Below, one piece after another: positions 1-62,637 of a stretch of 62,637 nt of DNA. The stretch lies in the NCBI GenBank assembly GCA_049276695.1, contig JBASWX010000179.1:1-62637 (forward strand), written 5' to 3'. This DNA comes from Planctomycetota bacterium. Lineage in GTDB: Bacteria > Planctomycetota > UBA1135 > UBA2386. A program made the translations under genes and the position numbers. The notes beneath the pieces were generated by a model. The model had not been told where the DNA came from. It searched no databases and saw only the letters and a program-made list of their open reading frames with translations. Position 1 is the stretch's first letter. Every line of letters starts with the position of its first letter.

Positions 1-2039
1 CTGCCGAGCTGCGCGGCGCTGGCCGGGCAGGTCGAGGTGAAGCGCGCGAAGCGGCCGGCCGGCTGCCCGCCGGCCATCGTGAAGTCGCCGCCGACGAGCA
101 GGCTGCCATCCGGCGCGCTCGCCATCGTCCAGACGGTCGAGTTCGTGCTCGGCTGCGCGACCCACGCCGACCCGTTCCAACGCATGACCGCGCCGGCCGA
201 GATCAGCAGGTCGCCATCGGGGGTTGCACCCAGGGCGCGCCCCGTGCCGAGCTGCGTGCCGTACGGCGTCCACGCGCTGCCGTTCCAGCGCACGAACTGG
301 AACAACACCGTCATGCCGAACGGCACGGTCGATGCCGTCACCAGGTCGCCGTTCGGCATGGTGACCAGCGTCGCGTTCAGCGGGAACGTCGACAGCGCGA
401 ATGGCGACCAGCTGGTCCCGGTCCAGACGGCGATCTTGTTGGCGGAGCCGCCGAACGTGCCGACCGCGAACAACTGGCCAGTGGCGCTCGTCGCCAGCGC
501 GCTCACCACGTTGGTGCCGACGCCGAGCACGGTCCAGGCGCTGCCGTTCCACTGCGCGACGCGCGAAGCATCGGCGGCGACGACGTCGCCGTTCGGCAGC
601 CTGGCCAGCGCGTTCACCGGCGCCGTCAGCACGCCACCGGGCATCGCGTTCCAGGCGGCGCCGTCCCAGCGCGCGATGCCGTTCGCCGGCACGCCGCCCG
701 CCGCCGCGAAGTCGCCGCCGGCGACCACGTTGCCGTTCGCCAGCGCCACCACCGAACGCACGGTGTTGTCGGTGCCAGCACCGAGTGACAGCCACGCGCT
801 GCCATTCCAGCGCGCGAGGCCCGGCGCCACGGTGCTGCCGACCGCCGTGAACGCGCCACCGACCACGTGGCCGCCGCCCGGCAACGTCGCGATCGCGAAC
901 ACCGAGCCGTCGAATCCGTCGGCCGCCGGCGCGGGCGAGGTCCACCCGCTGCCCTGCTGCAGCGCGACGTTCGCCGCCGGCACTCCCGCGACCGACCGGA
1001 AGCTGCCGCCGATCACCAGCCCGGTCGGTCGCTCGCAGACCGCGCGCACCGATGACGCCAGGGGACCGTTCGCGATCGGGGCCACCGGTTGCCAGGCGGC
1101 GCCGTTCCACCGAGCGATGCGCGGCGCGGCGAGGGTGCCGATGGCGCCGAACGAGCCGCCCGCGACGATGTCGCCGTTCGTCATGCGCTGCAGCGTGAAC
1201 ACGTCGCCATCGGCATCGCCGCCGAACGGGCCCCACGAAGTTCCGTTCCACCGCGCCAGGCGCTGCACCGCCTGCGCGCCGAACGCGGTGAAGGTCGGGA
1301 ACGTGCCGAGCACACTGCTGCCGGCGACGATGTCGCCGTTCGGCAGTTCGGCGAGCGAGTTGACGATGCCGTTCGGCCCGGGCAACAGGCTGGTCCAGGT
1401 GCTGCCGTTCCAGCGCCCGACGCCGAAGCTCATCGGCGCCTGGTACACGCTGGCAGCGACGTCGCCATTGGCGAGCAGCGTGAAGGTGACGACGAAGCCG
1501 TTGGTGATGCTGCCGAACTCGGTCCACGACGTGCCGTTCCACTCGGAGATGCCGCCGGCGAACTGGCTCTGGAACGACGCCACCAGCGTGCCGTTCGGCC
1601 GCACCGCCATCGCCGTCGCCGGCCCGTAGTAGAGCGGGCCCCCGACCGCCGCCCAGGCACTGCCGGTCCAGCGTTCGATGCGGTTGTTGGTGGTCGAGGT
1701 GGCTCGCCGCGCGACGAACAGGTCACCGTTCGGCGCCGTCGCCAACGCCGACACCTGGCCGGTCGATGGCGCGAACGCGGACCAGGCTCCGGTCGCCGGG
1801 TCCCACGCCGCGAGGCTGCTGACCGCCAGCGTGGCCGCGGTGGTGAAGCTGCCGGCCAGCACCAGCACGGGCGTCGCCGGTCCAGGACCGTCCGGATCCC
1901 ATTCGATCACGCGCTCGACGGTCCCATCGGTGCCCGCGATGCCGGTTCCACCGACCCAGGACGGGTTGCACTGCGCGCAGCCGTCGGTTGCGGCGGCAGC
2001 CAGGAACGCCGCGACGATCGCGGAACACGGAACTCGCAT
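1..2039 (-). CDS. Secreted tandem-repeat (beta-propeller-like, ~47-aa 'ARW[ND]GxxW' repeats) protein. The 3' end is cut by the window edge. Paralog of 37999..40515.
   Basis: Absent from the ORF track because there is no stop codon in the window. Hand translation of the minus strand from ATG 2037-2039 gives MRVPCSAIVAAFLAAAATDGCAQCNPSWVGGTGIAGTDGTVERVIEWDPDGPGPATPVLVLAGSFTTAA... (signal-peptide-like). At the left edge the frame reads ...APDGSLLVGGDFTMAGGQPAGRFARFTSTCPASAAQLG, which parallels ...RPDGSLAVGGAFGLAGGAVSPRFALLVSPCPASA of the 37999..40515 protein. The listed + ORF 37..1629 carries the same antisense 'PFQRA/SPFG' signature seen opposite 37999..40515. No minus-strand ORF in this frame is listed between 1 and 2039, consistent with one open frame. 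Confidence 0.8.
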   Translation of the reverse strand, partial: MRVPCSAIVAAFLAAAATDGCAQCNPSWVGGTGIAGTDGTVERVIEWDPDGPGPATPVLVLAGSFTTAATLAVSSLAAWDPATGAWSAFAPSTGQVSALATAPNGDLFVARRATSTTNNRIERWTGSAWAAVGGPLYYGPATAMAVRPNGTLVASFQSQFAGGISEWNGTSWTEFGSITNGFVVTFTLLANGDVAASVYQAPMSFGVGRWNGSTWTSLLPGPNGIVNSLAELPNGDIVAGSSVLGTFPTFTAFGAQAVQRLARWNGTSWGPFGGDADGDVFTLQRMTNGDIVAGGSFGAIGTLAAPRIARWNGAAWQPVAPIANGPLASSVRAVCERPTGLVIGGSFRSVAGVPAANVALQQGSGWTSPAPAADGFDGSVFAIATLPGGGHVVGGAFTAVGSTVAPGLARWNGSAWLSLGAGTDNTVRSVVALANGNVVAGGDFAAAGGVPANGIARWDGAAWNAMPGGVLTAPVNALARLPNGDVVAADASRVAQWNGSAWTVLGVGTNVVSALATSATGQLFAVGTFGGSANKIAVWTGTSWSPFALSTFPLNATLVTMPNGDLVTASTVPFGMTVLFQFVRWNGSAWTPYGTQLGTGRALGATPDGDLLISAGAVMRWNGSAWVAQPSTNSTVWTMASAPDGSLLVGGDFTMAGGQPAGRFARFTSTCPASAAQLG

Positions 2040-2200
2040 GCGGACACCTCGTGCTTCCCGTCAGGTGGTGCGCTGCGGGAACCACAGGTTCGCAGGGATG
2101 GTCGTCGTCGACAAGGGGGGCGCTTCGCCACATTCGCCACGCCTCCCCGGGGATCGTGCGAAGCGTCCATGCTCGCACGGCCCCGAACACGAACCGGGGT

Positions 2201-2740
2201 TCACGTGTGCTGGACGAAGTACCAGGGGCCCCACAGGTGCAGCACCAACACCCATTCGTCGGGCGGGGCATCGCCAAACGTGCGCGACCGGTCGTGCACG
2301 ACCCCGAGCCGGTTGTCGGTGATCCCGCCGAACACGAACTCGTAGCGCGGCGTCGGTCCGGGCCCGGTGTCGTAGATCCCGGGGACTTGTTCGCCAGCGT
2401 CGGCGCGGACGATCAGCTGCTCGTAGTGTGACTGGTTGCGCAGCAGCTTGTGCGCCGCAGAGAGCCATTGGAATGGGACGTTGATCCAAGGGAACGCCGG
2501 CCCCAGCGCCACCGCGAGCACGAGCGCCGTCTTCAGATGGCGCGCGGGCCGCCGCCGCAGCCGCGCGACGATCGCGTCCAGGGCCAGCAACTGCACAGCG
2601 GCGAAGAACGCGAGCGCGGGCAGGGCCAGGTAGAACAGCAGCATCCCGCCGACGAGGTCGCACTGGAACAGCATGGCCAGGGCAGCCGTGATCGCGACCA
2701 CGAGCTGGAGGCCACGCGACGTGCGTTCGTCCAACATCAC
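2201..2740 (-). CDS. Hypothetical membrane protein
   Basis: 179-aa ORF with hydrophobic helices in the N-terminal half (LQLVVAITAALAMLF, LLFYLALPALAFFAAVQLLAL, ALVLAVALGPAF) and a balanced, Trp/Tyr-containing C-terminal half. Same strand as, and directly upstream of, the 1..2039 gene. No family recognised. Confidence 0.55.
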   Translation of the reverse strand: MMLDERTSRGLQLVVAITAALAMLFQCDLVGGMLLFYLALPALAFFAAVQLLALDAIVARLRRRPARHLKTALVLAVALGPAFPWINVPFQWLSAAHKLLRNQSHYEQLIVRADAGEQVPGIYDTGPGPTPRYEFVFGGITDNRLGVVHDRSRTFGDAPPDEWVLVLHLWGPWYFVQHT

Positions 2741-2776
2741 GTCGATTCTACCGGGCGCCGGGCAGCGGCGTGGCGC

Positions 2777-3862
2777 TCAGCCGCGCAGCACCGCGAGCGC
2801 GATCTTGCGACAGAGGGCCTGCGGCTCGAGGTCGTCGCGGTTGCACAGGCACACCACGACCAGATCCGCGGACGGCACCCGCAGCAGCTCCGCGCGGTAG
2901 GCGGCCCACGCCCCGCCGTGCGAGATGCACGGCGTGCCCTCGAGGTCGCCGAACATCAGTCCCGCGCCGTACTCGAGCGCAGTGCCGTCGTCGAGCGCGC
3001 CGGGCTTGCTCATCGCGGTGCGCAACTCGGGACCGCCGACGACGCCGCTGCCGAAGTTCCGCGCCCACTTCGCCAGATCGCCGACGGTCGTCATCACCGC
3101 GCCGTCGCCGGACTGCTCCCAGTTGCTGAAGTTCCAGCGCCAGCCGCCGCTGCGGGCGCGCGAGTAGCTGAACGCGCGGTCCGGCACCAGCTGCGTGCAG
3201 TCGGTGTGGATGTGGGTCTTGGTCATGCCGAGCGGCTCGAAGATGCGCTTCTTCGCGAACTCGGTGAGCGGCGTACCGCTGGCGCGTTCGACCACGGTGG
3301 CGAGCAGGAAGTAGTTGCTGTTCGAGTACGCCCACTTGCTGCCGGCGGCGAAGTCGAGTTCCGGCACCTCGGCCAGTGCGTGCAGCGCATCGTCGGCGGT
3401 CGTGCGGTCTTCGATGTGGTGCGGCGCGTCGCCGCGCATCATCAGGCCGATGTAGTCGGGGATCCCGCTCGTGTGCAGCAGCAGGTGGCGCAGCGTCACC
3501 TTGGCACAACACGCCGGAACCTCCTTGACGTGCTTCGCCACCGGATCGGCGAGCGCCAACACGCGATCCTGCTCGAGCAGCAGCACGCTCGCGGCGGTGA
3601 ACTGCTTGCTGGTCGAACCGATGTCGAGCACCGAACCCGGGTGCAGCGCGATTGCGCGTTCGAGATCGGCCATGCCGTGGCCCCGTTCGTGCAAGACCTT
3701 GTCACCGCGCTGGACCAGCACCACGGCACCCGGCGCGTTCGGCTTCTGCGTGGCGCGCAGCAGGGTCGCGATGCGGTCCGCGAGCGAATCGGCAGGTTCC
3801 TGGGCGGCGACAACCACCAGGGCAACAAGGCCGCAGGCAATAGCACGAACGACAGCGAGCAT
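2777..3862 (-). CDS. Serine hydrolase of the beta-lactamase / penicillin-binding-protein (class C-like) family
   Basis: The internal ATG at 3860-3862 of the 662-aa ORF gives 361 aa starting MLAVVRAIACGLVALVVVAAQ (signal/anchor). It has the S-x-x-K motif in 'DIGSTSKQF' and the Y-x-N motif in 'AYSNSNYFLL'. The part of the ORF upstream of this ATG is Arg/Gly-rich and overlaps the neighbouring gene, so it is not considered coding. Confidence 0.85.
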   Translation of the reverse strand: MLAVVRAIACGLVALVVVAAQEPADSLADRIATLLRATQKPNAPGAVVLVQRGDKVLHERGHGMADLERAIALHPGSVLDIGSTSKQFTAASVLLLEQDRVLALADPVAKHVKEVPACCAKVTLRHLLLHTSGIPDYIGLMMRGDAPHHIEDRTTADDALHALAEVPELDFAAGSKWAYSNSNYFLLATVVERASGTPLTEFAKKRIFEPLGMTKTHIHTDCTQLVPDRAFSYSRARSGGWRWNFSNWEQSGDGAVMTTVGDLAKWARNFGSGVVGGPELRTAMSKPGALDDGTALEYGAGLMFGDLEGTPCISHGGAWAAYRAELLRVPSADLVVVCLCNRDDLEPQALCRKIALAVLRG

Positions 3863-3987
3863 CGCGGCATCGTGCCGGCGCCGTGTTCGTTCGCAACCAC
3901 GGAGCCAGCCACAGGAGACCGCTCCCGCAACGGTGGCCCCGCCCGGCGACCAACCCCATCCATCGCACCAGTCGAGTCGCAGCGTGC

Positions 3988-5091
3988 TCACATCACGGTG
4001 AACCACGCCGGATTCGCGAGCACGAACCCCCGCGTGGGATCCAACGTCAGGCCCTGCCACCCGAACAGTTCGCCGCGCAGGGTCAGGTTGTTCGGCACCA
4101 CGATCGGGACGCTCAGTGGGAACCCGAACAGCTGTCCGACAGCCGCGATCTGCACGTTCGCCGGCGACAACCACAACTCTTCGGCGAAGCCCGGCACGAC
4201 CAGGGGCGGCGCGGGCAGGCCGAACAGCAAGGCACCCAGATTGCCGCCGACGGTGTCCACGGCCCCGGTGGTCGTGCCACCGAGCACAGCCGCCGTCGCA
4301 CTCGTCGACGCGTCGTCGATCAAGACGACGGTGATGCCCGGGCCGGCGAGCGTGCCCGAGAACGCAGTCGTGTTCAGATTCACCCGCACGGTTCCGGTGC
4401 CACCGATCGCGGGAGTCCACGGTGAGATCGCGCCCACCGAGCCCGGGCCGGTGATGCGCACGGAGTTGCCGTTCAACCGGATCGCGTACGCGCCAGGCCC
4501 CTGACCGCCGAGCAGCTGGCACCGCGCCAGATCGGTGCGGCCGGCGATGAGGTCCATCGCGGGATGGATACCGCCGGCGAAGCCGAGGAACATCGTGTCG
4601 GAGCAGACGACGTCGGAACTGACGAACGATGCCGCGACGCCACCCCCGGGTGCCGAGAACTCGCACCGGCCGACGTGCACCTGCGGACACTGATCCACTG
4701 CGAGGACGAAGCCGTCGTTGGGCCCGTTCCCCGCGCAGTCCTCGACGTGCGCGCCCCCCTGACACGACTGTAGCGAAAGCGCAACGCCAAGGACCCGCAG
4801 CCCGCGGAGGCGGAACGGCTGCGTGCTGCTCTGGCCGCTGACTGTCATCAGCCCGGCGGTGACGATGACTCCCGGTTCCCCGAGGATCGTGAGCCCCTTG
4901 GCGAGGACGTTGAAAGGGCCGTAGGTGCCCTGGCGCACCAGCAGGATGGCGCCGTCAGGAACCGCCGCGACTGCGGCGACGATGGTCGTGAACGAACTAC
5001 CCGGACCCCCGCTGGCATCGACGATGAATGTCTGGGTCGGCAGTACCGCCGAGAGCAAGAGAGCCGGAAGCGCGTGCGGCAGGTGTTTCAT
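3988..5091 (-). CDS. Secreted protein, probable right-handed beta-helix-like body plus a shared C-terminal module
   Basis: The internal ATG (5089-5091) gives 367 aa starting MKHLPHALPALLLSAVLPTQTF (signal peptide). The body is Gly/Val/Thr-rich and repetitive. The C-terminal ~90 aa (GALLFGLPAPPLVVPGF...IVVPNNLTLRGELFGWQGLTLDPTRGFVLANPAWFTVM) resembles the C-termini of the 15634..17388 and 37999..40515 proteins. The 73 upstream codons of the listed ORF are Arg/Pro-rich. Confidence 0.7.
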   Translation of the reverse strand: MKHLPHALPALLLSAVLPTQTFIVDASGGPGSSFTTIVAAVAAVPDGAILLVRQGTYGPFNVLAKGLTILGEPGVIVTAGLMTVSGQSSTQPFRLRGLRVLGVALSLQSCQGGAHVEDCAGNGPNDGFVLAVDQCPQVHVGRCEFSAPGGGVAASFVSSDVVCSDTMFLGFAGGIHPAMDLIAGRTDLARCQLLGGQGPGAYAIRLNGNSVRITGPGSVGAISPWTPAIGGTGTVRVNLNTTAFSGTLAGPGITVVLIDDASTSATAAVLGGTTTGAVDTVGGNLGALLFGLPAPPLVVPGFAEELWLSPANVQIAAVGQLFGFPLSVPIVVPNNLTLRGELFGWQGLTLDPTRGFVLANPAWFTVM

Positions 5092-5123
5092 GACTGCGGG
5101 CGCGAGAGCACACGCCGTACCGC

Positions 5124-8100
5124 GTGGCCCCCGGGCTCGCGGCCACCAACTTCCCCAGCCGGGTCGCGGCAACGCACCGGATTCTGGTGACGGTCGTCGG
5201 CGTCGTGTCCAGTAGCTGCGTGCTGCGCAATCCGCCCGATCGCTGCTTCGAACGCTTCCGCCGCCGCGGTGACCCGCGCGAACTCGCGGCGGTGTTCGAT
5301 CGCACGGCACCCGAGTTGTGGCGGGTCGCGGCGCACCTGTGCCGCCACCGGCACGACGCCGAGGACGCGGTGCAGAGCACGTTCCTCGCCGCGATCGAGC
5401 ACCGCGACGAATGGGATGCCGCGCGGCCGTTGTTGCCGTGGCTGCTCGGACTGCTGGTCAATCGCGTGCGCGAACAGCGACGGCGCGCCGCGCGCACCGT
5501 CGACGCGACCCGGCTCGCACCAAGACCCGCCGAGGATCCGGCCGAACGCGCGGCGCAGGGTGAGTTCGGCGCCGTGCTCACGGCGAGCCTGGAACGGCTC
5601 GACGAACCGTACCGGTCCGCGCTCGAGCAGCACCTCGTGCACGACAAGCAGCCGCACGAGATCGCGGCGCAGGCCGGCGAGACCGCCGGTGCCGTGCGCA
5701 TGCGCATCCATCGCGGGCTCGATCGGCTGCGCCGCCAGCTGCCGCGCGCGGGCTTCGCGACCGGAGCGGTCGCGTTGCAGATGCCACCGGCCACGTTCGC
5801 GAGCGTGCGCGGCGCGGTCCTCGCGACGATCCCCGGCGGCGCGGCGCTGCCCGCGTACGCGGGCCTCGGAGCAATCGCCTTCATGACGACGACCCACTGG
5901 TGGATGGCCGGCGCCACAGTCGCGGCCACCCTGTCCCTCTTCCTGCTGTGGCCCGCGACCAAGGGCGGCAAAACCTCGATCGCGGCGAACGCGGCCCCGG
6001 CCGCCGCCGTGACCGCGCACACGCCGTCGCCCGACGTTCAGGGCGTACCAGCGACCAGCGCCGAGACGCCCACAACCGCGACGCGTGTCGCCGCCGCGCC
6101 GATCGCGGCAAGAGGCACTTTGCGCATCGAGGTCCGCACAGCGTGGAACGACGAGCCGATCGCCGACACGAAGGTGGCGATCGTCTACGGGATGCGCCCG
6201 CCGGCGCCGCCATCGCGCGCTCCCGAGAGTGGTGAGAATCTTGCACCACCAGTCGCCTCGTCGCCGGCGAGCGACGTCGCCGGGGGATTCGAGAACGCGG
6301 CGACCGACGCAGAGGGCAACGCGCACGTCGAACTGCCGGCTGGGCGCGCGCGCATCACGGTGCCCGACTTCGCCACCTGCCCGGGCGTGGAAGCCGAGGT
6401 GCGTGCGGGCAACGAGACGGAGTGCGTCGTCCGTGTCGCCGCGATGTTCACCGGCGTGGTCCGCGTCGTCGGCGAAGACGGCCGGCCCGTCGCCGGCGCG
6501 CGCATCCTCGGCCGCGCCGTCACCGATTCCGGGCTGCTCGACCGCGAGTTCGGGGTGACCGATGCCGCGGGGCGGTGGAGCGGTCCGTTCGCGAGCGCCT
6601 ACTTGTTCGTGCGGGCAGTCGCGCGCGGTCGTGCCGCTTCGCCGCCCGTCGCGCTGCAGAAGGACCAGACCGAGGTGACGCTGCGCCTCGGCGGCGCCGC
6701 CGCGACCGTTCACGGCACCGTGTTCGGCGCCGACGGTGCGCCGATGGCGAACACCGAGGTGCTGTTGCACGCGCGCGCAATGCGTGTCTCCGAGCTCGCG
6801 CCGATCGCGGTGCGCACCTCGGCGGCAGGCACGTTCACCTGCGACTACGTCCCGGCCGGTCCGTGTCTGGCGCTCGCGGTGCGCCGTGGCTCGTCCGAGC
6901 AATGGCGGTTCACCATGCAGGACTTGACCGCGACGGCGGACTCGCCCACGCAGGTCGACCTGCGTTTCCCGGTCGGTGCGAGCCTGGCGACGAAGTTCCG
7001 CCGCCCGAACGGCGACACCGGCGGCCACTGCAACATCACGCTGGTGCCCCGGCATCGCGAGCTGCCGCCGCGCCTCGCCACGCTGGTGATGGTCGGCGCG
7101 GACACGGATGCGAACGGTGAGCGCACGCTCGACGCCCTGTTCCCGGGCCCGTACGAGGTGCGCGGGCCGTCGACCGCGACCGGTGCCCCGGCAACGATCG
7201 ATCTGCGCGACGGCGAGGTCCGCGAGCTCGTGCTGACGCTCACCCCCGACGAGTGGGTCGAGGTCGAGTTCGTCGACGACGCCGGCGAAGCACTCACCGG
7301 TTGGCTCGCCGCTCTCGATGGAGACAACCTGCGCAATGGCCAACCGCTGGCGGGCAACGGGCGCGTGCGCTTCGACGGTGTGGCGCCCGTGGCGCACGAG
7401 GTCGCACTGCTGCGCAACCGGAGCAGCTTCCCGGTGCTGACGCGACCGGTGCCGAACAAGCAGCGTACCCGCATCGTGGTGCCAAGGGACGCGATGACCT
7501 TGAGCACGCTGCGCGGCACCATCGGGCTGGCGAACGACATCGAGCCAGGCGATCTGCGCGTAGTGCTGATGCGCGCGGAAGCGCAACTGCCGTGGCAAGC
7601 ACACGTGCAGGTCAACGCGCCGATCATGCCGGCCACGCGTGCGTTCGCCTTCGACTCGCTGCCGGCTGGCACCTACCACCTGATGATCGCGACCCGACTG
7701 GCACCAAAGGCCGTGCGTACCGACGTGCGGATCGGCGCCGACGACGTCGATCTCGGCGTGATCGAACTCGGCACCGGCGGCATCGATCTCCAGCTCGTGC
7801 GCAGCGACGGTCGCCCCGTCAGCGAACCCGCCGTCGGCATCAACATCGGCAGCGGCACGTTCTCCCTCGCCGCCCCGGATTCTCCGGATGGCCCCGTGTC
7901 GCGCGACCTGCCAGCCGCAGTGTACCAACTGCTCGCGTGGGGCCGCGATGTCGAGCCGGTGGTCGTGCCGGTCACCGTGCGCATCGGCGAACGCACGCCG
8001 GTATCCGTCACGCTGCGCCCGGCGACGCCGACGACTCTCGTGTTCGCCGGAGCTTCGACGCAGCGCGGCATGTTCGCGCGCATCACGCTGCAGCGCGATG

Positions 8101-8270
8101 GCGCCCCGCTGCTCGTCGTTCTCGTCGACCCCTCGCAGCCATTCGTGCGCGGCCTCGTGCCCGGCGCCTACCGCGTCGAGATCGACGACGGCAGCGGTAC
8201 TCACGGCGCCGCCGACTTCCGCGTGACCGCCGATCCGGGTGAACCGGTCGTTGTGCTCATCGCGCGGTGA
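5124..8270 (+). CDS. ECF-type sigma-70 factor fused to a transmembrane helix and a long extracytoplasmic array of carboxypeptidase-regulatory-like (beta-sandwich) modules
   Basis: 1048-aa ORF with a GTG start at 5124; an alternative GTG a few dozen codons downstream is possible. The region-2-like segment is 'DAEDAVQSTFLAAIEHRDEWDAARPLLPWLLGLLVNRVREQRR'. The region-4-like HTH is 'LDEPYRSALEQHLVHDKQPHEIAAQAGETAGAVRMRIHRGLDRLRRQL'. One hydrophobic helix is 'WWMAGATVAATLSLFLLWPA'. After it come repeated segments such as 'GTLRIEVRTAWNDEPIADTKVAIVY', 'GVVRVVGEDGRPVAGARILG' and 'TVHGTVFGADGAPMANTEVLLH'. The antisense ORF 5088..8285 is Arg/Gly/Asp-rich junk. Confidence 0.75.
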   Translation: MAPGLAATNFPSRVAATHRILVTVVGVVSSSCVLRNPPDRCFERFRRRGDPRELAAVFDRTAPELWRVAAHLCRHRHDAEDAVQSTFLAAIEHRDEWDAARPLLPWLLGLLVNRVREQRRRAARTVDATRLAPRPAEDPAERAAQGEFGAVLTASLERLDEPYRSALEQHLVHDKQPHEIAAQAGETAGAVRMRIHRGLDRLRRQLPRAGFATGAVALQMPPATFASVRGAVLATIPGGAALPAYAGLGAIAFMTTTHWWMAGATVAATLSLFLLWPATKGGKTSIAANAAPAAAVTAHTPSPDVQGVPATSAETPTTATRVAAAPIAARGTLRIEVRTAWNDEPIADTKVAIVYGMRPPAPPSRAPESGENLAPPVASSPASDVAGGFENAATDAEGNAHVELPAGRARITVPDFATCPGVEAEVRAGNETECVVRVAAMFTGVVRVVGEDGRPVAGARILGRAVTDSGLLDREFGVTDAAGRWSGPFASAYLFVRAVARGRAASPPVALQKDQTEVTLRLGGAAATVHGTVFGADGAPMANTEVLLHARAMRVSELAPIAVRTSAAGTFTCDYVPAGPCLALAVRRGSSEQWRFTMQDLTATADSPTQVDLRFPVGASLATKFRRPNGDTGGHCNITLVPRHRELPPRLATLVMVGADTDANGERTLDALFPGPYEVRGPSTATGAPATIDLRDGEVRELVLTLTPDEWVEVEFVDDAGEALTGWLAALDGDNLRNGQPLAGNGRVRFDGVAPVAHEVALLRNRSSFPVLTRPVPNKQRTRIVVPRDAMTLSTLRGTIGLANDIEPGDLRVVLMRAEAQLPWQAHVQVNAPIMPATRAFAFDSLPAGTYHLMIATRLAPKAVRTDVRIGADDVDLGVIELGTGGIDLQLVRSDGRPVSEPAVGINIGSGTFSLAAPDSPDGPVSRDLPAAVYQLLAWGRDVEPVVVPVTVRIGERTPVSVTLRPATPTTLVFAGASTQRGMFARITLQRDGAPLLVVLVDPSQPFVRGLVPGAYRVEIDDGSGTHGAADFRVTADPGEPVVVLIAR

Positions 8271-8375
8271 TGACGGGGCCGACACGCGTGACGCCGTCGT
8301 GCTTCACATGCTCGCCGGAGAATCGCTTGCCCGACCTGCGGGACGCCAATACGGTCCGCGCCCGCTGCCAGCGTC

Positions 8376-9179
8376 ATGACCACCGTCCAAGCCGCCCATC
8401 GCTCGGGTTTCGGCGCCACCACCCGACGCGACCGGTGGTGGATCAAGCCGCTCCTGGTGTTCGCCGGCTTCTCCGCCTTCATCGTCTATTCGACGTGGGC
8501 CGCGTTCCAAGGCGACCACTACTGGCTGCGGGACACGGGCTACTTGTCGCCGTTCTACTCGCCGGAGCTCTTCGGCGACTCGTCGCACAACTGGTTCGGC
8601 CCGAAGCCGGGCTGGTGGCCGTCGTGGCTGCCGTTCTCACCGGCACTGCTGATCCTGTGGGCGCCGGGCGGCTTCCGCTTCACCTGCTACTACTACCGCG
8701 GCGCCTACTACAAGTCGTTCTGGGCTGACCCGCCCGCGTGCGCCGTTGGCGAGCCGCGCAAGACGTATCTCGGCGAGAACTCGCTGCCGCTGATCCTGCA
8801 GAACGTGCACCGGTACTTCCTGTACCTGGCGCTGGCGTTCATCGCGCTGCTGGCGCACGACGCGTGGAAGGCGATGTGGTTCGCCGGCGCCGACGGCGTC
8901 GAGCACTTCGGCATCGGCGTCGGCACGATCGTGCTGACGATCAACGTCGTGCTGCTGTCGGCGTACACGCTCGGCTGCCACAGCTTCCGCCACCTCGTTG
9001 GCGGCGTGCTCGACGTGTTCAGCAAGAACCGCGTGCGCAAGAAGTGCTGGGACTGCGTGACCTGCCTGAACACGCGCCACCACCTGTGGGCGTGGTTGAG
9101 CCTGTTCTGGGTCGGTTTCAGCGACGCCTACGTGCGGCTGTGTTCGCACGGCGTATGGACCGACTGGAGGCTCTTCTGA
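8376..9179 (+). CDS. sdhC: Succinate dehydrogenase / fumarate reductase membrane anchor (cytochrome b-type subunit)
   Basis: 267-aa polytopic membrane protein rich in Trp/His/Tyr with conserved-looking His residues (e.g. 'LGCHSFRHLVGG', 'NTRHHLWAW'). Its stop TGA (9177-9179) overlaps the ATG (9179-9181) of the flavoprotein gene. The gene order C-A-B resembles single-anchor Sdh/Frd operons. Confidence 0.7.
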   Translation: MTTVQAAHRSGFGATTRRDRWWIKPLLVFAGFSAFIVYSTWAAFQGDHYWLRDTGYLSPFYSPELFGDSSHNWFGPKPGWWPSWLPFSPALLILWAPGGFRFTCYYYRGAYYKSFWADPPACAVGEPRKTYLGENSLPLILQNVHRYFLYLALAFIALLAHDAWKAMWFAGADGVEHFGIGVGTIVLTINVVLLSAYTLGCHSFRHLVGGVLDVFSKNRVRKKCWDCVTCLNTRHHLWAWLSLFWVGFSDAYVRLCSHGVWTDWRLF

Positions 9180-11014
9180 TGGCGAGTGGCGAGTCGGAAC
9201 GGTACGCGGTGCACGAGCACGACGTGCTGGTGATCGGCGCCGGTGGCGCGGGCCTGCGCGCGGCGATCGAAGCGTCGGCGGGCGGTGCGAAGGTCGGCCT
9301 CGTCTGCAAGTCGCTGCTCGGCAAGGCGCACACGGTGATGGCCGAAGGCGGCGTCGCCGCGGCGCTGGCGAACGTCGATGGGCGCGACGGCTGGCAGGTG
9401 CACTTCGCCGACACGATGCGCGGCGGCCAGTACGTGAACCACTGGCGCATGGCGCAGCTGCACGCGCAGGAGGCGCCGGCCCGCGTCCGTGAGCTGGAAG
9501 CCTGGGGTGCCGTGTTCGACCGCACCCACGACGGCAAGATCCTGCAGCGCAACTTCGGCGGCCACCGGTATCCGCGCCTCGCGCACGTCGGCGACCGCAC
9601 CGGTCTCGAGATGATCCGCACGCTGCAGGACCACGGCGTGCACCAGGGCATCGACGTGCACATGGAAGTGACCGTCGTGCGGTTGTTCCAGGACGGCGGC
9701 AAGGTGTGCGGCGCGCTGGCCTACGACCGCGAACGCGGCCGCTTCCGGCTGTTCCGCGCCAAGGCGATCGTGCTGGCGACCGGCGGCATCGGCCGCGCCT
9801 TCGAGATCACCAGCAACTCGTGGGAGTACACCGGCGATGGCCACACGTTGGCGTACGACGCTGGCGCCGAGCTGATCGACATGGAGTACGTGCAGTTCCA
9901 TCCGACCGGGATGGTCTGGCCGCCGAGCGTGCGCGGCATCCTCGTCACCGAGGGAGTGCGCGGCGAAGGCGGCGTGCTGCGCAACAACAACGGCAAGCGC
10001 TTCATGTTCGACGACATCCCGGAGAACTACCGCCCGCAAACGGCGAGCGATCCGGAAGAGGGCTGGCGCTACACGCAGGGTGACAAGGACGCGCGGCGGC
10101 CACCGGAGCTGCTGACCCGCGACCACGTCGCGCGCTGCATCATGCGCGAGGTCAAGGCCGGCCGCGGCAGCCCGCACGGCGGGGTGTTCCTCGACATCTC
10201 CTGGATCAAGGAGAAGCTGCCCGGCGCCCGCGAGCACATCCGGAAGAAGCTGCCGAGCATGTACCACCAGTTCAAGGAACTGGCCGGCATCGACATCACG
10301 ACCGAACCGATGGAGGTCGGCCCGACGACGCACTACGTGATGGGCGGCGTCAAGGTCGATCCCGACAGCCAGATGTCGACGGTGCCGGGCCTGTTCGCGG
10401 CTGGCGAAGTGGCGGCGGGGCTGCACGGCGCCAACCGGCTCGGCGGCAACTCGCTGAGCGATCTGCTCGTGTTCGGCAAGCGCGCCGGCGAGTACGCGGC
10501 GAAGTGGGCCAAGGAGCAACCGGCCGGCAAGGTCGGCGACCGCGACGTCGAAGCGGTGATCCAGCAGCTGCTGGCGCCGATGGAACGCGCCGCGGGCGGC
10601 GGCGAGAACCCGTACGTGATCCAGAACGCGCTGCAGAAGGAGATGCAGGCGCTGTGCGGCATCGTGCGCAACCAGGCGGAGATGGACAGCATGGTCGAGA
10701 AGCTCGCCGGCTACCGCGCGCGCGCCGCCAAGGCCATCGCCCCCGGCAACCGCGAATACAACCCGGGCTGGCACGGCGCGATGGACCTGCACTGCCTGCT
10801 GACCGTCAGCGAAGCCGTCGCGCGTTCGGCGGCCTCGCGGCCGGAGAGCCGCGGCGGCCACTTCCGCGAGGACTTCCCCGACAAGGACAAGAAGTTCGGC
10901 AAGCTGACGACGATGGTCAGGAGGGGGCCCGATGGCGCGATGCAGTTGAGCCACGTGCCAGTGCCGCAGTGGCCGGCCGAGATGCAGAAGATCATGGACG
11001 AGAACACCAAGTGA
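9179..11014 (+). CDS. sdhA: Succinate dehydrogenase / fumarate reductase flavoprotein subunit
   Basis: The internal ATG of the 758-aa ORF gives 611 aa starting MASGESERYAVHEHDVLVIGAGGAGLRAAIEAS (FAD dinucleotide-binding GxGxxG). Other hallmark segments are 'HTVMAEGGVAAA' (covalent-FAD His region), 'HPTG', 'GGNSLSDLLVFG' and 'ESRGGHFREDFP'. Confidence 0.92.
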   Translation: MASGESERYAVHEHDVLVIGAGGAGLRAAIEASAGGAKVGLVCKSLLGKAHTVMAEGGVAAALANVDGRDGWQVHFADTMRGGQYVNHWRMAQLHAQEAPARVRELEAWGAVFDRTHDGKILQRNFGGHRYPRLAHVGDRTGLEMIRTLQDHGVHQGIDVHMEVTVVRLFQDGGKVCGALAYDRERGRFRLFRAKAIVLATGGIGRAFEITSNSWEYTGDGHTLAYDAGAELIDMEYVQFHPTGMVWPPSVRGILVTEGVRGEGGVLRNNNGKRFMFDDIPENYRPQTASDPEEGWRYTQGDKDARRPPELLTRDHVARCIMREVKAGRGSPHGGVFLDISWIKEKLPGAREHIRKKLPSMYHQFKELAGIDITTEPMEVGPTTHYVMGGVKVDPDSQMSTVPGLFAAGEVAAGLHGANRLGGNSLSDLLVFGKRAGEYAAKWAKEQPAGKVGDRDVEAVIQQLLAPMERAAGGGENPYVIQNALQKEMQALCGIVRNQAEMDSMVEKLAGYRARAAKAIAPGNREYNPGWHGAMDLHCLLTVSEAVARSAASRPESRGGHFREDFPDKDKKFGKLTTMVRRGPDGAMQLSHVPVPQWPAEMQKIMDENTK

Positions 11015-11757
11015 AGAAGGCGACGTTCCAGGTCTGGCGCGGCGATGCGCGCGGCGGCGCGTTCGCCAGCTACACGACGATGATCGGCGAAGGCATGGTC
11101 GTGCTCGACGCCGTGCACCAGATCCAGGCCGAGTCGGCGCCCGACCTCGCGGTGCGCTGGAACTGCAAGGCCGGCAAGTGCGGCTCGTGCTCGGCCGAGA
11201 TCGACGGCAAGCCGCGCTTGATGTGCATGACGCGGTGCGAGGACCTCGACCTCGACCGGCCGGTCACGTTGCAGCCGCTGAAGGCGTTCCCGTCGATCAA
11301 GGACCTGGTCACCGACGTGTCGTGGAACTTCGCGGTCAAGAAGAAGATCAAGCCGTTCACGCCGCGCGCGCCCGACAACCCGGACGGCACCTGGCGCATG
11401 CACCAGGAGGACATCGACCGCGTCCAGGAGTTCCGGAAGTGCATCGAGTGCTTCCTGTGCCAGGACGTCTGCCACGTGCTGCGCGACCACAGCAAGCACG
11501 ACGAGTTCATCGGCCCGCGCTTCTTCGTGCACACCGCGGCGCTCGAGATGCACCCGCTCGACACCGCCGACCGGCTGCCCGAGCTGCAGCAGGCGCACGG
11601 CGTCGGCTTCTGCAACATCACCAAGTGCTGCACGGTGGTGTGCCCCGAACACATCACGATCACCGACAACGCGATCATCCCGCTCAAGGAACGCGTCGTC
11701 GACCGCTTCTACGACCCGCTGAAGCTGCTCTGGCGCAAGCTGACCGGCAAGTCCTGA
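11011..11757 (+). CDS. sdhB: Succinate dehydrogenase / fumarate reductase iron-sulfur subunit
   Basis: The GTG at 11011 overlaps the sdhA stop (GTGA). It gives 248 aa starting VKKATFQVWRGDARGG. Cys clusters are 'CKAGKCGSCSAEIDGKPRLMC' (2Fe-2S), 'CIECFLCQDVC' and 'CNITKCCTVVCP' (4Fe-4S / 3Fe-4S). Confidence 0.9.
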   Translation: MKKATFQVWRGDARGGAFASYTTMIGEGMVVLDAVHQIQAESAPDLAVRWNCKAGKCGSCSAEIDGKPRLMCMTRCEDLDLDRPVTLQPLKAFPSIKDLVTDVSWNFAVKKKIKPFTPRAPDNPDGTWRMHQEDIDRVQEFRKCIECFLCQDVCHVLRDHSKHDEFIGPRFFVHTAALEMHPLDTADRLPELQQAHGVGFCNITKCCTVVCPEHITITDNAIIPLKERVVDRFYDPLKLLWRKLTGKS

Positions 11758-11802
11758 CGGCGGCGCGGCGGCCGGCGTAGGATCGACCCGGCGGAGACCG
11801 AC

Positions 11803-12315
11803 ATGGACGACTTCCAGCTCAAGCCGCTCTCGCGCGCCGGGTTCGCCGGTGCGCTCGACAAGGCCCGGCAGTACCGGCTGCTCAACGAACCAGGGGCCGC
11901 CGAGAGCATCTGCCGCGACATCCTCGACGTCGACCCGCAGCACGGCGAAGGCACGATCCTGCTGATCCTGACCCTGACCGACATGTTCGTGCGCGGGCTC
12001 GGCGAGCGTTTCGAGGAGGCGCTGCGGCGGGCGCAGGCGCTGCGCGATCCGTACGAACGCGCCTACTACACCGGCATCGTCTACGAACGGCGGGCGAAGA
12101 CGCACCAGCGTTCGCACGCGCCGCAGAGCGGGGTGATGGCCTACGACTGGCTGCGCCGCGCGATGGTGCAGTTCGAAGCTGCCGAGAAGCTGCGGCCGCC
12201 CGGCGACGACCAGGCGATCCTGCGGTGGAACGGTTGCGTGCGGCGGCTGCGCGCGTCGCCGGAGTTGCGGCCGGCCGCCGACGACCGCGACGAGCCACCG
12301 CCGCTCGGCGATTGA
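11803..12315 (+). CDS. Hypothetical protein (helical, TPR-like)
   Basis: 170-aa ORF with an ATG preceded by GGAG (11793-11796). Composition is balanced (MDDFQLKPLSRAGFAGALDKARQYRLLNEPGAAESICRDILDVDPQHGEG...). No family recognised. Confidence 0.6.
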   Translation: MDDFQLKPLSRAGFAGALDKARQYRLLNEPGAAESICRDILDVDPQHGEGTILLILTLTDMFVRGLGERFEEALRRAQALRDPYERAYYTGIVYERRAKTHQRSHAPQSGVMAYDWLRRAMVQFEAAEKLRPPGDDQAILRWNGCVRRLRASPELRPAADDRDEPPPLGD

Positions 12316-12382
12316 TCTGCCCTACCACGACCCGGGCTCGAGTGCGTAGACGCCGAAGCACGGCGCGCGGTACCGTTCCCCC

Positions 12383-12886
12383 ATGGCCCGCGCACTCGAA
12401 GTCCGCAGCTACGACTACGTCAACCACCCCTACGCCAAGGTGCGGGAGGCGCTGGTCCGCGACGCGCTCGGCGTGTTCCGTTCCGCGACCAAGGCGGCGT
12501 CGTCGCGCGCGCACGACCTGGCGTCGGCGCTGCGCATCCAGGTCGGCGGCGTCGAGATCCAGAAGGACATCGTGATCGCGGTGCGTAGCACCGCCGAGGC
12601 GCGCAGCCCCGCACTCGACACGCTGGTCACCACGATCGAGCTGGAATGGGAAGCCGCGAAGTCACCGCGCCTGTTCCCGCTGATGCGCGCGCAACTCCAG
12701 GTCTATGCGCTGACCGCCACCGAGACCCAGCTCGACTTCGCTGGCCACTACGACCCGCCGCTCGGCCCGCTCGGCAAGGTGATCGACGCGGTGCTCGGCC
12801 GCAAGATCGCCGAGGCGTCGGTGCACCAGTTCCTCGCCGACGTCGCCGCCTTCATGCGGCGCACGCTGTCCGGCGCCAAGGCGTAG
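12383..12886 (+). CDS. Hypothetical protein
   Basis: 167-aa ORF with balanced composition (MARALEVRSYDYVNHPYAKVREALVRDALGVFRSATK...LQVYALTATETQLDFAGHYDPPLGPLGKVID...). The competing ORFs are Arg/Pro-rich. Confidence 0.6.
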   Translation: MARALEVRSYDYVNHPYAKVREALVRDALGVFRSATKAASSRAHDLASALRIQVGGVEIQKDIVIAVRSTAEARSPALDTLVTTIELEWEAAKSPRLFPLMRAQLQVYALTATETQLDFAGHYDPPLGPLGKVIDAVLGRKIAEASVHQFLADVAAFMRRTLSGAKA

Positions 12887-12901
12887 GGCGCGGCAACGGA
12901 C

Positions 12902-14047
12902 TCAGGCGTCGACGAGGCGGTCGTTCCACAGCTCGTCCGCGAACACCTGCCACGGCAGGATCTCGATGCCGTCGACGACGCGGCGACGGGCCTCCTGGCA
13001 GACGACGACGTGCCTGTTCAGCAGCGCCTCCTCGCGCAGTGCCGCGAGGCCGGCGACGTCGCGCGTGCTCACGTTCGTCGTGGCCTTGACCTCGACCGCC
13101 ACCGCGTCGCCGACGACGTAGTCGACTTCGTGGTCGCTCTGCGAACGCCAGAAACACAGCTCGGCGCCCTTGCCGCGGTAGTCGCACCAGGTCTTCAGTT
13201 CATGGCCGACCCAACCCTCGAACTGGTGCCCGAACTCGGGCGAGGGCGACTTCACGCGGCCGGTACCGCGCAGGTGCCGCACGACGCCGCCATCGAAGAA
13301 CTGGAACTTGGCGGTCGCCACCGCCTTGCGCTTCCTGCTCTTCCGCCAGACCGGGAGATCCCAGCCGAGCAGCGTGTCGCGCAGGATCTGGAAGTACTCC
13401 TGCACCGTGGTGCGCGCGACCTGGGCGTCGTTGGCGATCTTGCTGTAGTTGATCTGCTCGCCGCTGCACAGCGCTGCGACTTCGAGGAAACGCGCAAACG
13501 CCGGCACGTTGCGGGTCAGCGCTTCGTGCGCGATCTCCTCGCGCAGGTAGGTGCCGACGTAGGCGGCGAGGTCCTCATCCGGCTCGTCTCCGAGGTAGAT
13601 CGCGGGCAGCAGCCCGTGGTGCAGCGCGCGCGACAGTTCGAAGCGATCGCCGAGTTCGTGGAACGACAGCGGGTGCAGGTGCAGCGACCGGGCGCGCCCG
13701 CCGAGCAGGTTGACGCCCTTGGCCCGCAGCTTGCGCGCACTGGAACCGGTCAGCAGGAAGCGCAGCTTGCGTTGCTCGATCAGCAGGTGCGCCTCGTCGA
13801 GCAACTGCGGCAGCTTCTGGATCTCGTCGATGACCACGAGTTCGCCGGGCTTCGTGCACCACTCGCGCAGACGCTGGGGCGCCCGCTGCAGCGCCAGGTA
13901 GGTGTCGCTCTCGAGCAGGTTGAACTGCCGGGTGTCCGCGAGCTGCTGCCGGACGAGCGTGCTCTTGCCGGTCTGGCGCGGGCCGAACAGGAACAGCGAG
14001 CGTTTCGCCGTGGCAGCGGTCAGATCGACGCTGCGCGTGAGGTCCAT
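12902..14047 (-). CDS. AAA+ ATPase of the AAA_14 + DUF4143 type
   Basis: 381 aa. Walker A is 'LFGPRQTGKST' and Walker B-like is 'LVVIDEIQKLP'. The C-terminal part ('...EVDYVVGDAVAVEVKATTNVSTRD...') resembles the restriction-endonuclease-like DUF4143 region typical of this architecture. Confidence 0.8.
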   Translation of the reverse strand: MDLTRSVDLTAATAKRSLFLFGPRQTGKSTLVRQQLADTRQFNLLESDTYLALQRAPQRLREWCTKPGELVVIDEIQKLPQLLDEAHLLIEQRKLRFLLTGSSARKLRAKGVNLLGGRARSLHLHPLSFHELGDRFELSRALHHGLLPAIYLGDEPDEDLAAYVGTYLREEIAHEALTRNVPAFARFLEVAALCSGEQINYSKIANDAQVARTTVQEYFQILRDTLLGWDLPVWRKSRKRKAVATAKFQFFDGGVVRHLRGTGRVKSPSPEFGHQFEGWVGHELKTWCDYRGKGAELCFWRSQSDHEVDYVVGDAVAVEVKATTNVSTRDVAGLAALREEALLNRHVVVCQEARRRVVDGIEILPWQVFADELWNDRLVDA

Positions 14048-14070
14048 GCCATGGATGGTGCCGGGAGAGT

Positions 14071-14095
14071 CGGCAATTTCCAGCGATAATTGCCG
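14071..14095. promoter_or_regulatory. Palindrome in the AT-richer divergent intergenic region (candidate operator/promoter element)
   Basis: CGGCAATT-N9-AATTGCCG (14071-14078 / 14088-14095) lies in the 68-bp gap between the divergent AAA ATPase and phosphodiesterase-family genes. The gap is noticeably less G+C-rich than its surroundings. Confidence 0.3.
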
Positions 14096-14115
14096 GGATA
14101 CCCGGCATTTTCAGC

Positions 14116-15534
14116 ATGGCCGTTGGCGCCGCCCGGGACGAACGGCACACTGCGGCCGTGAAGCTGCTCGTCGCGATCGCCGTGGGGCTGCGGCCGAAGG
14201 ACCTCGCTCATGCGCCGGTGCTGCAGGGGCTCGGCAACCACGGGTTCATGGCACCGCTCGACACCGTGTTCCCCGCGGTGACGTGCACCGTGCAGGCGTC
14301 GTTCCTGACCGGGCTGCCGCCGTCCGGCCACGGCGCGGTCGGCAACGGCTGGTACTTCCGCGACCTCGCGCAGGTGATGCTGTGGCGGCAGAGCAACCAG
14401 CTGGTGCGCGGCGAAAAGCTGTACGAGACCGCGCGCGCGCGGCACGGCACGCGGACGGCGAAGATGTTCTGGTGGTGGAACATGTACGCGCCGGCGGTCG
14501 ACTGGTCGGTGACGCCGCGGCCCGAGTACCACGCCGACGGGCTGAAGAAGCCGGGCCTCTACAGCGAGCCGGCGGACCTGCAAGCGCACCTGCAGCAGGA
14601 ACTCGGCCCGTTCCCGCTGTTCGACTTCTGGGGACCGCGCGCCGGCATCAAGAGCACCGCGTGGATCGTGTCGTCGGCACTGGCGGTGATCGCACGGCAC
14701 GACCCGGACCTGATGCTCGTCTACCTGCCCCACCTCGACTACGACCACCAGCGCTTCGGGCCGGACGATCCGCGCAGCGTGCAGGCGGTGCGCGATCTCG
14801 ACACGCAGTGCCTGCGGCTGATCGAGGTCGCCCGCGAGAAGAAGGCACACGTCGTCGTGCTGTCGGAGTACGGCATCGAGCCGGTCACGACGCCGGTGTT
14901 CCTCAACCGCGTGCTGCACGAACGTGGCCTGCTGCGGGTCCAGGAGACTAGTCACGGACAGTTGCTCGACTGCGGCGCCTGCCGCGCGTTCACCGTCGCC
15001 GACCACCAGTGCGCCCACGTCTACGTGCGCGACGCCGCCGACCTCGAGCCGGTGCGCACGCTGCTGGCGAAGGTGCCCGGCGTCGCGCGCGTGCTCGACC
15101 GCGCGCAGCAGAAGGAACTCGGCATCGACCACGAACGCTCCGGCGAGCTCGTCTGCGTCGCCGAGCCGGGTTGCTGGTTCGCCTACCACTACTGGCTCGA
15201 CGAGAGCCGTCGCCCCGACTTCGCGCCCACGGTCGACATCCACAGGAAGCCCGGCTACGACCCGGCGGAGCTGTTCCTCGATCCGAAGATCAAGTTCCCG
15301 AAGCTCAAGGTCGCGAAGACGCTGGCCAGGAAGGCGCTCGGCTTCCGCTACCTGATGGACGTGATCCCGACCGATCCGTCGCTGGTGCGCGGCTCGCACG
15401 GCCGGCTGTACGGCGACGACGCCGCGGGCCCGGTGCTGCTGTGCAGCGACCGCAAGCTGGCACGCGACCGCATTGCCGCGACCGAGGTCAAGGACCTGTG
15501 CCTGCGACTGCTTGCGAACGCTGCAGGCTCGTGA
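14116..15534 (+). CDS. Alkaline phosphatase superfamily protein (nucleotide pyrophosphatase/phosphodiesterase-like)
   Basis: 472 aa. 'FPAVTCTVQASFLTGLPPSGHGAVGNGW' matches the nucleophile (Thr) / HG region of type I phosphodiesterase/NPP enzymes. 'LVYLPHLDYDHQ' and 'GSHG' match metal-ligand regions. An alternative GTG start at 14158 (VKLLVAIAVGLRP...) is likely. Confidence 0.7.
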   Translation: MAVGAARDERHTAAVKLLVAIAVGLRPKDLAHAPVLQGLGNHGFMAPLDTVFPAVTCTVQASFLTGLPPSGHGAVGNGWYFRDLAQVMLWRQSNQLVRGEKLYETARARHGTRTAKMFWWWNMYAPAVDWSVTPRPEYHADGLKKPGLYSEPADLQAHLQQELGPFPLFDFWGPRAGIKSTAWIVSSALAVIARHDPDLMLVYLPHLDYDHQRFGPDDPRSVQAVRDLDTQCLRLIEVAREKKAHVVVLSEYGIEPVTTPVFLNRVLHERGLLRVQETSHGQLLDCGACRAFTVADHQCAHVYVRDAADLEPVRTLLAKVPGVARVLDRAQQKELGIDHERSGELVCVAEPGCWFAYHYWLDESRRPDFAPTVDIHRKPGYDPAELFLDPKIKFPKLKVAKTLARKALGFRYLMDVIPTDPSLVRGSHGRLYGDDAAGPVLLCSDRKLARDRIAATEVKDLCLRLLANAAGS

Positions 15535-15564
15535 CCTGCGTCATCGACCACCGGTACGCCGAAC

Positions 15565-15598
15565 GGCACGGACGGGCTCACGCGAGCCCGCCCGTGCC
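15565..15598. terminator. Strong hairpin between convergent genes (candidate bidirectional terminator)
   Basis: GGCACGGACGGGCTC-ACGC-GAGCCCGCCCGTGCC pairs at 14 of 15 positions with a 4-nt loop. It lies between the stop at 15534 (+) and the stop at 15634 (-). Only a weak U-tract follows (GGTTTCC). Confidence 0.5.
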
Positions 15599-15633
15599 GC
15601 GGCGCAGCGCGGTTTCCTACCGCCCTGCGGCGA

Positions 15634-17388
15634 TCACAGGTTGCCGAGCGTTCCCTTGATGCCGTTGCTGGTGACCGCGCCGAACGCGTTCACCGGCGGC
15701 ACCTGGAACACCGCGGACTGCGTGAACAGCTCGACGCCGATCAGGCTCAGCGGCGTTGCCGGCACGGCGAAGCTGTAGTTGTGGGTCGCACCGGCGACCG
15801 CCCAGGGACCAACGACCACGTCGAGTGTCGAGCGCAGCTGGCAACCGGGCATGCCGAGGAAGAACAGGTCCAGGATGCCGGGGTCCGCGACGCCGAAGAT
15901 GTCGACGCCGAACACGCCCGTCGCCGGGATGTTGCCGGTGGTCAGGTTCCAGTTGGTGCCGAGGATCGGCCTCGTCGCCGCGGTGAGGCCGAGGGCCAGG
16001 ACGTCCACGCTGGTGAGCGTGATCAGGCCGGCGCCGAGCGCCGACAGATTCGTGTTGCTCGGATCGGCGCTGGGCCCGCCCGGCGAGTAGCCGACGAGGT
16101 GCCCGTTGCCGAGGTGCGACATCGCGCCCCACGCGAAGGTGACCTGGCCGTTGGGATAGAATTGCATCTGGAACGTGTTGGCGTTCGTCGCCGAGGTGCC
16201 GCCGAAGTCCCAGACGCCATCCCAGGTCACGACGATCGCGGCAGCGCTTTCCTCGTACTTGACCTGGCCGCTGCCCACGATCGCCGGGTTGTAGTCGTGC
16301 CAGCTGCGCCACGCGGTGTTCGTCGCGTTGAGGAACGCGGCGACGTCGGGGGTGTACGCAGTGCCGTTGCTGCCGATCGACACGTAGCCGTTCGAACAGA
16401 TGTTGAACGACGTGGCGCCGGGGAAGCTGCCGGTCGTGAACGTCTGCGTGACTTCGGAGTCATCGGTGAGAACGAGGGAAACCGGCGTGGCGATCGAACC
16501 GACGGGCAGGAACGCGCCGACGTTGTTGAGCACCGCGTAGCCGGACCCGGTCGGGATCATCGTCAGCACGGTGTTGTCGAGGTCGAAGCCTGCGGCCGCC
16601 GTGAAGTTCTCGTAGAACGACGCGCTCTGCTTGCCGCAACCGACGCCGAGAGTCGTGTTGGTTGCGGTGCCCGGCGCAGGGGCCGCCGCGATCACCATGC
16701 CTTTCACGAATCCCGTGCCCGTGTTCGGTCCGACCAGCGTGCAGAGGCCGGTGACCGGGTCGATCGTGTACAGCGAGTCGGTCGCGGTGCTGATCCCGTA
16801 CCACACGCCGGCGGGGTCGATCGACAGGCTCTGCAGGTTGTTGACCGGCAACGTCGAGATGGCCGTTCCGATCGCCAGGCCCGTGTTCTTGTCGATCTCG
16901 AAGATCGCTCCGGCGAAGTCGACGGCCCACAGCCGTCCCGTCGCATCGATGTCCATCCCGGTGACCAGCGGCGTCGTCGGCGAGAGCGTTCCAACGAGCG
17001 TCAGCGTGCCCGTCGCAGGATCGAGCCGGTGGAGTTGGTCATTCTGGTTGTGCAGGTAGAATTGTGAGGTCGTGTGGTCCCAGGCCATCGCCTGCCACCC
17101 GCTGAGGCCCGTGTTCCACACGGTCGTGAACAACCCCGTCGTCGGGTCGATCGTGCCGGCTTCGCCGCCCGCGAGATCGACCGTCCAGATCTCGCTCGTG
17201 CTGTCGCGCCAGCACAGGTCGGCCGGCGTCCCCATGATGCCGCCGCTCAGCGTGCTGCCGATCGCCGTGACGGCTCCGGTCGAGAGGTCGAGGCTGTAGA
17301 GGATGTCGAGGTTGGTGTCGACGCAGTACGCGGTCTGCGCGCAGAGAGAGGAGGAGAGCAGGAGCGAGAAGAGCAGTGGGCGTGGCAT
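15634..17388 (-). CDS. Secreted protein: N-terminal beta-propeller-like region, central beta-rich region and the shared C-terminal module
   Basis: The internal ATG (17386-17388) gives 584 aa starting MPRPLLFSLLLSSSLCAQTAYC (signal peptide). The N-terminal half has repeated 'LYxxDxxTGxxTxxG' segments. The C-terminus '...FFLGMPGCQLRSTLDVVVGPWAVAGATHNYSFAVPATPLSLIGVELFTQSAVF...SNGIKGTLGNL' parallels the 37999..40515 C-terminus. Confidence 0.75.
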   Translation of the reverse strand: MPRPLLFSLLLSSSLCAQTAYCVDTNLDILYSLDLSTGAVTAIGSTLSGGIMGTPADLCWRDSTSEIWTVDLAGGEAGTIDPTTGLFTTVWNTGLSGWQAMAWDHTTSQFYLHNQNDQLHRLDPATGTLTLVGTLSPTTPLVTGMDIDATGRLWAVDFAGAIFEIDKNTGLAIGTAISTLPVNNLQSLSIDPAGVWYGISTATDSLYTIDPVTGLCTLVGPNTGTGFVKGMVIAAAPAPGTATNTTLGVGCGKQSASFYENFTAAAGFDLDNTVLTMIPTGSGYAVLNNVGAFLPVGSIATPVSLVLTDDSEVTQTFTTGSFPGATSFNICSNGYVSIGSNGTAYTPDVAAFLNATNTAWRSWHDYNPAIVGSGQVKYEESAAAIVVTWDGVWDFGGTSATNANTFQMQFYPNGQVTFAWGAMSHLGNGHLVGYSPGGPSADPSNTNLSALGAGLITLTSVDVLALGLTAATRPILGTNWNLTTGNIPATGVFGVDIFGVADPGILDLFFLGMPGCQLRSTLDVVVGPWAVAGATHNYSFAVPATPLSLIGVELFTQSAVFQVPPVNAFGAVTSNGIKGTLGNL

Positions 17389-17538
17389 GGTTCGTGGTTC
17401 CTCGGAGACGGGTCGGCACAGTAGTTGGCCGCACCCGACCCGACAACCGCTCCCATTTCCGGCACTTGCGGCCCGCAGCACGAGCCGCGCTGACTCTGGT
17501 GGAGGTTCGCACCACGCCCCGGGGCCGTGGGCCGGAGG

Positions 17539-18591
17539 TCACCGTCGCTTGCGCACCAGGTACTGCGACCAGGTGACCGCGAGATGATCGTCGCCCTGGT
17601 CACGCCACGGTGCAACGAGGCGCGCGCGCAGCGACGCCGGCAGTTCGTTGCACGCCCCGCGCCACTGGTCCACGACGTCGAAGCCGTGGCGCGCGAACAG
17701 CGCCTCGAACTCGGCGAGCCGGAGCCGATTGCACTCGTGCACGATGCGGTCGCCGAACGGGATCGTCAGGAACTCGAGCGGATGGATCGCCGGATCGCCG
17801 TAGCTGCGGTGGTCCATCGTGTCGATGCCGTGGATGCCGAAGCCGCCGGGCGCGGTGACTCGGGCGAACTCGGCGAGCGCCTGGTCGACGTCGGGAAGGT
17901 GCTCGAGCAGGCTGTTGCTGACCAACACGTCGGCGCTGCCGGCGTCGAGCTTCGTCGCGACGACGGACTCCTGACGCAGGCAACAACGCGCGGGTGGCAA
18001 GCCGCCCGCATCGCCCGCGGCGAGGCGGGCGAGGTCGAAGTCGGCGACGTTGGCGAGCAGTTCGCGGCGATCCACGGCGAAGTCGCCGAAGACGCGCGCC
18101 GGATCGATCAACGCAGTGCTGACCAGTTCGGCGACGAAGCGCGCCGCCTTGGCGAGATCGCGCGGCGGTTCCAGTTCGAGGCACAGCACGCGCCGGGCGC
18201 CGAGCAGCAACACCGGGAACAACCGCACGAACGGGTTGACCGCGCCGCAGCCGAGGTCGACCCAGGTGGCCCCGCGGAACGGAACCTGATGCGTACGGTG
18301 ACAGTGCCGGAAGAACCGGAACGCGGTCGCCGACTTGCCGACCGCGAACGGGTTCTGCCAGATGTCGCGGTTCTTGTCGATCGCTTCGCGCAGCGCCTCG
18401 AGCAGCGCGACACGCGCTTCGGTCGCGAGCTGCGAGCCGGCCTCGTCCGGATTGCGCAGCCGCGCGAGCAGCGCACAGCCGAGGTCCCAGGTCGGAACGC
18501 CGGCGAGTTCGCGGTTGCTGGCGAGTTCGAAGTTACCGAGCCGGCCGTGGGAGCCCTGGGTCATCGTGGCGGGCCGAAGGCTACCGCGCAC
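17539..18591 (-). CDS. Class I SAM-dependent methyltransferase
   Basis: 350 aa (GTG at 18591; an alternative ATG at 18564 gives MTQGSHG...). Motif I is 'WVDLGCGAVNP'. A methyltransferase type-11-like segment is 'DVLVSNSLLEHLPDVDQALAEFARVTAPGGFGI'. Confidence 0.75.
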   Translation of the reverse strand: MRGSLRPATMTQGSHGRLGNFELASNRELAGVPTWDLGCALLARLRNPDEAGSQLATEARVALLEALREAIDKNRDIWQNPFAVGKSATAFRFFRHCHRTHQVPFRGATWVDLGCGAVNPFVRLFPVLLLGARRVLCLELEPPRDLAKAARFVAELVSTALIDPARVFGDFAVDRRELLANVADFDLARLAAGDAGGLPPARCCLRQESVVATKLDAGSADVLVSNSLLEHLPDVDQALAEFARVTAPGGFGIHGIDTMDHRSYGDPAIHPLEFLTIPFGDRIVHECNRLRLAEFEALFARHGFDVVDQWRGACNELPASLRARLVAPWRDQGDDHLAVTWSQYLVRKRR

Positions 18592-18617
18592 CGGGCCGCG
18601 GCGTCAGCCGGAGCAGT

Positions 18618-18893
18618 TCACGATCGGGATCGGTCGGGGTCGGTGTCGCGCTCGAGCCGGGTCAGGATCGCCATCGCCTCGGCGTCGCTGTCGCCGCACA
18701 TCGACGGCTCCGCCTGCAAGTCGCTGCAGAACTGCGGGCGGTCGAGATGACCGAACAATCGGCAGCGGTTGGCGACGTCGAGGTGCACGCAGCGTTCGCC
18801 GGCACGCTTGCCGAGCGGCATGCCACGGAACGGCGTCGCGATCGAAGGCGCGATGCAGCAGGCGCCGCAGCCAGGCCGGCAGATCATCGTCAT
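18618..18893 (-). CDS. YkgJ-family (UPF0153) cysteine-cluster protein
   Basis: The internal ATG (18891-18893) gives 91 aa: MTMICRPGCGACCIAPSIATPFRGMPLGKRAGERCVHLDVANRCRLFGHLDRPQFCSDLQAEPSMCGDS... It has the CxxCxxCC pattern plus downstream Cys residues characteristic of the family. The long upstream part of the 477-aa ORF is Arg/Ala-rich and overlaps the next gene. Confidence 0.75.
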   Translation of the reverse strand: MTMICRPGCGACCIAPSIATPFRGMPLGKRAGERCVHLDVANRCRLFGHLDRPQFCSDLQAEPSMCGDSDAEAMAILTRLERDTDPDRSRS

Positions 18894-18925
18894 GGACGTC
18901 GCCGCAGCCTCCCAGCCTGGTGCGG

Positions 18926-19759
18926 TCAGCGGTCCGGCCGGCCGGCCTTGTCCCCCACCTTCTCTTCGATCGCCGCAATGCGGCGCACCAGTTCGCCCTG
19001 TTGCTTCGCGAGCGCTTCGACGCGAACGTCGGCTTCGGTGCGCAGTTCCGGCGGCTGCGGCACGTCGGCGGCGCGCAGGACCAGCAGCGCGTTGGCGACG
19101 AGATCTTGTGGCCCGCTCAACAGCAGCGACGCCGAGTTGCCGGCGCTGCCGAGGTTGAGGGTCTGGTTCGTCGAACCGGGATTGCCGGAGGTCGACATGA
19201 AGAACGGCCGCAGCGCATTGGATGCGTACTGGGCATTCGTGTGCTTCATCGTGTAGACGACGGTGACGAACTGCCGCAGCGTCGGCCGCGCCAGCACCTG
19301 CTCCGGCGTGCGTTGCACGGCGCGCAGCGGGATCTCCCGCGCCCGCTGGCCGTTCAGCGACAGCACCTCGTAGACCGCCTTCGGCTCGTCGAGCGGCACC
19401 AGTACGAGGCCGCGCGCCCACAGCAGGCTCGACAGCAGTTCTTCGCAACCGTCGCGGTCGGTGACGACCGGCAGTTGCAGTTCGACCACCGGCGTCGGCG
19501 TCTCGACCGCGACACCCTGCTGCGGGCGCGGCTGCTTGCGGGCGTAGGCGCCCGTCAACTCGATGTCGTCGGCGAGGATGTTGCGCTGCAGGTAGGTGCC
19601 GCAACGCTGCAGCAGCGTGCGCAACTCGACGGTGCCGGCCTCGAACACGAACGGAGCCTTCACGGCAGCCGCCTTGTCGCCGGGGCGCGACGGATCGGCC
19701 TGACCGATCGCGACGGCAGCAAGGGCCAGGGTGACGCACAGAGTCGGGAATCGTCTCAT
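18926..19759 (-). CDS. Secreted protein with secretin N-domain-like (GspD N0/N1-like) region and C-terminal coiled coil; no secretin barrel
   Basis: The internal ATG (19757-19759) is preceded by GGAGG. It gives 277 aa starting MRRFPTLCVTLALAAVAIGQ (signal peptide). 'FEAGTVELRTLLQRCGTYLQRNILADD' and 'VTVVYTMKHTNAQYASNALRPFF...SASLLLSGPQDLVANALLVLRAADV' resemble the periplasmic N-domains of T2SS/T4P secretins. The protein ends with 'VEALAKQQGELVRRIAAIEEKV'. Confidence 0.55.
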   Translation of the reverse strand: MRRFPTLCVTLALAAVAIGQADPSRPGDKAAAVKAPFVFEAGTVELRTLLQRCGTYLQRNILADDIELTGAYARKQPRPQQGVAVETPTPVVELQLPVVTDRDGCEELLSSLLWARGLVLVPLDEPKAVYEVLSLNGQRAREIPLRAVQRTPEQVLARPTLRQFVTVVYTMKHTNAQYASNALRPFFMSTSGNPGSTNQTLNLGSAGNSASLLLSGPQDLVANALLVLRAADVPQPPELRTEADVRVEALAKQQGELVRRIAAIEEKVGDKAGRPDR

Positions 19760-19889
19760 CGGAGCCTCCGAGATGGAGATGGGACGGTCGAGACGCGGCT
19801 GGCTTCCAGCGCAACAGGCACAAGTCGACCTGGAAACCGCAGCGCCGTCGCTTCTTGACAGCCGAATGCACGCGCACAAGCTGCTCGAC

Positions 19890-20174
19890 ATGGCCAAGAC
19901 CATCCAGATCCGGAACGTGCCGGAGGCGGTCCACAAGCGATTGCGTCAACGTGCCACGGACGCCGGCATGTCGTTGTCGACGCACGTGCTCGTCGAAATA
20001 ACACGCCTGGCAGCGCTGCCAACGCGCAAGGAGTGGCTCGCGCGGTTGCACGCCGCGACGCCGGTCGAGCTGAGCACTTCGGCAGCTGAGCTGGTTCGGC
20101 GCGAGCGCGGCCCGACGCGATCAAAACGCGAACGGCCCGGCGACGCAGTGCGCCAGCGGGCCGTTCGTCGGTGA
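19890..20174 (+). CDS. Ribbon-helix-helix antitoxin (FitA/VapB-like), apparently orphan
   Basis: The internal ATG at 19890 gives MAKTIQIRNVPEAVHKRLRQRATDAGMSLSTHVLVEITRLAALPTRKEWLARLHAATPVELSTSAAELVRRERG..., the typical 'IRNVPxxxHxxLkxrAaxxGxSlsxyl' antitoxin layout. No PIN toxin follows. The ORF tail runs through the groEL terminator hairpin up to 13 nt from the groEL stop. Confidence 0.6.
   Translation: MAKTIQIRNVPEAVHKRLRQRATDAGMSLSTHVLVEITRLAALPTRKEWLARLHAATPVELSTSAAELVRRERGPTRSKRERPGDAVRQRAVRR
20129..20167 (-). terminator. Intrinsic terminator of the groES-groEL operon
   Basis: Perfect 11-bp inverted repeat CGAACGGCCCG / CGGGCCGTTCG (20129-20139 / 20157-20167) about 20 nt downstream of the groEL stop. 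On the minus strand it is followed immediately by CGTTTTGATCG (U-tract). Confidence 0.7.
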
Positions 20175-20187
20175 AGCGAAGCCTGGA

Positions 20188-21855
<1,668 letters not shown>

Positions 21856-21900
21856 GGGAATGCTCTCGGTGTGGGGTGTCGGGGTGGGATGGCGGCGCGC

Positions 21901-22209
21901 TCAGTTCTCGATCACCGCGAGGATCTCGTCCTCGCCGAGGATCAGCAGCTCTTCGCCGTCGAGCTTGATCTCGTTGCCGGCGTAGGAGGAGAAGAGCACG
22001 CGGTCCTTCTCCTTGACCGACATCGCCTGGCGGGCGCCGGTGTCGAGCACCTTGCCCTTGCCAACCGCGACGACGATGCCTTCGCGCGGCTTCTCCTTGG
22101 CGGTGTCGGGCAGGATGATCCCGCCCTTGGTCTTCTCGTCGGCGGCGACGCGCTTGACGAGCACGCGGTCGCCGAGGGGGGTGACGGTCATGGTCTTGGT
22201 CTTCGACAT
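21901..22209 (-). CDS. groS: Co-chaperonin GroES (Cpn10)
   Basis: The internal ATG (22207-22209) gives 102 aa: [53 protein letters not shown]...ILAVIEN. It lies 45 nt upstream of groEL. Confidence 0.95.
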
Positions 22210-22273
22210 GTGCAGTTCCTGGGAAGAGTGAAGCAGTGGGAGACGGGAGGCGGCGGACAGGGGTGGCGAGTGC

Positions 22274-22738
22274 CTATCGCCCCGGTCGCGCCGGCGGGGA
22301 AGGTGGGCCAGAGGGAGGGGGACCGGAGAGACGACCGGGTCGTGCCGCACGGTCGACGAGCGGGCCGCCGAAATGGGTCTGGATCAGCAGTTCGATCGCG
22401 TGGCGGAGCCGCGCCAGATCGAGGGGCTTGCGCAGGAAGGCGAAGAAGCCCGCATGCTGGGCAGCGGCGGCCTCTTCCGGAGTCGCCAGGCCCGACATCA
22501 GGATCGCCGGCAGCGGGCGACGGGCGCCCAGCTGCTGGAACAGCTCGAGCCCGGTCATGCCCGGGAGATGGAAGTCGAGCAGCGAGAAGTCGAACCGCCG
22601 CTGGCTGACCATGCGCAGGGCCTCGCGCGCGAGGCCAGTGGCCCCGACTTCCCAGCCCTGGCTGGCGAGGAACTCGCCGAGGCAGGACCTCAGCGGGTCA
22701 TCGTCTTCGACCAGCAGCACGCGGAAACTCTGGACCAT
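22274..22738 (-). CDS. Single-domain response regulator (CheY-like receiver)
   Basis: 154 aa: [31 protein letters not shown]...[22 protein letters not shown]...ILMSG...FLRKP. The acidic pocket, phospho-acceptor Asp context and conserved Lys are present. A Pro-rich tail follows and there is no output domain. It ends 64 nt upstream of groES on the same strand. Confidence 0.85.
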
Positions 22739-22970
22739 TCAGGCAACGAATCCGGACAACCGTCCGGCGGGCGCCGCGCCAAGCAACCGTTGTGCCGCCG
22801 ATACTTGCTGCGGCAAGCCGTTTCCGAAGCCAAGGATGCGTCGCTGGCAGCCAACGGGAAACAGGCTGTCGCGGCCAGAATGGCAGAGGAGCGTTCCACG
22901 GTGTCTGCCAACCTGACCTGTCGTCGCACGGGCATAGGACGCCACCGCCCGGCCGAACCAAGCCGAACAG

Positions 22971-23330
22971 CTAGTCGTCGGCCTTCTCTTCCTCGTCTTC
23001 GTCCTCGTCCTCGTCCTCGTCTTCGTCCTTGTCCTCGCCTTCCTTCTCGTCGTCGCCTTCCTCTTCTTCGTCGTCGATCTCGTCGAACTCTTCGGCGGCC
23101 TCTTCCCCGGCTTCTTCGCCGGCTTCCGCTTCGTCATCGTCCCAATCGTCGTCCTCGTCGCCGCCTTCGCCTTCCTCGTCCTCGTAGGATGCGAGAACGC
23201 GGTCCCAGTCGGGAACCTCGATGGTGTTGTTGCAAACCAGACAGACGCTGTCGTTGTCGCGCAGGTCCTCGAGTTCGTCGAGCTCGCGGTAGACCTTGCC
23301 GCATTCGCGGCACCGGACGATTTTGCCCAT
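22971..23330 (-). CDS. Small zinc-ribbon protein with an extreme poly-acidic C-terminal tail
   Basis: The internal ATG (23328-23330) gives 119 aa: MGKIVRCRECGKVYRELDELEDLRDNDSVCLVCNNTIEVPDWDRVL (CxxC...CxxC), followed by about 65 residues that are almost entirely D/E (…DEDEDEDEDEDEEEKADD). The DNA shows the corresponding GAC/GAG/GAA-rich low-complexity tract at 22975-23170. Confidence 0.7.
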   Translation of the reverse strand: MGKIVRCRECGKVYRELDELEDLRDNDSVCLVCNNTIEVPDWDRVLASYEDEEGEGGDEDDDWDDDEAEAGEEAGEEAAEEFDEIDDEEEEGDDEKEGEDKDEDEDEDEDEDEEEKADD

Positions 23331-23630
23331 GGCTTCGGGGTTCGGAGGGGACGCCGCCGATGCATACCGGCTCACCGGTGCAAGGCAATGCCCGGCCGCG
23401 GGATTCTTCGGTGGCACTCGTGGTCGCGCGCAAGGCTGGCGGGCACCGGGCGCGGCACGGCTTTCTGCGCCACCGTGGCGCCCGCCTTTCCGGGCCCTCA
23501 GGAGGTTCCCTGACGGCAGCGGAGGGTCGGGTCAGCTGCGACCTGTTCTGGCTGGTCGCAAGGCCTCGATGCCATCGCAAGAGGCACCGCGAGGCGCGGT
23601 CGACCGGGGGCTGGGTTCGATAGGAAACGG

Positions 23631-25334
23631 ATGCCGGGTCCCGTGGTCTTCGCGTTCGCCGTCGCCGACGGGCTCGTGCCAGTTCCTGGCGCGGCGCCGT
23701 ACGACGTGCTGGCGCGACAGCTGCCACGACTGCTGGTCGCGCACCTGAACGGCAAGGGCGACCGCGGCGCGCGCTTCTTCCCGTTCCTCGGTCCACTCGA
23801 CGGCAAGCGGACCTTCCTCCGACCTGGCGCGTTGTTCGAGCCGGCGGTGCTGGCGCAACTGCACAAGCAGGGAGCGGTACCGCTGCTGGTCGACGGCATC
23901 CTGCGCGGAGGCCTGCTGCACTGGCGGTGCATCGACGGGGAGACGCTGACGGTGCGGTCGGCGGTCGATCTGCCGTTCGATCCGCGCCGGCCGCTCGACG
24001 TGATGGCCCGGCTCGAGTTCGAGTTGACCGACCACCTCGGTTGGGGCGGCAGGCCGTGGCCACCGGCGAGCCTCACGGGCGAAGCGCTCGCCTGGTTGTT
24101 GGTGCTGAAGGACGAACTGCTGCGCCGCGAGGCCAACCTGCCCGACCAGACGCCCGATCCGTTGCGCGCCGCGCGCCGGTGCGTCGACCTGGCCGCGGCG
24201 GATCCGGACGTGCACGAGACCGTCGGCGACTTCACGGCAATGCTGCTGCGTCGCCGCGAACACCGCGCCGACTGCGCCGCCGTCCTGACGCGCCTCGCCG
24301 CGGCCACCACCGACGACGTGGCGCGCCTCGAACGGCTCGACGCACTGCTGCTGGCCGCCGGGGACGAGGCGAATGCGGCGACGGTCGCGTGCCGCGCTGC
24401 GCGACTGCGGCCCGAACGCGCCGACCTGGTCGAACGGGCGGCGGCGCAAGCGTTCCGGCTCGGCCGCTACGACGACGTGCGCATGGTCGTCGAACCGGCG
24501 CGCGCGCGGGGCGTGGCGAGCCCGGGCGCGATCGCGCAGTTGATGGCGGTGTGCGATCGCACCGACGACCACACGATGCGTTCGGCACTGGTCAAGGAAC
24601 TCGTCGGGTTGCACGACCTGCCGGTGCCGGTGGCACGGCTCGTCGTGCTGTTCCTGCTCGAGGAGGAACAGCCGGCGCTGGCGCGGGTGCTGCTCGAGCG
24701 CGCGCTGTCGAAGGAGCCGGGCCACGCGATGCTGCACTTCGAGCACGGCCGCGCCTGCCTGATGCTCGGCGACGGACCACACGCCGCGGCGTCGTTGCAG
24801 CGCGCGTTGCAGCTCGGGCTGCAACCGGTGGTCGCCGGCCAGGCCCGCCGCTTCGCGCGCCTGGCCGCGGTCCCGGGACTATGGCTCGGCGCACAGCGGG
24901 TCGAGAAAGCGATCGCCGCCGCCGACCTGGCGCAGGCGCTGGGCGGGGCGCGCGAGCTGCTGCGCAACGTCGGCCCGGTCGCCGAGGCGTGGTTGCTGCT
25001 CGGCATCGTCTACCACAAGCTCGGTCGGTTGCGGCGGGCAGAGCGGGTGTTGCGCCGTTCGCTGCGCGCCGACCGCGAATCGCCGGAAGCGCACAACCGG
25101 CTCGGCATCCTGCTGGTCGCCACCGGTCGCGTGCCCGAGGGCCACGACCTGTTGCAGCGCGCGCACCAGCTGGCGCCCGCCGATCCGTCGCCGCTGCTGC
25201 ACCTCGCGCAAGCCTGCGCGATGCTCGGCCGCATGCCCGACGCCGAAGCCCACGTCGCCGCTGCCGAACGCGCCGGCGCCGATCCGCAGCTGGTGCAGGC
25301 AGTGCGCGCCGAGATCCTCGCCGGCCGCAGCTGA
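23631..25334 (+). CDS. TPR-repeat protein
   Basis: 567 aa with an ATG preceded by AGGAAA. The C-terminal half has clear TPR-like repeats ('EAWLLLGIVYHKLGRLRRAERVLRRSLRADRESPEAHNRLGILLVATGRVPEGHDLLQRAHQLAPADP'). It ends 18 nt before the kinase gene. Confidence 0.75.
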   Translation: MPGPVVFAFAVADGLVPVPGAAPYDVLARQLPRLLVAHLNGKGDRGARFFPFLGPLDGKRTFLRPGALFEPAVLAQLHKQGAVPLLVDGILRGGLLHWRCIDGETLTVRSAVDLPFDPRRPLDVMARLEFELTDHLGWGGRPWPPASLTGEALAWLLVLKDELLRREANLPDQTPDPLRAARRCVDLAAADPDVHETVGDFTAMLLRRREHRADCAAVLTRLAAATTDDVARLERLDALLLAAGDEANAATVACRAARLRPERADLVERAAAQAFRLGRYDDVRMVVEPARARGVASPGAIAQLMAVCDRTDDHTMRSALVKELVGLHDLPVPVARLVVLFLLEEEQPALARVLLERALSKEPGHAMLHFEHGRACLMLGDGPHAAASLQRALQLGLQPVVAGQARRFARLAAVPGLWLGAQRVEKAIAAADLAQALGGARELLRNVGPVAEAWLLLGIVYHKLGRLRRAERVLRRSLRADRESPEAHNRLGILLVATGRVPEGHDLLQRAHQLAPADPSPLLHLAQACAMLGRMPDAEAHVAAAERAGADPQLVQAVRAEILAGRS

Positions 25335-25352
25335 TCCAGGCTGGAGCGTCGA

Positions 25353-27488
25353 ATGGTCCGAACGGGCCGGTCCGGCCCATCTGCGCTTGCAGTCCGCCGC
25401 GCCACCAGGGAACGTGCCGGCCTCGCCTCCGCCATGAGCTCCGCCGATCCCCGCGACGCGTCGAGTCTCGCACGCCACCTGGATGGTCTGTTCGCCTTGT
25501 TGTCGCCGGCGATCGGCGAGGACTTCTATCGCAGCCTCGTGGTCCACCTGACCGAAGCGTGCGGCGTCGACTATGCCATGGTCGGCAGGCTGGTGGGCGA
25601 GCGGCGCGAGCGCATCGCGACGCTCGCCGTGTCCCATCGCGGCGAGGTGGTACAGAACTGCGAGTACGAGCTGCGTGGAACGCCCTGCGAGGACATCGTC
25701 GGCAAGCGCCTGTGCTCCTTCGGCGCCGGCGTTGCCGCCCGCTTTCCAGCCGATCCACAACTGGTCACCATGGGCATCGAGAGCTACATGGGCGCGCCGC
25801 TGTTCGCCCGCGACGGTTCGCCGCTGGGCCTGCTCGCCCTGCTGCACACCCGCACGATGCAGGACCCATCACGGCTGGAGGCGATCCTGCGGCTGGTCGC
25901 CGACCGCACCGCGGCCGAACTGGAACGCGAACTGGCGGTGCGCTCGCTGCGCGACAGCGAGGCGCGCCTGGCGGCGGTCGTCGACGGCTCACCGGGCGTC
26001 GCGATCCAGTGGTACGATCGCACTGGCCGCGTGCTGCGGTGGAATCACGGCTCCGAGACCATGTTCGGCTTCACCGCGGCCGAGGCGATCGGCCACCGGT
26101 TGGACGAACTGATCCACACGCCGGAAGAACTGGCGGGGTTCCTGCAGGCCCTGGCCGACATCGAACGCACCGGTCAGGTGATCGGTCCCGCCGAGTACAC
26201 GTTCCGCCGCCGCGGCGGCGCGCAGGGCGTCTGCTGGTCGACCATCTTCCCGATCCCGGGCGAGGAAGGCGCCGCCTGGTTCGTGTGCATGGACATCGAC
26301 GTCACGAAGCAGAAGGCGGCCGAGGCGGAGCGCGCGCGGCTGACCGACCAGGTGCGGCAGGCGCAGAAGATGGAGAGCCTCGGCGTGCTGGCCGGCGGCG
26401 TGGCCCACGACTTCAACAACCTGCTGACCTCGGTCCTCGGCAACGCCAGCCTGCTGCGGTCCGAGCTGGCCACCGGTTCGAAGTCGCACCAGCTGGTCGC
26501 GGAGATCGAAGGCGCGGCGTGCCGCGCCGCGGACCTGACGCGGCAGATGCTCGCCTACGCCGGCCGCGGCAGCATCGTGGTCGAACCGTTCTGCCTGGCG
26601 GCGATCGTCGGCGAGATGGCGCAGCTGACCCGCGCCGTGGTCTCGCGCCGGGTCGAACTGCGGCTCGATCTGCAGCCGGCGGTGGTCAAGGGCGACCCGA
26701 CACAGGTGCGGCAGGTGGTGATGAACCTGATCACCAACGCCTGGGAGGCGCTGGCCGGGCGCGCCGGGAATGTCGCAGTCCGCACCGGCCGCCGGGTCAT
26801 GAGCGGCGACGAGCTGCACTCGCCGGCGATGCAGGTCACCTTGCCGCCGGGCGAGTACGCGTTCGTCGAGGTCGCAGACGACGGCGCCGGCATGCCGGCG
26901 GAGACGCTGGCGCGCATCTTCGAACCGTTCTTCTCGACCAAATGGAAGGGGCGCGGCCTGGGCCTCGCGGCGGTGCTCGGCATCGTGCGCGACCATGGCG
27001 GCGTGATCCGCGTGCACACCGCCCCCGGACAGGGCACGACGATGACCGTGGTGTTGCCGCTCACCGACGAACCGGTGGCGATGCACCGTCCCGCCACCGA
27101 CCCGACGTTGCGTGGCGGCGGCCGGGTGCTGGTGATCGACGACGAGACGGACGTGCGCCGGGTGACGCGGCGGCTGCTCGAACAGGCGGGTTACCTGGTG
27201 AGCGAAGCTGCCAGCGGTCCGGAAGGCATCGCCATCGTGCGCGCCGATCCGGCGGCACTCGACGCGGTGCTGATCGACCTGACGATGCCGCGCATGGACG
27301 GTTGGGAAGTCGCCACGCAGCTGCACGCGATCGCGCCGGCACTGCCGCGCGTGCTGATGAGCGGCTTCGCCGATCCGCGGCCGGCGAACGCGCACCCGGC
27401 GGTGTCGGTCGCGTTCGTGCAGAAGCCGTTCCAGGCGCCGGACCTGGTCGGCGCACTGCGAGCCGCGATGGCGCTGTCGAAGCCCTGA
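25353..27488 (+). CDS. Hybrid sensor histidine kinase (GAF - PAS - HisKA - HATPase_c - receiver)
   Basis: 711 aa with an ATG preceded by GGAG. A GAF-like N-terminus ('...GIESYMGAPLFARDGSPLGLLALLH') is followed by a PAS segment ('EARLAAVVDGSPGVAIQWYDRTGRVLRWNHGSETMFGF'). The H-box is 'GGVAHDFNNLLTSVLG', the N/G boxes are 'NLITNAWEA' and 'DDGAGM...GRGLGLA', and the C-terminal receiver is 'RVLVIDDE...LIDLTMPRMDG...KP'. Confidence 0.9.
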   Translation: MVRTGRSGPSALAVRRATRERAGLASAMSSADPRDASSLARHLDGLFALLSPAIGEDFYRSLVVHLTEACGVDYAMVGRLVGERRERIATLAVSHRGEVVQNCEYELRGTPCEDIVGKRLCSFGAGVAARFPADPQLVTMGIESYMGAPLFARDGSPLGLLALLHTRTMQDPSRLEAILRLVADRTAAELERELAVRSLRDSEARLAAVVDGSPGVAIQWYDRTGRVLRWNHGSETMFGFTAAEAIGHRLDELIHTPEELAGFLQALADIERTGQVIGPAEYTFRRRGGAQGVCWSTIFPIPGEEGAAWFVCMDIDVTKQKAAEAERARLTDQVRQAQKMESLGVLAGGVAHDFNNLLTSVLGNASLLRSELATGSKSHQLVAEIEGAACRAADLTRQMLAYAGRGSIVVEPFCLAAIVGEMAQLTRAVVSRRVELRLDLQPAVVKGDPTQVRQVVMNLITNAWEALAGRAGNVAVRTGRRVMSGDELHSPAMQVTLPPGEYAFVEVADDGAGMPAETLARIFEPFFSTKWKGRGLGLAAVLGIVRDHGGVIRVHTAPGQGTTMTVVLPLTDEPVAMHRPATDPTLRGGGRVLVIDDETDVRRVTRRLLEQAGYLVSEAASGPEGIAIVRADPAALDAVLIDLTMPRMDGWEVATQLHAIAPALPRVLMSGFADPRPANAHPAVSVAFVQKPFQAPDLVGALRAAMALSKP

Positions 27489-27515
27489 CGACGGCGCCAG
27501 CGGCGCGGCCAGGAA

Positions 27516-30500
27516 TCACTTCGCCGGCGGCGCCACTTCGCGGATCACTGCGCCGCGCTGCTCGTCGAGCACCAGCACCGCGTAGCGGCTCGCTCCGGCG
27601 TTCGGGTCGTCGGACAGCGACGCGTAGTCGAAGCGGCCACGCAGGTCGGTGTAGCCGTCCTTGTGGAAACGCACGGTGCCGTCGGGCAGCTTCGCGAACA
27701 CCTTGACGTAGGTCTTCGGCAGCGGCGCCTGCGTGTCGGGCGCCGTCACCGCGACCTGGCCCCACGACTCCAGGAAGCGCACCGCCAGCGCATTGGCGAA
27801 GTACTGCTGGCTGCGCACCAGCCCCGCGCCGCGCACCTCGACCAGCACGTTCTTCTGCCAGAACTGCGCCGGCAGCGGGAACGACGTCGTCGCACCCGTG
27901 CCGAGGTCCCTGGTCTCCTGCAGGTTCGGCCGCACGAACGCCGCCGACGCGCCGTCCTTGCCGGCGAACGGCTGCGCCGAGAACGCGAACTCGACGTCGA
28001 GCTCGTAGTAGCGCACCTCGCACTGCGCGAGGTTCCTGTGCGCGATGTTCACGGTGCGGTCGGCGATCGCCAGTTCCAGCGACGGCGCCTGCGCGGCCTG
28101 GTCGGTCGTCGGCTCGTCGCCGGCCCCGGACCGGCCGGCCGCCGCGTCGAGCTGCGTCAGCACGTCGCGGAAGCGCTGCTGCCAGTGCAGCACCGGGTGG
28201 TCCTGGTGCCGCTGCGCCAGCGTGCGCGCCCGCTGCACGTCGCCGGTGAAGAAGCACGTCCACGCCGCCAGGTAGTCGTACTGCAGCTTCGCGGCGATGC
28301 GTTCGGCGTCGACCTTGGCGAACGCGGCGAGGCCCTCCTCGATGCGGTCCTGCAGGAACAGGTAGTACGACACGACCAGCCAGTCGTCGGCGTCGAGTTT
28401 CGGGTGGTAGCCGAGCAGCGTCATCAGCGAGGAGTACTGCCGGGCGAGGTCGGCGTTGCCGATCACGCGCTGGCTGCCCAGGCGATGCGCGCGCGGGTGC
28501 ACCAGCGGGTCGAGTTCGACGTGCTGGAAGGCGCGCCGTTCGCGCGGCTCGATGGTCAGCAGCGGCGAGCTCAATGCCATGCCGCAACGGGCGACGAAGC
28601 CGTCGAGCCGTTCGAGGTGCTCGCGCGTGCTCTGCACATCGCGGTGCAGGATCCCGTACGACCACAGCGTGTCGTCGAAGACGTGCCGCGCCCGCAGCTT
28701 CGCCAGCGTCTGGGTGAAGAACTCGCGGTCCTTCATCCGCCACGCGATCTTCGCCAGCTCGAGGCCCTGCACGTTGTGCGTGTCGAGGAACGCCAGCACC
28801 TGGGCCGGGCTGCCCTGTTGCGAGACGTGCTCCCACGACGTGGTGTCGATCCGGCTCGGCGTCGCGACCACCGCCAGCGTGCGTGGCTCGGCGTTGGCGG
28901 CGAGCTTGCCCTTCTCGGCGGCGTGCGCCGGGTAGTGCGCGAAGCTGCCGGGGCCCGGGAAGTAGAACGCGTACTCGATGGTCGCGGTCGCGTACGGCGC
29001 CAGCTGCACGGTCCGGCCCTTGGTCCAGAAGCCGTTCTGCAGCGGCACCGCACCCGCGGGGATCTGCAGCAGCACCTCGGCGGTGCGCTGCATCGAAGTC
29101 GGGTTGGTGACGACGACCTGGCAGCCGTAGCCCACGTCGACCAGGAACTCGTCGGTGACGAAGGCATCGCGGCGTTCGCCGTTCTCGACGCGATAGCGGT
29201 CGTCGAGGCGGAAGAAGTTCTCGCCGAGCAGCAGCGGCGCCTGGTCGGCGACGCGTTCGGTCCTGCTGACTTCCTTGCGCACCAGCAGCAGCGGCGAGGC
29301 TGCGCGGAGCGTGCGCGAGTCGCCGTCGGCGGTGATCTCGTGCTTGCCGGCGGTGAACGGCAGGTCGAGCACCGCCAGCGCCATCATCATCTCGAGGAAG
29401 CTGGTGCTGGCCTGCACGATCGCAGTCGACGCGAACGGCTGCCCCGCGGGTGCAGTCGCGTAGTCGACCCAGAACTGGTTCGGCGCGACCGCATCGGGCG
29501 TCGCCGCCGCCATGCCCCGGTGCCACCAGTTCTGCTCGACCACCAGCTTGGTCTTCGCGACGGCGCGGTAGAGCAGCCTGGCGCGTCCGCGCTCATCGAG
29601 TTCCGCAGCCTTCTCCTTGTCCGCCGGCTCCCCGGCCTGCAGTTCGTCGGCGAGCTTGGCATCCTCGGCGGCGTCCTTGCGCGCTTCGTTCTTCGCCTCG
29701 GCGCGGCGCTCGCGTTCGGGGGCCCCGGCCTTGGCCGCCGCCGGCGGCTGCACGCCGGTCGTCGGTCCAGACGGTCGCGGGTCAGCCTGCGCCTGCCGCA
29801 ACCCGCCGAGCCAGTGATCGGCGCCGCCCTTGTCGGCGAGTTCCTCGCTCTTCAGCGCCATCGCGAACAGCTCGCCGATGCGTTCGATGCTGACCGGCCG
29901 CAGTTCGAGCGCTTCGCGGATCGCGCGCGCGATCGCACCGCGCCCCGCTTCGTCGAGCCGCTGCGCCAGCAGGATGCGTTCGATCAGGTTCAGCTGCGCG
30001 AACCGCCACGGCTCGAGGAACGCCTTCAGGTCGTCGCCGAGCAGCCAGTGGTCGAGGAACGTCTTCTCGAGCTTCTGCGCGAGGAACGGCTTCACCACCG
30101 CGGCGAAGAACTCCGGGTCACGCCGCGACAGGAAGAAGTGCAGCTCGTGGCAGGCGTGCTGCCGGTAGAGCTGCTGCTTCTCGACCATCGTCCTGGTCGG
30201 CCACGTGGTCACGAACGCGAACTTCGCCAGCTCCGGGTCGCGCGAGATCGTGTTGAGCAAGCGGAACACGCTCGCCAACGAGTCGTGGATCTCGACCTCG
30301 GCCGAACGCGCGTCGGCGAGCACCGCGGTGCCGCCAGCGGCGACGAACTCGATGCGTCGCTGTTCGACGAAGTGGGCAGCGGTGTCGAGCGCGCGCGGCA
30401 ACGTGCGCGACCGCGGCGCCACGGCGACCTCGCTCCGCACCAGCGACTCATGGATCGCCTGGTCGCCGTCCAGCGCCACGACGTGCACGTGCTGGCCATC

Positions 30501-33500
30501 GCCGAGGTCGGCCGCCGGCACGCGCACCATGCCGTCGTCGCCCGGCGTCAGGTTCGCCAGCCAGGAACTGCCGCGCGGCAGCCAGTCGAACGACGCGAAG
30601 GTGCCCGGGTTCGGTTCGAGCCCAGCCGCGGAGTGCTGCGGCGCCGGCGATGCGCCCGGTGCGCCGCCGCTGCGCCGGCCACCGAAGCGGCCACCGGCAC
30701 CCCCACCGAGACCGACTGCCTCGTTCGTCGTCTCTTCGAGCAGCCACGGGTTCAGCAGCAGGCTCGGCCGGGTCAGCATGTTGCCGGCGAACTTCGGCGC
30801 GAAGCGGCGCTCGAGCACGTAGCGGTACTCGTCGCCGAGCTTGCGACCGGAGTGGTAGCTGCTCGGCACGGTCTCACCGACGAACGCTCCGGGCGCGCGT
30901 GCCGGCGCACCAGCCAGCGCGAACGGATCGAACGTCGGCAGGTGCCGCGTCGCGACCACGTGCACGCGCGTCGCCGAAGTGACGTTCGCGAGCGCAATCC
31001 GCAGCTCGCCACCCTCGACCCGCACCGAGCGCACGTGCAGCGGCGCCGTCGAACTCGCCGCCAGGATGCGCTCCCTGCCGACCAGCCAGCGGCGGTCGCG
31101 TTCGCCGGCGGTCACGCGCACCGGGACCAGAGCGCCCGTGCGGTGGTCGTGCAGCGCGTAGTCCCCGGCCGGCAGCCCGCGCAGTTCGACGAAGCCATCG
31201 GCGATCGCCAGGTTCGCGAACATGTCCGCTTCGAGACCGAGCAGCGAGAACTCGGCGCGGCTCGGGGCCTGCGCACTGCCCTGGTAGGGCAGGCGCAGCA
31301 CGTCGCCGGCGCGACCGTGCAACGCCCGCGGCATCCGGGCGGCGTGCGGCCGCAGTTCGAACCGCCCACCCGTGCCGCCGGCCCGCTGCACGCTGACCGC
31401 CAGCACGCCAGGAAGTCGGCCGAGCGCGATGCGGCCGCTGCCGTCGGTCTGCAAGCTGACCGCGATCGCTTCGCGCAGATCCTGGTGCGCGAGCTGCAAG
31501 GCACAGGTCCGTCCGGCGAGCACTTCGCCGTTCTTGCCGCGCACCTCGACCACGTAGCCGGCTTCGGTCGCGAGCAACACGGCACTGCCGGTCTCGGCGG
31601 TCGCGTCGATGCCGTTCACCGGGAACGACGTCGCCGGCGTCGCCACCGCGACGTCCTGCCCGGCGAGGTCCTTCACCGTGCCGCGCAACGACACCGCGAT
31701 CGCCGCCAGCCGTTCCGGCACGGCGATCTCGTGCACGAACTCGCGCTCGTCGACCAGCGCCGGGTCGCGCACCTCCATCGTCGTCGCCAACCCGTCGCGG
31801 TCGGTCGCGACGACCGTCAGCACGCGGTCCTTCCACAGCGCCAGGCCGACGTCGTGGTCGGTCAGCCGCAGTTGCGGCCGCACCACGATGCGGGCCTTGC
31901 CGCCGGCGACCAGCGCCTCGCGCTCGACGTGCGCGGCACCCGTCAGCTCGTAACGTTCGGCGCGGTGCTCGAACGGCACGATGCTCGACCGGTTGCCGGC
32001 GCGCAGCACCAGCCTGTGCACCCCGGGCGCGGTCGAGAACGGCAGCAGCAGGTTGCCGCGTTCGTCGGGCAGGTACTCGCGACCGCCGAACCACGCCATC
32101 GCCGCCGGCACCGCGCGCCCGGTCTCGTCGAACACGGTGACCAACTGGCCGCCGGCCGCCGTGCGTTCCGCGAGGCGCAAGGCGCCCTTGTGGATCACCG
32201 CGCGGCTGCTGGTGCCGTTGCCGACCAGCTCGACCACGTAGGTGCCCGGTTCGCGCAGCATCGGCAGCTCGAACGTGCGCCGCACGCGGCGCAGCGGCGG
32301 CTCGTCGTAGCTGAACGTCTGCTCGAAGTTGGCGATGACGCCGTCGAGGTCGATCGTCGCGTCGACCTCCTTCTGCTTCTCGACGTGGTAGCGGAACGCG
32401 TCGATCGCGAACACCTTCAGCAACAGCGTCGGCACGTTCTTGGTGTCGACCTCGAGCCGCACCGCATCGTCGGCGCCGTGCCGCACCGGCAGCGTCGGCG
32501 GGAACGTGATCTCGATGCGCTGCTTCAACGCCTCGAGTCGCGCCGGGTCGGCGAGCAGCGCGTACCACCGTTCGGGATCGCCCTGCCCGAGCAGCAACTT
32601 CGTTTCGGCGAGCACGACCTTCAGCCAGTTCGCGTCGAGGAACTCCGCGTAGGCGTCGATGCCGTCTTCGCTGGCGAACCAGTGCTCGAGGCACGCGCGC
32701 AGCAGCGCCTCGTCGTCGCCGATCGCCGGCAACCCCGTCGGGTACGCCACGCGCAGGTCGACGTGTTCGTCGCCGCGCGCGAACTGCTTCAAGTACTGCT
32801 CCGCCCGCACGCCCGACCGCCGCGGCAGCCGGATGTAGGCGAGGAAACGCTCCTTGTCGGGCGCACCCTGCGTCAGGTCGTGCTGCAGCCAGTGGAACAG
32901 CACGTGCGCCTTCAGCGAGTTGAACGCCGGCGGCAGCCGCTGCGCGAACTCCCACAGCCGCCGCAACTGCGCCGCCCGCGCTGCCGGGTCGTCCTGCCAC
33001 GACACGTCGGCCCCGGGCTGCAGCCGCACCAGGTACGCCCGCACGAACCTGCCGTCCTGCAGCAGGCCCGGCCGCAACCGCACGCATTCCTCGAGCTGCG
33101 CGCGCCGCAGCAGGCGGTGCACTTCGAAGCTGCCGAAGCCGCCGCTGCCGCGTTCCTCGAGGTCGCGCACGACCAGCGCCGGCAGGTTGTCGACGTCCGG
33201 CCGCCGCAGCCGCTGCAGCAGGCTGCGCAGCTGCCGCGGGTTCAACGCCTGCGCCGCCAGCGCCGGCAGCGCCGCGTCGGTGAACGCATCGACGCTCTCC
33301 GGCGACCGTTCCAGCGCCACGCGCGTCAGCGCTTCGCCCGACAGCACGCCCGGGTCGAGCCGCGTCGGCAGGTCCGACACCGCCCCCGGCACGATCGGCT
33401 GGTGCGCGAACGTGTAGCCGAGCTCCCGCCGCAGCAAGGCGAACGAACGTTCCGGCTCCGCCGCGAACGACAGCAGCGCTTCGCGGTACTCGATCTCGAT

Positions 33501-33764
33501 CGCGCGGTCGTGGCGACCGTGCCGCTGCGTCCACACCGGCAGCAGCGTGCGCACCGCGGCGAAGTCGCCGGCGTCGAGCCGTTCGCGGCAGTGCCAGTAG
33601 CACCAGTCGTCCGACCCCGGGATCAGCGTCGCGACCGCCTTGGCGCGATCGGGCGCCAGCGCATAGGTCTCCTCGAATCCGATCGGGGTGCCCTGGGCGC
33701 GCAGGGCGGCGGTGACGGCGGCAAGGGTGAGAAGGACGGCGATCCGGCGGGATGGCGTGGACAT
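27516..33764 (-). CDS. Giant (2082-aa) secreted protein of unknown function
   Basis: The ATG at 33762-33764 gives MSTPSRRIAVLLTLAAVTAALRAQG (signal peptide). Composition is balanced, with abundant W/Y/F/K/E/D across all 2082 aa. The protein has a helical N-terminal ~450 aa and a beta-rich middle with Ig-like repeats ('GTYVVELVGNGTSSRAVIHKG', 'AGYVVEVRGKNGEVLAGRTCAL', 'LPAGDYALHDHRTGALVPVRV'). It also has a Gly/Arg linker, a Lys/Glu/Ala low-complexity stretch, TPR-like helices and a C-terminal 'KTYVKVFAKLPDGTVRFHKDGYTDLRGRFDYASL' segment. The equally long + ORF 27663..33896 is Arg/Gly/His-rich nonsense. Confidence 0.85.
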   Translation of the reverse strand: MSTPSRRIAVLLTLAAVTAALRAQGTPIGFEETYALAPDRAKAVATLIPGSDDWCYWHCRERLDAGDFAAVRTLLPVWTQRHGRHDRAIEIEYREALLSFAAEPERSFALLRRELGYTFAHQPIVPGAVSDLPTRLDPGVLSGEALTRVALERSPESVDAFTDAALPALAAQALNPRQLRSLLQRLRRPDVDNLPALVVRDLEERGSGGFGSFEVHRLLRRAQLEECVRLRPGLLQDGRFVRAYLVRLQPGADVSWQDDPAARAAQLRRLWEFAQRLPPAFNSLKAHVLFHWLQHDLTQGAPDKERFLAYIRLPRRSGVRAEQYLKQFARGDEHVDLRVAYPTGLPAIGDDEALLRACLEHWFASEDGIDAYAEFLDANWLKVVLAETKLLLGQGDPERWYALLADPARLEALKQRIEITFPPTLPVRHGADDAVRLEVDTKNVPTLLLKVFAIDAFRYHVEKQKEVDATIDLDGVIANFEQTFSYDEPPLRRVRRTFELPMLREPGTYVVELVGNGTSSRAVIHKGALRLAERTAAGGQLVTVFDETGRAVPAAMAWFGGREYLPDERGNLLLPFSTAPGVHRLVLRAGNRSSIVPFEHRAERYELTGAAHVEREALVAGGKARIVVRPQLRLTDHDVGLALWKDRVLTVVATDRDGLATTMEVRDPALVDEREFVHEIAVPERLAAIAVSLRGTVKDLAGQDVAVATPATSFPVNGIDATAETGSAVLLATEAGYVVEVRGKNGEVLAGRTCALQLAHQDLREAIAVSLQTDGSGRIALGRLPGVLAVSVQRAGGTGGRFELRPHAARMPRALHGRAGDVLRLPYQGSAQAPSRAEFSLLGLEADMFANLAIADGFVELRGLPAGDYALHDHRTGALVPVRVTAGERDRRWLVGRERILAASSTAPLHVRSVRVEGGELRIALANVTSATRVHVVATRHLPTFDPFALAGAPARAPGAFVGETVPSSYHSGRKLGDEYRYVLERRFAPKFAGNMLTRPSLLLNPWLLEETTNEAVGLGGGAGGRFGGRRSGGAPGASPAPQHSAAGLEPNPGTFASFDWLPRGSSWLANLTPGDDGMVRVPAADLGDGQHVHVVALDGDQAIHESLVRSEVAVAPRSRTLPRALDTAAHFVEQRRIEFVAAGGTAVLADARSAEVEIHDSLASVFRLLNTISRDPELAKFAFVTTWPTRTMVEKQQLYRQHACHELHFFLSRRDPEFFAAVVKPFLAQKLEKTFLDHWLLGDDLKAFLEPWRFAQLNLIERILLAQRLDEAGRGAIARAIREALELRPVSIERIGELFAMALKSEELADKGGADHWLGGLRQAQADPRPSGPTTGVQPPAAAKAGAPERERRAEAKNEARKDAAEDAKLADELQAGEPADKEKAAELDERGRARLLYRAVAKTKLVVEQNWWHRGMAAATPDAVAPNQFWVDYATAPAGQPFASTAIVQASTSFLEMMMALAVLDLPFTAGKHEITADGDSRTLRAASPLLLVRKEVSRTERVADQAPLLLGENFFRLDDRYRVENGERRDAFVTDEFLVDVGYGCQVVVTNPTSMQRTAEVLLQIPAGAVPLQNGFWTKGRTVQLAPYATATIEYAFYFPGPGSFAHYPAHAAEKGKLAANAEPRTLAVVATPSRIDTTSWEHVSQQGSPAQVLAFLDTHNVQGLELAKIAWRMKDREFFTQTLAKLRARHVFDDTLWSYGILHRDVQSTREHLERLDGFVARCGMALSSPLLTIEPRERRAFQHVELDPLVHPRAHRLGSQRVIGNADLARQYSSLMTLLGYHPKLDADDWLVVSYYLFLQDRIEEGLAAFAKVDAERIAAKLQYDYLAAWTCFFTGDVQRARTLAQRHQDHPVLHWQQRFRDVLTQLDAAAGRSGAGDEPTTDQAAQAPSLELAIADRTVNIAHRNLAQCEVRYYELDVEFAFSAQPFAGKDGASAAFVRPNLQETRDLGTGATTSFPLPAQFWQKNVLVEVRGAGLVRSQQYFANALAVRFLESWGQVAVTAPDTQAPLPKTYVKVFAKLPDGTVRFHKDGYTDLRGRFDYASLSDDPNAGASRYAVLVLDEQRGAVIREVAPPAK

Positions 33765-33957
33765 GTTCGGCAGTCAGCAGCGGGTCAGGGCCCAGGTCGG
33801 CAGCGGTCGCGATCGGCAGACGGCGTTGCCAACGGCTCGTCGGCAACCCGAGTTCGGCCTGCGTGCATCGTGCCCGAAGCCAACACCCGCCAGTAGCAGT
33901 CCTGCCGCGATCGCGAACGGGCGCAGCAATGCCGTGCGCCGCCGCCGGTTCCCGCGA

Positions 33958-34067
33958 CTACGCCTTCGGGTCCAGCACGCGACCGACGAACAGGATCGCG
34001 CCGCTGGCGGTGTCCCGGATCAGGAACAGGAACGGGTGGTCGGCCCGGAACACCGGCTCGAACGGCA
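33958..34067 (-). pseudogene. Duplicated 3'-terminal fragment of the serpin gene (left copy of a ~110-bp direct repeat)
   Basis: 33958..34067 is nearly identical to 34887..34996; I see one mismatch in the first 100 nt, then partial identity. It encodes ...[32 protein letters not shown] including the TAG stop. The frame is closed upstream by a TGA and has no start codon. Confidence 0.85.
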
Positions 34068-34112
34068 GCCCTCATGCCCTTTCGAATCGTGGGCCGGCTA
34101 CCATGGGCAGCA

Positions 34113-34352
34113 ATGGGCTCGCTCACCATTCCGTACGCTGAGGATCTCCTGCTCGCCATGGGGCGCTCGCCGGAGCAACTCGAGCGCGAGCTGCGATTCC
34201 TGCTGGCGGTCAAGTTGTTCGAACTGCGGCGCGTTTCGGGCGGCAAGGCCGCAGAAGTCGCAGGCATGAGCAAGGTCGAGTTCCTCGACGAAGCAGCGCG
34301 CCTTGGAGTGCCTACGATCAACCTCGAGGACGACCAGCTGGCGGACGAGTGA
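34113..34352 (+). CDS. UPF0175-family antitoxin
   Basis: The ATG at 34113 gives 79 aa: MGSLTIPYAEDLLLAMGRSPEQLERELRFLLAVKLFELRRVSGGKAAEVAGMSKVEFLDEAARLGVPTINLEDDQLADE. This is the typical UPF0175 layout ('...laiklYekgklSlgkAAelaGmsrweFlelL...gip'). It ends 3 nt before the toxin gene. Confidence 0.8.
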   Translation: MGSLTIPYAEDLLLAMGRSPEQLERELRFLLAVKLFELRRVSGGKAAEVAGMSKVEFLDEAARLGVPTINLEDDQLADE

Positions 34353-34355
34353 CGA

Positions 34356-34838
34356 GTGACTGAGTCCCTGTTGGTGACGGACAGCAGTCCACTCATCGGG
34401 TTGGCCCGGATTGGCCGACTGGAGTTGTTGCTCCGGCTGAAGTTCGACGTCGTGGTTCCGGACGCGGTTTGGCATGAAGTGACCGCCTTGCGGCGGCCAG
34501 GCGCTGCGGAGGTGGTCGCCGCGCGATGGATCCGCGTCTTGACTCCCGAGCCTCACGCCGTCGCCGCGCTCCGCATGCTCGTCGGCGAGGGCGAAGCCGG
34601 AGCAATCGCGCTCGCGCAGGCGCACCCGCAATGCCTGCTGCTCGCAGATGACTCTCGCGCCCGACGTCTGGCCAAGCAACTGGGGCTGCACTGCACGGGG
34701 ACACTTGGCATCCTGCGGCGAGCAAGGGACGCCGGCCTCCTTGCGGCAGTGCGCCCCGAAGTCGCCGCTCTGCGCGAGCACGGCTTGTTCCTTGCGCCAG
34801 CTCTCACCGAGCGCTTCCTGCGGGGAATCGGCGAGTGA
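34356..34838 (+). CDS. DUF3368-family PIN-like nuclease (toxin partner of UPF0175)
   Basis: GTG start, 160 aa: VTESLLVTDSSPLIGLARIGRLELLLRLKFDVVVPDAVWHEV...GEGEAGAIALAQAHPQCLLLADDSRARRLAKQLGLHCTGTLGILRRA. Acidic residues sit at PIN-like positions, and pairing with UPF0175 is canonical. Confidence 0.8.
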   Translation: MTESLLVTDSSPLIGLARIGRLELLLRLKFDVVVPDAVWHEVTALRRPGAAEVVAARWIRVLTPEPHAVAALRMLVGEGEAGAIALAQAHPQCLLLADDSRARRLAKQLGLHCTGTLGILRRARDAGLLAAVRPEVAALREHGLFLAPALTERFLRGIGE

Positions 34839-34886
34839 GAAAGGTGGACGCCCCACGACCACCGCGCTCTCCGCGGTGACCGGAGC

Positions 34887-36407
34887 CTACGCCTTCGGGT
34901 CCAGCACGCGGCCGACGAACAGGATCGCGCCGCTGGCGGTGTCCCGGATCAGGAACAGGAACGGGTGGTCGGCCCGGAACACCGGCCGGAACGGCATCAT
35001 CTCGATCGGGCGCACGGCGGACCCGACCGCAAGCCCCACCGCGGTGGCCGCCGCCGCTTCGGTGCCCTTCTCGGTCACCTCGACGAAGGCCTGGTGGAAG
35101 ATGTTGCCGACGAACAGTTGGCGGGTCGGGTCGGTCTCGGCGTTCATGCCGGCGAACTGCGCGCCGTGCCCCGTTCGCGGATCGACGAACGCGCGCTGCA
35201 TGCCGAGCGCCTGCATCGCGGCGCCGAGTTTGCACTCCGACCGCTGGCGCCAGCGCGGCAGCGCGGTGTCGACTTCGCGGCGGTCGAGCCGGCCCAGCCA
35301 CTGCGCGAGCCGTTCCGCCGTCAGCAGCTGTTCGAGCTGCGGCAGGCCGTCGTGCGTCTGCGGCAGCAGCACCACCATCGCCAGGTCGCCGCCCTTGTAC
35401 GGCAGCTCGATGACCTGGAAGCCACCCGCACCCGGGTAGGTCGCCATCGCCGGCGCGTCCGGGCCCGCGTTCGCCGGCACCTCGCGCGGCGTCGCGAAGT
35501 GCTCGCCGGCGCCGGTGAACGCCGCGTACGGCACGCCGCCGCGCCATTGGTCCCGCATCAGCCGCACCACCGCTCGCGCGCCCGATGCCAGCAGGAAGTC
35601 GGCGTCCGTGGTCCGGCTCGCCTCGAACGGCTCGGCCCACTCGCCACGGAAGTACACCGCGTTGGCCAGTACGAGGCGCGTGTCGGCACTGACGCCGCCG
35701 CCGGGGATCAGGTCCTGGATGCGACGTTCGGTCTGCAGCGCGACCTGGTCGTTGATCTGGCGCCGCGAGCCTTCGCAGTTGCCAAGGAAGTCGACCGGGT
35801 TGGGGCCAGCGCCGTAGTGCCGCTCGAGCGCCGCGACGAACTCCGGCAACAGCGGCGCGGTGCGCTCGAAGAACAGCGAGTTGGCGACGCGCAGGTCGTA
35901 GCGGTCGACCGTGGCGAACAGCGTGTTCAGTTCCTCGGCGACCCGATGGGCCTCGCCCGCGGCGCTGTTCGCCTGCTTCCACTCCGACCGCCGCTCCGCC
36001 GCAGTCGCGGCCGCGTTCGCCTTCGCCAGCTTGTCGCGCAGTTCGGCGATGCGTGCGCGCACCGCCGGCGCGACATCGCCACCACCAGCCACCAACCGCC
36101 GTTGCAGCGCCGCGAACGCCGCGTGCACGTCCGCCATCGGGCCGTCGCCCAGGTGCAGCGCCCGCCGCATCTCGGCCAGGGTCTCCGCGCGCGCCCCTTC
36201 CGCCGTCATCGCCAGCGCGGTGAGGATCGAGTACGGCGACAGGAACAGGTTGCCGTCCTCACGCGCGGCGAGGTGGCGGTAGAGATCGATCGCGAGGCCG
36301 TTGGTCGCGGTGGCGGCGATGCGTTCCGGCGCTGGCGACGGCGCCTGCGGGCAGTCGATCGGAGCGGGCACGAGGGGAAGGAGAATGGCGGCGAGCTTGA
36401 TGTTCAT
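34887..36407 (-). CDS. Secreted serpin (serine protease inhibitor family), predicted inhibitory
   Basis: The internal ATG (36405-36407) gives 506 aa starting MNIKLAAILLPLVPAPIDC (signal). 'NLFLSPYSILTALAMTAEGARAETLAEM' is the serpin N-terminal signature region. The hinge and reactive-centre loop is 'EKGTEAAAATAVGLAVGSAVRPIEMMPF'. The C-terminal signature is '[28 protein letters not shown]'. Confidence 0.9.
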   Translation of the reverse strand: MNIKLAAILLPLVPAPIDCPQAPSPAPERIAATATNGLAIDLYRHLAAREDGNLFLSPYSILTALAMTAEGARAETLAEMRRALHLGDGPMADVHAAFAALQRRLVAGGGDVAPAVRARIAELRDKLAKANAAATAAERRSEWKQANSAAGEAHRVAEELNTLFATVDRYDLRVANSLFFERTAPLLPEFVAALERHYGAGPNPVDFLGNCEGSRRQINDQVALQTERRIQDLIPGGGVSADTRLVLANAVYFRGEWAEPFEASRTTDADFLLASGARAVVRLMRDQWRGGVPYAAFTGAGEHFATPREVPANAGPDAPAMATYPGAGGFQVIELPYKGGDLAMVVLLPQTHDGLPQLEQLLTAERLAQWLGRLDRREVDTALPRWRQRSECKLGAAMQALGMQRAFVDPRTGHGAQFAGMNAETDPTRQLFVGNIFHQAFVEVTEKGTEAAAATAVGLAVGSAVRPIEMMPFRPVFRADHPFLFLIRDTASGAILFVGRVLDPKA

Positions 36408-36545
36408 GTGGTCGTCGCGCGGGGCGGCCCGCGAAGGCGGCGCTCCGACGCGTCCGCGACGGCGTGGTTCCCAGACACGCCGACGGGTGCGTCCGGGTGC
36501 CCGGGGAAGGAACGTCGCCCCGCGCCGTCGAAGCCGCCCGATCCA

Positions 36546-37559
36546 ATGCGCGCCGCCACCGCAGCCGCGTGCGCCGGCCTGCTCGTCGCCAGCGGCTCCG
36601 CGCAGGCTTCCACGCCGACCGGCAAGCCCGGGGATCTCGTGCTGCGCCTGCTCGACTTCCATGGTGCCCCGGTGTCGAGCGCCGAGGTCACGGTGCTGAC
36701 CGTCAAGGACTTCGGGCACATGGCCGCCCTCCACTACCTGCGCCCCCCGGATCGTCTGCAACCGGCGGACTTCCTCGATGGTCGTGCCAGGCTGAGCGGC
36801 TTGCCCGCGGGCGACTACGTGCTGGTGGTCACTTCGCCGCCACTGGCGCCGACCGCCTCGTTCCGCATCCGCCTCTTCGACGACGCGCCCACGGAAGTCT
36901 GCGTGCGCATGCACCGCGGCGCAGTAGCCACCGGCATCGTCGTCGACGAGCAGGGTCGGCCCCTGGCGGGTGCCATCGTCAAGGCAGAGGTGCCGAGCGA
37001 TGACCGGACCGGGACCTTCCTGCCGATCGCGGAGCCTGAGGCACGGCGCTTCCTGCCACGCGGTGCCGCCACCGTTCGCACCGACGAACGCGGCGCCTAC
37101 CGGCTCGCGGCCCTCGCCCGCGGCAACCATCGCCTGGTGGTGCAGCGCGAAGAGCGCGTTGCGGTCCGCGTGGACTTCGCGTGCCAGGACGACTCGCCGC
37201 TCCCGCTGCCGCCGATCGCGCTGGCGCGCGGCACCAGGGTGAAGGGAGAAGCCACGGTCGACGGTGTCCGGGTTTCGCGCGTCAAGATCATCCTCTCCTG
37301 GACCCCGGTGACCGCGCCCTCGACGTCCGACGTCCTGCCGCTCGTGCAGTCGATCACTGCCTTCACCGACGACCACGGCAGGTTCCAGGTGGCCGAGCCA
37401 CTCGGCGACGGGATCTGGCAGGCAGTCGCAGCCGCCGCCGGCAATGGCAATGACGTCTTCACGGCACTGCAGCAGATGCAGCAGAGCCGGCAACGCCTCG
37501 AACTCACGGCGTCGCCGCGCGAACGCGAACTGTCGTTCGCGCTCACGACCAGCCACTGA
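36546..37559 (+). CDS. Secreted protein with carboxypeptidase-regulatory-like beta-sandwich repeats
   Basis: The internal ATG at 36546 gives 337 aa starting MRAATAAACAGLLVASGSAQA (signal). Repeats include 'LVLRLLDFHGAPVSSAEVTV', 'ATGIVVDEQGRPLAGAIVKAEV...TDERGAYRLAALARGNHRLVV' and 'VKGEATVDGVRVSRVKIILS...TDDHGRFQV'. The upstream 527 codons of the listed ORF are antisense to the serpin. Confidence 0.7.
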   Translation: MRAATAAACAGLLVASGSAQASTPTGKPGDLVLRLLDFHGAPVSSAEVTVLTVKDFGHMAALHYLRPPDRLQPADFLDGRARLSGLPAGDYVLVVTSPPLAPTASFRIRLFDDAPTEVCVRMHRGAVATGIVVDEQGRPLAGAIVKAEVPSDDRTGTFLPIAEPEARRFLPRGAATVRTDERGAYRLAALARGNHRLVVQREERVAVRVDFACQDDSPLPLPPIALARGTRVKGEATVDGVRVSRVKIILSWTPVTAPSTSDVLPLVQSITAFTDDHGRFQVAEPLGDGIWQAVAAAAGNGNDVFTALQQMQQSRQRLELTASPRERELSFALTTSH

Positions 37560-37998
37560 CCGCACCGCCATCACCCCCGTACATGAGAACGGGCTCGCGG
37601 CGCTTCAGGTCTGCCTGTTGGCATCGGCGGTGTGTGCCAGCGACCACGCGAAGTGGCGGCACGCTCGACCGCGGCATGGTTGCGCGCGAGCCCGGGTAGG
37701 GCGGGGACCCTCGCTGCTCAGGCCAGCTCGGGCTCCCTTCGGTCCGGTGGTGTCGACGTCAAATCCGTACCTCCATCGGCAAGAGTCTCGAAGGGTCGGT
37801 CGGAAGGTCGCCGATGCATGCTGCGGCGACCACACGATCATCCTACCTCGCCCCTCCGCCCCGGCTACTACCCTGATGGCCGCATCTCCGGCCGGACGCG
37901 GACGGACGTCGCCGGCCGGTGGACGACCTGGTGAACAGGCGGCCCACGCCATCGCGGCATGGCACGGCCGCCTCGGCCACATCGCCGCGAACGTGGCG

Positions 37999-40515
37999 TC
38001 ACAGCGCGCCGATCGTCAGTGCCAGCGCGTTCGTCGCCGTGACGGCGACGAGGTTGCCGAGCGCGTCGACTTCGACCGGCACGACCTGCTGATGGAAGAC
38101 CCCGCCGACCAGCGTCGCCGAGTTCGGGATCGCCAACGTCGCCATCGCCTGACCGCCGGCAGGCACCAGCAGGTCGAGCAGGTCGAGCGTCGCCAGCTGG
38201 CTGCACCCGGGCAAACCCTGCGGCAGGAGCGACGCGAGCGGAATCGACGTCGTTGCGAAGCCGACGATCGACAGTGCGAGGCCGTTCGCCGGCATGCCGG
38301 TGGCGAGCGAACGGCAGGTGCCGCCGATCCACGGCAGGTCGATGGGGCCGAGCACGTTGGCGCCGCCGCTGCCGGCACAGCCGACGCCCGCCACGATCGC
38401 ACTCGCGGGGCACGGTGACACGAGCAGCGCGAACCGCGGCGACACCGCGCCACCGGCGAGCCCGAACGCGCCGCCGACCGCGAGCGAGCCGTCCGGCCGC
38501 ATCGCGAACGCGCGGATCGCGCCATCCGTCCCCGGCATCGCCGACCAGTTCGCCCCGTTCCAGCGCGCGATCCGTGCCACCGGCACACCGCCGACGCTGG
38601 TGAAGTCACCGCCGACCAGCAGGTCGCCGTTCGGCAACGGCGCCAGCGCCAACCCCGCGACGCCAGCGATGCCACTGCCCATCGCGTACCAGGACGCACC
38701 GTCCCAGCGCGCGATCCGTGACACCGCCACACCGCCCGCCATCGTCATGTCACCAGTGATCACCAGGTCGCCATTCGCAAGCTCCGCGACGGCGCGCACG
38801 TAGTTGTTGACGCCGCTGCCGAGTGCGGCCCACGCACTGCCGTCCCAGCGCGCGACGCCGTTGGCGGGAACACCACCGATGGCAGAGAACGTCCCAGCGA
38901 CGACCAAGTCGCCGTTCCTGGTGACCGTGAGCACGGTGACCAGCCCGCCGCCGCCGCCGGCGAAGGGGGTCCAGCTGCTGCCCGTCCAGCGCGCGAGGTT
39001 CGGCACCGCGGCGCCGCCCGAGGTCGAGAATGCGCCGCCGGCGATCAGGTCCCCGTTCGGCAGCACGGCCAGCGCGAACACGGTGCCGTCCAGCCCGGCA
39101 CCGAGCGGCGACCACACGCTGCCATTCCAACGGGCGACGCGATTCACCGGCACTCCCCCCGCCGACGTGAACGCGCCACCGGCGATCAGGTCGCCGTTCG
39201 GCAGCACGGTGATCGCACCCACGCCGACGTTCAAGCCAGCTCCGAGCGCCGTCCAGACACCTCCACTCCAGCGCGCGACGCGGTTCGCAGCGACCGCGCC
39301 CGCCGACGTGAACTGTCCACCTGCGTACACGTCGCCCGACGGGGTCGACGCGAGCGCGAGGATCCAGTCGTTGAGCCCAGCCGCGAGCGAACTCCAGGAA
39401 GCACCACTCCAACGGGCGATGTTCTGCGCGGCCACGCCACCGGCCGACGCAAACGTGCCACCGACCAACAACCCAGCACCTCCAGTCGGCAGCAGCGCAT
39501 AGGTCGCCACGACGCCGCTGCCGAGCGCGGACCAGGTCGAGCCATCCCAACGCGCGATCCCGTAGGCAGGCACTCCACCCGCTGCGGTGAATCCACCCGC
39601 CGCCACCACGTCGCCGTTCGGCATCATGCAGAGCGCGTCGGCGCTGCCGAGACCGGACTGGTAGGCCAGGTTCCCGATCGACGACCACACCGCCCCGTCC
39701 CAGCGGGCGATGCCCCACGCATTGATGCCGCCGGCGGATCCGAACGGACCGGTGACCAGCACGTCGCCGTTCGGCATCGGCAGGATCGCGTTGACCGCGC
39801 TGTTGACGCTGCTGCCGAGCGAGGACCACGTGGCGCCGTTCCAGCGCGCGATGCCGACGGCGTTGACGCCGCCCGCGTACAGGAACCAACCGCCGACGAG
39901 CACGTCGCCGTTCGGCAGCGCGGCGACCGACTTGGCCAGCGGCGCACTGCCCGGGAAGGCGACGCCGGTGCCGAGCGACGACCACGCGGTGCCATTCCAC
40001 CGCGCGACGCAGTTCACCGGCAATCCGCCGGCTGCCAGGAACGCGCCAGCCGCGATCAGGTCGCCGTTCGCAGCCACCGCGAGCGCATACACGGTGTCCG
40101 ACAGGCCGGTTCCGAGCGGTTGCCAGGACGTCCCGTTCCAGCGCGCGACGCGGCTCGCCGCCGCACCGCCGGCACTCGTGAACCCGCCACCGGCGACGAG
40201 ATCGCCGTTCGGCAGCACGGCCAGCGCCGACACGCCGAGGTTCATCCCCGAACCCAGCGTGCCCCACGCGCCGGTTGCGGGGTCGAAGGTGGCGATGTAG
40301 TTCGCCGCGATGTTGCCCGCGATCGTGAAGTTGCCGCCGAGCACGTGCACCGGTGCATGCGGCCCGGCACCGTCGGGATCCCACGTCACCATCGCGCGCA
40401 CGACCGCGTTGGTGCCGCCGAGGCCACCCTGCGACTGCCACTGCAGCGCGCACTGCGCCGACAGCACGGTACCGGACAGCAGCGGCACGAACGCCAGTGC
40501 GCAGCTCAGGTTCAT
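37999..40515 (-). CDS. Secreted tandem-repeat protein (about 13-14 copies of a ~47-aa 'LPNGDLxxGGxFtxAGGvxxnxiARW[ND]GxxWsxLGxG' repeat; beta-propeller-like) plus the shared C-terminal module
   Basis: The internal ATG (40513-40515) gives 838 aa starting MNLSCALAFVPLLSGTVLSAQC (signal). The repeats can be read directly in the translation. The C-terminus is '...CPASAIVAGVGCAGSGG...LLPQGLPGCSQLATLDLLDLLVPAGGQAMATLAIPNSATLVGGVFHQQVV...ATNALALTIGAL'. The 465 upstream codons of the 1303-aa ORF are Arg-rich and antisense to kynU. Confidence 0.85.
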   Translation of the reverse strand: MNLSCALAFVPLLSGTVLSAQCALQWQSQGGLGGTNAVVRAMVTWDPDGAGPHAPVHVLGGNFTIAGNIAANYIATFDPATGAWGTLGSGMNLGVSALAVLPNGDLVAGGGFTSAGGAAASRVARWNGTSWQPLGTGLSDTVYALAVAANGDLIAAGAFLAAGGLPVNCVARWNGTAWSSLGTGVAFPGSAPLAKSVAALPNGDVLVGGWFLYAGGVNAVGIARWNGATWSSLGSSVNSAVNAILPMPNGDVLVTGPFGSAGGINAWGIARWDGAVWSSIGNLAYQSGLGSADALCMMPNGDVVAAGGFTAAGGVPAYGIARWDGSTWSALGSGVVATYALLPTGGAGLLVGGTFASAGGVAAQNIARWSGASWSSLAAGLNDWILALASTPSGDVYAGGQFTSAGAVAANRVARWSGGVWTALGAGLNVGVGAITVLPNGDLIAGGAFTSAGGVPVNRVARWNGSVWSPLGAGLDGTVFALAVLPNGDLIAGGAFSTSGGAAVPNLARWTGSSWTPFAGGGGGLVTVLTVTRNGDLVVAGTFSAIGGVPANGVARWDGSAWAALGSGVNNYVRAVAELANGDLVITGDMTMAGGVAVSRIARWDGASWYAMGSGIAGVAGLALAPLPNGDLLVGGDFTSVGGVPVARIARWNGANWSAMPGTDGAIRAFAMRPDGSLAVGGAFGLAGGAVSPRFALLVSPCPASAIVAGVGCAGSGGANVLGPIDLPWIGGTCRSLATGMPANGLALSIVGFATTSIPLASLLPQGLPGCSQLATLDLLDLLVPAGGQAMATLAIPNSATLVGGVFHQQVVPVEVDALGNLVAVTATNALALTIGAL

Positions 40516-40818
40516 GGCAGGCTCGTCAGGAACATTCCGGATGCGCCGGGGCGCGGCGTTCACCTGCCGGTGCCGCCCGGCGGCGGAGCGAACTTCGCCA
40601 GCCACGCCGCGAGCTTCGCCGCCTGGCCCTGGCCCGGTTCGGCGGCGGCCCACGCGGTGTAGAGGCGGGAGCTCCGGCGGCGGTCTCGTCAGCCATCGCA
40701 ACGGGGGGCGGGAGTGCAGGGATCGCCGCACGGCGGCGCTGCCTCGACACCACCGGGGCGAAGGCAACCGACGCACGTGCACCCGCACCACGGGCTCCGT
40801 AAGGTGCGACCCGGTTCC

Positions 40819-42018
40819 ATGCTCGCATCGGATCCCCTGCTCGCGTTCCGCGATCGCTTCCCGATCACGCAGCGCGCCAACTACCTGATCTCGAACTCGC
40901 TCGGCGCGATGCCGAAGGCGACGCGCGCCAGCGTGCAGCAGTTCCTCGACCAGTGGGACCAGCGCGGCGTGCGCGCGTGGGGCGATGGCTGGTGGGTGCT
41001 GCAGGAACAGGTCGGCGACCAGATCGCTGCGGTGCTCGGCGTCGCCAAGGGCAGCGTGTCGATGCACCAGAACATCGCCGTCGCGCAGGAGATGATCCTG
41101 TCGTGCTTCCGCTTCGACGGGAAGCGCAACAAGGTCGTGCAAGCCGACCGCAACTTTCCGAGCGACCAGTACATCTACGAAGCGCGCAAGGCGCACGGTG
41201 CCCGGCTGGTCCGCGTACCCGCCGCCGCCGACGGCATCTCGACCGACGGCGAACAGGTCGCTGCGGCGATCGACGACGAGACGCTGCTGGTCGCGATCGA
41301 CCACGTGATGTTCCGCAGCTCGGCGATCGTCGACGTCGAACCGATCGTGCGGGCGGCGCGCAAGCACGGCGCCTTCGTCGTGCTCGACGTGTTCCACTCC
41401 GCCGGCATCGTGCCACTGGAACTCGGCAAGCTCGGCGTGCACGCGGTGGTCGGCGGCGCCCTGAAGTGGCTGTGCGGCGGCCCGGGTAACTGCTTCCTCT
41501 ACGTGCATCCCGACGAACGCCAGCGCCTCGTGCCGAGCTTCACCGGCTGGGCCGCGCACAAGCAGCCGTTCGCGTTCTCGCCGGCGGGCCAGGACTACCG
41601 CGACGACGGCGGCCGCTTCCACACCGGAACCCCGAACGTGCCAGCGCTGTGCGCGGGCAAGGAGGGCATCGCGACGATCCTCGAAGCCGGTCCGGCCGCG
41701 ATCCGCGCGAAGAGCCAGCGCCAGACTTCGCTGCTGATCGAGGAGGCGCAGCGTGCCGGGCTCGCCATCCGTTCGCCGCTCGCCGCCGCCCGCCGCGGCG
41801 GCCACACAGCGCTCGACGTGCCGCACGGCTACGCGGTGTGCCAGGCGCTGTCGGCGCGCGAGATCGTCGTCGACTTCCGCCCTGACGCCGGACTGCGGGT
41901 GGCGCCGCACCTCTACAACACCGACGACGAGGTCCGCACCGCGGTGCGCGCGATCCGTGCGATCCTCGACGGCCGCGAGTACGAACGCTTTCTCGCCGCG
42001 GCGAAGAAGCCCGGCTGA
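40819..42018 (+). CDS. kynU: Kynureninase (PLP-dependent)
   Basis: The internal ATG at 40819 gives 399 aa: MLASDPLLAFRDRFPI...ANYLISNSLGAMPK...DRNFPSDQYIY...FHSAGIVPLEL...GGALKWLCGGPG (PLP-Lys context). It matches the kynureninase layout by eye and is followed by a kynurenine formamidase-type gene. Confidence 0.75.
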   Translation: MLASDPLLAFRDRFPITQRANYLISNSLGAMPKATRASVQQFLDQWDQRGVRAWGDGWWVLQEQVGDQIAAVLGVAKGSVSMHQNIAVAQEMILSCFRFDGKRNKVVQADRNFPSDQYIYEARKAHGARLVRVPAAADGISTDGEQVAAAIDDETLLVAIDHVMFRSSAIVDVEPIVRAARKHGAFVVLDVFHSAGIVPLELGKLGVHAVVGGALKWLCGGPGNCFLYVHPDERQRLVPSFTGWAAHKQPFAFSPAGQDYRDDGGRFHTGTPNVPALCAGKEGIATILEAGPAAIRAKSQRQTSLLIEEAQRAGLAIRSPLAAARRGGHTALDVPHGYAVCQALSAREIVVDFRPDAGLRVAPHLYNTDDEVRTAVRAIRAILDGREYERFLAAAKKPG

Positions 42019-42038
42019 CCGGAGCGAACACGACGCGC

Positions 42039-42683
42039 ATGCGCATCTACGACATCAGCGAACCGATCGAACCGGCGACGGCGGCGTTCCCCGGCGACAC
42101 CCCGTTCTCGCAGCGGTGGGTGCTGCGCCAGGAGAACGGCGGCTCGTGCAACGTCAGTACGATCACGATGTCGGTGCACGTCGGCACCCACACCGACGCG
42201 CCGCTGCACTTCGACCTCGCCGGTCCCGACATCGCCAGCGTCGAGCTGCGGCGGTACCTCGGCCGCTGCCGCGTCGTCGACGTGCAGGGCACGGGCTCGC
42301 CGGCGCTGATCCCGGCGGCGGCGCTGACTCCCGCGCTGCTGAAGGGAGCCGAGCGCATCCTGTTCCGTACCCGCCCACAGCACGACCACCGCACCTTCGA
42401 CGCCGAGTTCACCGCACTCGGCCCCGACGCCGCGCGCGCGCTGATCGCCGCCGGCATCGTGCTGGTCGGCATCGACACGCCGAGCATGGACCACGCCGAC
42501 AGCAAGGAGCTCGACGGCCACCACGTGCTGTACGAAGGCGGCGTCGCGATCCTCGAGAACATCGACCTGCGCTTCGTGCCAGCGGGCGACTACGAACTGA
42601 TCGCGCTGCCGCTGCGCATCGTCAACGGCGACAGCAGCCCGGTGCGCGCGATCCTGCGCGAACTGCCCGCGGCGCCGTGCTGA
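42039..42683 (+). CDS. kynB: Kynurenine formamidase / arylformamidase (cyclase family)
   Basis: 214 aa. The metal-binding motif 'HVGTHTDAPLHF' (HxGTHxDxPxH) and 'GIDTPSMD' are typical of the cyclase/arylformamidase family. Confidence 0.8.
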   Translation: MRIYDISEPIEPATAAFPGDTPFSQRWVLRQENGGSCNVSTITMSVHVGTHTDAPLHFDLAGPDIASVELRRYLGRCRVVDVQGTGSPALIPAAALTPALLKGAERILFRTRPQHDHRTFDAEFTALGPDAARALIAAGIVLVGIDTPSMDHADSKELDGHHVLYEGGVAILENIDLRFVPAGDYELIALPLRIVNGDSSPVRAILRELPAAPC

Positions 42684-42689
42684 CCGCGG

Positions 42690-43238
42690 TCACGGGAACG
42701 CCTCGCCACGCGCGACCATCGCGTCGAAGCGGGCCCGGCACAGCCGTAGATGCGCCTCCGGATCGCGCGGCCGCACCCAGTCGAAGCCGATGCGACGCCA
42801 GTCGGGGTCCTCCGGATCGAGGCCCAGCTCCCGCACCGCGCCGGCGACGGTGACGAAGAACTGCGTCCGGTGCGGCAGCAGGTAGCCGCCCTCGCAATGG
42901 AGCGAGCGCGCCGCTTCGGCGTAGTCGGCGAACCATCGGTTGACGAACGCCGTCATCGCCGAGCAGTGCACGGTCACGCACGCGAACAGCGGCAACGACC
43001 CACGCAGCAGCTCGCCCCACGACACGAAGCCGTGCTCGAACGCGACCACGTCCTGGGCCGCGTGGCGCAAGCCACGGCGGCGGTTCGTAAGTTCGGCAGG
43101 GTCGGCATCGCGGAACGCTGGCAACTGCGCGAACCGCGCCGCCGCCGCGTGCGCAACCGGCGGCGGTGCGGCGAGATCCTGGTGCAGCCGCCGGGCGAGC
43201 TGCCGGCACCGGTCCACGAACTGCTCGCCGTCGTTCAC
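42690..43238 (-). CDS. Hypothetical protein
   Basis: 182 aa with balanced composition (MNDGEQFVDRCRQLARRLHQDL...FVNRWFADYAEAARSLHCEGGYLLPHRTQFFVTVAG...). The overlapping + ORF is Arg-rich up to 43350. Confidence 0.55.
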   Translation of the reverse strand: MNDGEQFVDRCRQLARRLHQDLAAPPPVAHAAAARFAQLPAFRDADPAELTNRRRGLRHAAQDVVAFEHGFVSWGELLRGSLPLFACVTVHCSAMTAFVNRWFADYAEAARSLHCEGGYLLPHRTQFFVTVAGAVRELGLDPEDPDWRRIGFDWVRPRDPEAHLRLCRARFDAMVARGEAFP

Positions 43239-43349
43239 GTCGTCCGCTGTACCACGGCGGCGGCCGAGCGGCCACCGCGGGCGCGTTCCGGCCAGCGCTC
43301 CCTTGCCTTCGATGGCCGACGCCGACTACGAACTGTGCGCACGCATCGC

Positions 43350-43754
43350 ATGAGCAAGCGCCCGATCAACCCGAAGGAGCTCGCCGCCCCGGTCGGCTTC
43401 GCGCACGGCTGGCTGGTCGAGAACGGGCCATCGCGCACGCTCTACCTCGCCGGCCAGTGCGGCTACGACCAGGCCGGCCGCGTGGTGGCGAAGGGCGACC
43501 TCGTCGGCCAGCTCGACCGCGCACTCGCCAACATCGGCCTGGTGCTGCGCGACGCGGCGATGACGTTCGCCGACGTGGTGCAGCTCAACTTCTACGTGAC
43601 CAGCCGCGACGACTACGCAACCGCGCGCAAGGCGTTCGGCGAGGTGTGGAAGAAGCACTGCGGCCGGCACTTCCCCGGCATGGCGATGTTCCAGGTGGTG
43701 TCGCTGTTCGATCCGGAAGCGCGCATCGAGGTGCAGGGGATCGCGGCGCAATGA
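43350..43754 (+). CDS. RidA/YjgF/UK114-family (reactive intermediate deaminase-like) protein
   Basis: The internal ATG at 43350 gives 134 aa: MSKRPINPKELAAPVGFAHGWLVENGPSRTLYLAGQCGYDQAGRVVAKGDLVGQLDRALANIGLVLRDAAMTFADVVQLNFYV...IEVQGIA. Confidence 0.8.
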   Translation: MSKRPINPKELAAPVGFAHGWLVENGPSRTLYLAGQCGYDQAGRVVAKGDLVGQLDRALANIGLVLRDAAMTFADVVQLNFYVTSRDDYATARKAFGEVWKKHCGRHFPGMAMFQVVSLFDPEARIEVQGIAAQ

Positions 43755-44092
43755 GGGCGGCGCTCCCGATCGTGCTGCTGGCGGCGTGCGCGAGCGAGCA
43801 ACCGGCTGGCACCAGCGGCTTCGACGACAGCGCCGGCGTCGTCGAGGTCGCGGTCGCCGGCGACGACTTCGTGCTGTGTGGCGGCGAACGGCTGCCGCTC
43901 GATGCGTTCGTGTTGCGGCTGCGGCAGCGCACGCGCGCAATGACCCGCGACCAGCTCAACCGCTTCGTCGTGCACATCCGGATGGCCGCGGACATCCCGG
44001 CTGGCGAACCGGCGAAGGTCGCCTACGCGAACAAGAACCGGCTGCTCGACGAACTGCACGTGATGGGCGTGACCCAGGTCAGGTACCTGTGA
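43751..44092 (+). CDS. Small lipoprotein, unknown function
   Basis: The ATG overlaps the RidA stop (ATGA at 43751-43754). It gives 113 aa starting MRAALPIVLLAACASEQ (lipobox L-A-A-C). Confidence 0.6.
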   Translation: MRAALPIVLLAACASEQPAGTSGFDDSAGVVEVAVAGDDFVLCGGERLPLDAFVLRLRQRTRAMTRDQLNRFVVHIRMAADIPAGEPAKVAYANKNRLLDELHVMGVTQVRYL

Positions 44093-44120
44093 GCGACCGC
44101 GCCGCCGAGGAGCGCGCCGG

Positions 44121-44828
44121 ATGACGCTGCTGCGCCGCCACGTGCCACCCGAACTGGTCGTGTTCGACGTCGACGGCACGCTGCACGACACCTTCCGGTG
44201 GTGGGCGCCGGTGATCCGCGCCGGGCTGCAGCGCTTCGCCGAACTGCACGGCGTGCCGATCGCGCCGCCGAGCGACACCTTCGCCGAGGCCGTCGTCGGC
44301 ATGAAGGACGCCGGCGTGTGGGCGCCGTTCCTGCCCGACTCGCACAAGCACCGCTGGCAGGAACTGCGCGCGGTGGTGCTGCCGATGGAAGTCGAGGAAG
44401 TGAGCCGCGGCGTCGACTACCTGTTCGCCGGCGTGCGGCCGCTGCTGCTGCACCTGCGCGACCTCGGCGTGCGCACTGCCCTCGCCAGCAATTGCCGGCG
44501 CACCTACATGGGCGCGATGCAGCAGGGCCAGGGGCTGGCGGCGCTGACCGACTGGCAGTTCTGCCTCGACAGCCCGGGCGTGCAGACCAAGACCGACATG
44601 CTCCGGTCCGCGCACGCGACCGCCGGCAGCCCGGCCCGGGTCGTGATGGTCGGCGACCGCGAGCCCGACCACGAGGCCGCCCGCGAGCTGGGCTGGCCGT
44701 TCGTCTGGCGCCGCAACGGCCGCTGTGCGATCGAGCAGGCCGAACTGGTCTGGAACGGCGACCCAGACCACCTGCTGGCCGGGCTCGGCCTGCCGCCGCT
44801 GGCACGGCGGGATCGCGGCGACGGCTGA
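44121..44828 (+). CDS. HAD-superfamily hydrolase
   Basis: 235 aa with an ATG preceded by GAGGAG. Motif I is 'VVFDVDGTLHDT', motif II 'ALASN', and the motif III/IV region 'VMVGDREPDHEAA'. Confidence 0.75.
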   Translation: MTLLRRHVPPELVVFDVDGTLHDTFRWWAPVIRAGLQRFAELHGVPIAPPSDTFAEAVVGMKDAGVWAPFLPDSHKHRWQELRAVVLPMEVEEVSRGVDYLFAGVRPLLLHLRDLGVRTALASNCRRTYMGAMQQGQGLAALTDWQFCLDSPGVQTKTDMLRSAHATAGSPARVVMVGDREPDHEAARELGWPFVWRRNGRCAIEQAELVWNGDPDHLLAGLGLPPLARRDRGDG

Positions 44829-44919
44829 AACCCCGGCGAGCCGCCGGGTTCGCCCAGCCTGGCGCGCCTTCTCCCAATAGACTGTCGGCCCGACCGTAGC
44901 CGGCCACCCGATCCGCCCC

Positions 44920-45318
44920 ATGGAACTCGCCGTCATCCTGATCCCGATCTTCGCCTTCGTGCTGGTGAAGATCGTCCTCGACCACCGCGCCGCGGCGCGC
45001 GCCGACAACGTCCGGGTGCTCGAGGAGGCGCTGAAGAGCCCCCACCTCGACCGGCCGACCCTGGAATCGCTGACCTACCAGCTGACCGGGCACCGCGCCC
45101 CGCGCCAGGCCGCGGGCGGCAGCAAGTTCCTCGCCTTCGTGCTCGCGATCGGCTGGATCGCGCTGTTCGTCGGCATCGGCCTGTGGGTCGCCGGCGCGAT
45201 GTTGCGCGGCGGCGACGACATGGAGATGGCCGGCATCCTGATCGCGGTCACCGGCTTCGGTTTCGTGACCTACCCGTTCGCGCTGCGCGAACTCGATGCC
45301 CGGCGCCAGACCCCGTAG
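44920..45318 (+). CDS. Small membrane protein (tandem paralog 1)
   Basis: 132 aa with an N-terminal TM helix, a soluble helical segment ('LEEALKSPHLDRPTLESLTYQL') and two C-terminal TM helices, ending in 'ALRELDARR'. Confidence 0.6.
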   Translation: MELAVILIPIFAFVLVKIVLDHRAAARADNVRVLEEALKSPHLDRPTLESLTYQLTGHRAPRQAAGGSKFLAFVLAIGWIALFVGIGLWVAGAMLRGGDDMEMAGILIAVTGFGFVTYPFALRELDARRQTP

Positions 45319-45325
45319 GTGAACG

Positions 45326-45778
45326 ATGAACGGCCGTGAGCTGACCATCCTGTGCGGCGTGCTCGCCTGCCTGTTCTCGGTCGTGAGCCTCGTGGCGGCG
45401 TTCCTCCGCGCCGCGCGCAAGAACCGGCAGCCACGGCAGGACGCGCTGCTGGCGGCGCTGAACGATCCCGGCCTCGACGCCACGACGCGCGCCGAACTGC
45501 TGCGCGCGCTGGCCCGCGAGCACCGCACTCTCGGCAGCTCGATCGCGAACGGACTGCGCAATCCCACGACCTGGCGCGTGCTGTGGTTCGGCGCCGGCTG
45601 GTTGCTGACGCTGCTCGCCGGCATGGCCGTCGCGATGCACGCGTTGGACATCGCGCGTCTCGGGTCCGAGGAACTGCCGGTCGCGATGATCCTGGCGACC
45701 GCCGGCTTCGGCATGCTGTCGCTGCCGCTGGCCTGGCGCGAACTGACCCGCCGCGAACGCGTCGCCGACCCGCGCTGA
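45326..45778 (+). CDS. Small membrane protein (tandem paralog 2)
   Basis: 150 aa with the same layout as 44920..45318 ('LLAALNDPGLDATTRAELLRAL', two C-terminal TM helices, 'AWRELTRRER'). It starts 8 nt after paralog 1. Confidence 0.6.
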   Translation: MNGRELTILCGVLACLFSVVSLVAAFLRAARKNRQPRQDALLAALNDPGLDATTRAELLRALAREHRTLGSSIANGLRNPTTWRVLWFGAGWLLTLLAGMAVAMHALDIARLGSEELPVAMILATAGFGMLSLPLAWRELTRRERVADPR

Positions 45779-45829
45779 CGGCGACGGGCGGCGCGTGACA
45801 TCGGTCCGCGCCCCGGCTTCGATGCGCGC

Positions 45830-46405
45830 GTGAGCCTGCCGACCGCCGCCGAACTCACGACGCGCGCCAGCGAACTGCTCGCCGGCTGGCGCGTCGCCGA
45901 CACCCGCATCCGCGTGCGCTGGAACCGCCGGCTGACCACCACCGCCGGGCGCGCGTTCCAGAGGAACGGCCGCATCGAACTCAACCCGACGCTGCTGGCA
46001 AAGGCACCGACCGAACTGCCGGCGGTGCTGGTACACGAGGCCGCGCACATCGCCGCGTTCCGGCTGTTCGGCCCGAACATCCCCGCCCATGGCCGGCACT
46101 GGCGGTCGCTGATGCGGCTCGCCGGCCACGAGCCCGCGGTCACCCACGACATCCCGGTCGACGACGTGCGCGCCGCGGCCCGCGCCCCGGCGAGACACCG
46201 GCGCCGCCGCTTCGTCTACCTGCGCGTCTGCGATGCGTGCGGCGACCGTGCCCTGTTCGCGGCGATGCGCTACGGCCGTTGCCACGGCTGCGCTGCGCGC
46301 GACAGCTTCCTGGTGATGAAGGCGCCGGCGTCCGCCGCCGGCCGGGCCGCCCTCGCCAACCTCACGTTGACCGAAGTGCGGCGCGCGTGCGCCGGGCCCG
46401 ACTGA
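45830..46405 (+). CDS. SprT-like zinc metalloprotease-domain protein
   Basis: GTG start, 191 aa. 'RWNRRLTTTAGRAF...IELNPTLL...LVHEAAHIAAF' is the SprT-like region with HExxH. The C-terminal Cys pairs 'CDACG...CHGC' are Zn-ribbon-like. Confidence 0.7.
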   Translation: MSLPTAAELTTRASELLAGWRVADTRIRVRWNRRLTTTAGRAFQRNGRIELNPTLLAKAPTELPAVLVHEAAHIAAFRLFGPNIPAHGRHWRSLMRLAGHEPAVTHDIPVDDVRAAARAPARHRRRRFVYLRVCDACGDRALFAAMRYGRCHGCAARDSFLVMKAPASAAGRAALANLTLTEVRRACAGPD

Positions 46406-46479
46406 CGCACCATCAACGCGGTGGCGGCCACGACCGCGGGTTCCCGCGCGCGGCGCGGCCCGCTACCCTGCGACCGACC

Positions 46480-47358
46480 GTGACCAGGCACCCCGACCTG
46501 TTCGAAGAGATCGTGCGCCTGCGCCGCGAGGGCATCCCCGCGGCGTTGGCGACGATCGTCGGCACCCGCGGTTCGACGCCGGGCCGCACTTCGATGCGCT
46601 TGCTCGTGCTCGGCGACGGCACGTTCCTCGGCACGGTCGGCGGCGGCTGTCTCGAGGCCGAGGTCTACGACGCCGCCCTCTCGGTGCTGGCCGACGAGCA
46701 GCCGCGCTCGTTGCAGTTCCGGCTCACGGAGCAGGACTCCCCCGATTCGGGCCTGATGTGCGGCGGCGAGGTGACGATCTTCGTGGAACCGATCACGACT
46801 CCTTCCCTGTGGATCTTCGGCGCCGGCCACGTCAGCAAGTCGCTGTGCGAGGTCGCGGCACTCGCCGGCTTCCGCGTCACCGTCGCCGACGACCGCGCCA
46901 CCTTCGCGACCGCGGAACGCTTCCCCGAGGCGCACGCGACGAGCGCGGGGCCCTATGCCGACCTCGTCGCGGCGATGCCGATCCGGCAGAACAGCTACGC
47001 GATCGTCGTCACCCGCGGCCACAAGGAAGACGCCCACGTACTCGACGTGCTCGGCCGCCGCTTCGCGCGCGGCGAGCGGCTGCGCTTTCTCGGCATGATC
47101 GGCAGCACCACCAAGCAGGCGCTGCTGTGGAAGCACCTGCGCGCGGCCGGGATCGGCGACGACTTCCTCGCCACGGTGCGCACGCCGATGGGCGCCTACC
47201 TCGGCGGCAAGACGCACGAAGAGATCGCGGTGTCGGTGGTCGCCGAGCTGATCGCGGTGCGGCGCCTGGGCCAGGACCTGGCCAGGACCTGGGAAGGCCG
47301 GCAGAAGCCGAAGGGGCGGCGCGAAGGCGTGCGGGAGCTGCCAGCTGCCGAGGGCTGA
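46480..47358 (+). CDS. XdhC/CoxI-family accessory protein
   Basis: The GTG at 46480 gives 292 aa: VTRHPDLFEEIVRLRREGIPAALATIVGTRGSTPG...GTVGGGCLE... (XdhC N-terminal domain), then the Rossmann-like 'LWIFGAGHVSKSLCEVAALAGFRVTVADDR'. No xanthine/CO dehydrogenase subunits are in the window. Confidence 0.75.
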   Translation: MTRHPDLFEEIVRLRREGIPAALATIVGTRGSTPGRTSMRLLVLGDGTFLGTVGGGCLEAEVYDAALSVLADEQPRSLQFRLTEQDSPDSGLMCGGEVTIFVEPITTPSLWIFGAGHVSKSLCEVAALAGFRVTVADDRATFATAERFPEAHATSAGPYADLVAAMPIRQNSYAIVVTRGHKEDAHVLDVLGRRFARGERLRFLGMIGSTTKQALLWKHLRAAGIGDDFLATVRTPMGAYLGGKTHEEIAVSVVAELIAVRRLGQDLARTWEGRQKPKGRREGVRELPAAEG

Positions 47359-47473
47359 GCGCGGCAGACTGCGTCGGCGCCCCGAAACGAACCCTCTGGC
47401 CGCCGCCGCCGTTGTCTGACCTCGGGGTGCTGGGCATGATGCTCCGCCCTCCCTCCCCGCCTTCGCGAAGCCA

Positions 47474-48511
47474 ATGACGTCCCGAATCCTCGCCGCTTCC
47501 CTGCTCGCCGCGTTCGCCGTTCCGGCCACCGCCCAGAACGACCGCGTCACGCTGATGAACGGCACCGTGCACGCCGAAGTGCGCGTGACCGCCTTCGACA
47601 TCCGCAGCATCAAGTTCACCAAGGGCAGCGCCAACGAGTCGTTTCCGACCGACCAGGTCGCCAAGGTCGAACTGGCGAAGTTCCTGGACGTGTGCCGCCG
47701 CGGCCTCAAGGACGCCGACGTCATGGTGACCCTCGCCCGGGAGCAGCTGAAGGAGAAGAACCTGCTGATCGCGCAGTTCGCGTTCGTCAGCGCGGCGGCG
47801 CAGTTCTTCGACGACAACAAGGCGCAGGAAGCGGTCGGCGCACTCGAGGAGATGCAGACCGCGATCCCCGAGGCCGGCCTGCTGCCCGAGGTCTACCGGA
47901 TGAAGTTCGAGTACTACATCGGTCTCGGCAGCAAGGGCGTCAACAGCGCTTCGACCGTGGCCAAGAAGTACCAGGCCGACGCGATCGCCGGCGCGTGGCC
48001 ACCGGGCTTCGGCACCGAAGCCGAGTTCTTCATGGCGCTCGCCGACCGCAAGGACCCGAAGGACTTCCAGGCCAAGCTGAAGGCGTTGGTCACCAAGGCC
48101 GGCGGCGGCAACCCGATGATCGCCAACCGCGCGAACATCCAGCTCGCCAACAGCCTGCACGAGACCAAGGACGTCGAGGGCGCCAAGCGCATCTACGAGG
48201 AGATCAGCGCCAAGGAGAAGGTCGACGACAGCTCGCGCGCCGGCGCCTACCTCGGACTCGGCAAGCTGGTGATGGAGCAGGCCTCCGCCAACGACAAGGA
48301 TGGCTTCAAGAAGGCGCTGCTGCTGTTCCTGAAGGTGCGGCTCGAGACCAAGGAATCGTGGCCGAGCCTGCAGGCCGAAGCGCTCTACCACGCGATGCTC
48401 GCGGCCGACAAGTGGCGTGGCCCCGAGTACAACCTGGTGATGGCCCGCTGCCGCAACACGCTGGCCAGCGACTTCAGCGGCACCGAGTGGGCCGAGAAGG
48501 CCAGGCGCTGA
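47474..48511 (+). CDS. Secreted helical (TPR-like) protein
   Basis: 345 aa starting MTSRILAASLLAAFAVPATAQ (signal). The composition is Lys/Glu/Ala-rich and clearly distinct from shadow ORFs. Confidence 0.75.
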   Translation: MTSRILAASLLAAFAVPATAQNDRVTLMNGTVHAEVRVTAFDIRSIKFTKGSANESFPTDQVAKVELAKFLDVCRRGLKDADVMVTLAREQLKEKNLLIAQFAFVSAAAQFFDDNKAQEAVGALEEMQTAIPEAGLLPEVYRMKFEYYIGLGSKGVNSASTVAKKYQADAIAGAWPPGFGTEAEFFMALADRKDPKDFQAKLKALVTKAGGGNPMIANRANIQLANSLHETKDVEGAKRIYEEISAKEKVDDSSRAGAYLGLGKLVMEQASANDKDGFKKALLLFLKVRLETKESWPSLQAEALYHAMLAADKWRGPEYNLVMARCRNTLASDFSGTEWAEKARR

Positions 48512-48523
48512 CCGGCGGGCGCG

Positions 48524-49222
48524 GTGGAAGCCGGCACCGAAGCGATCCGACGCTGTGCGGTGCCGCCCTCGCGCGTCGATGACGCCCTGTTCGCCGCGTT
48601 CAAACTGACCTTCGGCGCCTGCCTGCGGCTGTGGTTCCGGCTGCGCACCGAGGGGCCGCCACCGCCGCCCGGGCCGTGCGTGCTGGCCGCCAACCACACC
48701 TCGTTCCTCGACCCGCTGGTGCTCGGCGCCGTCGCGCCGCGCCGGCTGGTCTACCTGATGACCGAGGTGGTCTGGCGCTCGCGCGGCTTCCACTGGTTCT
48801 ACCGCTGGCAGCGCGCGATCCCGCTGTCCGTGCGCGGCGGCAACCGCGAAGCGCTGCGCGCCGCCCGCGAAGTGCTGCAGCAGGGCCGCACCCTCGGCAT
48901 CTTCCCCGAGGGCGGCCTCAGCCGTGACGGCCTGCCGATGCTCGGCAACCCCGGCGTCGTCGCGCTGGTCCTGCACGCCAACGCGCCCGTCGTGCCGGTG
49001 GGCATCCTCGGCGCCCACGACGCGATGCCGCCCGGAGCCGCGTTCCCACGCCCCCGCCCCATCACCGTGCGCTTCGGCCAACCCATCCCGGCGGCCGAAC
49101 TGGACAACCTGGGCAACGGCGACCGCCGGGCCCGCCTCCGCGAGGCGACCGCCCTCATCATGCGCCGCATCGCAACCCTGACCGGCGCCCGCGCTCGCGA
49201 AGACTCGGAACTGATGACTTGA
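48524..49222 (+). CDS. plsC: Lysophospholipid (1-acyl-sn-glycerol-3-phosphate) acyltransferase family
   Basis: 232 aa (GTG start, position uncertain). It has the HX4D motif in 'ANHTSFLDPLVL', plus 'FPEGGLSRDG' and 'VVPVGILG' blocks. Confidence 0.8.
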   Translation: MEAGTEAIRRCAVPPSRVDDALFAAFKLTFGACLRLWFRLRTEGPPPPPGPCVLAANHTSFLDPLVLGAVAPRRLVYLMTEVVWRSRGFHWFYRWQRAIPLSVRGGNREALRAAREVLQQGRTLGIFPEGGLSRDGLPMLGNPGVVALVLHANAPVVPVGILGAHDAMPPGAAFPRPRPITVRFGQPIPAAELDNLGNGDRRARLREATALIMRRIATLTGARAREDSELMT

Positions 49223-49435
49223 GTGGGCCGCCACCGCCGGTGGTGGTCGAGAGGGCCCGCGACGAACGAGCGCTTGTGCTCCTGGCGGCCGTGCCCACGC
49301 AAGTCATCACCCCTGGCGGCTGACCCGGGTCGCGAAAGAAACTTCGCGGATTCCGGTCAGGATTGAGCCCACCGATGCCACTAGGGGTGTCCGGCCACAC
49401 GCTGTCCCGCGCGCGACCTGGCGAAGGGAGGAACG

Positions 49436-49972
49436 ATGGACAGCGAAGATTTCTGGCGACGGGCGCATCGCGACGCCCGCCGGTGGCTGCACCGCTATCG
49501 GGATCGATGGACCCTGGCACACTGCGACGACCTGGCGCAGGAAGCCTCGGTCGCAGCCTGGCAGTGGGTGCGTGATGGGCGTTCCTGCCGACGCTTCTGG
49601 GCGCTGGTGCACACGATCACCTCACGCACGCGCGGGCATGCGCTGCGGGCGGCGCGGCGCAGTTGCGAGGAAGGCAGGCTGGTCGACACGGAGGCGCCGC
49701 CGGTGGAGGCGCCGGAACGCTGGTACCCGATCGCGGGCTGCCGCCGGCCGGCCACGCGCGGCCGGCCCTGGCTGCTGGCAGCGCTCGACGATCTCGCGGC
49801 CTTCGATCGCAAGCTGCTGCTCGAGTTCTACGAAGGCTTCAGTTGTGCCGAGCTGGCGGAACGGTTCCGCCGGTCGTTGGCGTGCGTGAAGACGCGGCTC
49901 CACCGGGCGCGTCAGCGCGTGCAGAAGAAGGTCGAGGAGTACGCCAGCAAGGCGCGCGACCTCGATGGTTGA
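49436..49972 (+). CDS. ECF-type RNA polymerase sigma factor (divergent)
   Basis: 178 aa with an ATG preceded by GGGAGG. The region-2-like segment is 'CDDLAQEASVAAWQWV'. The region-4 HTH is 'AAFDRKLLLEFYEGFSCAELAERFRRSLACVKTRLHRARQRVQKKV'. Confidence 0.7.
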   Translation: MDSEDFWRRAHRDARRWLHRYRDRWTLAHCDDLAQEASVAAWQWVRDGRSCRRFWALVHTITSRTRGHALRAARRSCEEGRLVDTEAPPVEAPERWYPIAGCRRPATRGRPWLLAALDDLAAFDRKLLLEFYEGFSCAELAERFRRSLACVKTRLHRARQRVQKKVEEYASKARDLDG

Positions 49973-50002
49973 TTGGTTCCCCAGAGAAAGAGGAGAGCAC
50001 CG

Positions 50003-50857
50003 ATGAAGATCCTGTTGTCGACGTTCGTACTGTTCGCCGCGGCGCTGCCCGTGGCTTCGCAGAGCCCGGCTCCCGCCGGCAAGCCCGCCGAGGCCTCGGC
50101 CAAGGTGGCGCGGCCCAAGGTGACGTTCAGCGAGCCGGCCAAGGCCGCACTCGCCGGCGCCAAGGAAGTGGCGGCGAAGAGCCGCGGCCTGCGCGGACCG
50201 GAGCGGGCCCACGCCCTCGAGTCGGCGGCCTCGGCCTACGACAAGGTCGCCGGCGACTTCGCCGCCGAGCCGATGGTCGCCGCGGTCGCGGCCTTCACCG
50301 CAGCGGAACTCTGGCGCCAGCAAGGCAGCCTGGCGCTGGCCGAGAAGGACTACCTGCTCGCGGCGCAGCTGGACGGCGAGCGCTTCGCACAGCGCGCGCT
50401 GCTCGGGGCGGCCGACATGCAACGGCGCCAGAAGCGGCCGGACGAGGCGATGGCCACCTACGCCAAGGTGGTGTCGATCGATGCCGGCAACTCGCGGGCG
50501 CAGGATGCGCGGCTGTGGCAGGCCCGCCTGCTGCAGAGCGCCGAACGCATCGACGAGGCGATCGCCGCGTTCCAGACGGCCCTCGAGTGCGCCGACCCGG
50601 GCTCGCAGGCGATCGAGGCCTGCAACTTCCTGGCGTTGGCGTGGATCGACAAGGGCGACCTCGACGCCGCTGGGCTCGTGCTCGAACACGCCGACCAGGC
50701 GATCGCCGGCATGAACGAGGAGGATCCGATCGTGATCGACCGCCTCAAGAAGGCCCTCGAGGGCATGTCGGCGCGCAAGTCGCTGCAGCGGGCGCGCGAC
50801 AAGAAAAACGAGGCCGGCAAGGACGCCGCGGGGCTCGAGGAAGCGCGCGGCAAGTGA
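50003..50857 (+). CDS. Secreted TPR-repeat protein
   Basis: The ATG at 50003 is preceded by GAGGAG. It gives 284 aa starting MKILLSTFVLFAAALPVASQ. TPR-like repeats include 'AELWRQQGSLALAEKDYLLAAQLD...MQRRQKRPDEAMATYAKVVSID'. It lies directly downstream of the ECF sigma gene. Confidence 0.75.
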   Translation: MKILLSTFVLFAAALPVASQSPAPAGKPAEASAKVARPKVTFSEPAKAALAGAKEVAAKSRGLRGPERAHALESAASAYDKVAGDFAAEPMVAAVAAFTAAELWRQQGSLALAEKDYLLAAQLDGERFAQRALLGAADMQRRQKRPDEAMATYAKVVSIDAGNSRAQDARLWQARLLQSAERIDEAIAAFQTALECADPGSQAIEACNFLALAWIDKGDLDAAGLVLEHADQAIAGMNEEDPIVIDRLKKALEGMSARKSLQRARDKKNEAGKDAAGLEEARGK

Positions 50858-50895
50858 AGCAGCGGCGACCGTGCGTTCCGGGGTAGCATGGCGGC

Positions 50896-51348
50896 ATGTC
50901 CGTGCGTGCCGTCCTGCCCCTTGCCGTGCTCCTCGGAGCGTGCGCGATCCCGAACACCAACGAAGCGCTCGACCGCCGCTCGCCGCCCCCCGAGTTCGGC
51001 CGGCCGATGTGGGTCCGGGTGCCCGCCGGTGCGGGCGCCTGGATCGGCGGCATCCTCGGCGGCGCGGTGTCGATCGTGCTGCTGCCGATCAGCTGGCCGC
51101 TCAGCGAGCTCGCCGGCGACGGCCTCGGTGAGCAGGGCAGCGGCGAGTTCCTGTTCTGGCCGGCACTGGCGGGAGCCTCGCTCGGTCACTGCGTGCTGGG
51201 CACGCCGCCGGATGTCCTCGATTGGGTGTTCCACCGCGCCTGGATCGACGCGCCCGACCCGGTGACCAGCTACGAGTTCATCCCGCTGCCGGGGGTGACG
51301 CTGCCGGCGACGACGCCGGCGGCGCCCACTGACAAGAACAAGAAGTAG
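50896..51348 (+). CDS. Lipoprotein / membrane protein, unknown function
   Basis: 150 aa starting MSVRAVLPLAVLLGACAIPN (lipobox L-G-A-C), with one internal hydrophobic segment 'AWIGGILGGAVSIVLLPISWPL'. Confidence 0.6.
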   Translation: MSVRAVLPLAVLLGACAIPNTNEALDRRSPPPEFGRPMWVRVPAGAGAWIGGILGGAVSIVLLPISWPLSELAGDGLGEQGSGEFLFWPALAGASLGHCVLGTPPDVLDWVFHRAWIDAPDPVTSYEFIPLPGVTLPATTPAAPTDKNKK

Positions 51349-51452
51349 CGCCGCCATTGGCAAGCCTCGCGCGCCGGCAGGCGCGGCGGTGTGGGTGACA
51401 GCCTTGTCCTGGGCAGGATCCGCGGGCCGAGCTACGCTCGCGAAGCTGCTGC

Positions 51453-51529
51453 ACGCCCGTAGCTCAGTCGGCTAGAGCGCCTGCCTTACACGCAGGATGT
51501 CGGGGGTTCGAGTCCCTCCGGGCGTACCA
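51453..51529 (+). tRNA. tRNA-Val (anticodon UAC), CCA encoded
   Basis: Hand-folded cloverleaf. The acceptor stem is ACGCCCG/CGGGCGU, the D-arm GCUC-AGUCGGCUA-GAGC, and the anticodon arm CCUGC-CUUACAC-GCAGG (anticodon UAC). The variable loop is AUGUC and the T-arm is GGGGG-UUCGAGU-CCCUC. The discriminator is A, followed by CCA. Total length is 77 nt. Confidence 0.9.
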
Positions 51530-51585
51530 CACCTGGAGCCGTGTGCGGGAAGACGCGAGCCCTCTCAACCCAACGGAGCGGCTCC

Positions 51586-53019
51586 ATGACCACTACGACC
51601 ACCCTCGATCAGATCAACACATGGGCCACCACTGGCGAGTCGGAGACCCTCGAGTTCAAGCGCACCACCGGAGAACGGCGCGATGCAATGCGAACACTGT
51701 GCGCGATGCTCAACCACCGCGGCGGTTGCGTGGTGTTCGGCGTCGAGCCCGATCACCGCGTCATCGGTCAGGACGTCAGCGACCACACGCTCGTGGACAT
51801 CGCGCAGGAACTGAAGGAGATCGATCCTCCGGTCTACCCATCCATCGAACGCATCCCGGCCGGCAACGGGCGCGAGGTGCTCCTGGTTCGTGTACCACAG
51901 GGACCCAACCGACCCTACTGCTACAAAGGCCGCGGCTACCGTCGTGTCGGCAGCGCCAGCCACGTGCTGTCCCGAGCGGAGTTCGATCGGCTGCTGCTCG
52001 AACGAGTGCACGGCGAACAACGGTGGGAGAACCAGCCGGCGACCGGTTGGTCGATCGCAGACCTCGATGCCGCCGAGGTCCACCGCACGGTCGACGAGTC
52101 GATTCGCCGCGGACGCATCGAGGACCCCGGGACGCGTGGGCTGGCCGCATTGCTGCGCGGGCTGGGCTTGGTGAAGGATGGTGAACTCCTTCGCGCAGCG
52201 ATCGTGCTGTTCGGCAGCGCCGAGCGCATCGAACGGGAGTTGCCGCAGTGCTTGTTGCGGGTCGCTCGCTTCCGAGGCATCGACCGCACCGAGTTCCTCG
52301 ACAACCGTCAGTTCCACGGCAACGCCTTCGATCTGCTGCTCAAGGCCGAACGCTTCCTACGCGAGAACCTGCCCGTGGCAGGCCGGGTCGCACCAGGACT
52401 GTTCGAGCGGGTCGATGATCCGTTGTACCCGCCGGTGGCATTGCGCGAGGCGCTGGCGAACGCAATCTGCCATCGTGACTACGCAATCGGCGGTGGTTCG
52501 GTCGCAGTTGCGATCTACGACGATCGGCTCGAAATCACGTCCTCGGGTTCACTGCACTTCGGCCAGACCGTGGAGACCCTGTTCGCACCGCACGAGTCAC
52601 TGCCGTGGAATCCACTGGTCGCCCGCGTCTTCTACCGGCGCGGCATCATCGAGTCCTGGGGACGCGGCACGATCAAGATGGCGGAGTTGACGACATCCGC
52701 TGGGCTCCCGAGGCCCGAGATCGAGGATGCGGGCGGTTGCGTGACGGTGCGCTTTCGTCCGAGTCGCTACACGCCGCCGAGTCGTGTCGCCCGCAACCTC
52801 AGCGACCTGCAGCAGCAGATCCTGGCACTGATCGGCGCCCAGGCGCACGGAGTCGCTCTGCGCGAGGTGAAGCAGAGGCTGCGAAGCCTGGTCGAGGAGT
52901 GGCAGGTCAAGCAGGACCTTGCCTTCCTCAAGCACCTGGGACTGATCGAGCCCCGTGGCTACGGCAGAGGTGCGTCCTGGCGCCTTCGGGAGAGACCAGT
53001 ACGAGAACCGGACGCGTGA
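51586..53019 (+). CDS. Schlafen-like AlbA_2 domain + HATPase_c_4-type ATP-binding protein with C-terminal wHTH (COG2865-type putative transcriptional regulator)
   Basis: The ATG at 51586 is preceded by GGAG. It gives 477 aa: MTTTTTLDQINTWATTGESETLEFKRTTGERRDAMRTLCAMLNHRGGCVVFGVEPDHRVIG... (the AlbA_2 'E.lEfK' N-terminus). Later come 'ALREALANAICHRDY' and 'LEITSSGSL...NPLVARVFYRRGIIESWGRGT' (HATPase_c_4-like). It starts 57 nt after the tRNA. Confidence 0.8.
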   Translation: MTTTTTLDQINTWATTGESETLEFKRTTGERRDAMRTLCAMLNHRGGCVVFGVEPDHRVIGQDVSDHTLVDIAQELKEIDPPVYPSIERIPAGNGREVLLVRVPQGPNRPYCYKGRGYRRVGSASHVLSRAEFDRLLLERVHGEQRWENQPATGWSIADLDAAEVHRTVDESIRRGRIEDPGTRGLAALLRGLGLVKDGELLRAAIVLFGSAERIERELPQCLLRVARFRGIDRTEFLDNRQFHGNAFDLLLKAERFLRENLPVAGRVAPGLFERVDDPLYPPVALREALANAICHRDYAIGGGSVAVAIYDDRLEITSSGSLHFGQTVETLFAPHESLPWNPLVARVFYRRGIIESWGRGTIKMAELTTSAGLPRPEIEDAGGCVTVRFRPSRYTPPSRVARNLSDLQQQILALIGAQAHGVALREVKQRLRSLVEEWQVKQDLAFLKHLGLIEPRGYGRGASWRLRERPVREPDA

Positions 53020-53033
53020 CTTCCCATTCCCTG

Positions 53034-53074
53034 CCAATTCACTCCAATTCGCCTCCAATTCGCCTCCAATTCGG
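53034..53074. repeat. Four phased copies of CCAATTC (10-11 bp period)
   Basis: CCAATTCACT CCAATTCGCCT CCAATTCGCCT CCAATTCGG, with copies starting at 53034, 53044, 53055 and 53066. The array lies in a ~270-bp non-coding, less G+C-rich gap. Confidence 0.85.
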
Positions 53075-53293
53075 CGGTGTCAGCGGTACGAGTACAATCA
53101 GTTCTCCCGCTGCGGTTTGCGCGTGGAGAACGGTAGGGCTCGTTCGCGGGTCGGCATCGGCAAGAAGCGCCGCCTGCTCCCCTATTCAAGTGTCACCGAT
53201 GGGCCACAGTTCCAGCCCAGGCCCCGCGCGAGACCCGAAGTCGCTGTGGCGGGGAGGATCGTGAACGACGTTCACGTTGCTCGACTCGAGAAG

Positions 53294-55186
53294 TCAGTTG
53301 GAAGTGCGGTTCGTGAACACGCCGGCCGTCGCGCCGCGCAGGTCGATCCAACCGACGAACAGGTGCGCGCCGTCGACCGCGAGGCGCGGCAGGTCCTGCG
53401 CCGCAGCGCCGTTGCCGAAACCTGTCGCCGCCGGGAAGGTCGTTCCATTGTCGGTCGAGACCGCGTACTGGATCCGCGCCGCACCGGTGCCGACTTCGCC
53501 ATCGCGCCAGGCCACGAACTGGTAGTTGCCGGCGACGCGCAACTCGGGCGCCGCCGAGACCGCAGCGGTCGTGTCGAGATTCACCGTCGACACCGTGCTG
53601 CTGATCAGCAGCAGGCGCGCCGCCTTCACCGCGGTGCCGCCGACGAGATACGCGAACGCCACCTGCGTGTCGCTGCCGGCCATGCGCGGTTCGCTGACCG
53701 CGCCCGACTGCGCGCCCTGGATCTCGGTGATGGTCGAGTTCCAGGTGGCGCCGCGGTCGGTCGAGATGCGCAGCACCAGCGCGCCGGTCTGGACCCACGC
53801 GGCGAACACGCGGCCGAAGCTGGCGTCGAGCCGCACGTTCGAGACCGCAGTGCCCGGCGCGTCGAGGCGCTGGGCCGCAAGCCAGGTCGCGCCGCCGTCG
53901 GTCGTGCGCGCGACGAAGGCGCCGCGCGGCCCGGGCAGCCGGTCGTCTTCGCACAGCACCCACGCGAACTGGCCATCGCACGCGAGTTCGTGGTTGCGCT
54001 GGTTGGCGCCGCCGTCGGCGACGGCGACCGCCGTGTTCCAGCCGATGCCGCCGTTGGCCGAGACCGCGGCGAAGATGCGAGCGTTGCCAGCGCCTTCGCT
54101 GCCGGACGTCCACGCGGCGTAGCGGCGCAGCCCACTCTGCGCGAGTCGCGGCCGGCGCGCCGGTGTGATCGTGCCCGCCGGATCGAGCCGCTGGACCGGC
54201 AGGAACGTCACGCCGCCGTCCGTCGAGCGGCGCAGCAGCACCGACGTCAGGTCGCCGATCCACGCAACGCTGACCTCGCTGCCCGCCACCAGCAGCTGCG
54301 GTTCGGACGCGGCTTCCGGCCCGCTCAACGTCTGTGGCGCCGACCACGTCGCCCCGCGGTCGGTTGACACGCGGTGGATCACGTTGCTGCCCTCGAGCCA
54401 CACGCCGTGCGCGGTGTTGACGCTGCGCGCCACTTCGAACGAACTGGCGCCGCCAGCATCGATGCGCGCATCGGCGGCGAGCAGCACCGGCGGGAACGCG
54501 TGCATCGTGAACGCAGTGGCCGGCAGGCTGGCGGTGCCGAACAGCGTGCTGACGCCGACGATCGTCGGGCCGGGCGCCGCCGAGATCGGCGTGCTGGCGG
54601 TCAGCTTCGTGTCGTCGACGACGACCAGGTCCGCGGCCGCGAGGCCGCCGAACGCCAGCGTCGTGCTGGCAGTGCCACCGAGTTGCAACGCGCTGCCGGT
54701 GACCTCGACCTTCTGCGCGCGCGTCGCGAACGCGCTGCCCGGCGTGATGCCGGTGACCGTCGGTGGCCCCGAGCGCACGATCAGCAGGTCGATCGCGGCG
54801 GCCGCGCCGCGCGGGTCTTCGACCAGCAGCTGGGTGCCGACGGCGACCGGGGCGGCGACCGGCCCGATCTGCAGCGTGAACGCAGTGCCGCGCACCGGGC
54901 TGGTGAAGGTGAGGCCGGCGGCGGCCGCGCCCGCACCGTTCACCGCGAGTTGCCAGAGCAGCAGCGCTTCTTCCGCGTCGGTGGCAGCGAACACCAGCGT
55001 GCGGCTCTCCGCGATCGGCAAGGTCAGGCTGTAGCGCGGCGAAGTGCCCGCGAGGCCCGCGGGCACCTGCAGCACCGGCGGTTCGTTGGGCAGGAGCGGC
55101 GGGTCGCTCGAACCCTTCTTGGAGCTGCCGCCGCAAGCGGCGAGAGCCAGGAGGAACGCAACGGCGGGACGCGGGAGGCGGCGCAT
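53294..55186 (-). CDS. Lipoprotein with IPT/TIG-like domain and BNR/Asp-box (sialidase-like beta-propeller) repeats
   Basis: The internal ATG (55184-55186) gives 630 aa starting MRRLPRPAVAFLLALAACGG (lipobox). Five Asp-box motifs are present (SxDxGxTW/F): 'STDRGATWS', 'STDGGVTF', 'TTDGGATW', 'STDRGATW' and 'STDNGTTF'. The IPT-like segment is 'PTVTGITPGSAFATRAQKVEVTGSAL'. Confidence 0.8.
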   Translation of the reverse strand: MRRLPRPAVAFLLALAACGGSSKKGSSDPPLLPNEPPVLQVPAGLAGTSPRYSLTLPIAESRTLVFAATDAEEALLLWQLAVNGAGAAAAGLTFTSPVRGTAFTLQIGPVAAPVAVGTQLLVEDPRGAAAAIDLLIVRSGPPTVTGITPGSAFATRAQKVEVTGSALQLGGTASTTLAFGGLAAADLVVVDDTKLTASTPISAAPGPTIVGVSTLFGTASLPATAFTMHAFPPVLLAADARIDAGGASSFEVARSVNTAHGVWLEGSNVIHRVSTDRGATWSAPQTLSGPEAASEPQLLVAGSEVSVAWIGDLTSVLLRRSTDGGVTFLPVQRLDPAGTITPARRPRLAQSGLRRYAAWTSGSEGAGNARIFAAVSANGGIGWNTAVAVADGGANQRNHELACDGQFAWVLCEDDRLPGPRGAFVARTTDGGATWLAAQRLDAPGTAVSNVRLDASFGRVFAAWVQTGALVLRISTDRGATWNSTITEIQGAQSGAVSEPRMAGSDTQVAFAYLVGGTAVKAARLLLISSTVSTVNLDTTAAVSAAPELRVAGNYQFVAWRDGEVGTGAARIQYAVSTDNGTTFPAATGFGNGAAAQDLPRLAVDGAHLFVGWIDLRGATAGVFTNRTSN

Positions 55187-55335
55187 GAGGCAGGGGGAAT
55201 AGCGGCTCCGGAGCGGCGGGTCACAACCCGGATGGCGGGCCGCGCATGCTATCCGAACCCAGGCACGACCGACCACGCGTCGCGGGGGGAGCGTGCGGAC
55301 CATCCGGCTGGGCGAAGCGGGACCGCGCCGCTCCA

Positions 55336-56718
55336 ATGCGCGCCCCCATGCCGCCCCGTGCCGGAGCGCTCGCCGCCATCGAAGACATCGCCATCGCGCC
55401 GCCGCCCGTCGCCGTCGCGGTCCTGGCGGTCGCGTTGGTCGCAGTGCTGGCGCGCGAACTGCGGCACGTGCCGAAGAACCTGCTGGTGCTGATGGCGGCC
55501 GCGTTCCTCGACATGGTCGGCCTGTTCGTGGTGGTGCCGATCCTGCCGTTCTACGTGCAGACGCTGGCGGCGAACGGCGGCACGTTGTTCGGGCTGCAGC
55601 TCGACGAGGGCAAGCTGACCGGCCTCGTCGTCGCCGCGTTCACCGCGGCACAGCTGGTCAGCGCGCCGTTCTGGGGCCGGCTGTCGGACAGCGCCGGCCG
55701 GCGACCGGTGCTGCTGATCGCGCTGCTGGCGTCGGCGGCGGCGTTCCTGCTGTTCGGCTTCGCCGAGTCGCTGTGGCTGCTGATGCTGTCGCGGCTGGTG
55801 CAGGGTGCGGGCGGCGGCACGGTCGGCGTGATCCAGGCCTACGTCGCCGACACGGTGCCGCCCGAACAGCGCGCGCGTGCCCTCGGCTGGCTGTCGGCGG
55901 CGACCAACCTCGGCGTCGCACTCGGCCCGGTGCTCGGCTCGGCGACGATCGCACTCGGTGCTCTCGACGTGTGGCCGGCGGACGGCGCGCAGACGCTGGG
56001 ACGGGCCGCGCCCGGCGTCGTCGCCGCGCTGCTGTGCCTGCTCAACGTGCTGTTCGCGTTCCTCTGGCTGCCCGAACCGGCCCGGCACACGGCGAAGAAG
56101 GGACCGCCGGGCTCACCGTTCGCCGCGGCCGGCCGCGTGCTGGCGCACCCGGGCCAGCCGGCATCACGGCTCCTGCTGGTCTACGCAATCGCGATCGGCG
56201 CCGCGCAAGGCGTCAACCCGGTGTTGGTGTTGTTCCTCGGCGCGCGCTTCGGCGTCACCGAGCACACGATCGGCAGCTACTTCCTGTACATCGGTGCCTT
56301 GTCGGTGTTCGCGCGCGTGCTGGTGCTCGGGCGCCTCGTCGACCGGCTCGGCGAAGCGCGGCTGTCGCGCGTCGGCCTGACCACGCTGGCGTGCGGGCTC
56401 GCCGCGCTGCCGTTCACCGCGTCGCTGAGCACACTGGCGCTGGCGACCGCGCTGCTGCCGGTCGGCATGGCGCTGACGTTCCCGTGCGTGACGGCGCTGC
56501 TGTCGAAGGTCGTGCCCGCGAGCGAACGTGGCATGTACATGGGCCTGCAGCAGACCTTCGGTGGCGTGGCGCGGCTGCTCGCACCGGTCGCCTACGGTGT
56601 TGCCTGGGACGAACTGTCGCTCGGCGCCCCGTTCTGGCTGGCGGCCGGCTTCGTCGCCGCGACGCTGCTGCTCGCCCGCGGCATCGTCACGCCGCCCCGC
56701 ACGCCGCCGCCGGGTTGA
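55336..56718 (+). CDS. MFS transporter
   Basis: About 12 hydrophobic segments. MFS motif A is 'GRLSDSAGRRPVLL'. The start is taken at ATG 55336 (MRAPMPPRAG...); the listed ORF begins at 55246, so the true start is uncertain. Confidence 0.8.
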   Translation: MRAPMPPRAGALAAIEDIAIAPPPVAVAVLAVALVAVLARELRHVPKNLLVLMAAAFLDMVGLFVVVPILPFYVQTLAANGGTLFGLQLDEGKLTGLVVAAFTAAQLVSAPFWGRLSDSAGRRPVLLIALLASAAAFLLFGFAESLWLLMLSRLVQGAGGGTVGVIQAYVADTVPPEQRARALGWLSAATNLGVALGPVLGSATIALGALDVWPADGAQTLGRAAPGVVAALLCLLNVLFAFLWLPEPARHTAKKGPPGSPFAAAGRVLAHPGQPASRLLLVYAIAIGAAQGVNPVLVLFLGARFGVTEHTIGSYFLYIGALSVFARVLVLGRLVDRLGEARLSRVGLTTLACGLAALPFTASLSTLALATALLPVGMALTFPCVTALLSKVVPASERGMYMGLQQTFGGVARLLAPVAYGVAWDELSLGAPFWLAAGFVAATLLLARGIVTPPRTPPPG

Positions 56719-56721
56719 CCG

Positions 56722-58122
56722 TCAGCGCTTGCCGCCCGCAGCGGACTCCAGCCGCAGCTTGTCGATCCACACGACGCAGTCGTTGACGCCGAACGACCAC
56801 CAGCCGCGCATCAACCGCGCCCCCTGGTCCCACGTGCCGACGACCTGCCCGTCGACCACGACGCGGATCTGCTTGCCGACCTCGACCGTCGCGTCGAAGC
56901 GCTTGCGCGGGAAGATCGGCGCCTTGCCCTCGGCCAGCTTCTGCCAGTCGTTGCCGGGCTTCCACATCTCGATGCGCCACTTCCCGACGCCGAAGAAGCA
57001 GCCGATCATGCTGTCCTCGGTCCAGTCGAGCTGGATGCGGAACGAGTCCTCGCCGCAGGGCAGGATCTCGAAGTTGCCGGTCACGCGATAGTCGCCCTGC
57101 GCCGGCGGCTTGCCGATCGCCTGGATCTGCATCGACTCGGCGGCGGTGCCGACGGTGAGCAGACGCTGCTCGCGCAGCCCCGCCATCGGCGCCGTCTCGC
57201 GCCACTGCGGCCGGATCGTCTGGCAGTGCTTGGTGAACGCGGACTCGTTCTTCAACCAGTCGGAACCGAACGCCTTCTCGGTCGCGTGGCCGCGGATCTC
57301 GCCGCGCGTGGTGACCTTCTTGCCCGGCTTGGTGAACAGCTTCTTCGCCCAGCCCTTGCCGGTCATCGCCAGCATGCGCGCAATCATGCACTTCGCCCCC
57401 TCGTCGTCGTCGTATTCGGCGCGCGTCGTGCCGGAGTCGAAGTCCATGATCATCGGCTGCAGCAGCACGTCCTGCCGCGATTCGAGCTTGTGCCAGAGCT
57501 TGTAGCGGCGCGTGTCGTAGGCCGGATCGAGGCCGAACTGGTGCGTCGGGTTGACGACCGCCTCGAGCACCGCCCAGCCGAACACTTCGTACAACCACGG
57601 ATCGGTGGCGACGAACGGAGCGTGCTGCGCGGCGACGAGCTGGGCGGCGCGCGCGATCAGCGCTTGCCGCGTCGGTTCGGGCAGGCCGACGATCTCGGTC
57701 GCCTTCGCCGACAGGATCGGCCACAGCAGCAGGTGCGCCTCACCGGCCGCGTAGTCCGCGAACGACTCGATCGGGATCTTGGCGCCGGTCGCCGCCAGCT
57801 TCTCCTTCTCGCGGAACACCGGCTCGTCGGCCCAGACGTGCAGCACCAGCGGCTTCGCCGGCTTGCAGCCGAGCAGCTCGTCGATCACCGGCCACGCAGC
57901 CTCGGCACTCTTCTGCGCCTCGTCGGCCATGCGTGCAGCGACCGCCGGCCACACCTTGGTGCCCGCGTGCAGGTGCACCGCGAAGTGCGCACCGGCGCGC
58001 ACCACCGGATCCTGCGCGCGCACCGTGGCGCCGGCCACCAACGCGCACCACGCACCCACCGGAACGATCGCTGCCACCACTGCCGACGACCTGGTTCCCA
58101 TCGCGGCCATGCTACGCCGCAC
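56722..58122 (-). CDS. Secreted protein, unknown function (C-terminal jelly-roll/DUF1080-like region possible)
   Basis: 466 aa (GTG at 58122; ATG alternatives at 58110 and 58101). The signal-like segment is 'SSAVVAAIVPVGAWCALVAGATVRAQ'. The composition is W/K/E/F-rich. The C-terminal 'FRIQLDW...GVGKWRIEMWKPG...WSFGVNDCVVWIDKLRLE' is beta-sandwich-like. Confidence 0.7.
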   Translation of the reverse strand: MRRSMAAMGTRSSAVVAAIVPVGAWCALVAGATVRAQDPVVRAGAHFAVHLHAGTKVWPAVAARMADEAQKSAEAAWPVIDELLGCKPAKPLVLHVWADEPVFREKEKLAATGAKIPIESFADYAAGEAHLLLWPILSAKATEIVGLPEPTRQALIARAAQLVAAQHAPFVATDPWLYEVFGWAVLEAVVNPTHQFGLDPAYDTRRYKLWHKLESRQDVLLQPMIMDFDSGTTRAEYDDDEGAKCMIARMLAMTGKGWAKKLFTKPGKKVTTRGEIRGHATEKAFGSDWLKNESAFTKHCQTIRPQWRETAPMAGLREQRLLTVGTAAESMQIQAIGKPPAQGDYRVTGNFEILPCGEDSFRIQLDWTEDSMIGCFFGVGKWRIEMWKPGNDWQKLAEGKAPIFPRKRFDATVEVGKQIRVVVDGQVVGTWDQGARLMRGWWSFGVNDCVVWIDKLRLESAAGGKR

Positions 58123-58214
58123 CGCGCATCGTTGCAGGTTCCTTACCGGCCCGCCGCCGGTCGGGGCGGCGCACTGCGGCTAGATTCCCGGCTCTCCTGC
58201 TCCCCCGAGTCCCC

Positions 58215-59186
58215 ATGAAGTTCGACTATCTGTTCGCCTCCCTGCTGCTGGCGATGCCGGCAGCCGCGCAAGAACGCGCGACCGTCGGCGCGAAGATCCC
58301 CGACGCGACCTTCCAGTTCCTGAACGGCGACGGCCGGACCAGCCTGTCCGACTTCTTCGGCCAGCCGGTCATGATCGACATCTGGGGCACGCATTGAGGC
58401 CCGTGCATTGGCAGCTCCGTGCCGAGCGCCATCAAACACGATCACGAGAAGTCCAGCCGCGGCCTGGTGTCGCTGCTCGTCGAGGCGCAGGGCGCCGACG
58501 CGGCGACGCTCGAGGCCTTCCTGTGGAAGACCTTCCCTGACAACGACTGCTTCGTCTGCCCCAACGTGTTCGTGCCGATCCCCGAGTCGCGCGGCATCCC
58601 GCACGGCGGCCTGGTCGGCGTCGACGGCACGCTGCTGTGGGCCGGCCACCCGGTCGGCGACGCCAAGAAGATCGAGGAACTGATCGAAGCCGAGCTGGCC
58701 AAGGTCAAGAAGGGCTGGGGCGACACCGCCGAGGTCCGCAAGATGCGCGCGGCGCTGTACGGCAAGGGCGACTTCGCCGGCGCCGCCGCCGCGATCGCGA
58801 CGCTGCCCGATGGTGAGCACAAGGCCACGCTGCAGGGCGAGATCGACAAGCGCTACGGCATCGCCAAGAAGTCGGTCACGGCGCTGCAGGAACAGGGCCG
58901 CTTCCTCGCCGCGCAGGCCGCCGCCAAGTCGCTGCTGAAGGGCGTCGGCACCAAGGCCGAATGGGTCACCGAGGTGACGCCGATCGTCACGTCGTTCGAC
59001 ACCGGCTCCGGCGCCGCCGAGATCGCGCTCGACAAGAAGCTCGACAAGGTCATCAAGCAGCTGCGCGACGGCAAGGGCGACGGGGCGCCCAAGCAGCTCC
59101 AGGCGATCATCAAGAGCGGGCAGGGAACGAAGGTCGGGGCTCGCGCGGAGCGCACGCTCACGGCCCTCAACACCCCTGTCAAGTAG
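58215..59186 (+). CDS. Candidate selenoprotein: secreted thioredoxin-fold (TlpA/redoxin-like) protein with a U-G-P-C redox motif and a helical C-terminal extension. TGA 58395-58397 would be read as Sec.
   Basis: The ATG at 58215 gives MKFDYLFASLLLAMPAAAQERATVGAKIPDATFQFLNGDGRTSLSDFFGQPVMIDIWGTH-[TGA]-GPCIGSSVPSAIKHDHEK... The downstream ORF 58419..59186 is in the same frame (24 nt after the TGA). The motif context equals 'FWatWCgPC' of TlpA/thioredoxin-like proteins, with TGA at the first Cys. 'GIPHGGLVGVDGTLLW' fits the cis-Pro loop region. Confidence 0.6.
58409..58431 (+). promoter_or_regulatory. SECIS-like hairpin downstream of the in-frame UGA
   Basis: U-GGC-A-GCUC [CGUGCC] GAGC-GCC-A forms 8 bp with one bulged A and a 6-nt loop containing GU. 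The stem starts 11-12 nt after the UGA and the loop lies about 21-26 nt after it, which is the range described for bacterial SECIS elements. Confidence 0.45.
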
Positions 59187-59305
59187 GACGACCCGCAAGC
59201 AGCCGGCCGGCGCGCCAGGCCGCGCCGGCGGCTGATGCGTCGCATCCGTTGTGGGCTGGGTGCTTCGTGGACCCGACGATACGTCAGAACCTGAGGAAGA
59301 CCTGG

Positions 59306-59974
59306 ATGAGCCCCTGCCGATCGTCCCGGCGACTCGGGCACCATGTGCTCCGGTCGTTTCCTGTTGTCTTGGTCGCTTGCAGCGCTGCCGCGACAGGCGA
59401 ACCCGTGCACGCCGTCGAACCTTGGTCAGCTGGCTACGTCGCGCCGCGCTCGCTCGAGACCGAACGAGTGCACCTGGAACCGCTTGCCCCCGAGCACACC
59501 AGCCTCGATTACGCCGCCCTGATGGGCAGCCGCGAGCATCTGCGCCGGACGCTGCAATGGGGTTCGTGGCCGCGACCCGACATGACGCTCGATGACAACC
59601 GCCGCGACCTCGAGCGGCACTACCAGCTGTTCCAGGAAAACAAGCAGTACAGCTACACGGTCCAGGATCGCACCCGCGCCAAGTGCGTCGGCTGCATCTA
59701 CTTCGACCCCCCTGAGAATCAGGTCGCCAACCCGACCGCGCAACTCGCGTACTGGGTGATCGAGAGCGAACTCGCTGCCGGACTCGACCGCCACCTGCTG
59801 GAGTCGACCTTGGCGTGGGTGCGCCGCGATTGGCCGTTCACCACAGTTGTGGTCCCCGTCCACGGTTCGAATACACGGGGGATCGCGTTGGCGCGCGATC
59901 TCGGCCTCGACGAGCTGGCGCCGAGCGAGGAATACGGGAAGCACGGCTACCGCGCGTTCGCCTGGCATCGGTGA
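59306..59974 (+). CDS. GNAT-family N-acetyltransferase (RimJ/RimL-like)
   Basis: The internal ATG at 59306 gives 222 aa. 'ERVHLEPLAPEHTSLDYAALMGS', '...YSYTVQDRTRAKCVGCIYF...QLAYWV' and 'VPVHGSNTRGIALARDLGL' fit the acetyltransferase fold layout. The N-terminal signal-like segment 'VLRSFPVVLVACSAAA' is unusual for this family. Confidence 0.6.
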   Translation: MSPCRSSRRLGHHVLRSFPVVLVACSAAATGEPVHAVEPWSAGYVAPRSLETERVHLEPLAPEHTSLDYAALMGSREHLRRTLQWGSWPRPDMTLDDNRRDLERHYQLFQENKQYSYTVQDRTRAKCVGCIYFDPPENQVANPTAQLAYWVIESELAAGLDRHLLESTLAWVRRDWPFTTVVVPVHGSNTRGIALARDLGLDELAPSEEYGKHGYRAFAWHR

Positions 59975-60133
59975 TCGGTCGCGCTGCCAGGAGCATCAGA
60001 GCCCGGCGTCGGCACTGGTGGCGTACCACGGGTTGCCCAGGCCGACGCAGCGCGAGCACCAGGGCCATCGCCCGCGGCTCGTCGATGAGACTGCCCAACG
60101 AGCCGCAGGGTCCGTGAAGATCGGCCTGCCCGA

Positions 60134-61777
60134 TCAGCGGAAGGTGATCGGGCGCGGCGCGAAGTCCTGCGGGCCGAACGGTTCGCCGTGCCCGGCGGCA
60201 ACGCCGTCGACCGTCGCCGAAGTTGTCGCGGCTCGCACCAGTTCGAGAGCGAGGACTGCCGCCAGCAGCGCGACGCCGATGCGGCTGCGCGTCGACGCTG
60301 CAACCTGACGCGGGGCGAGCTTGGCGAGCAGCGCAGCGACGCCGAGTGCCAGCACCGGCAGGCACAGGGCGCCGTGGCGGGCGTAGCCGAAGTACACGAG
60401 CACGATCAGCAGCTTGGTCGCGGCGAACGCGAACAACGGCCATAAGGCGCGTTCGCGGCGCAGGTGCCACAGACCGGTTGCGGCGGCGGCGAGCAGGACC
60501 AGGCGCCAGAGCGCCGGCCACGTGCCGGTCGCGGTGACGAGGTCGACCTGGCGGCGTTCGCCGGAGAGTCCGATCGGCAGCGCGTAGCCGCCGATCGTCG
60601 GCGTCGCGCCCTGCAGCGCGTGCCACAGCTTCTTGGCGCAGCGCACGGCGGCCGCGAGCGGGTCGGCTGTGAGTTCGCCGAAGCCCCGCGCGGTGCCGCG
60701 CACGACGGCGTCGAGGTGCGGCGGATAGCTGAGCCTGATGTCCCCGCCTTGCGGCAGCACGCGGCGCAGTCCGGGCGGGTAACGCCCGTCGCCGCCGGCG
60801 AGCGGCGGCGGCCGGTCGAGTGCCTTCGCCGAGAAGCCGCCGTCGGCCTCCGGCGTGTTGGCGAGGAAGAAGTTGAGGCCGCCGTAGATCGCGATCAGGC
60901 CGGGGCGCAGCGGTTCGGGCCAGCAGCCGTAGGCCTCGCGCACGACGTCGAGGTCGGTGGCGGCGACGACGCGGGCGCCGCGAACACGCATCGTGTCGGT
61001 GACGAAGCCGTAGACCGGACCCTGCTGGAACGACGGCAGCGTGCGCAAGCGCGCCAGCGCCGCGGCGTCCCACGGCAACGGTGCCGGCGCCAGCTCGGGC
61101 GCGCCCTGGTTGTAGGCGGCGACGACACCGTTCGCGTGCCATTGCCACGGTGCGATCACCGCAGCGGTGGCCGCGGTCGCGAGCGCCAGGGTGCGCCACG
61201 TCGACCCGGTCCACCGCGCCACGACGAGCAGGGCCGCGACGGTCAGCACGTGCTCGGCGCGCAGCAGGCACAGCAAGCCGTGCAGCAGGCCGAAGCGCAG
61301 TGCCGGAGCGGTCGCCGAAGCACGGGCGAGTTGCGGCTGTTCGATCAGCGCGACCAACACGCCGACCAGGTAGACGAGCTCGACGTGCACGCCGCTGCCG
61401 AGCAGCAGCAGGTTGCCGGCGGTAGCGCACAGGCCGGCGGTCAGCAGTGCGGTGTTCGCGGCGACCGCGCGCCGCAGCAACAGCCAGATGAGCGGTGCGA
61501 CGCTCGCACCGAGCACCGCGAACAGGATGCGCAGCGGCAGCGCGTGCGCCGGGTTGCCGTCCCACAGCAGCGTCACCAGCCACTGCATGCCCGGCGGACG
61601 CAGCGGCAGCCGCAGTTCGTCGGTAACGGCACCCTGCGCGACCTTCTGGGCCAGCTCCTGCCACACCGGCGCATCGCCCTGGTAGCCGATGTGCCACGCC
61701 AGCCCGCCGTCCGGCCCCGCGAACACGAACACGAGCTGCAGCAGCAGGCCGAAGGCGAACAGGACCAGTGCGGGCAC
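60134..61777 (-). CDS. Polytopic membrane protein, possibly GT-C-type (ArnT/PMT-like) glycosyltransferase
   Basis: GTG start, 547 aa, with many hydrophobic helices in the N-terminal half, a soluble loop in the middle and C-terminal TM helices. The assignment to GT-C rests on architecture only. Confidence 0.5.
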   Translation of the reverse strand: MPALVLFAFGLLLQLVFVFAGPDGGLAWHIGYQGDAPVWQELAQKVAQGAVTDELRLPLRPPGMQWLVTLLWDGNPAHALPLRILFAVLGASVAPLIWLLLRRAVAANTALLTAGLCATAGNLLLLGSGVHVELVYLVGVLVALIEQPQLARASATAPALRFGLLHGLLCLLRAEHVLTVAALLVVARWTGSTWRTLALATAATAAVIAPWQWHANGVVAAYNQGAPELAPAPLPWDAAALARLRTLPSFQQGPVYGFVTDTMRVRGARVVAATDLDVVREAYGCWPEPLRPGLIAIYGGLNFFLANTPEADGGFSAKALDRPPPLAGGDGRYPPGLRRVLPQGGDIRLSYPPHLDAVVRGTARGFGELTADPLAAAVRCAKKLWHALQGATPTIGGYALPIGLSGERRQVDLVTATGTWPALWRLVLLAAAATGLWHLRRERALWPLFAFAATKLLIVLVYFGYARHGALCLPVLALGVAALLAKLAPRQVAASTRSRIGVALLAAVLALELVRAATTSATVDGVAAGHGEPFGPQDFAPRPITFR

Positions 61778-61857
61778 CGCGCGATCCTACGGGCCGAACG
61801 CGGCATGGCGCCACGCCGCCCCGGAACGACGCGGGCGCGGTAGCGTATCCCCGCGCC

Positions 61858-62259
61858 ATGCCGCTCCGCCGCCGACCCGCACCGCGTTCCTGGTTCGCCC
61901 GCAACCACGAGCTGCTGGTGCTCGGCGTGCTGATGCTGCCGTGGCTGCACTGGTCGCTGAAGCCGCCGAAGTCCTGAATCGAGGACGACCTCTACACCAC
62001 CCGGGCGGTGGCGGACGTCGGCTGGCTGGCGCTCGCGGCCGGCGAGTTCGAACGCGCGCACGGCCGCTGGCCCAGCCACGACGAGTTGCTGGCGAACGAC
62101 CCGACGCTGGCGCGGCAGGATCGCTGGCGGCACCCGTTCCGCTTCGAGGTCACCCCGCACGGCTTCGTCGTCACCACCGCCGGCATCGACGGTGAGTTCG
62201 GTACTTGCGACGACATCGCCAGCGACCCGGTGCCGCCTTCCGCCGCTTCCGACCGCTGA
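61858..62259 (+). pseudogene. Decayed GspG/pseudopilin-like gene with an in-frame TGA
   Basis: ATG 61858 gives MPLRRRPAPRSWFARNHELLVLGVLMLPWLHWSLKPPKS-[TGA 61975-61977]-IEDDLYTTRAVADVGWLALAAGEFERAHGRWPSHDELLANDP...RWRHPFRFEVTPHGFVVTTAGIDGEFGTCDDIASD in one frame. The tail matches the T2SS GspG C-terminal pattern ('DPWGxxYxY...S.G.DGxxGTxDDI'). The N-terminus keeps only 'F....ELLV' of the prepilin 'GFTLIELLVV' motif. Confidence 0.45.
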
Positions 62260-62297
62260 CCCTGGGCAGAGCCTCGCGGCCCCGCGATGCTGCCGGC

Positions 62298-62637
62298 ATG
62301 ACCGAGCGCGTGCGGCCCTACCTCGTCTACGGCGCGACGACGGCGCTGTGCTCGACGTGCCTGGTCACCGTCGAGGCGAAGGAGGTGATCGAGGACGGCC
62401 GCGTGTGGTTGTTGAAGCGCTGCCCGGTGCACGGCGCGCAGCGCGTGCTGCTGGCGAGCGACGCCGACTACTGGCGCCTCGGGCGCGAGAAGTTCCTGAA
62501 GCCGCCGGAGCAGGTCGCGAAGCCGAACACCGCGTTCCGCTTCGGCTGCCCCTACGACTGCGGCATCTGCACCGAGCACGAACAGCACGGCTGCCTCGTC
62601 GTGCTCGAGATCACCGACCACTGCAACCTGCGCTGCC
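62298..62637 (+). CDS. Radical SAM protein (5' part only; cut by the window edge)
   Basis: Not in the ORF track because there is no stop. Hand translation gives MTERVRPYLVYGATTALCSTCLVTVEAKEVIEDGRVWLLKRCPVHGAQRVLLASDADYWRLGREKFLKPPEQVAKPNTAFRFGCPYDCGICTEHEQHGCLVVLEITDHCNLRC... It has an N-terminal Cys-rich region ('CPYDCGICTEHEQHGC') and then the start of the CxxxCxxC radical SAM motif ('CNLRC'). Confidence 0.7.
   Translation, partial: MTERVRPYLVYGATTALCSTCLVTVEAKEVIEDGRVWLLKRCPVHGAQRVLLASDADYWRLGREKFLKPPEQVAKPNTAFRFGCPYDCGICTEHEQHGCLVVLEITDHCNLRC

Follow-up and report, generated by a model that had tools for sequence, protein, structure and literature searches.

A gene recorded as two 'hypothetical proteins' in a planctomycetotal genome very probably encodes one exported thioredoxin-fold selenoprotein

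The locus at positions 58215..59186 (on the forward strand, as are all features described here) raises the question of whether two neighbouring open reading frames, each recorded as a 'hypothetical protein', are separate genes or the two parts of one gene in which an in-frame UGA is read as selenocysteine (Sec). The analyses of the window (the whole 62,637-nucleotide stretch of DNA examined) and of homologous loci elsewhere lead us to regard it as highly likely that an exported selenoprotein is encoded by 58215..59186 as one gene. Its product, entered by the annotators as two hypothetical proteins, is very probably a secreted redox enzyme of the thioredoxin type with Sec in its active site. 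Continuity and purifying selection across the UGA, Sec/Cys pairing among homologues, conservation and covariation of a hairpin just downstream, and the fold of the product support this reading directly.

A reading frame that continues through an in-frame UGA

The complete gene runs from ATG 58215 through the UGA at 58395–58397 to the stop TAG at 59184–59186, as judged from frame, homologues and selection. The initial annotation had placed the terminus '...IDIWGTH' of ORF 57933..58397 at this TGA, had read the same frame onwards as 'GPCIGSSVPSAIK...', which is the frame of ORF 58419..59186, and had counted 323 codons from ATG to TAG; the coordinates and the count were borne out, and the joined product has 323 residues (~35 kDa with the signal peptide still on). 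The split that it foresaw in automated annotation is present in the NCBI records, which hold WAT39_05710 (58215..58397, 60 aa), an N-terminal fragment arising because the Sec-UGA was taken as a stop, and WAT39_05715 (58419..59186, 255 aa), a truncated call, both as 'hypothetical protein'. The GUG within the loop of the hairpin discussed below is what was taken as the GTG 'start' of the downstream ORF. On either side of TGA 58395, GC3 is 0.92–0.93 as against a GC2 of 0.43–0.47, and this is the sole in-frame TGA of the window that combines a two-sided coding signal with a redox motif. Since TGA is the ordinary stop of 24 of the 28 called genes in the window, we see no reassignment of the code. 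Directly 3' of the stop lies a GC-rich hairpin (59186..59247; −39.3 kcal/mol, z = −3.09, with 0 of 200 shuffles folding as well) that may be a terminator-type stem, though without a U-run; a terminator consensus scan did not report it, and the promoter/terminator scan was uninformative overall.

Among homologous loci in genomes and metagenomes, the codon at this site is TGA 44 times, TGC nine times and AGC once (a census that takes in three duplicate entries). The TGA form was found in thirteen GTDB species genomes and about 30 metagenome contigs, and its 44 occurrences are spread over loci that are 40–75% identical. Cys had been expected at the UGA position in homologues, and the full-length forms do read WGT[RHNK]-C-[GP]PC, continuous across the site, while the majority of loci carry TGA; the active-site motif of the window protein is accordingly written U-G-P-C (58395..58406), with the UGA read as Sec and the resolving Cys encoded at 58404–58406. 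The TGA itself is genuine, being identical in three further assemblies (one more from NCBI and two from Logan runs). Selection is evident on both sides: dN/dS is 0.31 upstream of the TGA, 0.11 in codons +1 to +4 (the linker from the TGA to the annotated GTG) and 0.38–0.55 downstream, and within the linker Gly +1 and Pro +2 hardly vary (a single Thr occurs at +1), with third-position entropies of 1.15 and 1.79. Either flank of the TGA and the four linker codons are therefore under purifying selection. A downstream part standing as an independent gene, the outcome that the initial annotation had set against its own proposal, was seen in none of the homologous loci examined. With a Sec/Cys pair, and with TGA orthologues elsewhere that show coding conservation on both sides, the locus has two of the features by which a bacterial selenoprotein gene is recognized.

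A conserved RNA hairpin downstream of the UGA

The candidate bacterial SECIS, delimited by fold, covariation and conservation, occupies 58410..58430 and consists of a lower stem (GGC/GCC, 58410–58412/58428–58430), a bulged A (58413), an upper stem (GCUC/GAGC, 58414–58417/58424–58427) and the loop CGUGCC (58418–58423), whose G and U are nucleotides 25–26 counting from the U of the UGA. It had been drawn as an 8-bp hairpin spanning 58409–58431; the bulged A, the CGUGCC loop and the fold stand, but the conserved core comprises seven pairs, and the outer pair U58409–A58431 is not conserved in homologues. [quoted passage not shown] The loop misfits the commonest bSECIS sub-pattern, in which N1 pairs with N2. 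Hairpin shape alone is not beyond chance, given that the stability is unexceptional (z = −1.04; 29 of 200 shuffles fold as well) and that a comparable SECIS-type filter is passed by about 18% of the TGA triplets that this window of 70.5% GC contains; what exceeds chance is the comparative evidence.

In particular, synonymous variation falls to its minimum for the gene in the eight-codon stretch containing the hairpin (third-position entropy 0.09; gene mean 0.86), and codons +7 to +11 (TCC GTG CCG AGC GCC) are 100% nucleotide-invariant across 14 species. The CGUGCC loop does not vary among the 27 aligned Sec-type sequences, and four sequences added later retain CGUGC(C). Pairing is retained in 96.3% of cells (30–57% in slid controls), with compensatory changes at three of the seven pairs and both partners altered in five cells, a level that 0 of 500 shuffles match. 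These changes sit in the homologous loci L050 and L051 (AUGC/GCAU) and L054 (UCGC/GCGA), and the covariation signal stems from only two or three divergent lineages. Cys- and Ser-type genes retain only one to three of the seven pairs. The hairpin at 58410–58430 is an RNA element.

A competing hairpin (U[U/C]GGC[A/G], loop GCUCCG, UGCCGA), which RNAfold prefers in several homologues, was rejected, since compensatory changes are lacking, its pairing does not exceed that of shuffles, and L050, L051 and L054 break it; covariation backs the structure of the initial annotation over it. Rfam gave no match at gathering thresholds, and a permissive scan of 58300–58520 returned chance hits only. The element resembles the fdhF-type SECIS of Escherichia coli in lying inside the coding region immediately 3' of the UGA, in having one bulged nucleotide beneath an upper stem of 4 bp, and in presenting G-U in a small apical loop. 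In fdhF the G-U lies at nucleotides 23–24 from the UGA, as against 25–26 here. The window hairpin differs from fdhF in having CGUGCC rather than a GGUC-type loop, a lower stem of only 3 bp and a UGA that is unpaired in the supported structure, and its SelB site is a predicted one.

Other readings of the locus and the decoding of the UGA

Several other readings have to be weighed against a single Sec-decoded gene. That the locus holds two separate genes, a 60-aa secreted peptide stopping at the TGA and an independent 255-aa protein from GTG 58419, is how gene callers and the NCBI annotation have it, here and in many MAGs; we consider it very improbable, since the linker codons between TGA and GTG are strongly constrained (the low dN/dS, with Gly and Pro near-invariant while third positions vary), the split would cut one thioredoxin-fold domain at its catalytic residue, Cys-type homologues are uninterrupted single proteins, and the supposed start sits in the hairpin loop. 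Least credible of all is a pseudogene or a sequencing or assembly error in which a Cys codon (TGC/TGT) mutated to, or was misread as, TGA: a single base change would suffice to turn TGC into TGA, but the recurrence of the same TGA in three other assemblies, two separate sequencing runs included, and its 44 occurrences in divergent loci with purifying selection on both sides effectively refute this. Equally improbable as two genes, in our estimation, is the idea that the nucleotides past the TGA are conserved through amino-acid constraint on the peptide G-S-S-V-P-S-A, or through its codon usage, and not through RNA structure. Val-Pro is indeed conserved in Cys forms too, and the codon bias of a high-GC genome lowers synonymous variation; nevertheless, four- and six-fold degenerate codons are completely invariant only in this stretch, the residues of L050, L051 and L054 change (GYAVPHA, GFAVPRA) precisely so that pairing persists, and Cys forms with similar peptides are free to vary at the nucleotide level and do not keep the pairing.

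Somewhat less improbable than these, though still unlikely, is readthrough of the UGA without Sec, in which the hairpin would aid near-cognate suppression (by Trp, Cys, Arg or Gly) or another SelB-independent recoding. Downstream hairpins can promote readthrough generally, and the search for Sec machinery gave nothing: selA, selB, selD and tRNA-Sec were not found in the 62.6-kb window or in the relatives' DNA that was sampled, a SelD probe (tblastn with an approximate E. coli query) and an EF-Tu G1-motif scan for SelB gave no match in the first ~386 kb, and ARAGORN scans of the window and of 43 loci revealed no tRNA-Sec. Because the sampled DNA is tiny beside the genomes, this absence is weak negative evidence. 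Against readthrough of this kind, the UGA aligns with the catalytic CxxC Cys of homologues, which is the classic Sec signature, the position of the hairpin, its loop G-U and its bulge all match the SelB-type bSECIS model, and the apical loop is nucleotide-invariant, as expected of a protein-binding site. Moreover, Sec machinery is known in the phylum, with published examples from Gemmata obscuriglobus, Isosphaera pallida and two strains associated with Porphyra (PMC4807772). We infer SelB- and tRNA-Sec-dependent decoding in the source organism. A scan of the window and of the locus flanks for further UxxC/CxxU TGA candidates gave none, and a loose search for CGUGC(C)-loop hairpins after TGA codons gave matches at chance level only.

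Fold, relatives and probable role of the product

The product of the proposed Sec-decoded gene begins with a predicted Sec-type signal peptide, MKFDYLFASLLLAMPAAAQ (residues 1–19, 58215..58271), and the signal-peptide-like arrangement of an N-terminal K/R, a hydrophobic stretch and an A-x-A-Q (AAAQ) pattern recurs in homologues. The structural evidence comes from the AlphaFold2 model of a Cys homologue, P0002, that is 62% identical to the window protein (pLDDT 94.2; 53–63 over residues 1–20). Residues ~20–165 (58272..58709) form a thioredoxin-fold redoxin domain of the ResA/TlpA/CcmG type, according to Pfam, the model and Foldseek. With U replaced by C, Pfam Redoxin PF08534 matches residues 24–92, across the UGA, by a small margin (27.5 bits against a cut-off of 26.6; E = 3e-6), whereas PF13098 gives no match and PF00578 falls under its cut-off. 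The best PDB matches of the P0002 model by Foldseek are ResA, DsbE/CcmG and a Bacillus anthracis thiol-disulfide oxidoreductase (E ~2e-6, TM ~0.79, target-normalised), and the TlpA/redoxin-like fold suggested at the outset is in this way upheld as ResA/TlpA-like. The predicted cis-Pro-loop region, G-I-P-H-G-G-L-V-G-V-D-G-T-L-L-W (residues 127–142, 58593..58640), is marked out by conservation, with P129, G135, V136, D137 and G138 invariant in 55 family members. The remainder, described earlier as a helical extension of ~200 aa, is helical as proposed and shorter, at about 158 residues (166–323, 58710..59183): the model (pLDDT 95.4 here) gives an all-helical domain of eight helices that is faintly TPR-like. 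This domain has no Pfam family, its best Foldseek PDB match is non-significant (E = 0.39, TM 0.24–0.30), and among 1.84 billion proteins it occurs in only 85 representative clusters, almost always joined to a redoxin-like domain.

With ResA/TlpA/CcmG (DsbE) the window protein shares the fold (the TM value above, from ResA 2h1b/1st9/1su9, DsbE 3gl3 and 4nmu), an x-W-x-T-x-[C/U]-x-P-C motif at the start of helix 1, a cis-Pro-loop region, an N-terminal export signal (predicted here) and probably a periplasmic disulfide reductase mode of action. It differs in having Sec in place of the nucleophilic Cys, preceded by His and not Trp, and in bearing the extra 158-residue helical domain without a significant PDB relative. 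Since its NCBIfam scores lie far under the cut-offs (ResA NF002854, 26 bits vs 170; TlpA NF047696, 24.9 bits vs 230), it is not a ResA or TlpA orthologue; NCBIfam has no model for its family.

UxxC thioredoxin-fold selenoproteins are a known, well-populated class, and the family fits neither of the catalogued selenoprotein families with which it was compared. The GOS 'Prx-like 3'/'Redoxin family protein' group likewise has PF08534, a thioredoxin-like fold with a Sec-first UxxC and many Cys homologues, and an in-frame SECIS follows immediately downstream. Its members have different sites (F-A/T-S/T-W-U-x-x-C) and other C-terminal regions, blastp against five of them detected no similarity (best E = 0.57), and the family signature peptides of the window protein were absent from the part of the GOS dataset searched. 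No link could be made between the family of the window protein and HEU0032618.1, the accession that a review gives as representative of 'Redoxin family protein'; it was not among the family members found. The ResA-like WAxxUGC selenoprotein NF041054 is also ResA/TlpA-like, of similar length (a profile of 354 positions) and with Sec in its redox motif; the window protein scores 17.3 bits against its cut-off of 300, and its motif is W-G-T-H-U-G-P-C (UxxC), not U-G-C within W-A-x-x-U-G-C.

We suggest that ribosomes arriving at the UGA (58395–58397) would insert Sec and proceed to TAG 59184, after which the signal peptide would be cleaved and the mature product exported. The U-G-P-C site would then cycle between selenol/thiol and selenenylsulfide states, presumably working in the reductive direction, and may be recycled by a CcdA/DsbD-type membrane reductase. 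The mature protein probably acts in the periplasm as a thiol-disulfide oxidoreductase that belongs structurally with ResA/TlpA/CcmG, and its TPR-like helical C-terminal domain probably binds a partner or substrate. Genomic context gives no pointer to pathway: no neighbour of the window copy recurs beside homologues, no conserved neighbourhood indicates a substrate, and ccm, ccdA and dsbD were not found among the neighbour genes of the loci examined. Elsewhere synteny is partial, with a ROK kinase upstream in about seven loci.

Finally, forms with Sec, with Cys, with Ser and with no redox motif share one scaffold within the family, some genomes carry Sec and Cys paralogues in tandem, and the source samples are mainly activated sludge, soil, rhizosphere and lake water. 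A broader evolutionary reading, to which we give even chances, is that of an uncatalogued selenoprotein family that joins a ResA-like enzyme bearing Sec to a novel helical domain of TPR-like character, and that was encountered here only among uncultured Planctomycetota of high GC content, sampled in sludge, soil, fresh water and the sea. On this reading Sec was perhaps ancestral and was repeatedly replaced by Cys and Ser while a sister group lost the redox motif, giving a series from Sec through Cys and Ser to redox-dead forms. In this MAG, as in dozens of related uncultured bacteria, annotation breaks the gene into two 'hypothetical proteins', and 22 representative clusters (at 50% identity) are truncated calls that begin at the GUG of the SECIS loop and share a V/M-P-x-A-I start. 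A family model would mend many such records and flag Sec use in this clade of Planctomycetota. Because Sec, Cys, Ser and motif-less forms, and Sec/Cys tandems, occur on one scaffold, the family is a compact system for probing the role of selenium in a periplasmic thiol-disulfide enzyme, and the invariant CGUGCC loop with its covarying stems provides a clean lineage-specific SECIS model with which more selenoproteins may be sought in these genomes.

Reading frame and translation through the TGA

Taken together, the comparative TGA/Cys, coding and RNA evidence bears out the initial annotation of the locus at 58215–59186 (+) as a selenoprotein gene, and on these sequence data we rate a genuine Sec-UGA/SECIS gene as very probable. 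As had been claimed, the ORF at 57933–58397 ends '...GQPVMIDIWGTH' at TGA 58395–58397, and the frame past this codon reads 'GPCIGSSVPSAIKHDHEK...', which is the frame of the ORF at 58419–59186; from ATG 58215 to the TAG at 59184–59186 there are 323 sense codons, the TGA included. On both sides of the TGA the GC content is 0.92–0.93 at third and 0.43–0.47 at second codon positions, and this strong third-position GC identifies the plus-strand frame as coding. Long antisense ORFs at the locus were dismissed as the usual artefact of 70.5% GC DNA. The window is one contig of a Planctomycetota MAG, for which the predicted annotation as two genes is indeed what NCBI gives, namely WAT39_05710 (60 aa) and WAT39_05715 (255 aa), both hypothetical proteins. 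The annotated start of the 255-aa ORF, GTG 58419–58421, is the GUG within the apical loop of the candidate SECIS, and the same artefactual start (V/M-P-x-A-I) is seen again in 22 representative clusters.

The TGA recurs, within the same gene sequence, in one further NCBI assembly (GCA_049651865.1) and two Logan assemblies, which derive from separate sequencing runs. Database homologues of the joined protein comprise ~100 clusters of ~255 aa truncated alike, and 15 full-length proteins (315–331 aa) that are continuous across the UGA position and mostly carry Cys there: the active site is WGT[RHNK]-C-[GP]PC in 13 of the 15, with Ser in the homologue P0043 and Cys, confirmed from DNA, in P0007. 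Within the DNA of GTDB species genomes and JGI/ENA metagenomes, at loci whose products share 40–75% identity with the window protein, the corresponding codon is TGA in 44 cases, TGC in 9 and AGC in 1 (three duplicate entries are included, as locus L019 covers the L003 region again and L023 duplicates L022), and a stop at this position is never TAA or TAG.

Were the locus two genes, as annotated, codons +1 to +4 downstream from the TGA, which sit between it and the annotated GTG start, would go untranslated, yet their dN/dS (Nei–Gojobori, 14 Sec-type genes, i.e. with TGA at the active-site codon) is 0.11; the corresponding values are 0.31 for the 35 codons upstream of the TGA and 0.38–0.55 for the remainder of the gene. 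Gly +1 and Pro +2 are nearly invariant (a single Thr at +1), with third positions free to vary (entropy 1.15 and 1.79). Moreover, the split would cut one thioredoxin-fold domain precisely at the catalytic residue. The pattern of substitution indicates that translation runs through both halves of the gene to give one protein. Reassignment of the genetic code is excluded, since TGA is the normal stop here, ending 24 of the 28 called genes.

A conserved hairpin downstream of the UGA

The hairpin proposed initially folds as claimed, with a lower stem of GGC 58410–58412 and GCC 58428–58430, a bulged A at 58413, an upper stem of GCUC 58414–58417 and GAGC 58424–58427, and the loop CGUGCC at 58418–58423. 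In E. coli fdhF, the minimal SelB-binding hairpin has a bulge, a 4-bp stem and a G-U loop, features that the window hairpin resembles. The SECIS-like position and shape ascribed to it agree with the published bacterial SECIS model (PMC13188914), given a loop of 6 nt whose second position is G and third U, a 4-bp upper stem, a UGA-to-loop distance of 20 nt and a free energy of -8.9 kcal/mol. Its stability is unremarkable for its composition (z = -1.04; 29 of 200 shuffles equally stable), and ~18% of the window's TGA triplets pass a comparable SECIS-type filter. Hairpin shape is by itself no proof, and the case therefore depends on comparative data.

In the codon alignment, the lowest third-position entropy of the gene falls in the 8-codon window +5 to +12 (0.09 vs a gene mean of 0.86); codons +7 to +11 (TCC GTG CCG AGC GCC, each with 4- or 6-fold degeneracy) are the same in 14/14 species, and the loop CGUGCC is without variation in all 27 distinct Sec-type sequences. 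The upper stem has changed in paired fashion in divergent members, to AUGC/GCAU in L050 and L051 and to UCGC/GCGA in L054, being GCUC/GAGC elsewhere, and L052 and L055 retain a hairpin whose loop is unchanged and whose register is shifted. Across the alignment the proposed structure is paired in 96.3% of cells, and three of its seven pairs (5 cells) have both partners changed; neither the pairing nor the double-change value is matched by any of 500 shuffles, and slid controls pair 30–57%. Cys and Ser forms encode similar peptides (e.g. GFAVPTA) with nucleotides that vary and allow only 1–3 of the seven pairs. These comparisons indicate conservation of the hairpin as an RNA element that goes with the UGA. 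An alternative hairpin at 58408–58425 (UUGGCA / GCUCCG / UGCCGA), which cannot form together with the SECIS stem and which RNAfold gives as the MFE structure in several homologues, was rejected, as it shows no compensatory change and pairs to the same extent as shuffles.

Two further hairpins were observed. The Cys-type genes of L019 and L020 carry another, 7-bp hairpin (UCGCGGU / CCCG or GCCG / ACCGCGA, 4-nt loop) ~20–37 nt past the TGC codon at 10184, in the SECIS place of Sec-type genes, which could be a remnant or chance. Directly 3' of the window gene's stop, 59186–59247 forms a very stable GC-rich hairpin (-39.3 kcal/mol, z = -3.1, none of 200 shuffles as stable) that lacks a U-run; it may be an element of the terminator type.

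Domain architecture and known classes

The TlpA/redoxin-like domain recognized initially was recovered by Pfam Redoxin (PF08534), which, with U replaced by C, spans the active site at 27.5 bits vs a cut-off of 26.6, and the suggested cis-Pro-loop-like segment, G-I-P-H...G-V-D-G, proved invariant across the family. From its sequence, the N-terminus resembles a Sec-type signal peptide and appears conserved as such in homologues. In a structure model of the Cys homologue P0002 (62% identical to the window protein; pLDDT 94.2, pTM 0.90), the first 150 residues align structurally with ResA, DsbE/CcmG and their relatives among extracytoplasmic thiol-disulfide oxidoreductases (TM ~0.79, normalised to target; E ~2e-6). 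The C-terminal domain (residues 166–323; eight helices, pLDDT 95.4) matches no Pfam family and lacks a significant PDB relative (best E = 0.39), its TPR-like resemblance being faint. When 1.84 billion representatives were searched exhaustively, the domain turned up in only 85 clusters, nearly always behind a redoxin-like domain. Truncated calls starting V/M-P-x-A-I, our proxy for Sec-type genes, make up 22 of these; full-length proteins account for 6 clusters with CxxC, 1 with SxxC and 34 without any cysteine motif, and the remaining 22 consist of fragments or other proteins.

Selenoproteins with UxxC in a thioredoxin fold form an established class with many members (PMC1794560; PMC2398784; PMC13188914). 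NCBIfam holds no model for the family of the window gene, whose product scores ~25 bits with the ResA and TlpA models, far below their cut-offs of 170–230, and 17 bits with the WAxxUGC selenoprotein model (cut-off 300). The 'Redoxin family protein' of a review (PMC13188914) corresponds to GOS 'Prx-like 3', of which the five sequences compared differ in active-site context and have no detectable similarity to the window protein (best E = 0.57). Within this known class, the family of the window gene appears uncatalogued as judged against NCBIfam and GOS 'Prx-like 3'.

Family evolution, gene surroundings and proposed function

In an unbootstrapped NJ tree, Sec forms occur across the whole family, the deepest branches included, Cys forms in at least four clades, and Ser forms twice; this scatter suggests repeated Sec/Cys switching, and Sec is possibly ancestral. 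Two contigs carry a Sec copy (TGA) directly upstream of a Cys paralogue (TGC), i.e. tandem Sec/Cys paralogues in one genome: L019 (Sec 8856–9833, Cys 10001–10978, on CAZIFB010000006.1, the contig of L003) and L032 (copies at 1356 and 2500). Ser occupies the nucleophilic position (SxxC) in L014 (1537, AGC), where SECIS pairing is lacking (1/7 pairs kept), and in P0043. A sister group of 34 representative clusters (P0166, P0167, P0173, P0178 and ~30 others) lacks the Cys/Sec motif and retains the architecture of signal peptide, Trx-like domain and helical domain; P0166 has 35% identity along its full length (E = 6e-44), and these proteins look like redox-inactive relatives. L002 (CAMAUH010000109.1) is titled 'Candidatus Kuenenia stuttgartiensis' and L003 (CAZIFB010000006.1) 'Brocadiaceae'; both carry close relatives of the high-GC family (66–70% identity), and, because the loci have 70% GC and anammox genomes ~40–45%, the labels or binning look doubtful.

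The gene surroundings are not informative as to function. The neighbours of the window gene (an MFS transporter, a GNAT acetyltransferase, a radical-SAM protein and, on the opposite strand, a 459–466-aa and a 547-aa protein without Pfam match) were not found again beside homologues, and at other loci synteny is only partial, with a ROK kinase upstream. The Cys-type loci L019–L021 share, ~1–10 kb upstream of the gene, multihaem cytochrome-like proteins, an HdrA-like Fer4/Pyr_redox_2 protein (~750 aa), DUF2959, an MBL-fold protein and a ROK kinase, and downstream a conserved 257–261-aa protein without Pfam match. Elsewhere the window holds an apparent GroES/GroEL pair (20188–22209, -; from N-terminal sequence alone), a 2082-aa ORF with strong coding signal (27516–33764, -) and its sole tRNA, tRNA-Val with anticodon TAC (51453–51529).

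Neither the window nor the DNA retrieved from relatives contains selA, selB, selD or tRNA-Sec; several Planctomycetes have documented Sec machinery (PMC4807772). We infer Sec decoding because the gene shows the comparative signature usual for bacterial selenoproteins and because of this documented machinery. We suggest that the hairpin at 58410–58430 would recruit SelB carrying Sec-tRNA(Sec), with UGA 58395 decoded as selenocysteine. The product would probably be an exported ResA/TlpA-like reductase using a selenol/thiol and selenenylsulfide couple, with reaction direction, substrate and recycling system all matters of inference, and its helical domain would probably serve to dock a partner or substrate; a specific role as periplasmic disulfide reductase is the reading we favour, with moderate confidence. 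We regard the gene as encoding a systematically mis-annotated selenoprotein of an already known kind, no surprise to the selenoprotein specialist, and useful for annotation and for the study of Sec/Cys evolution.
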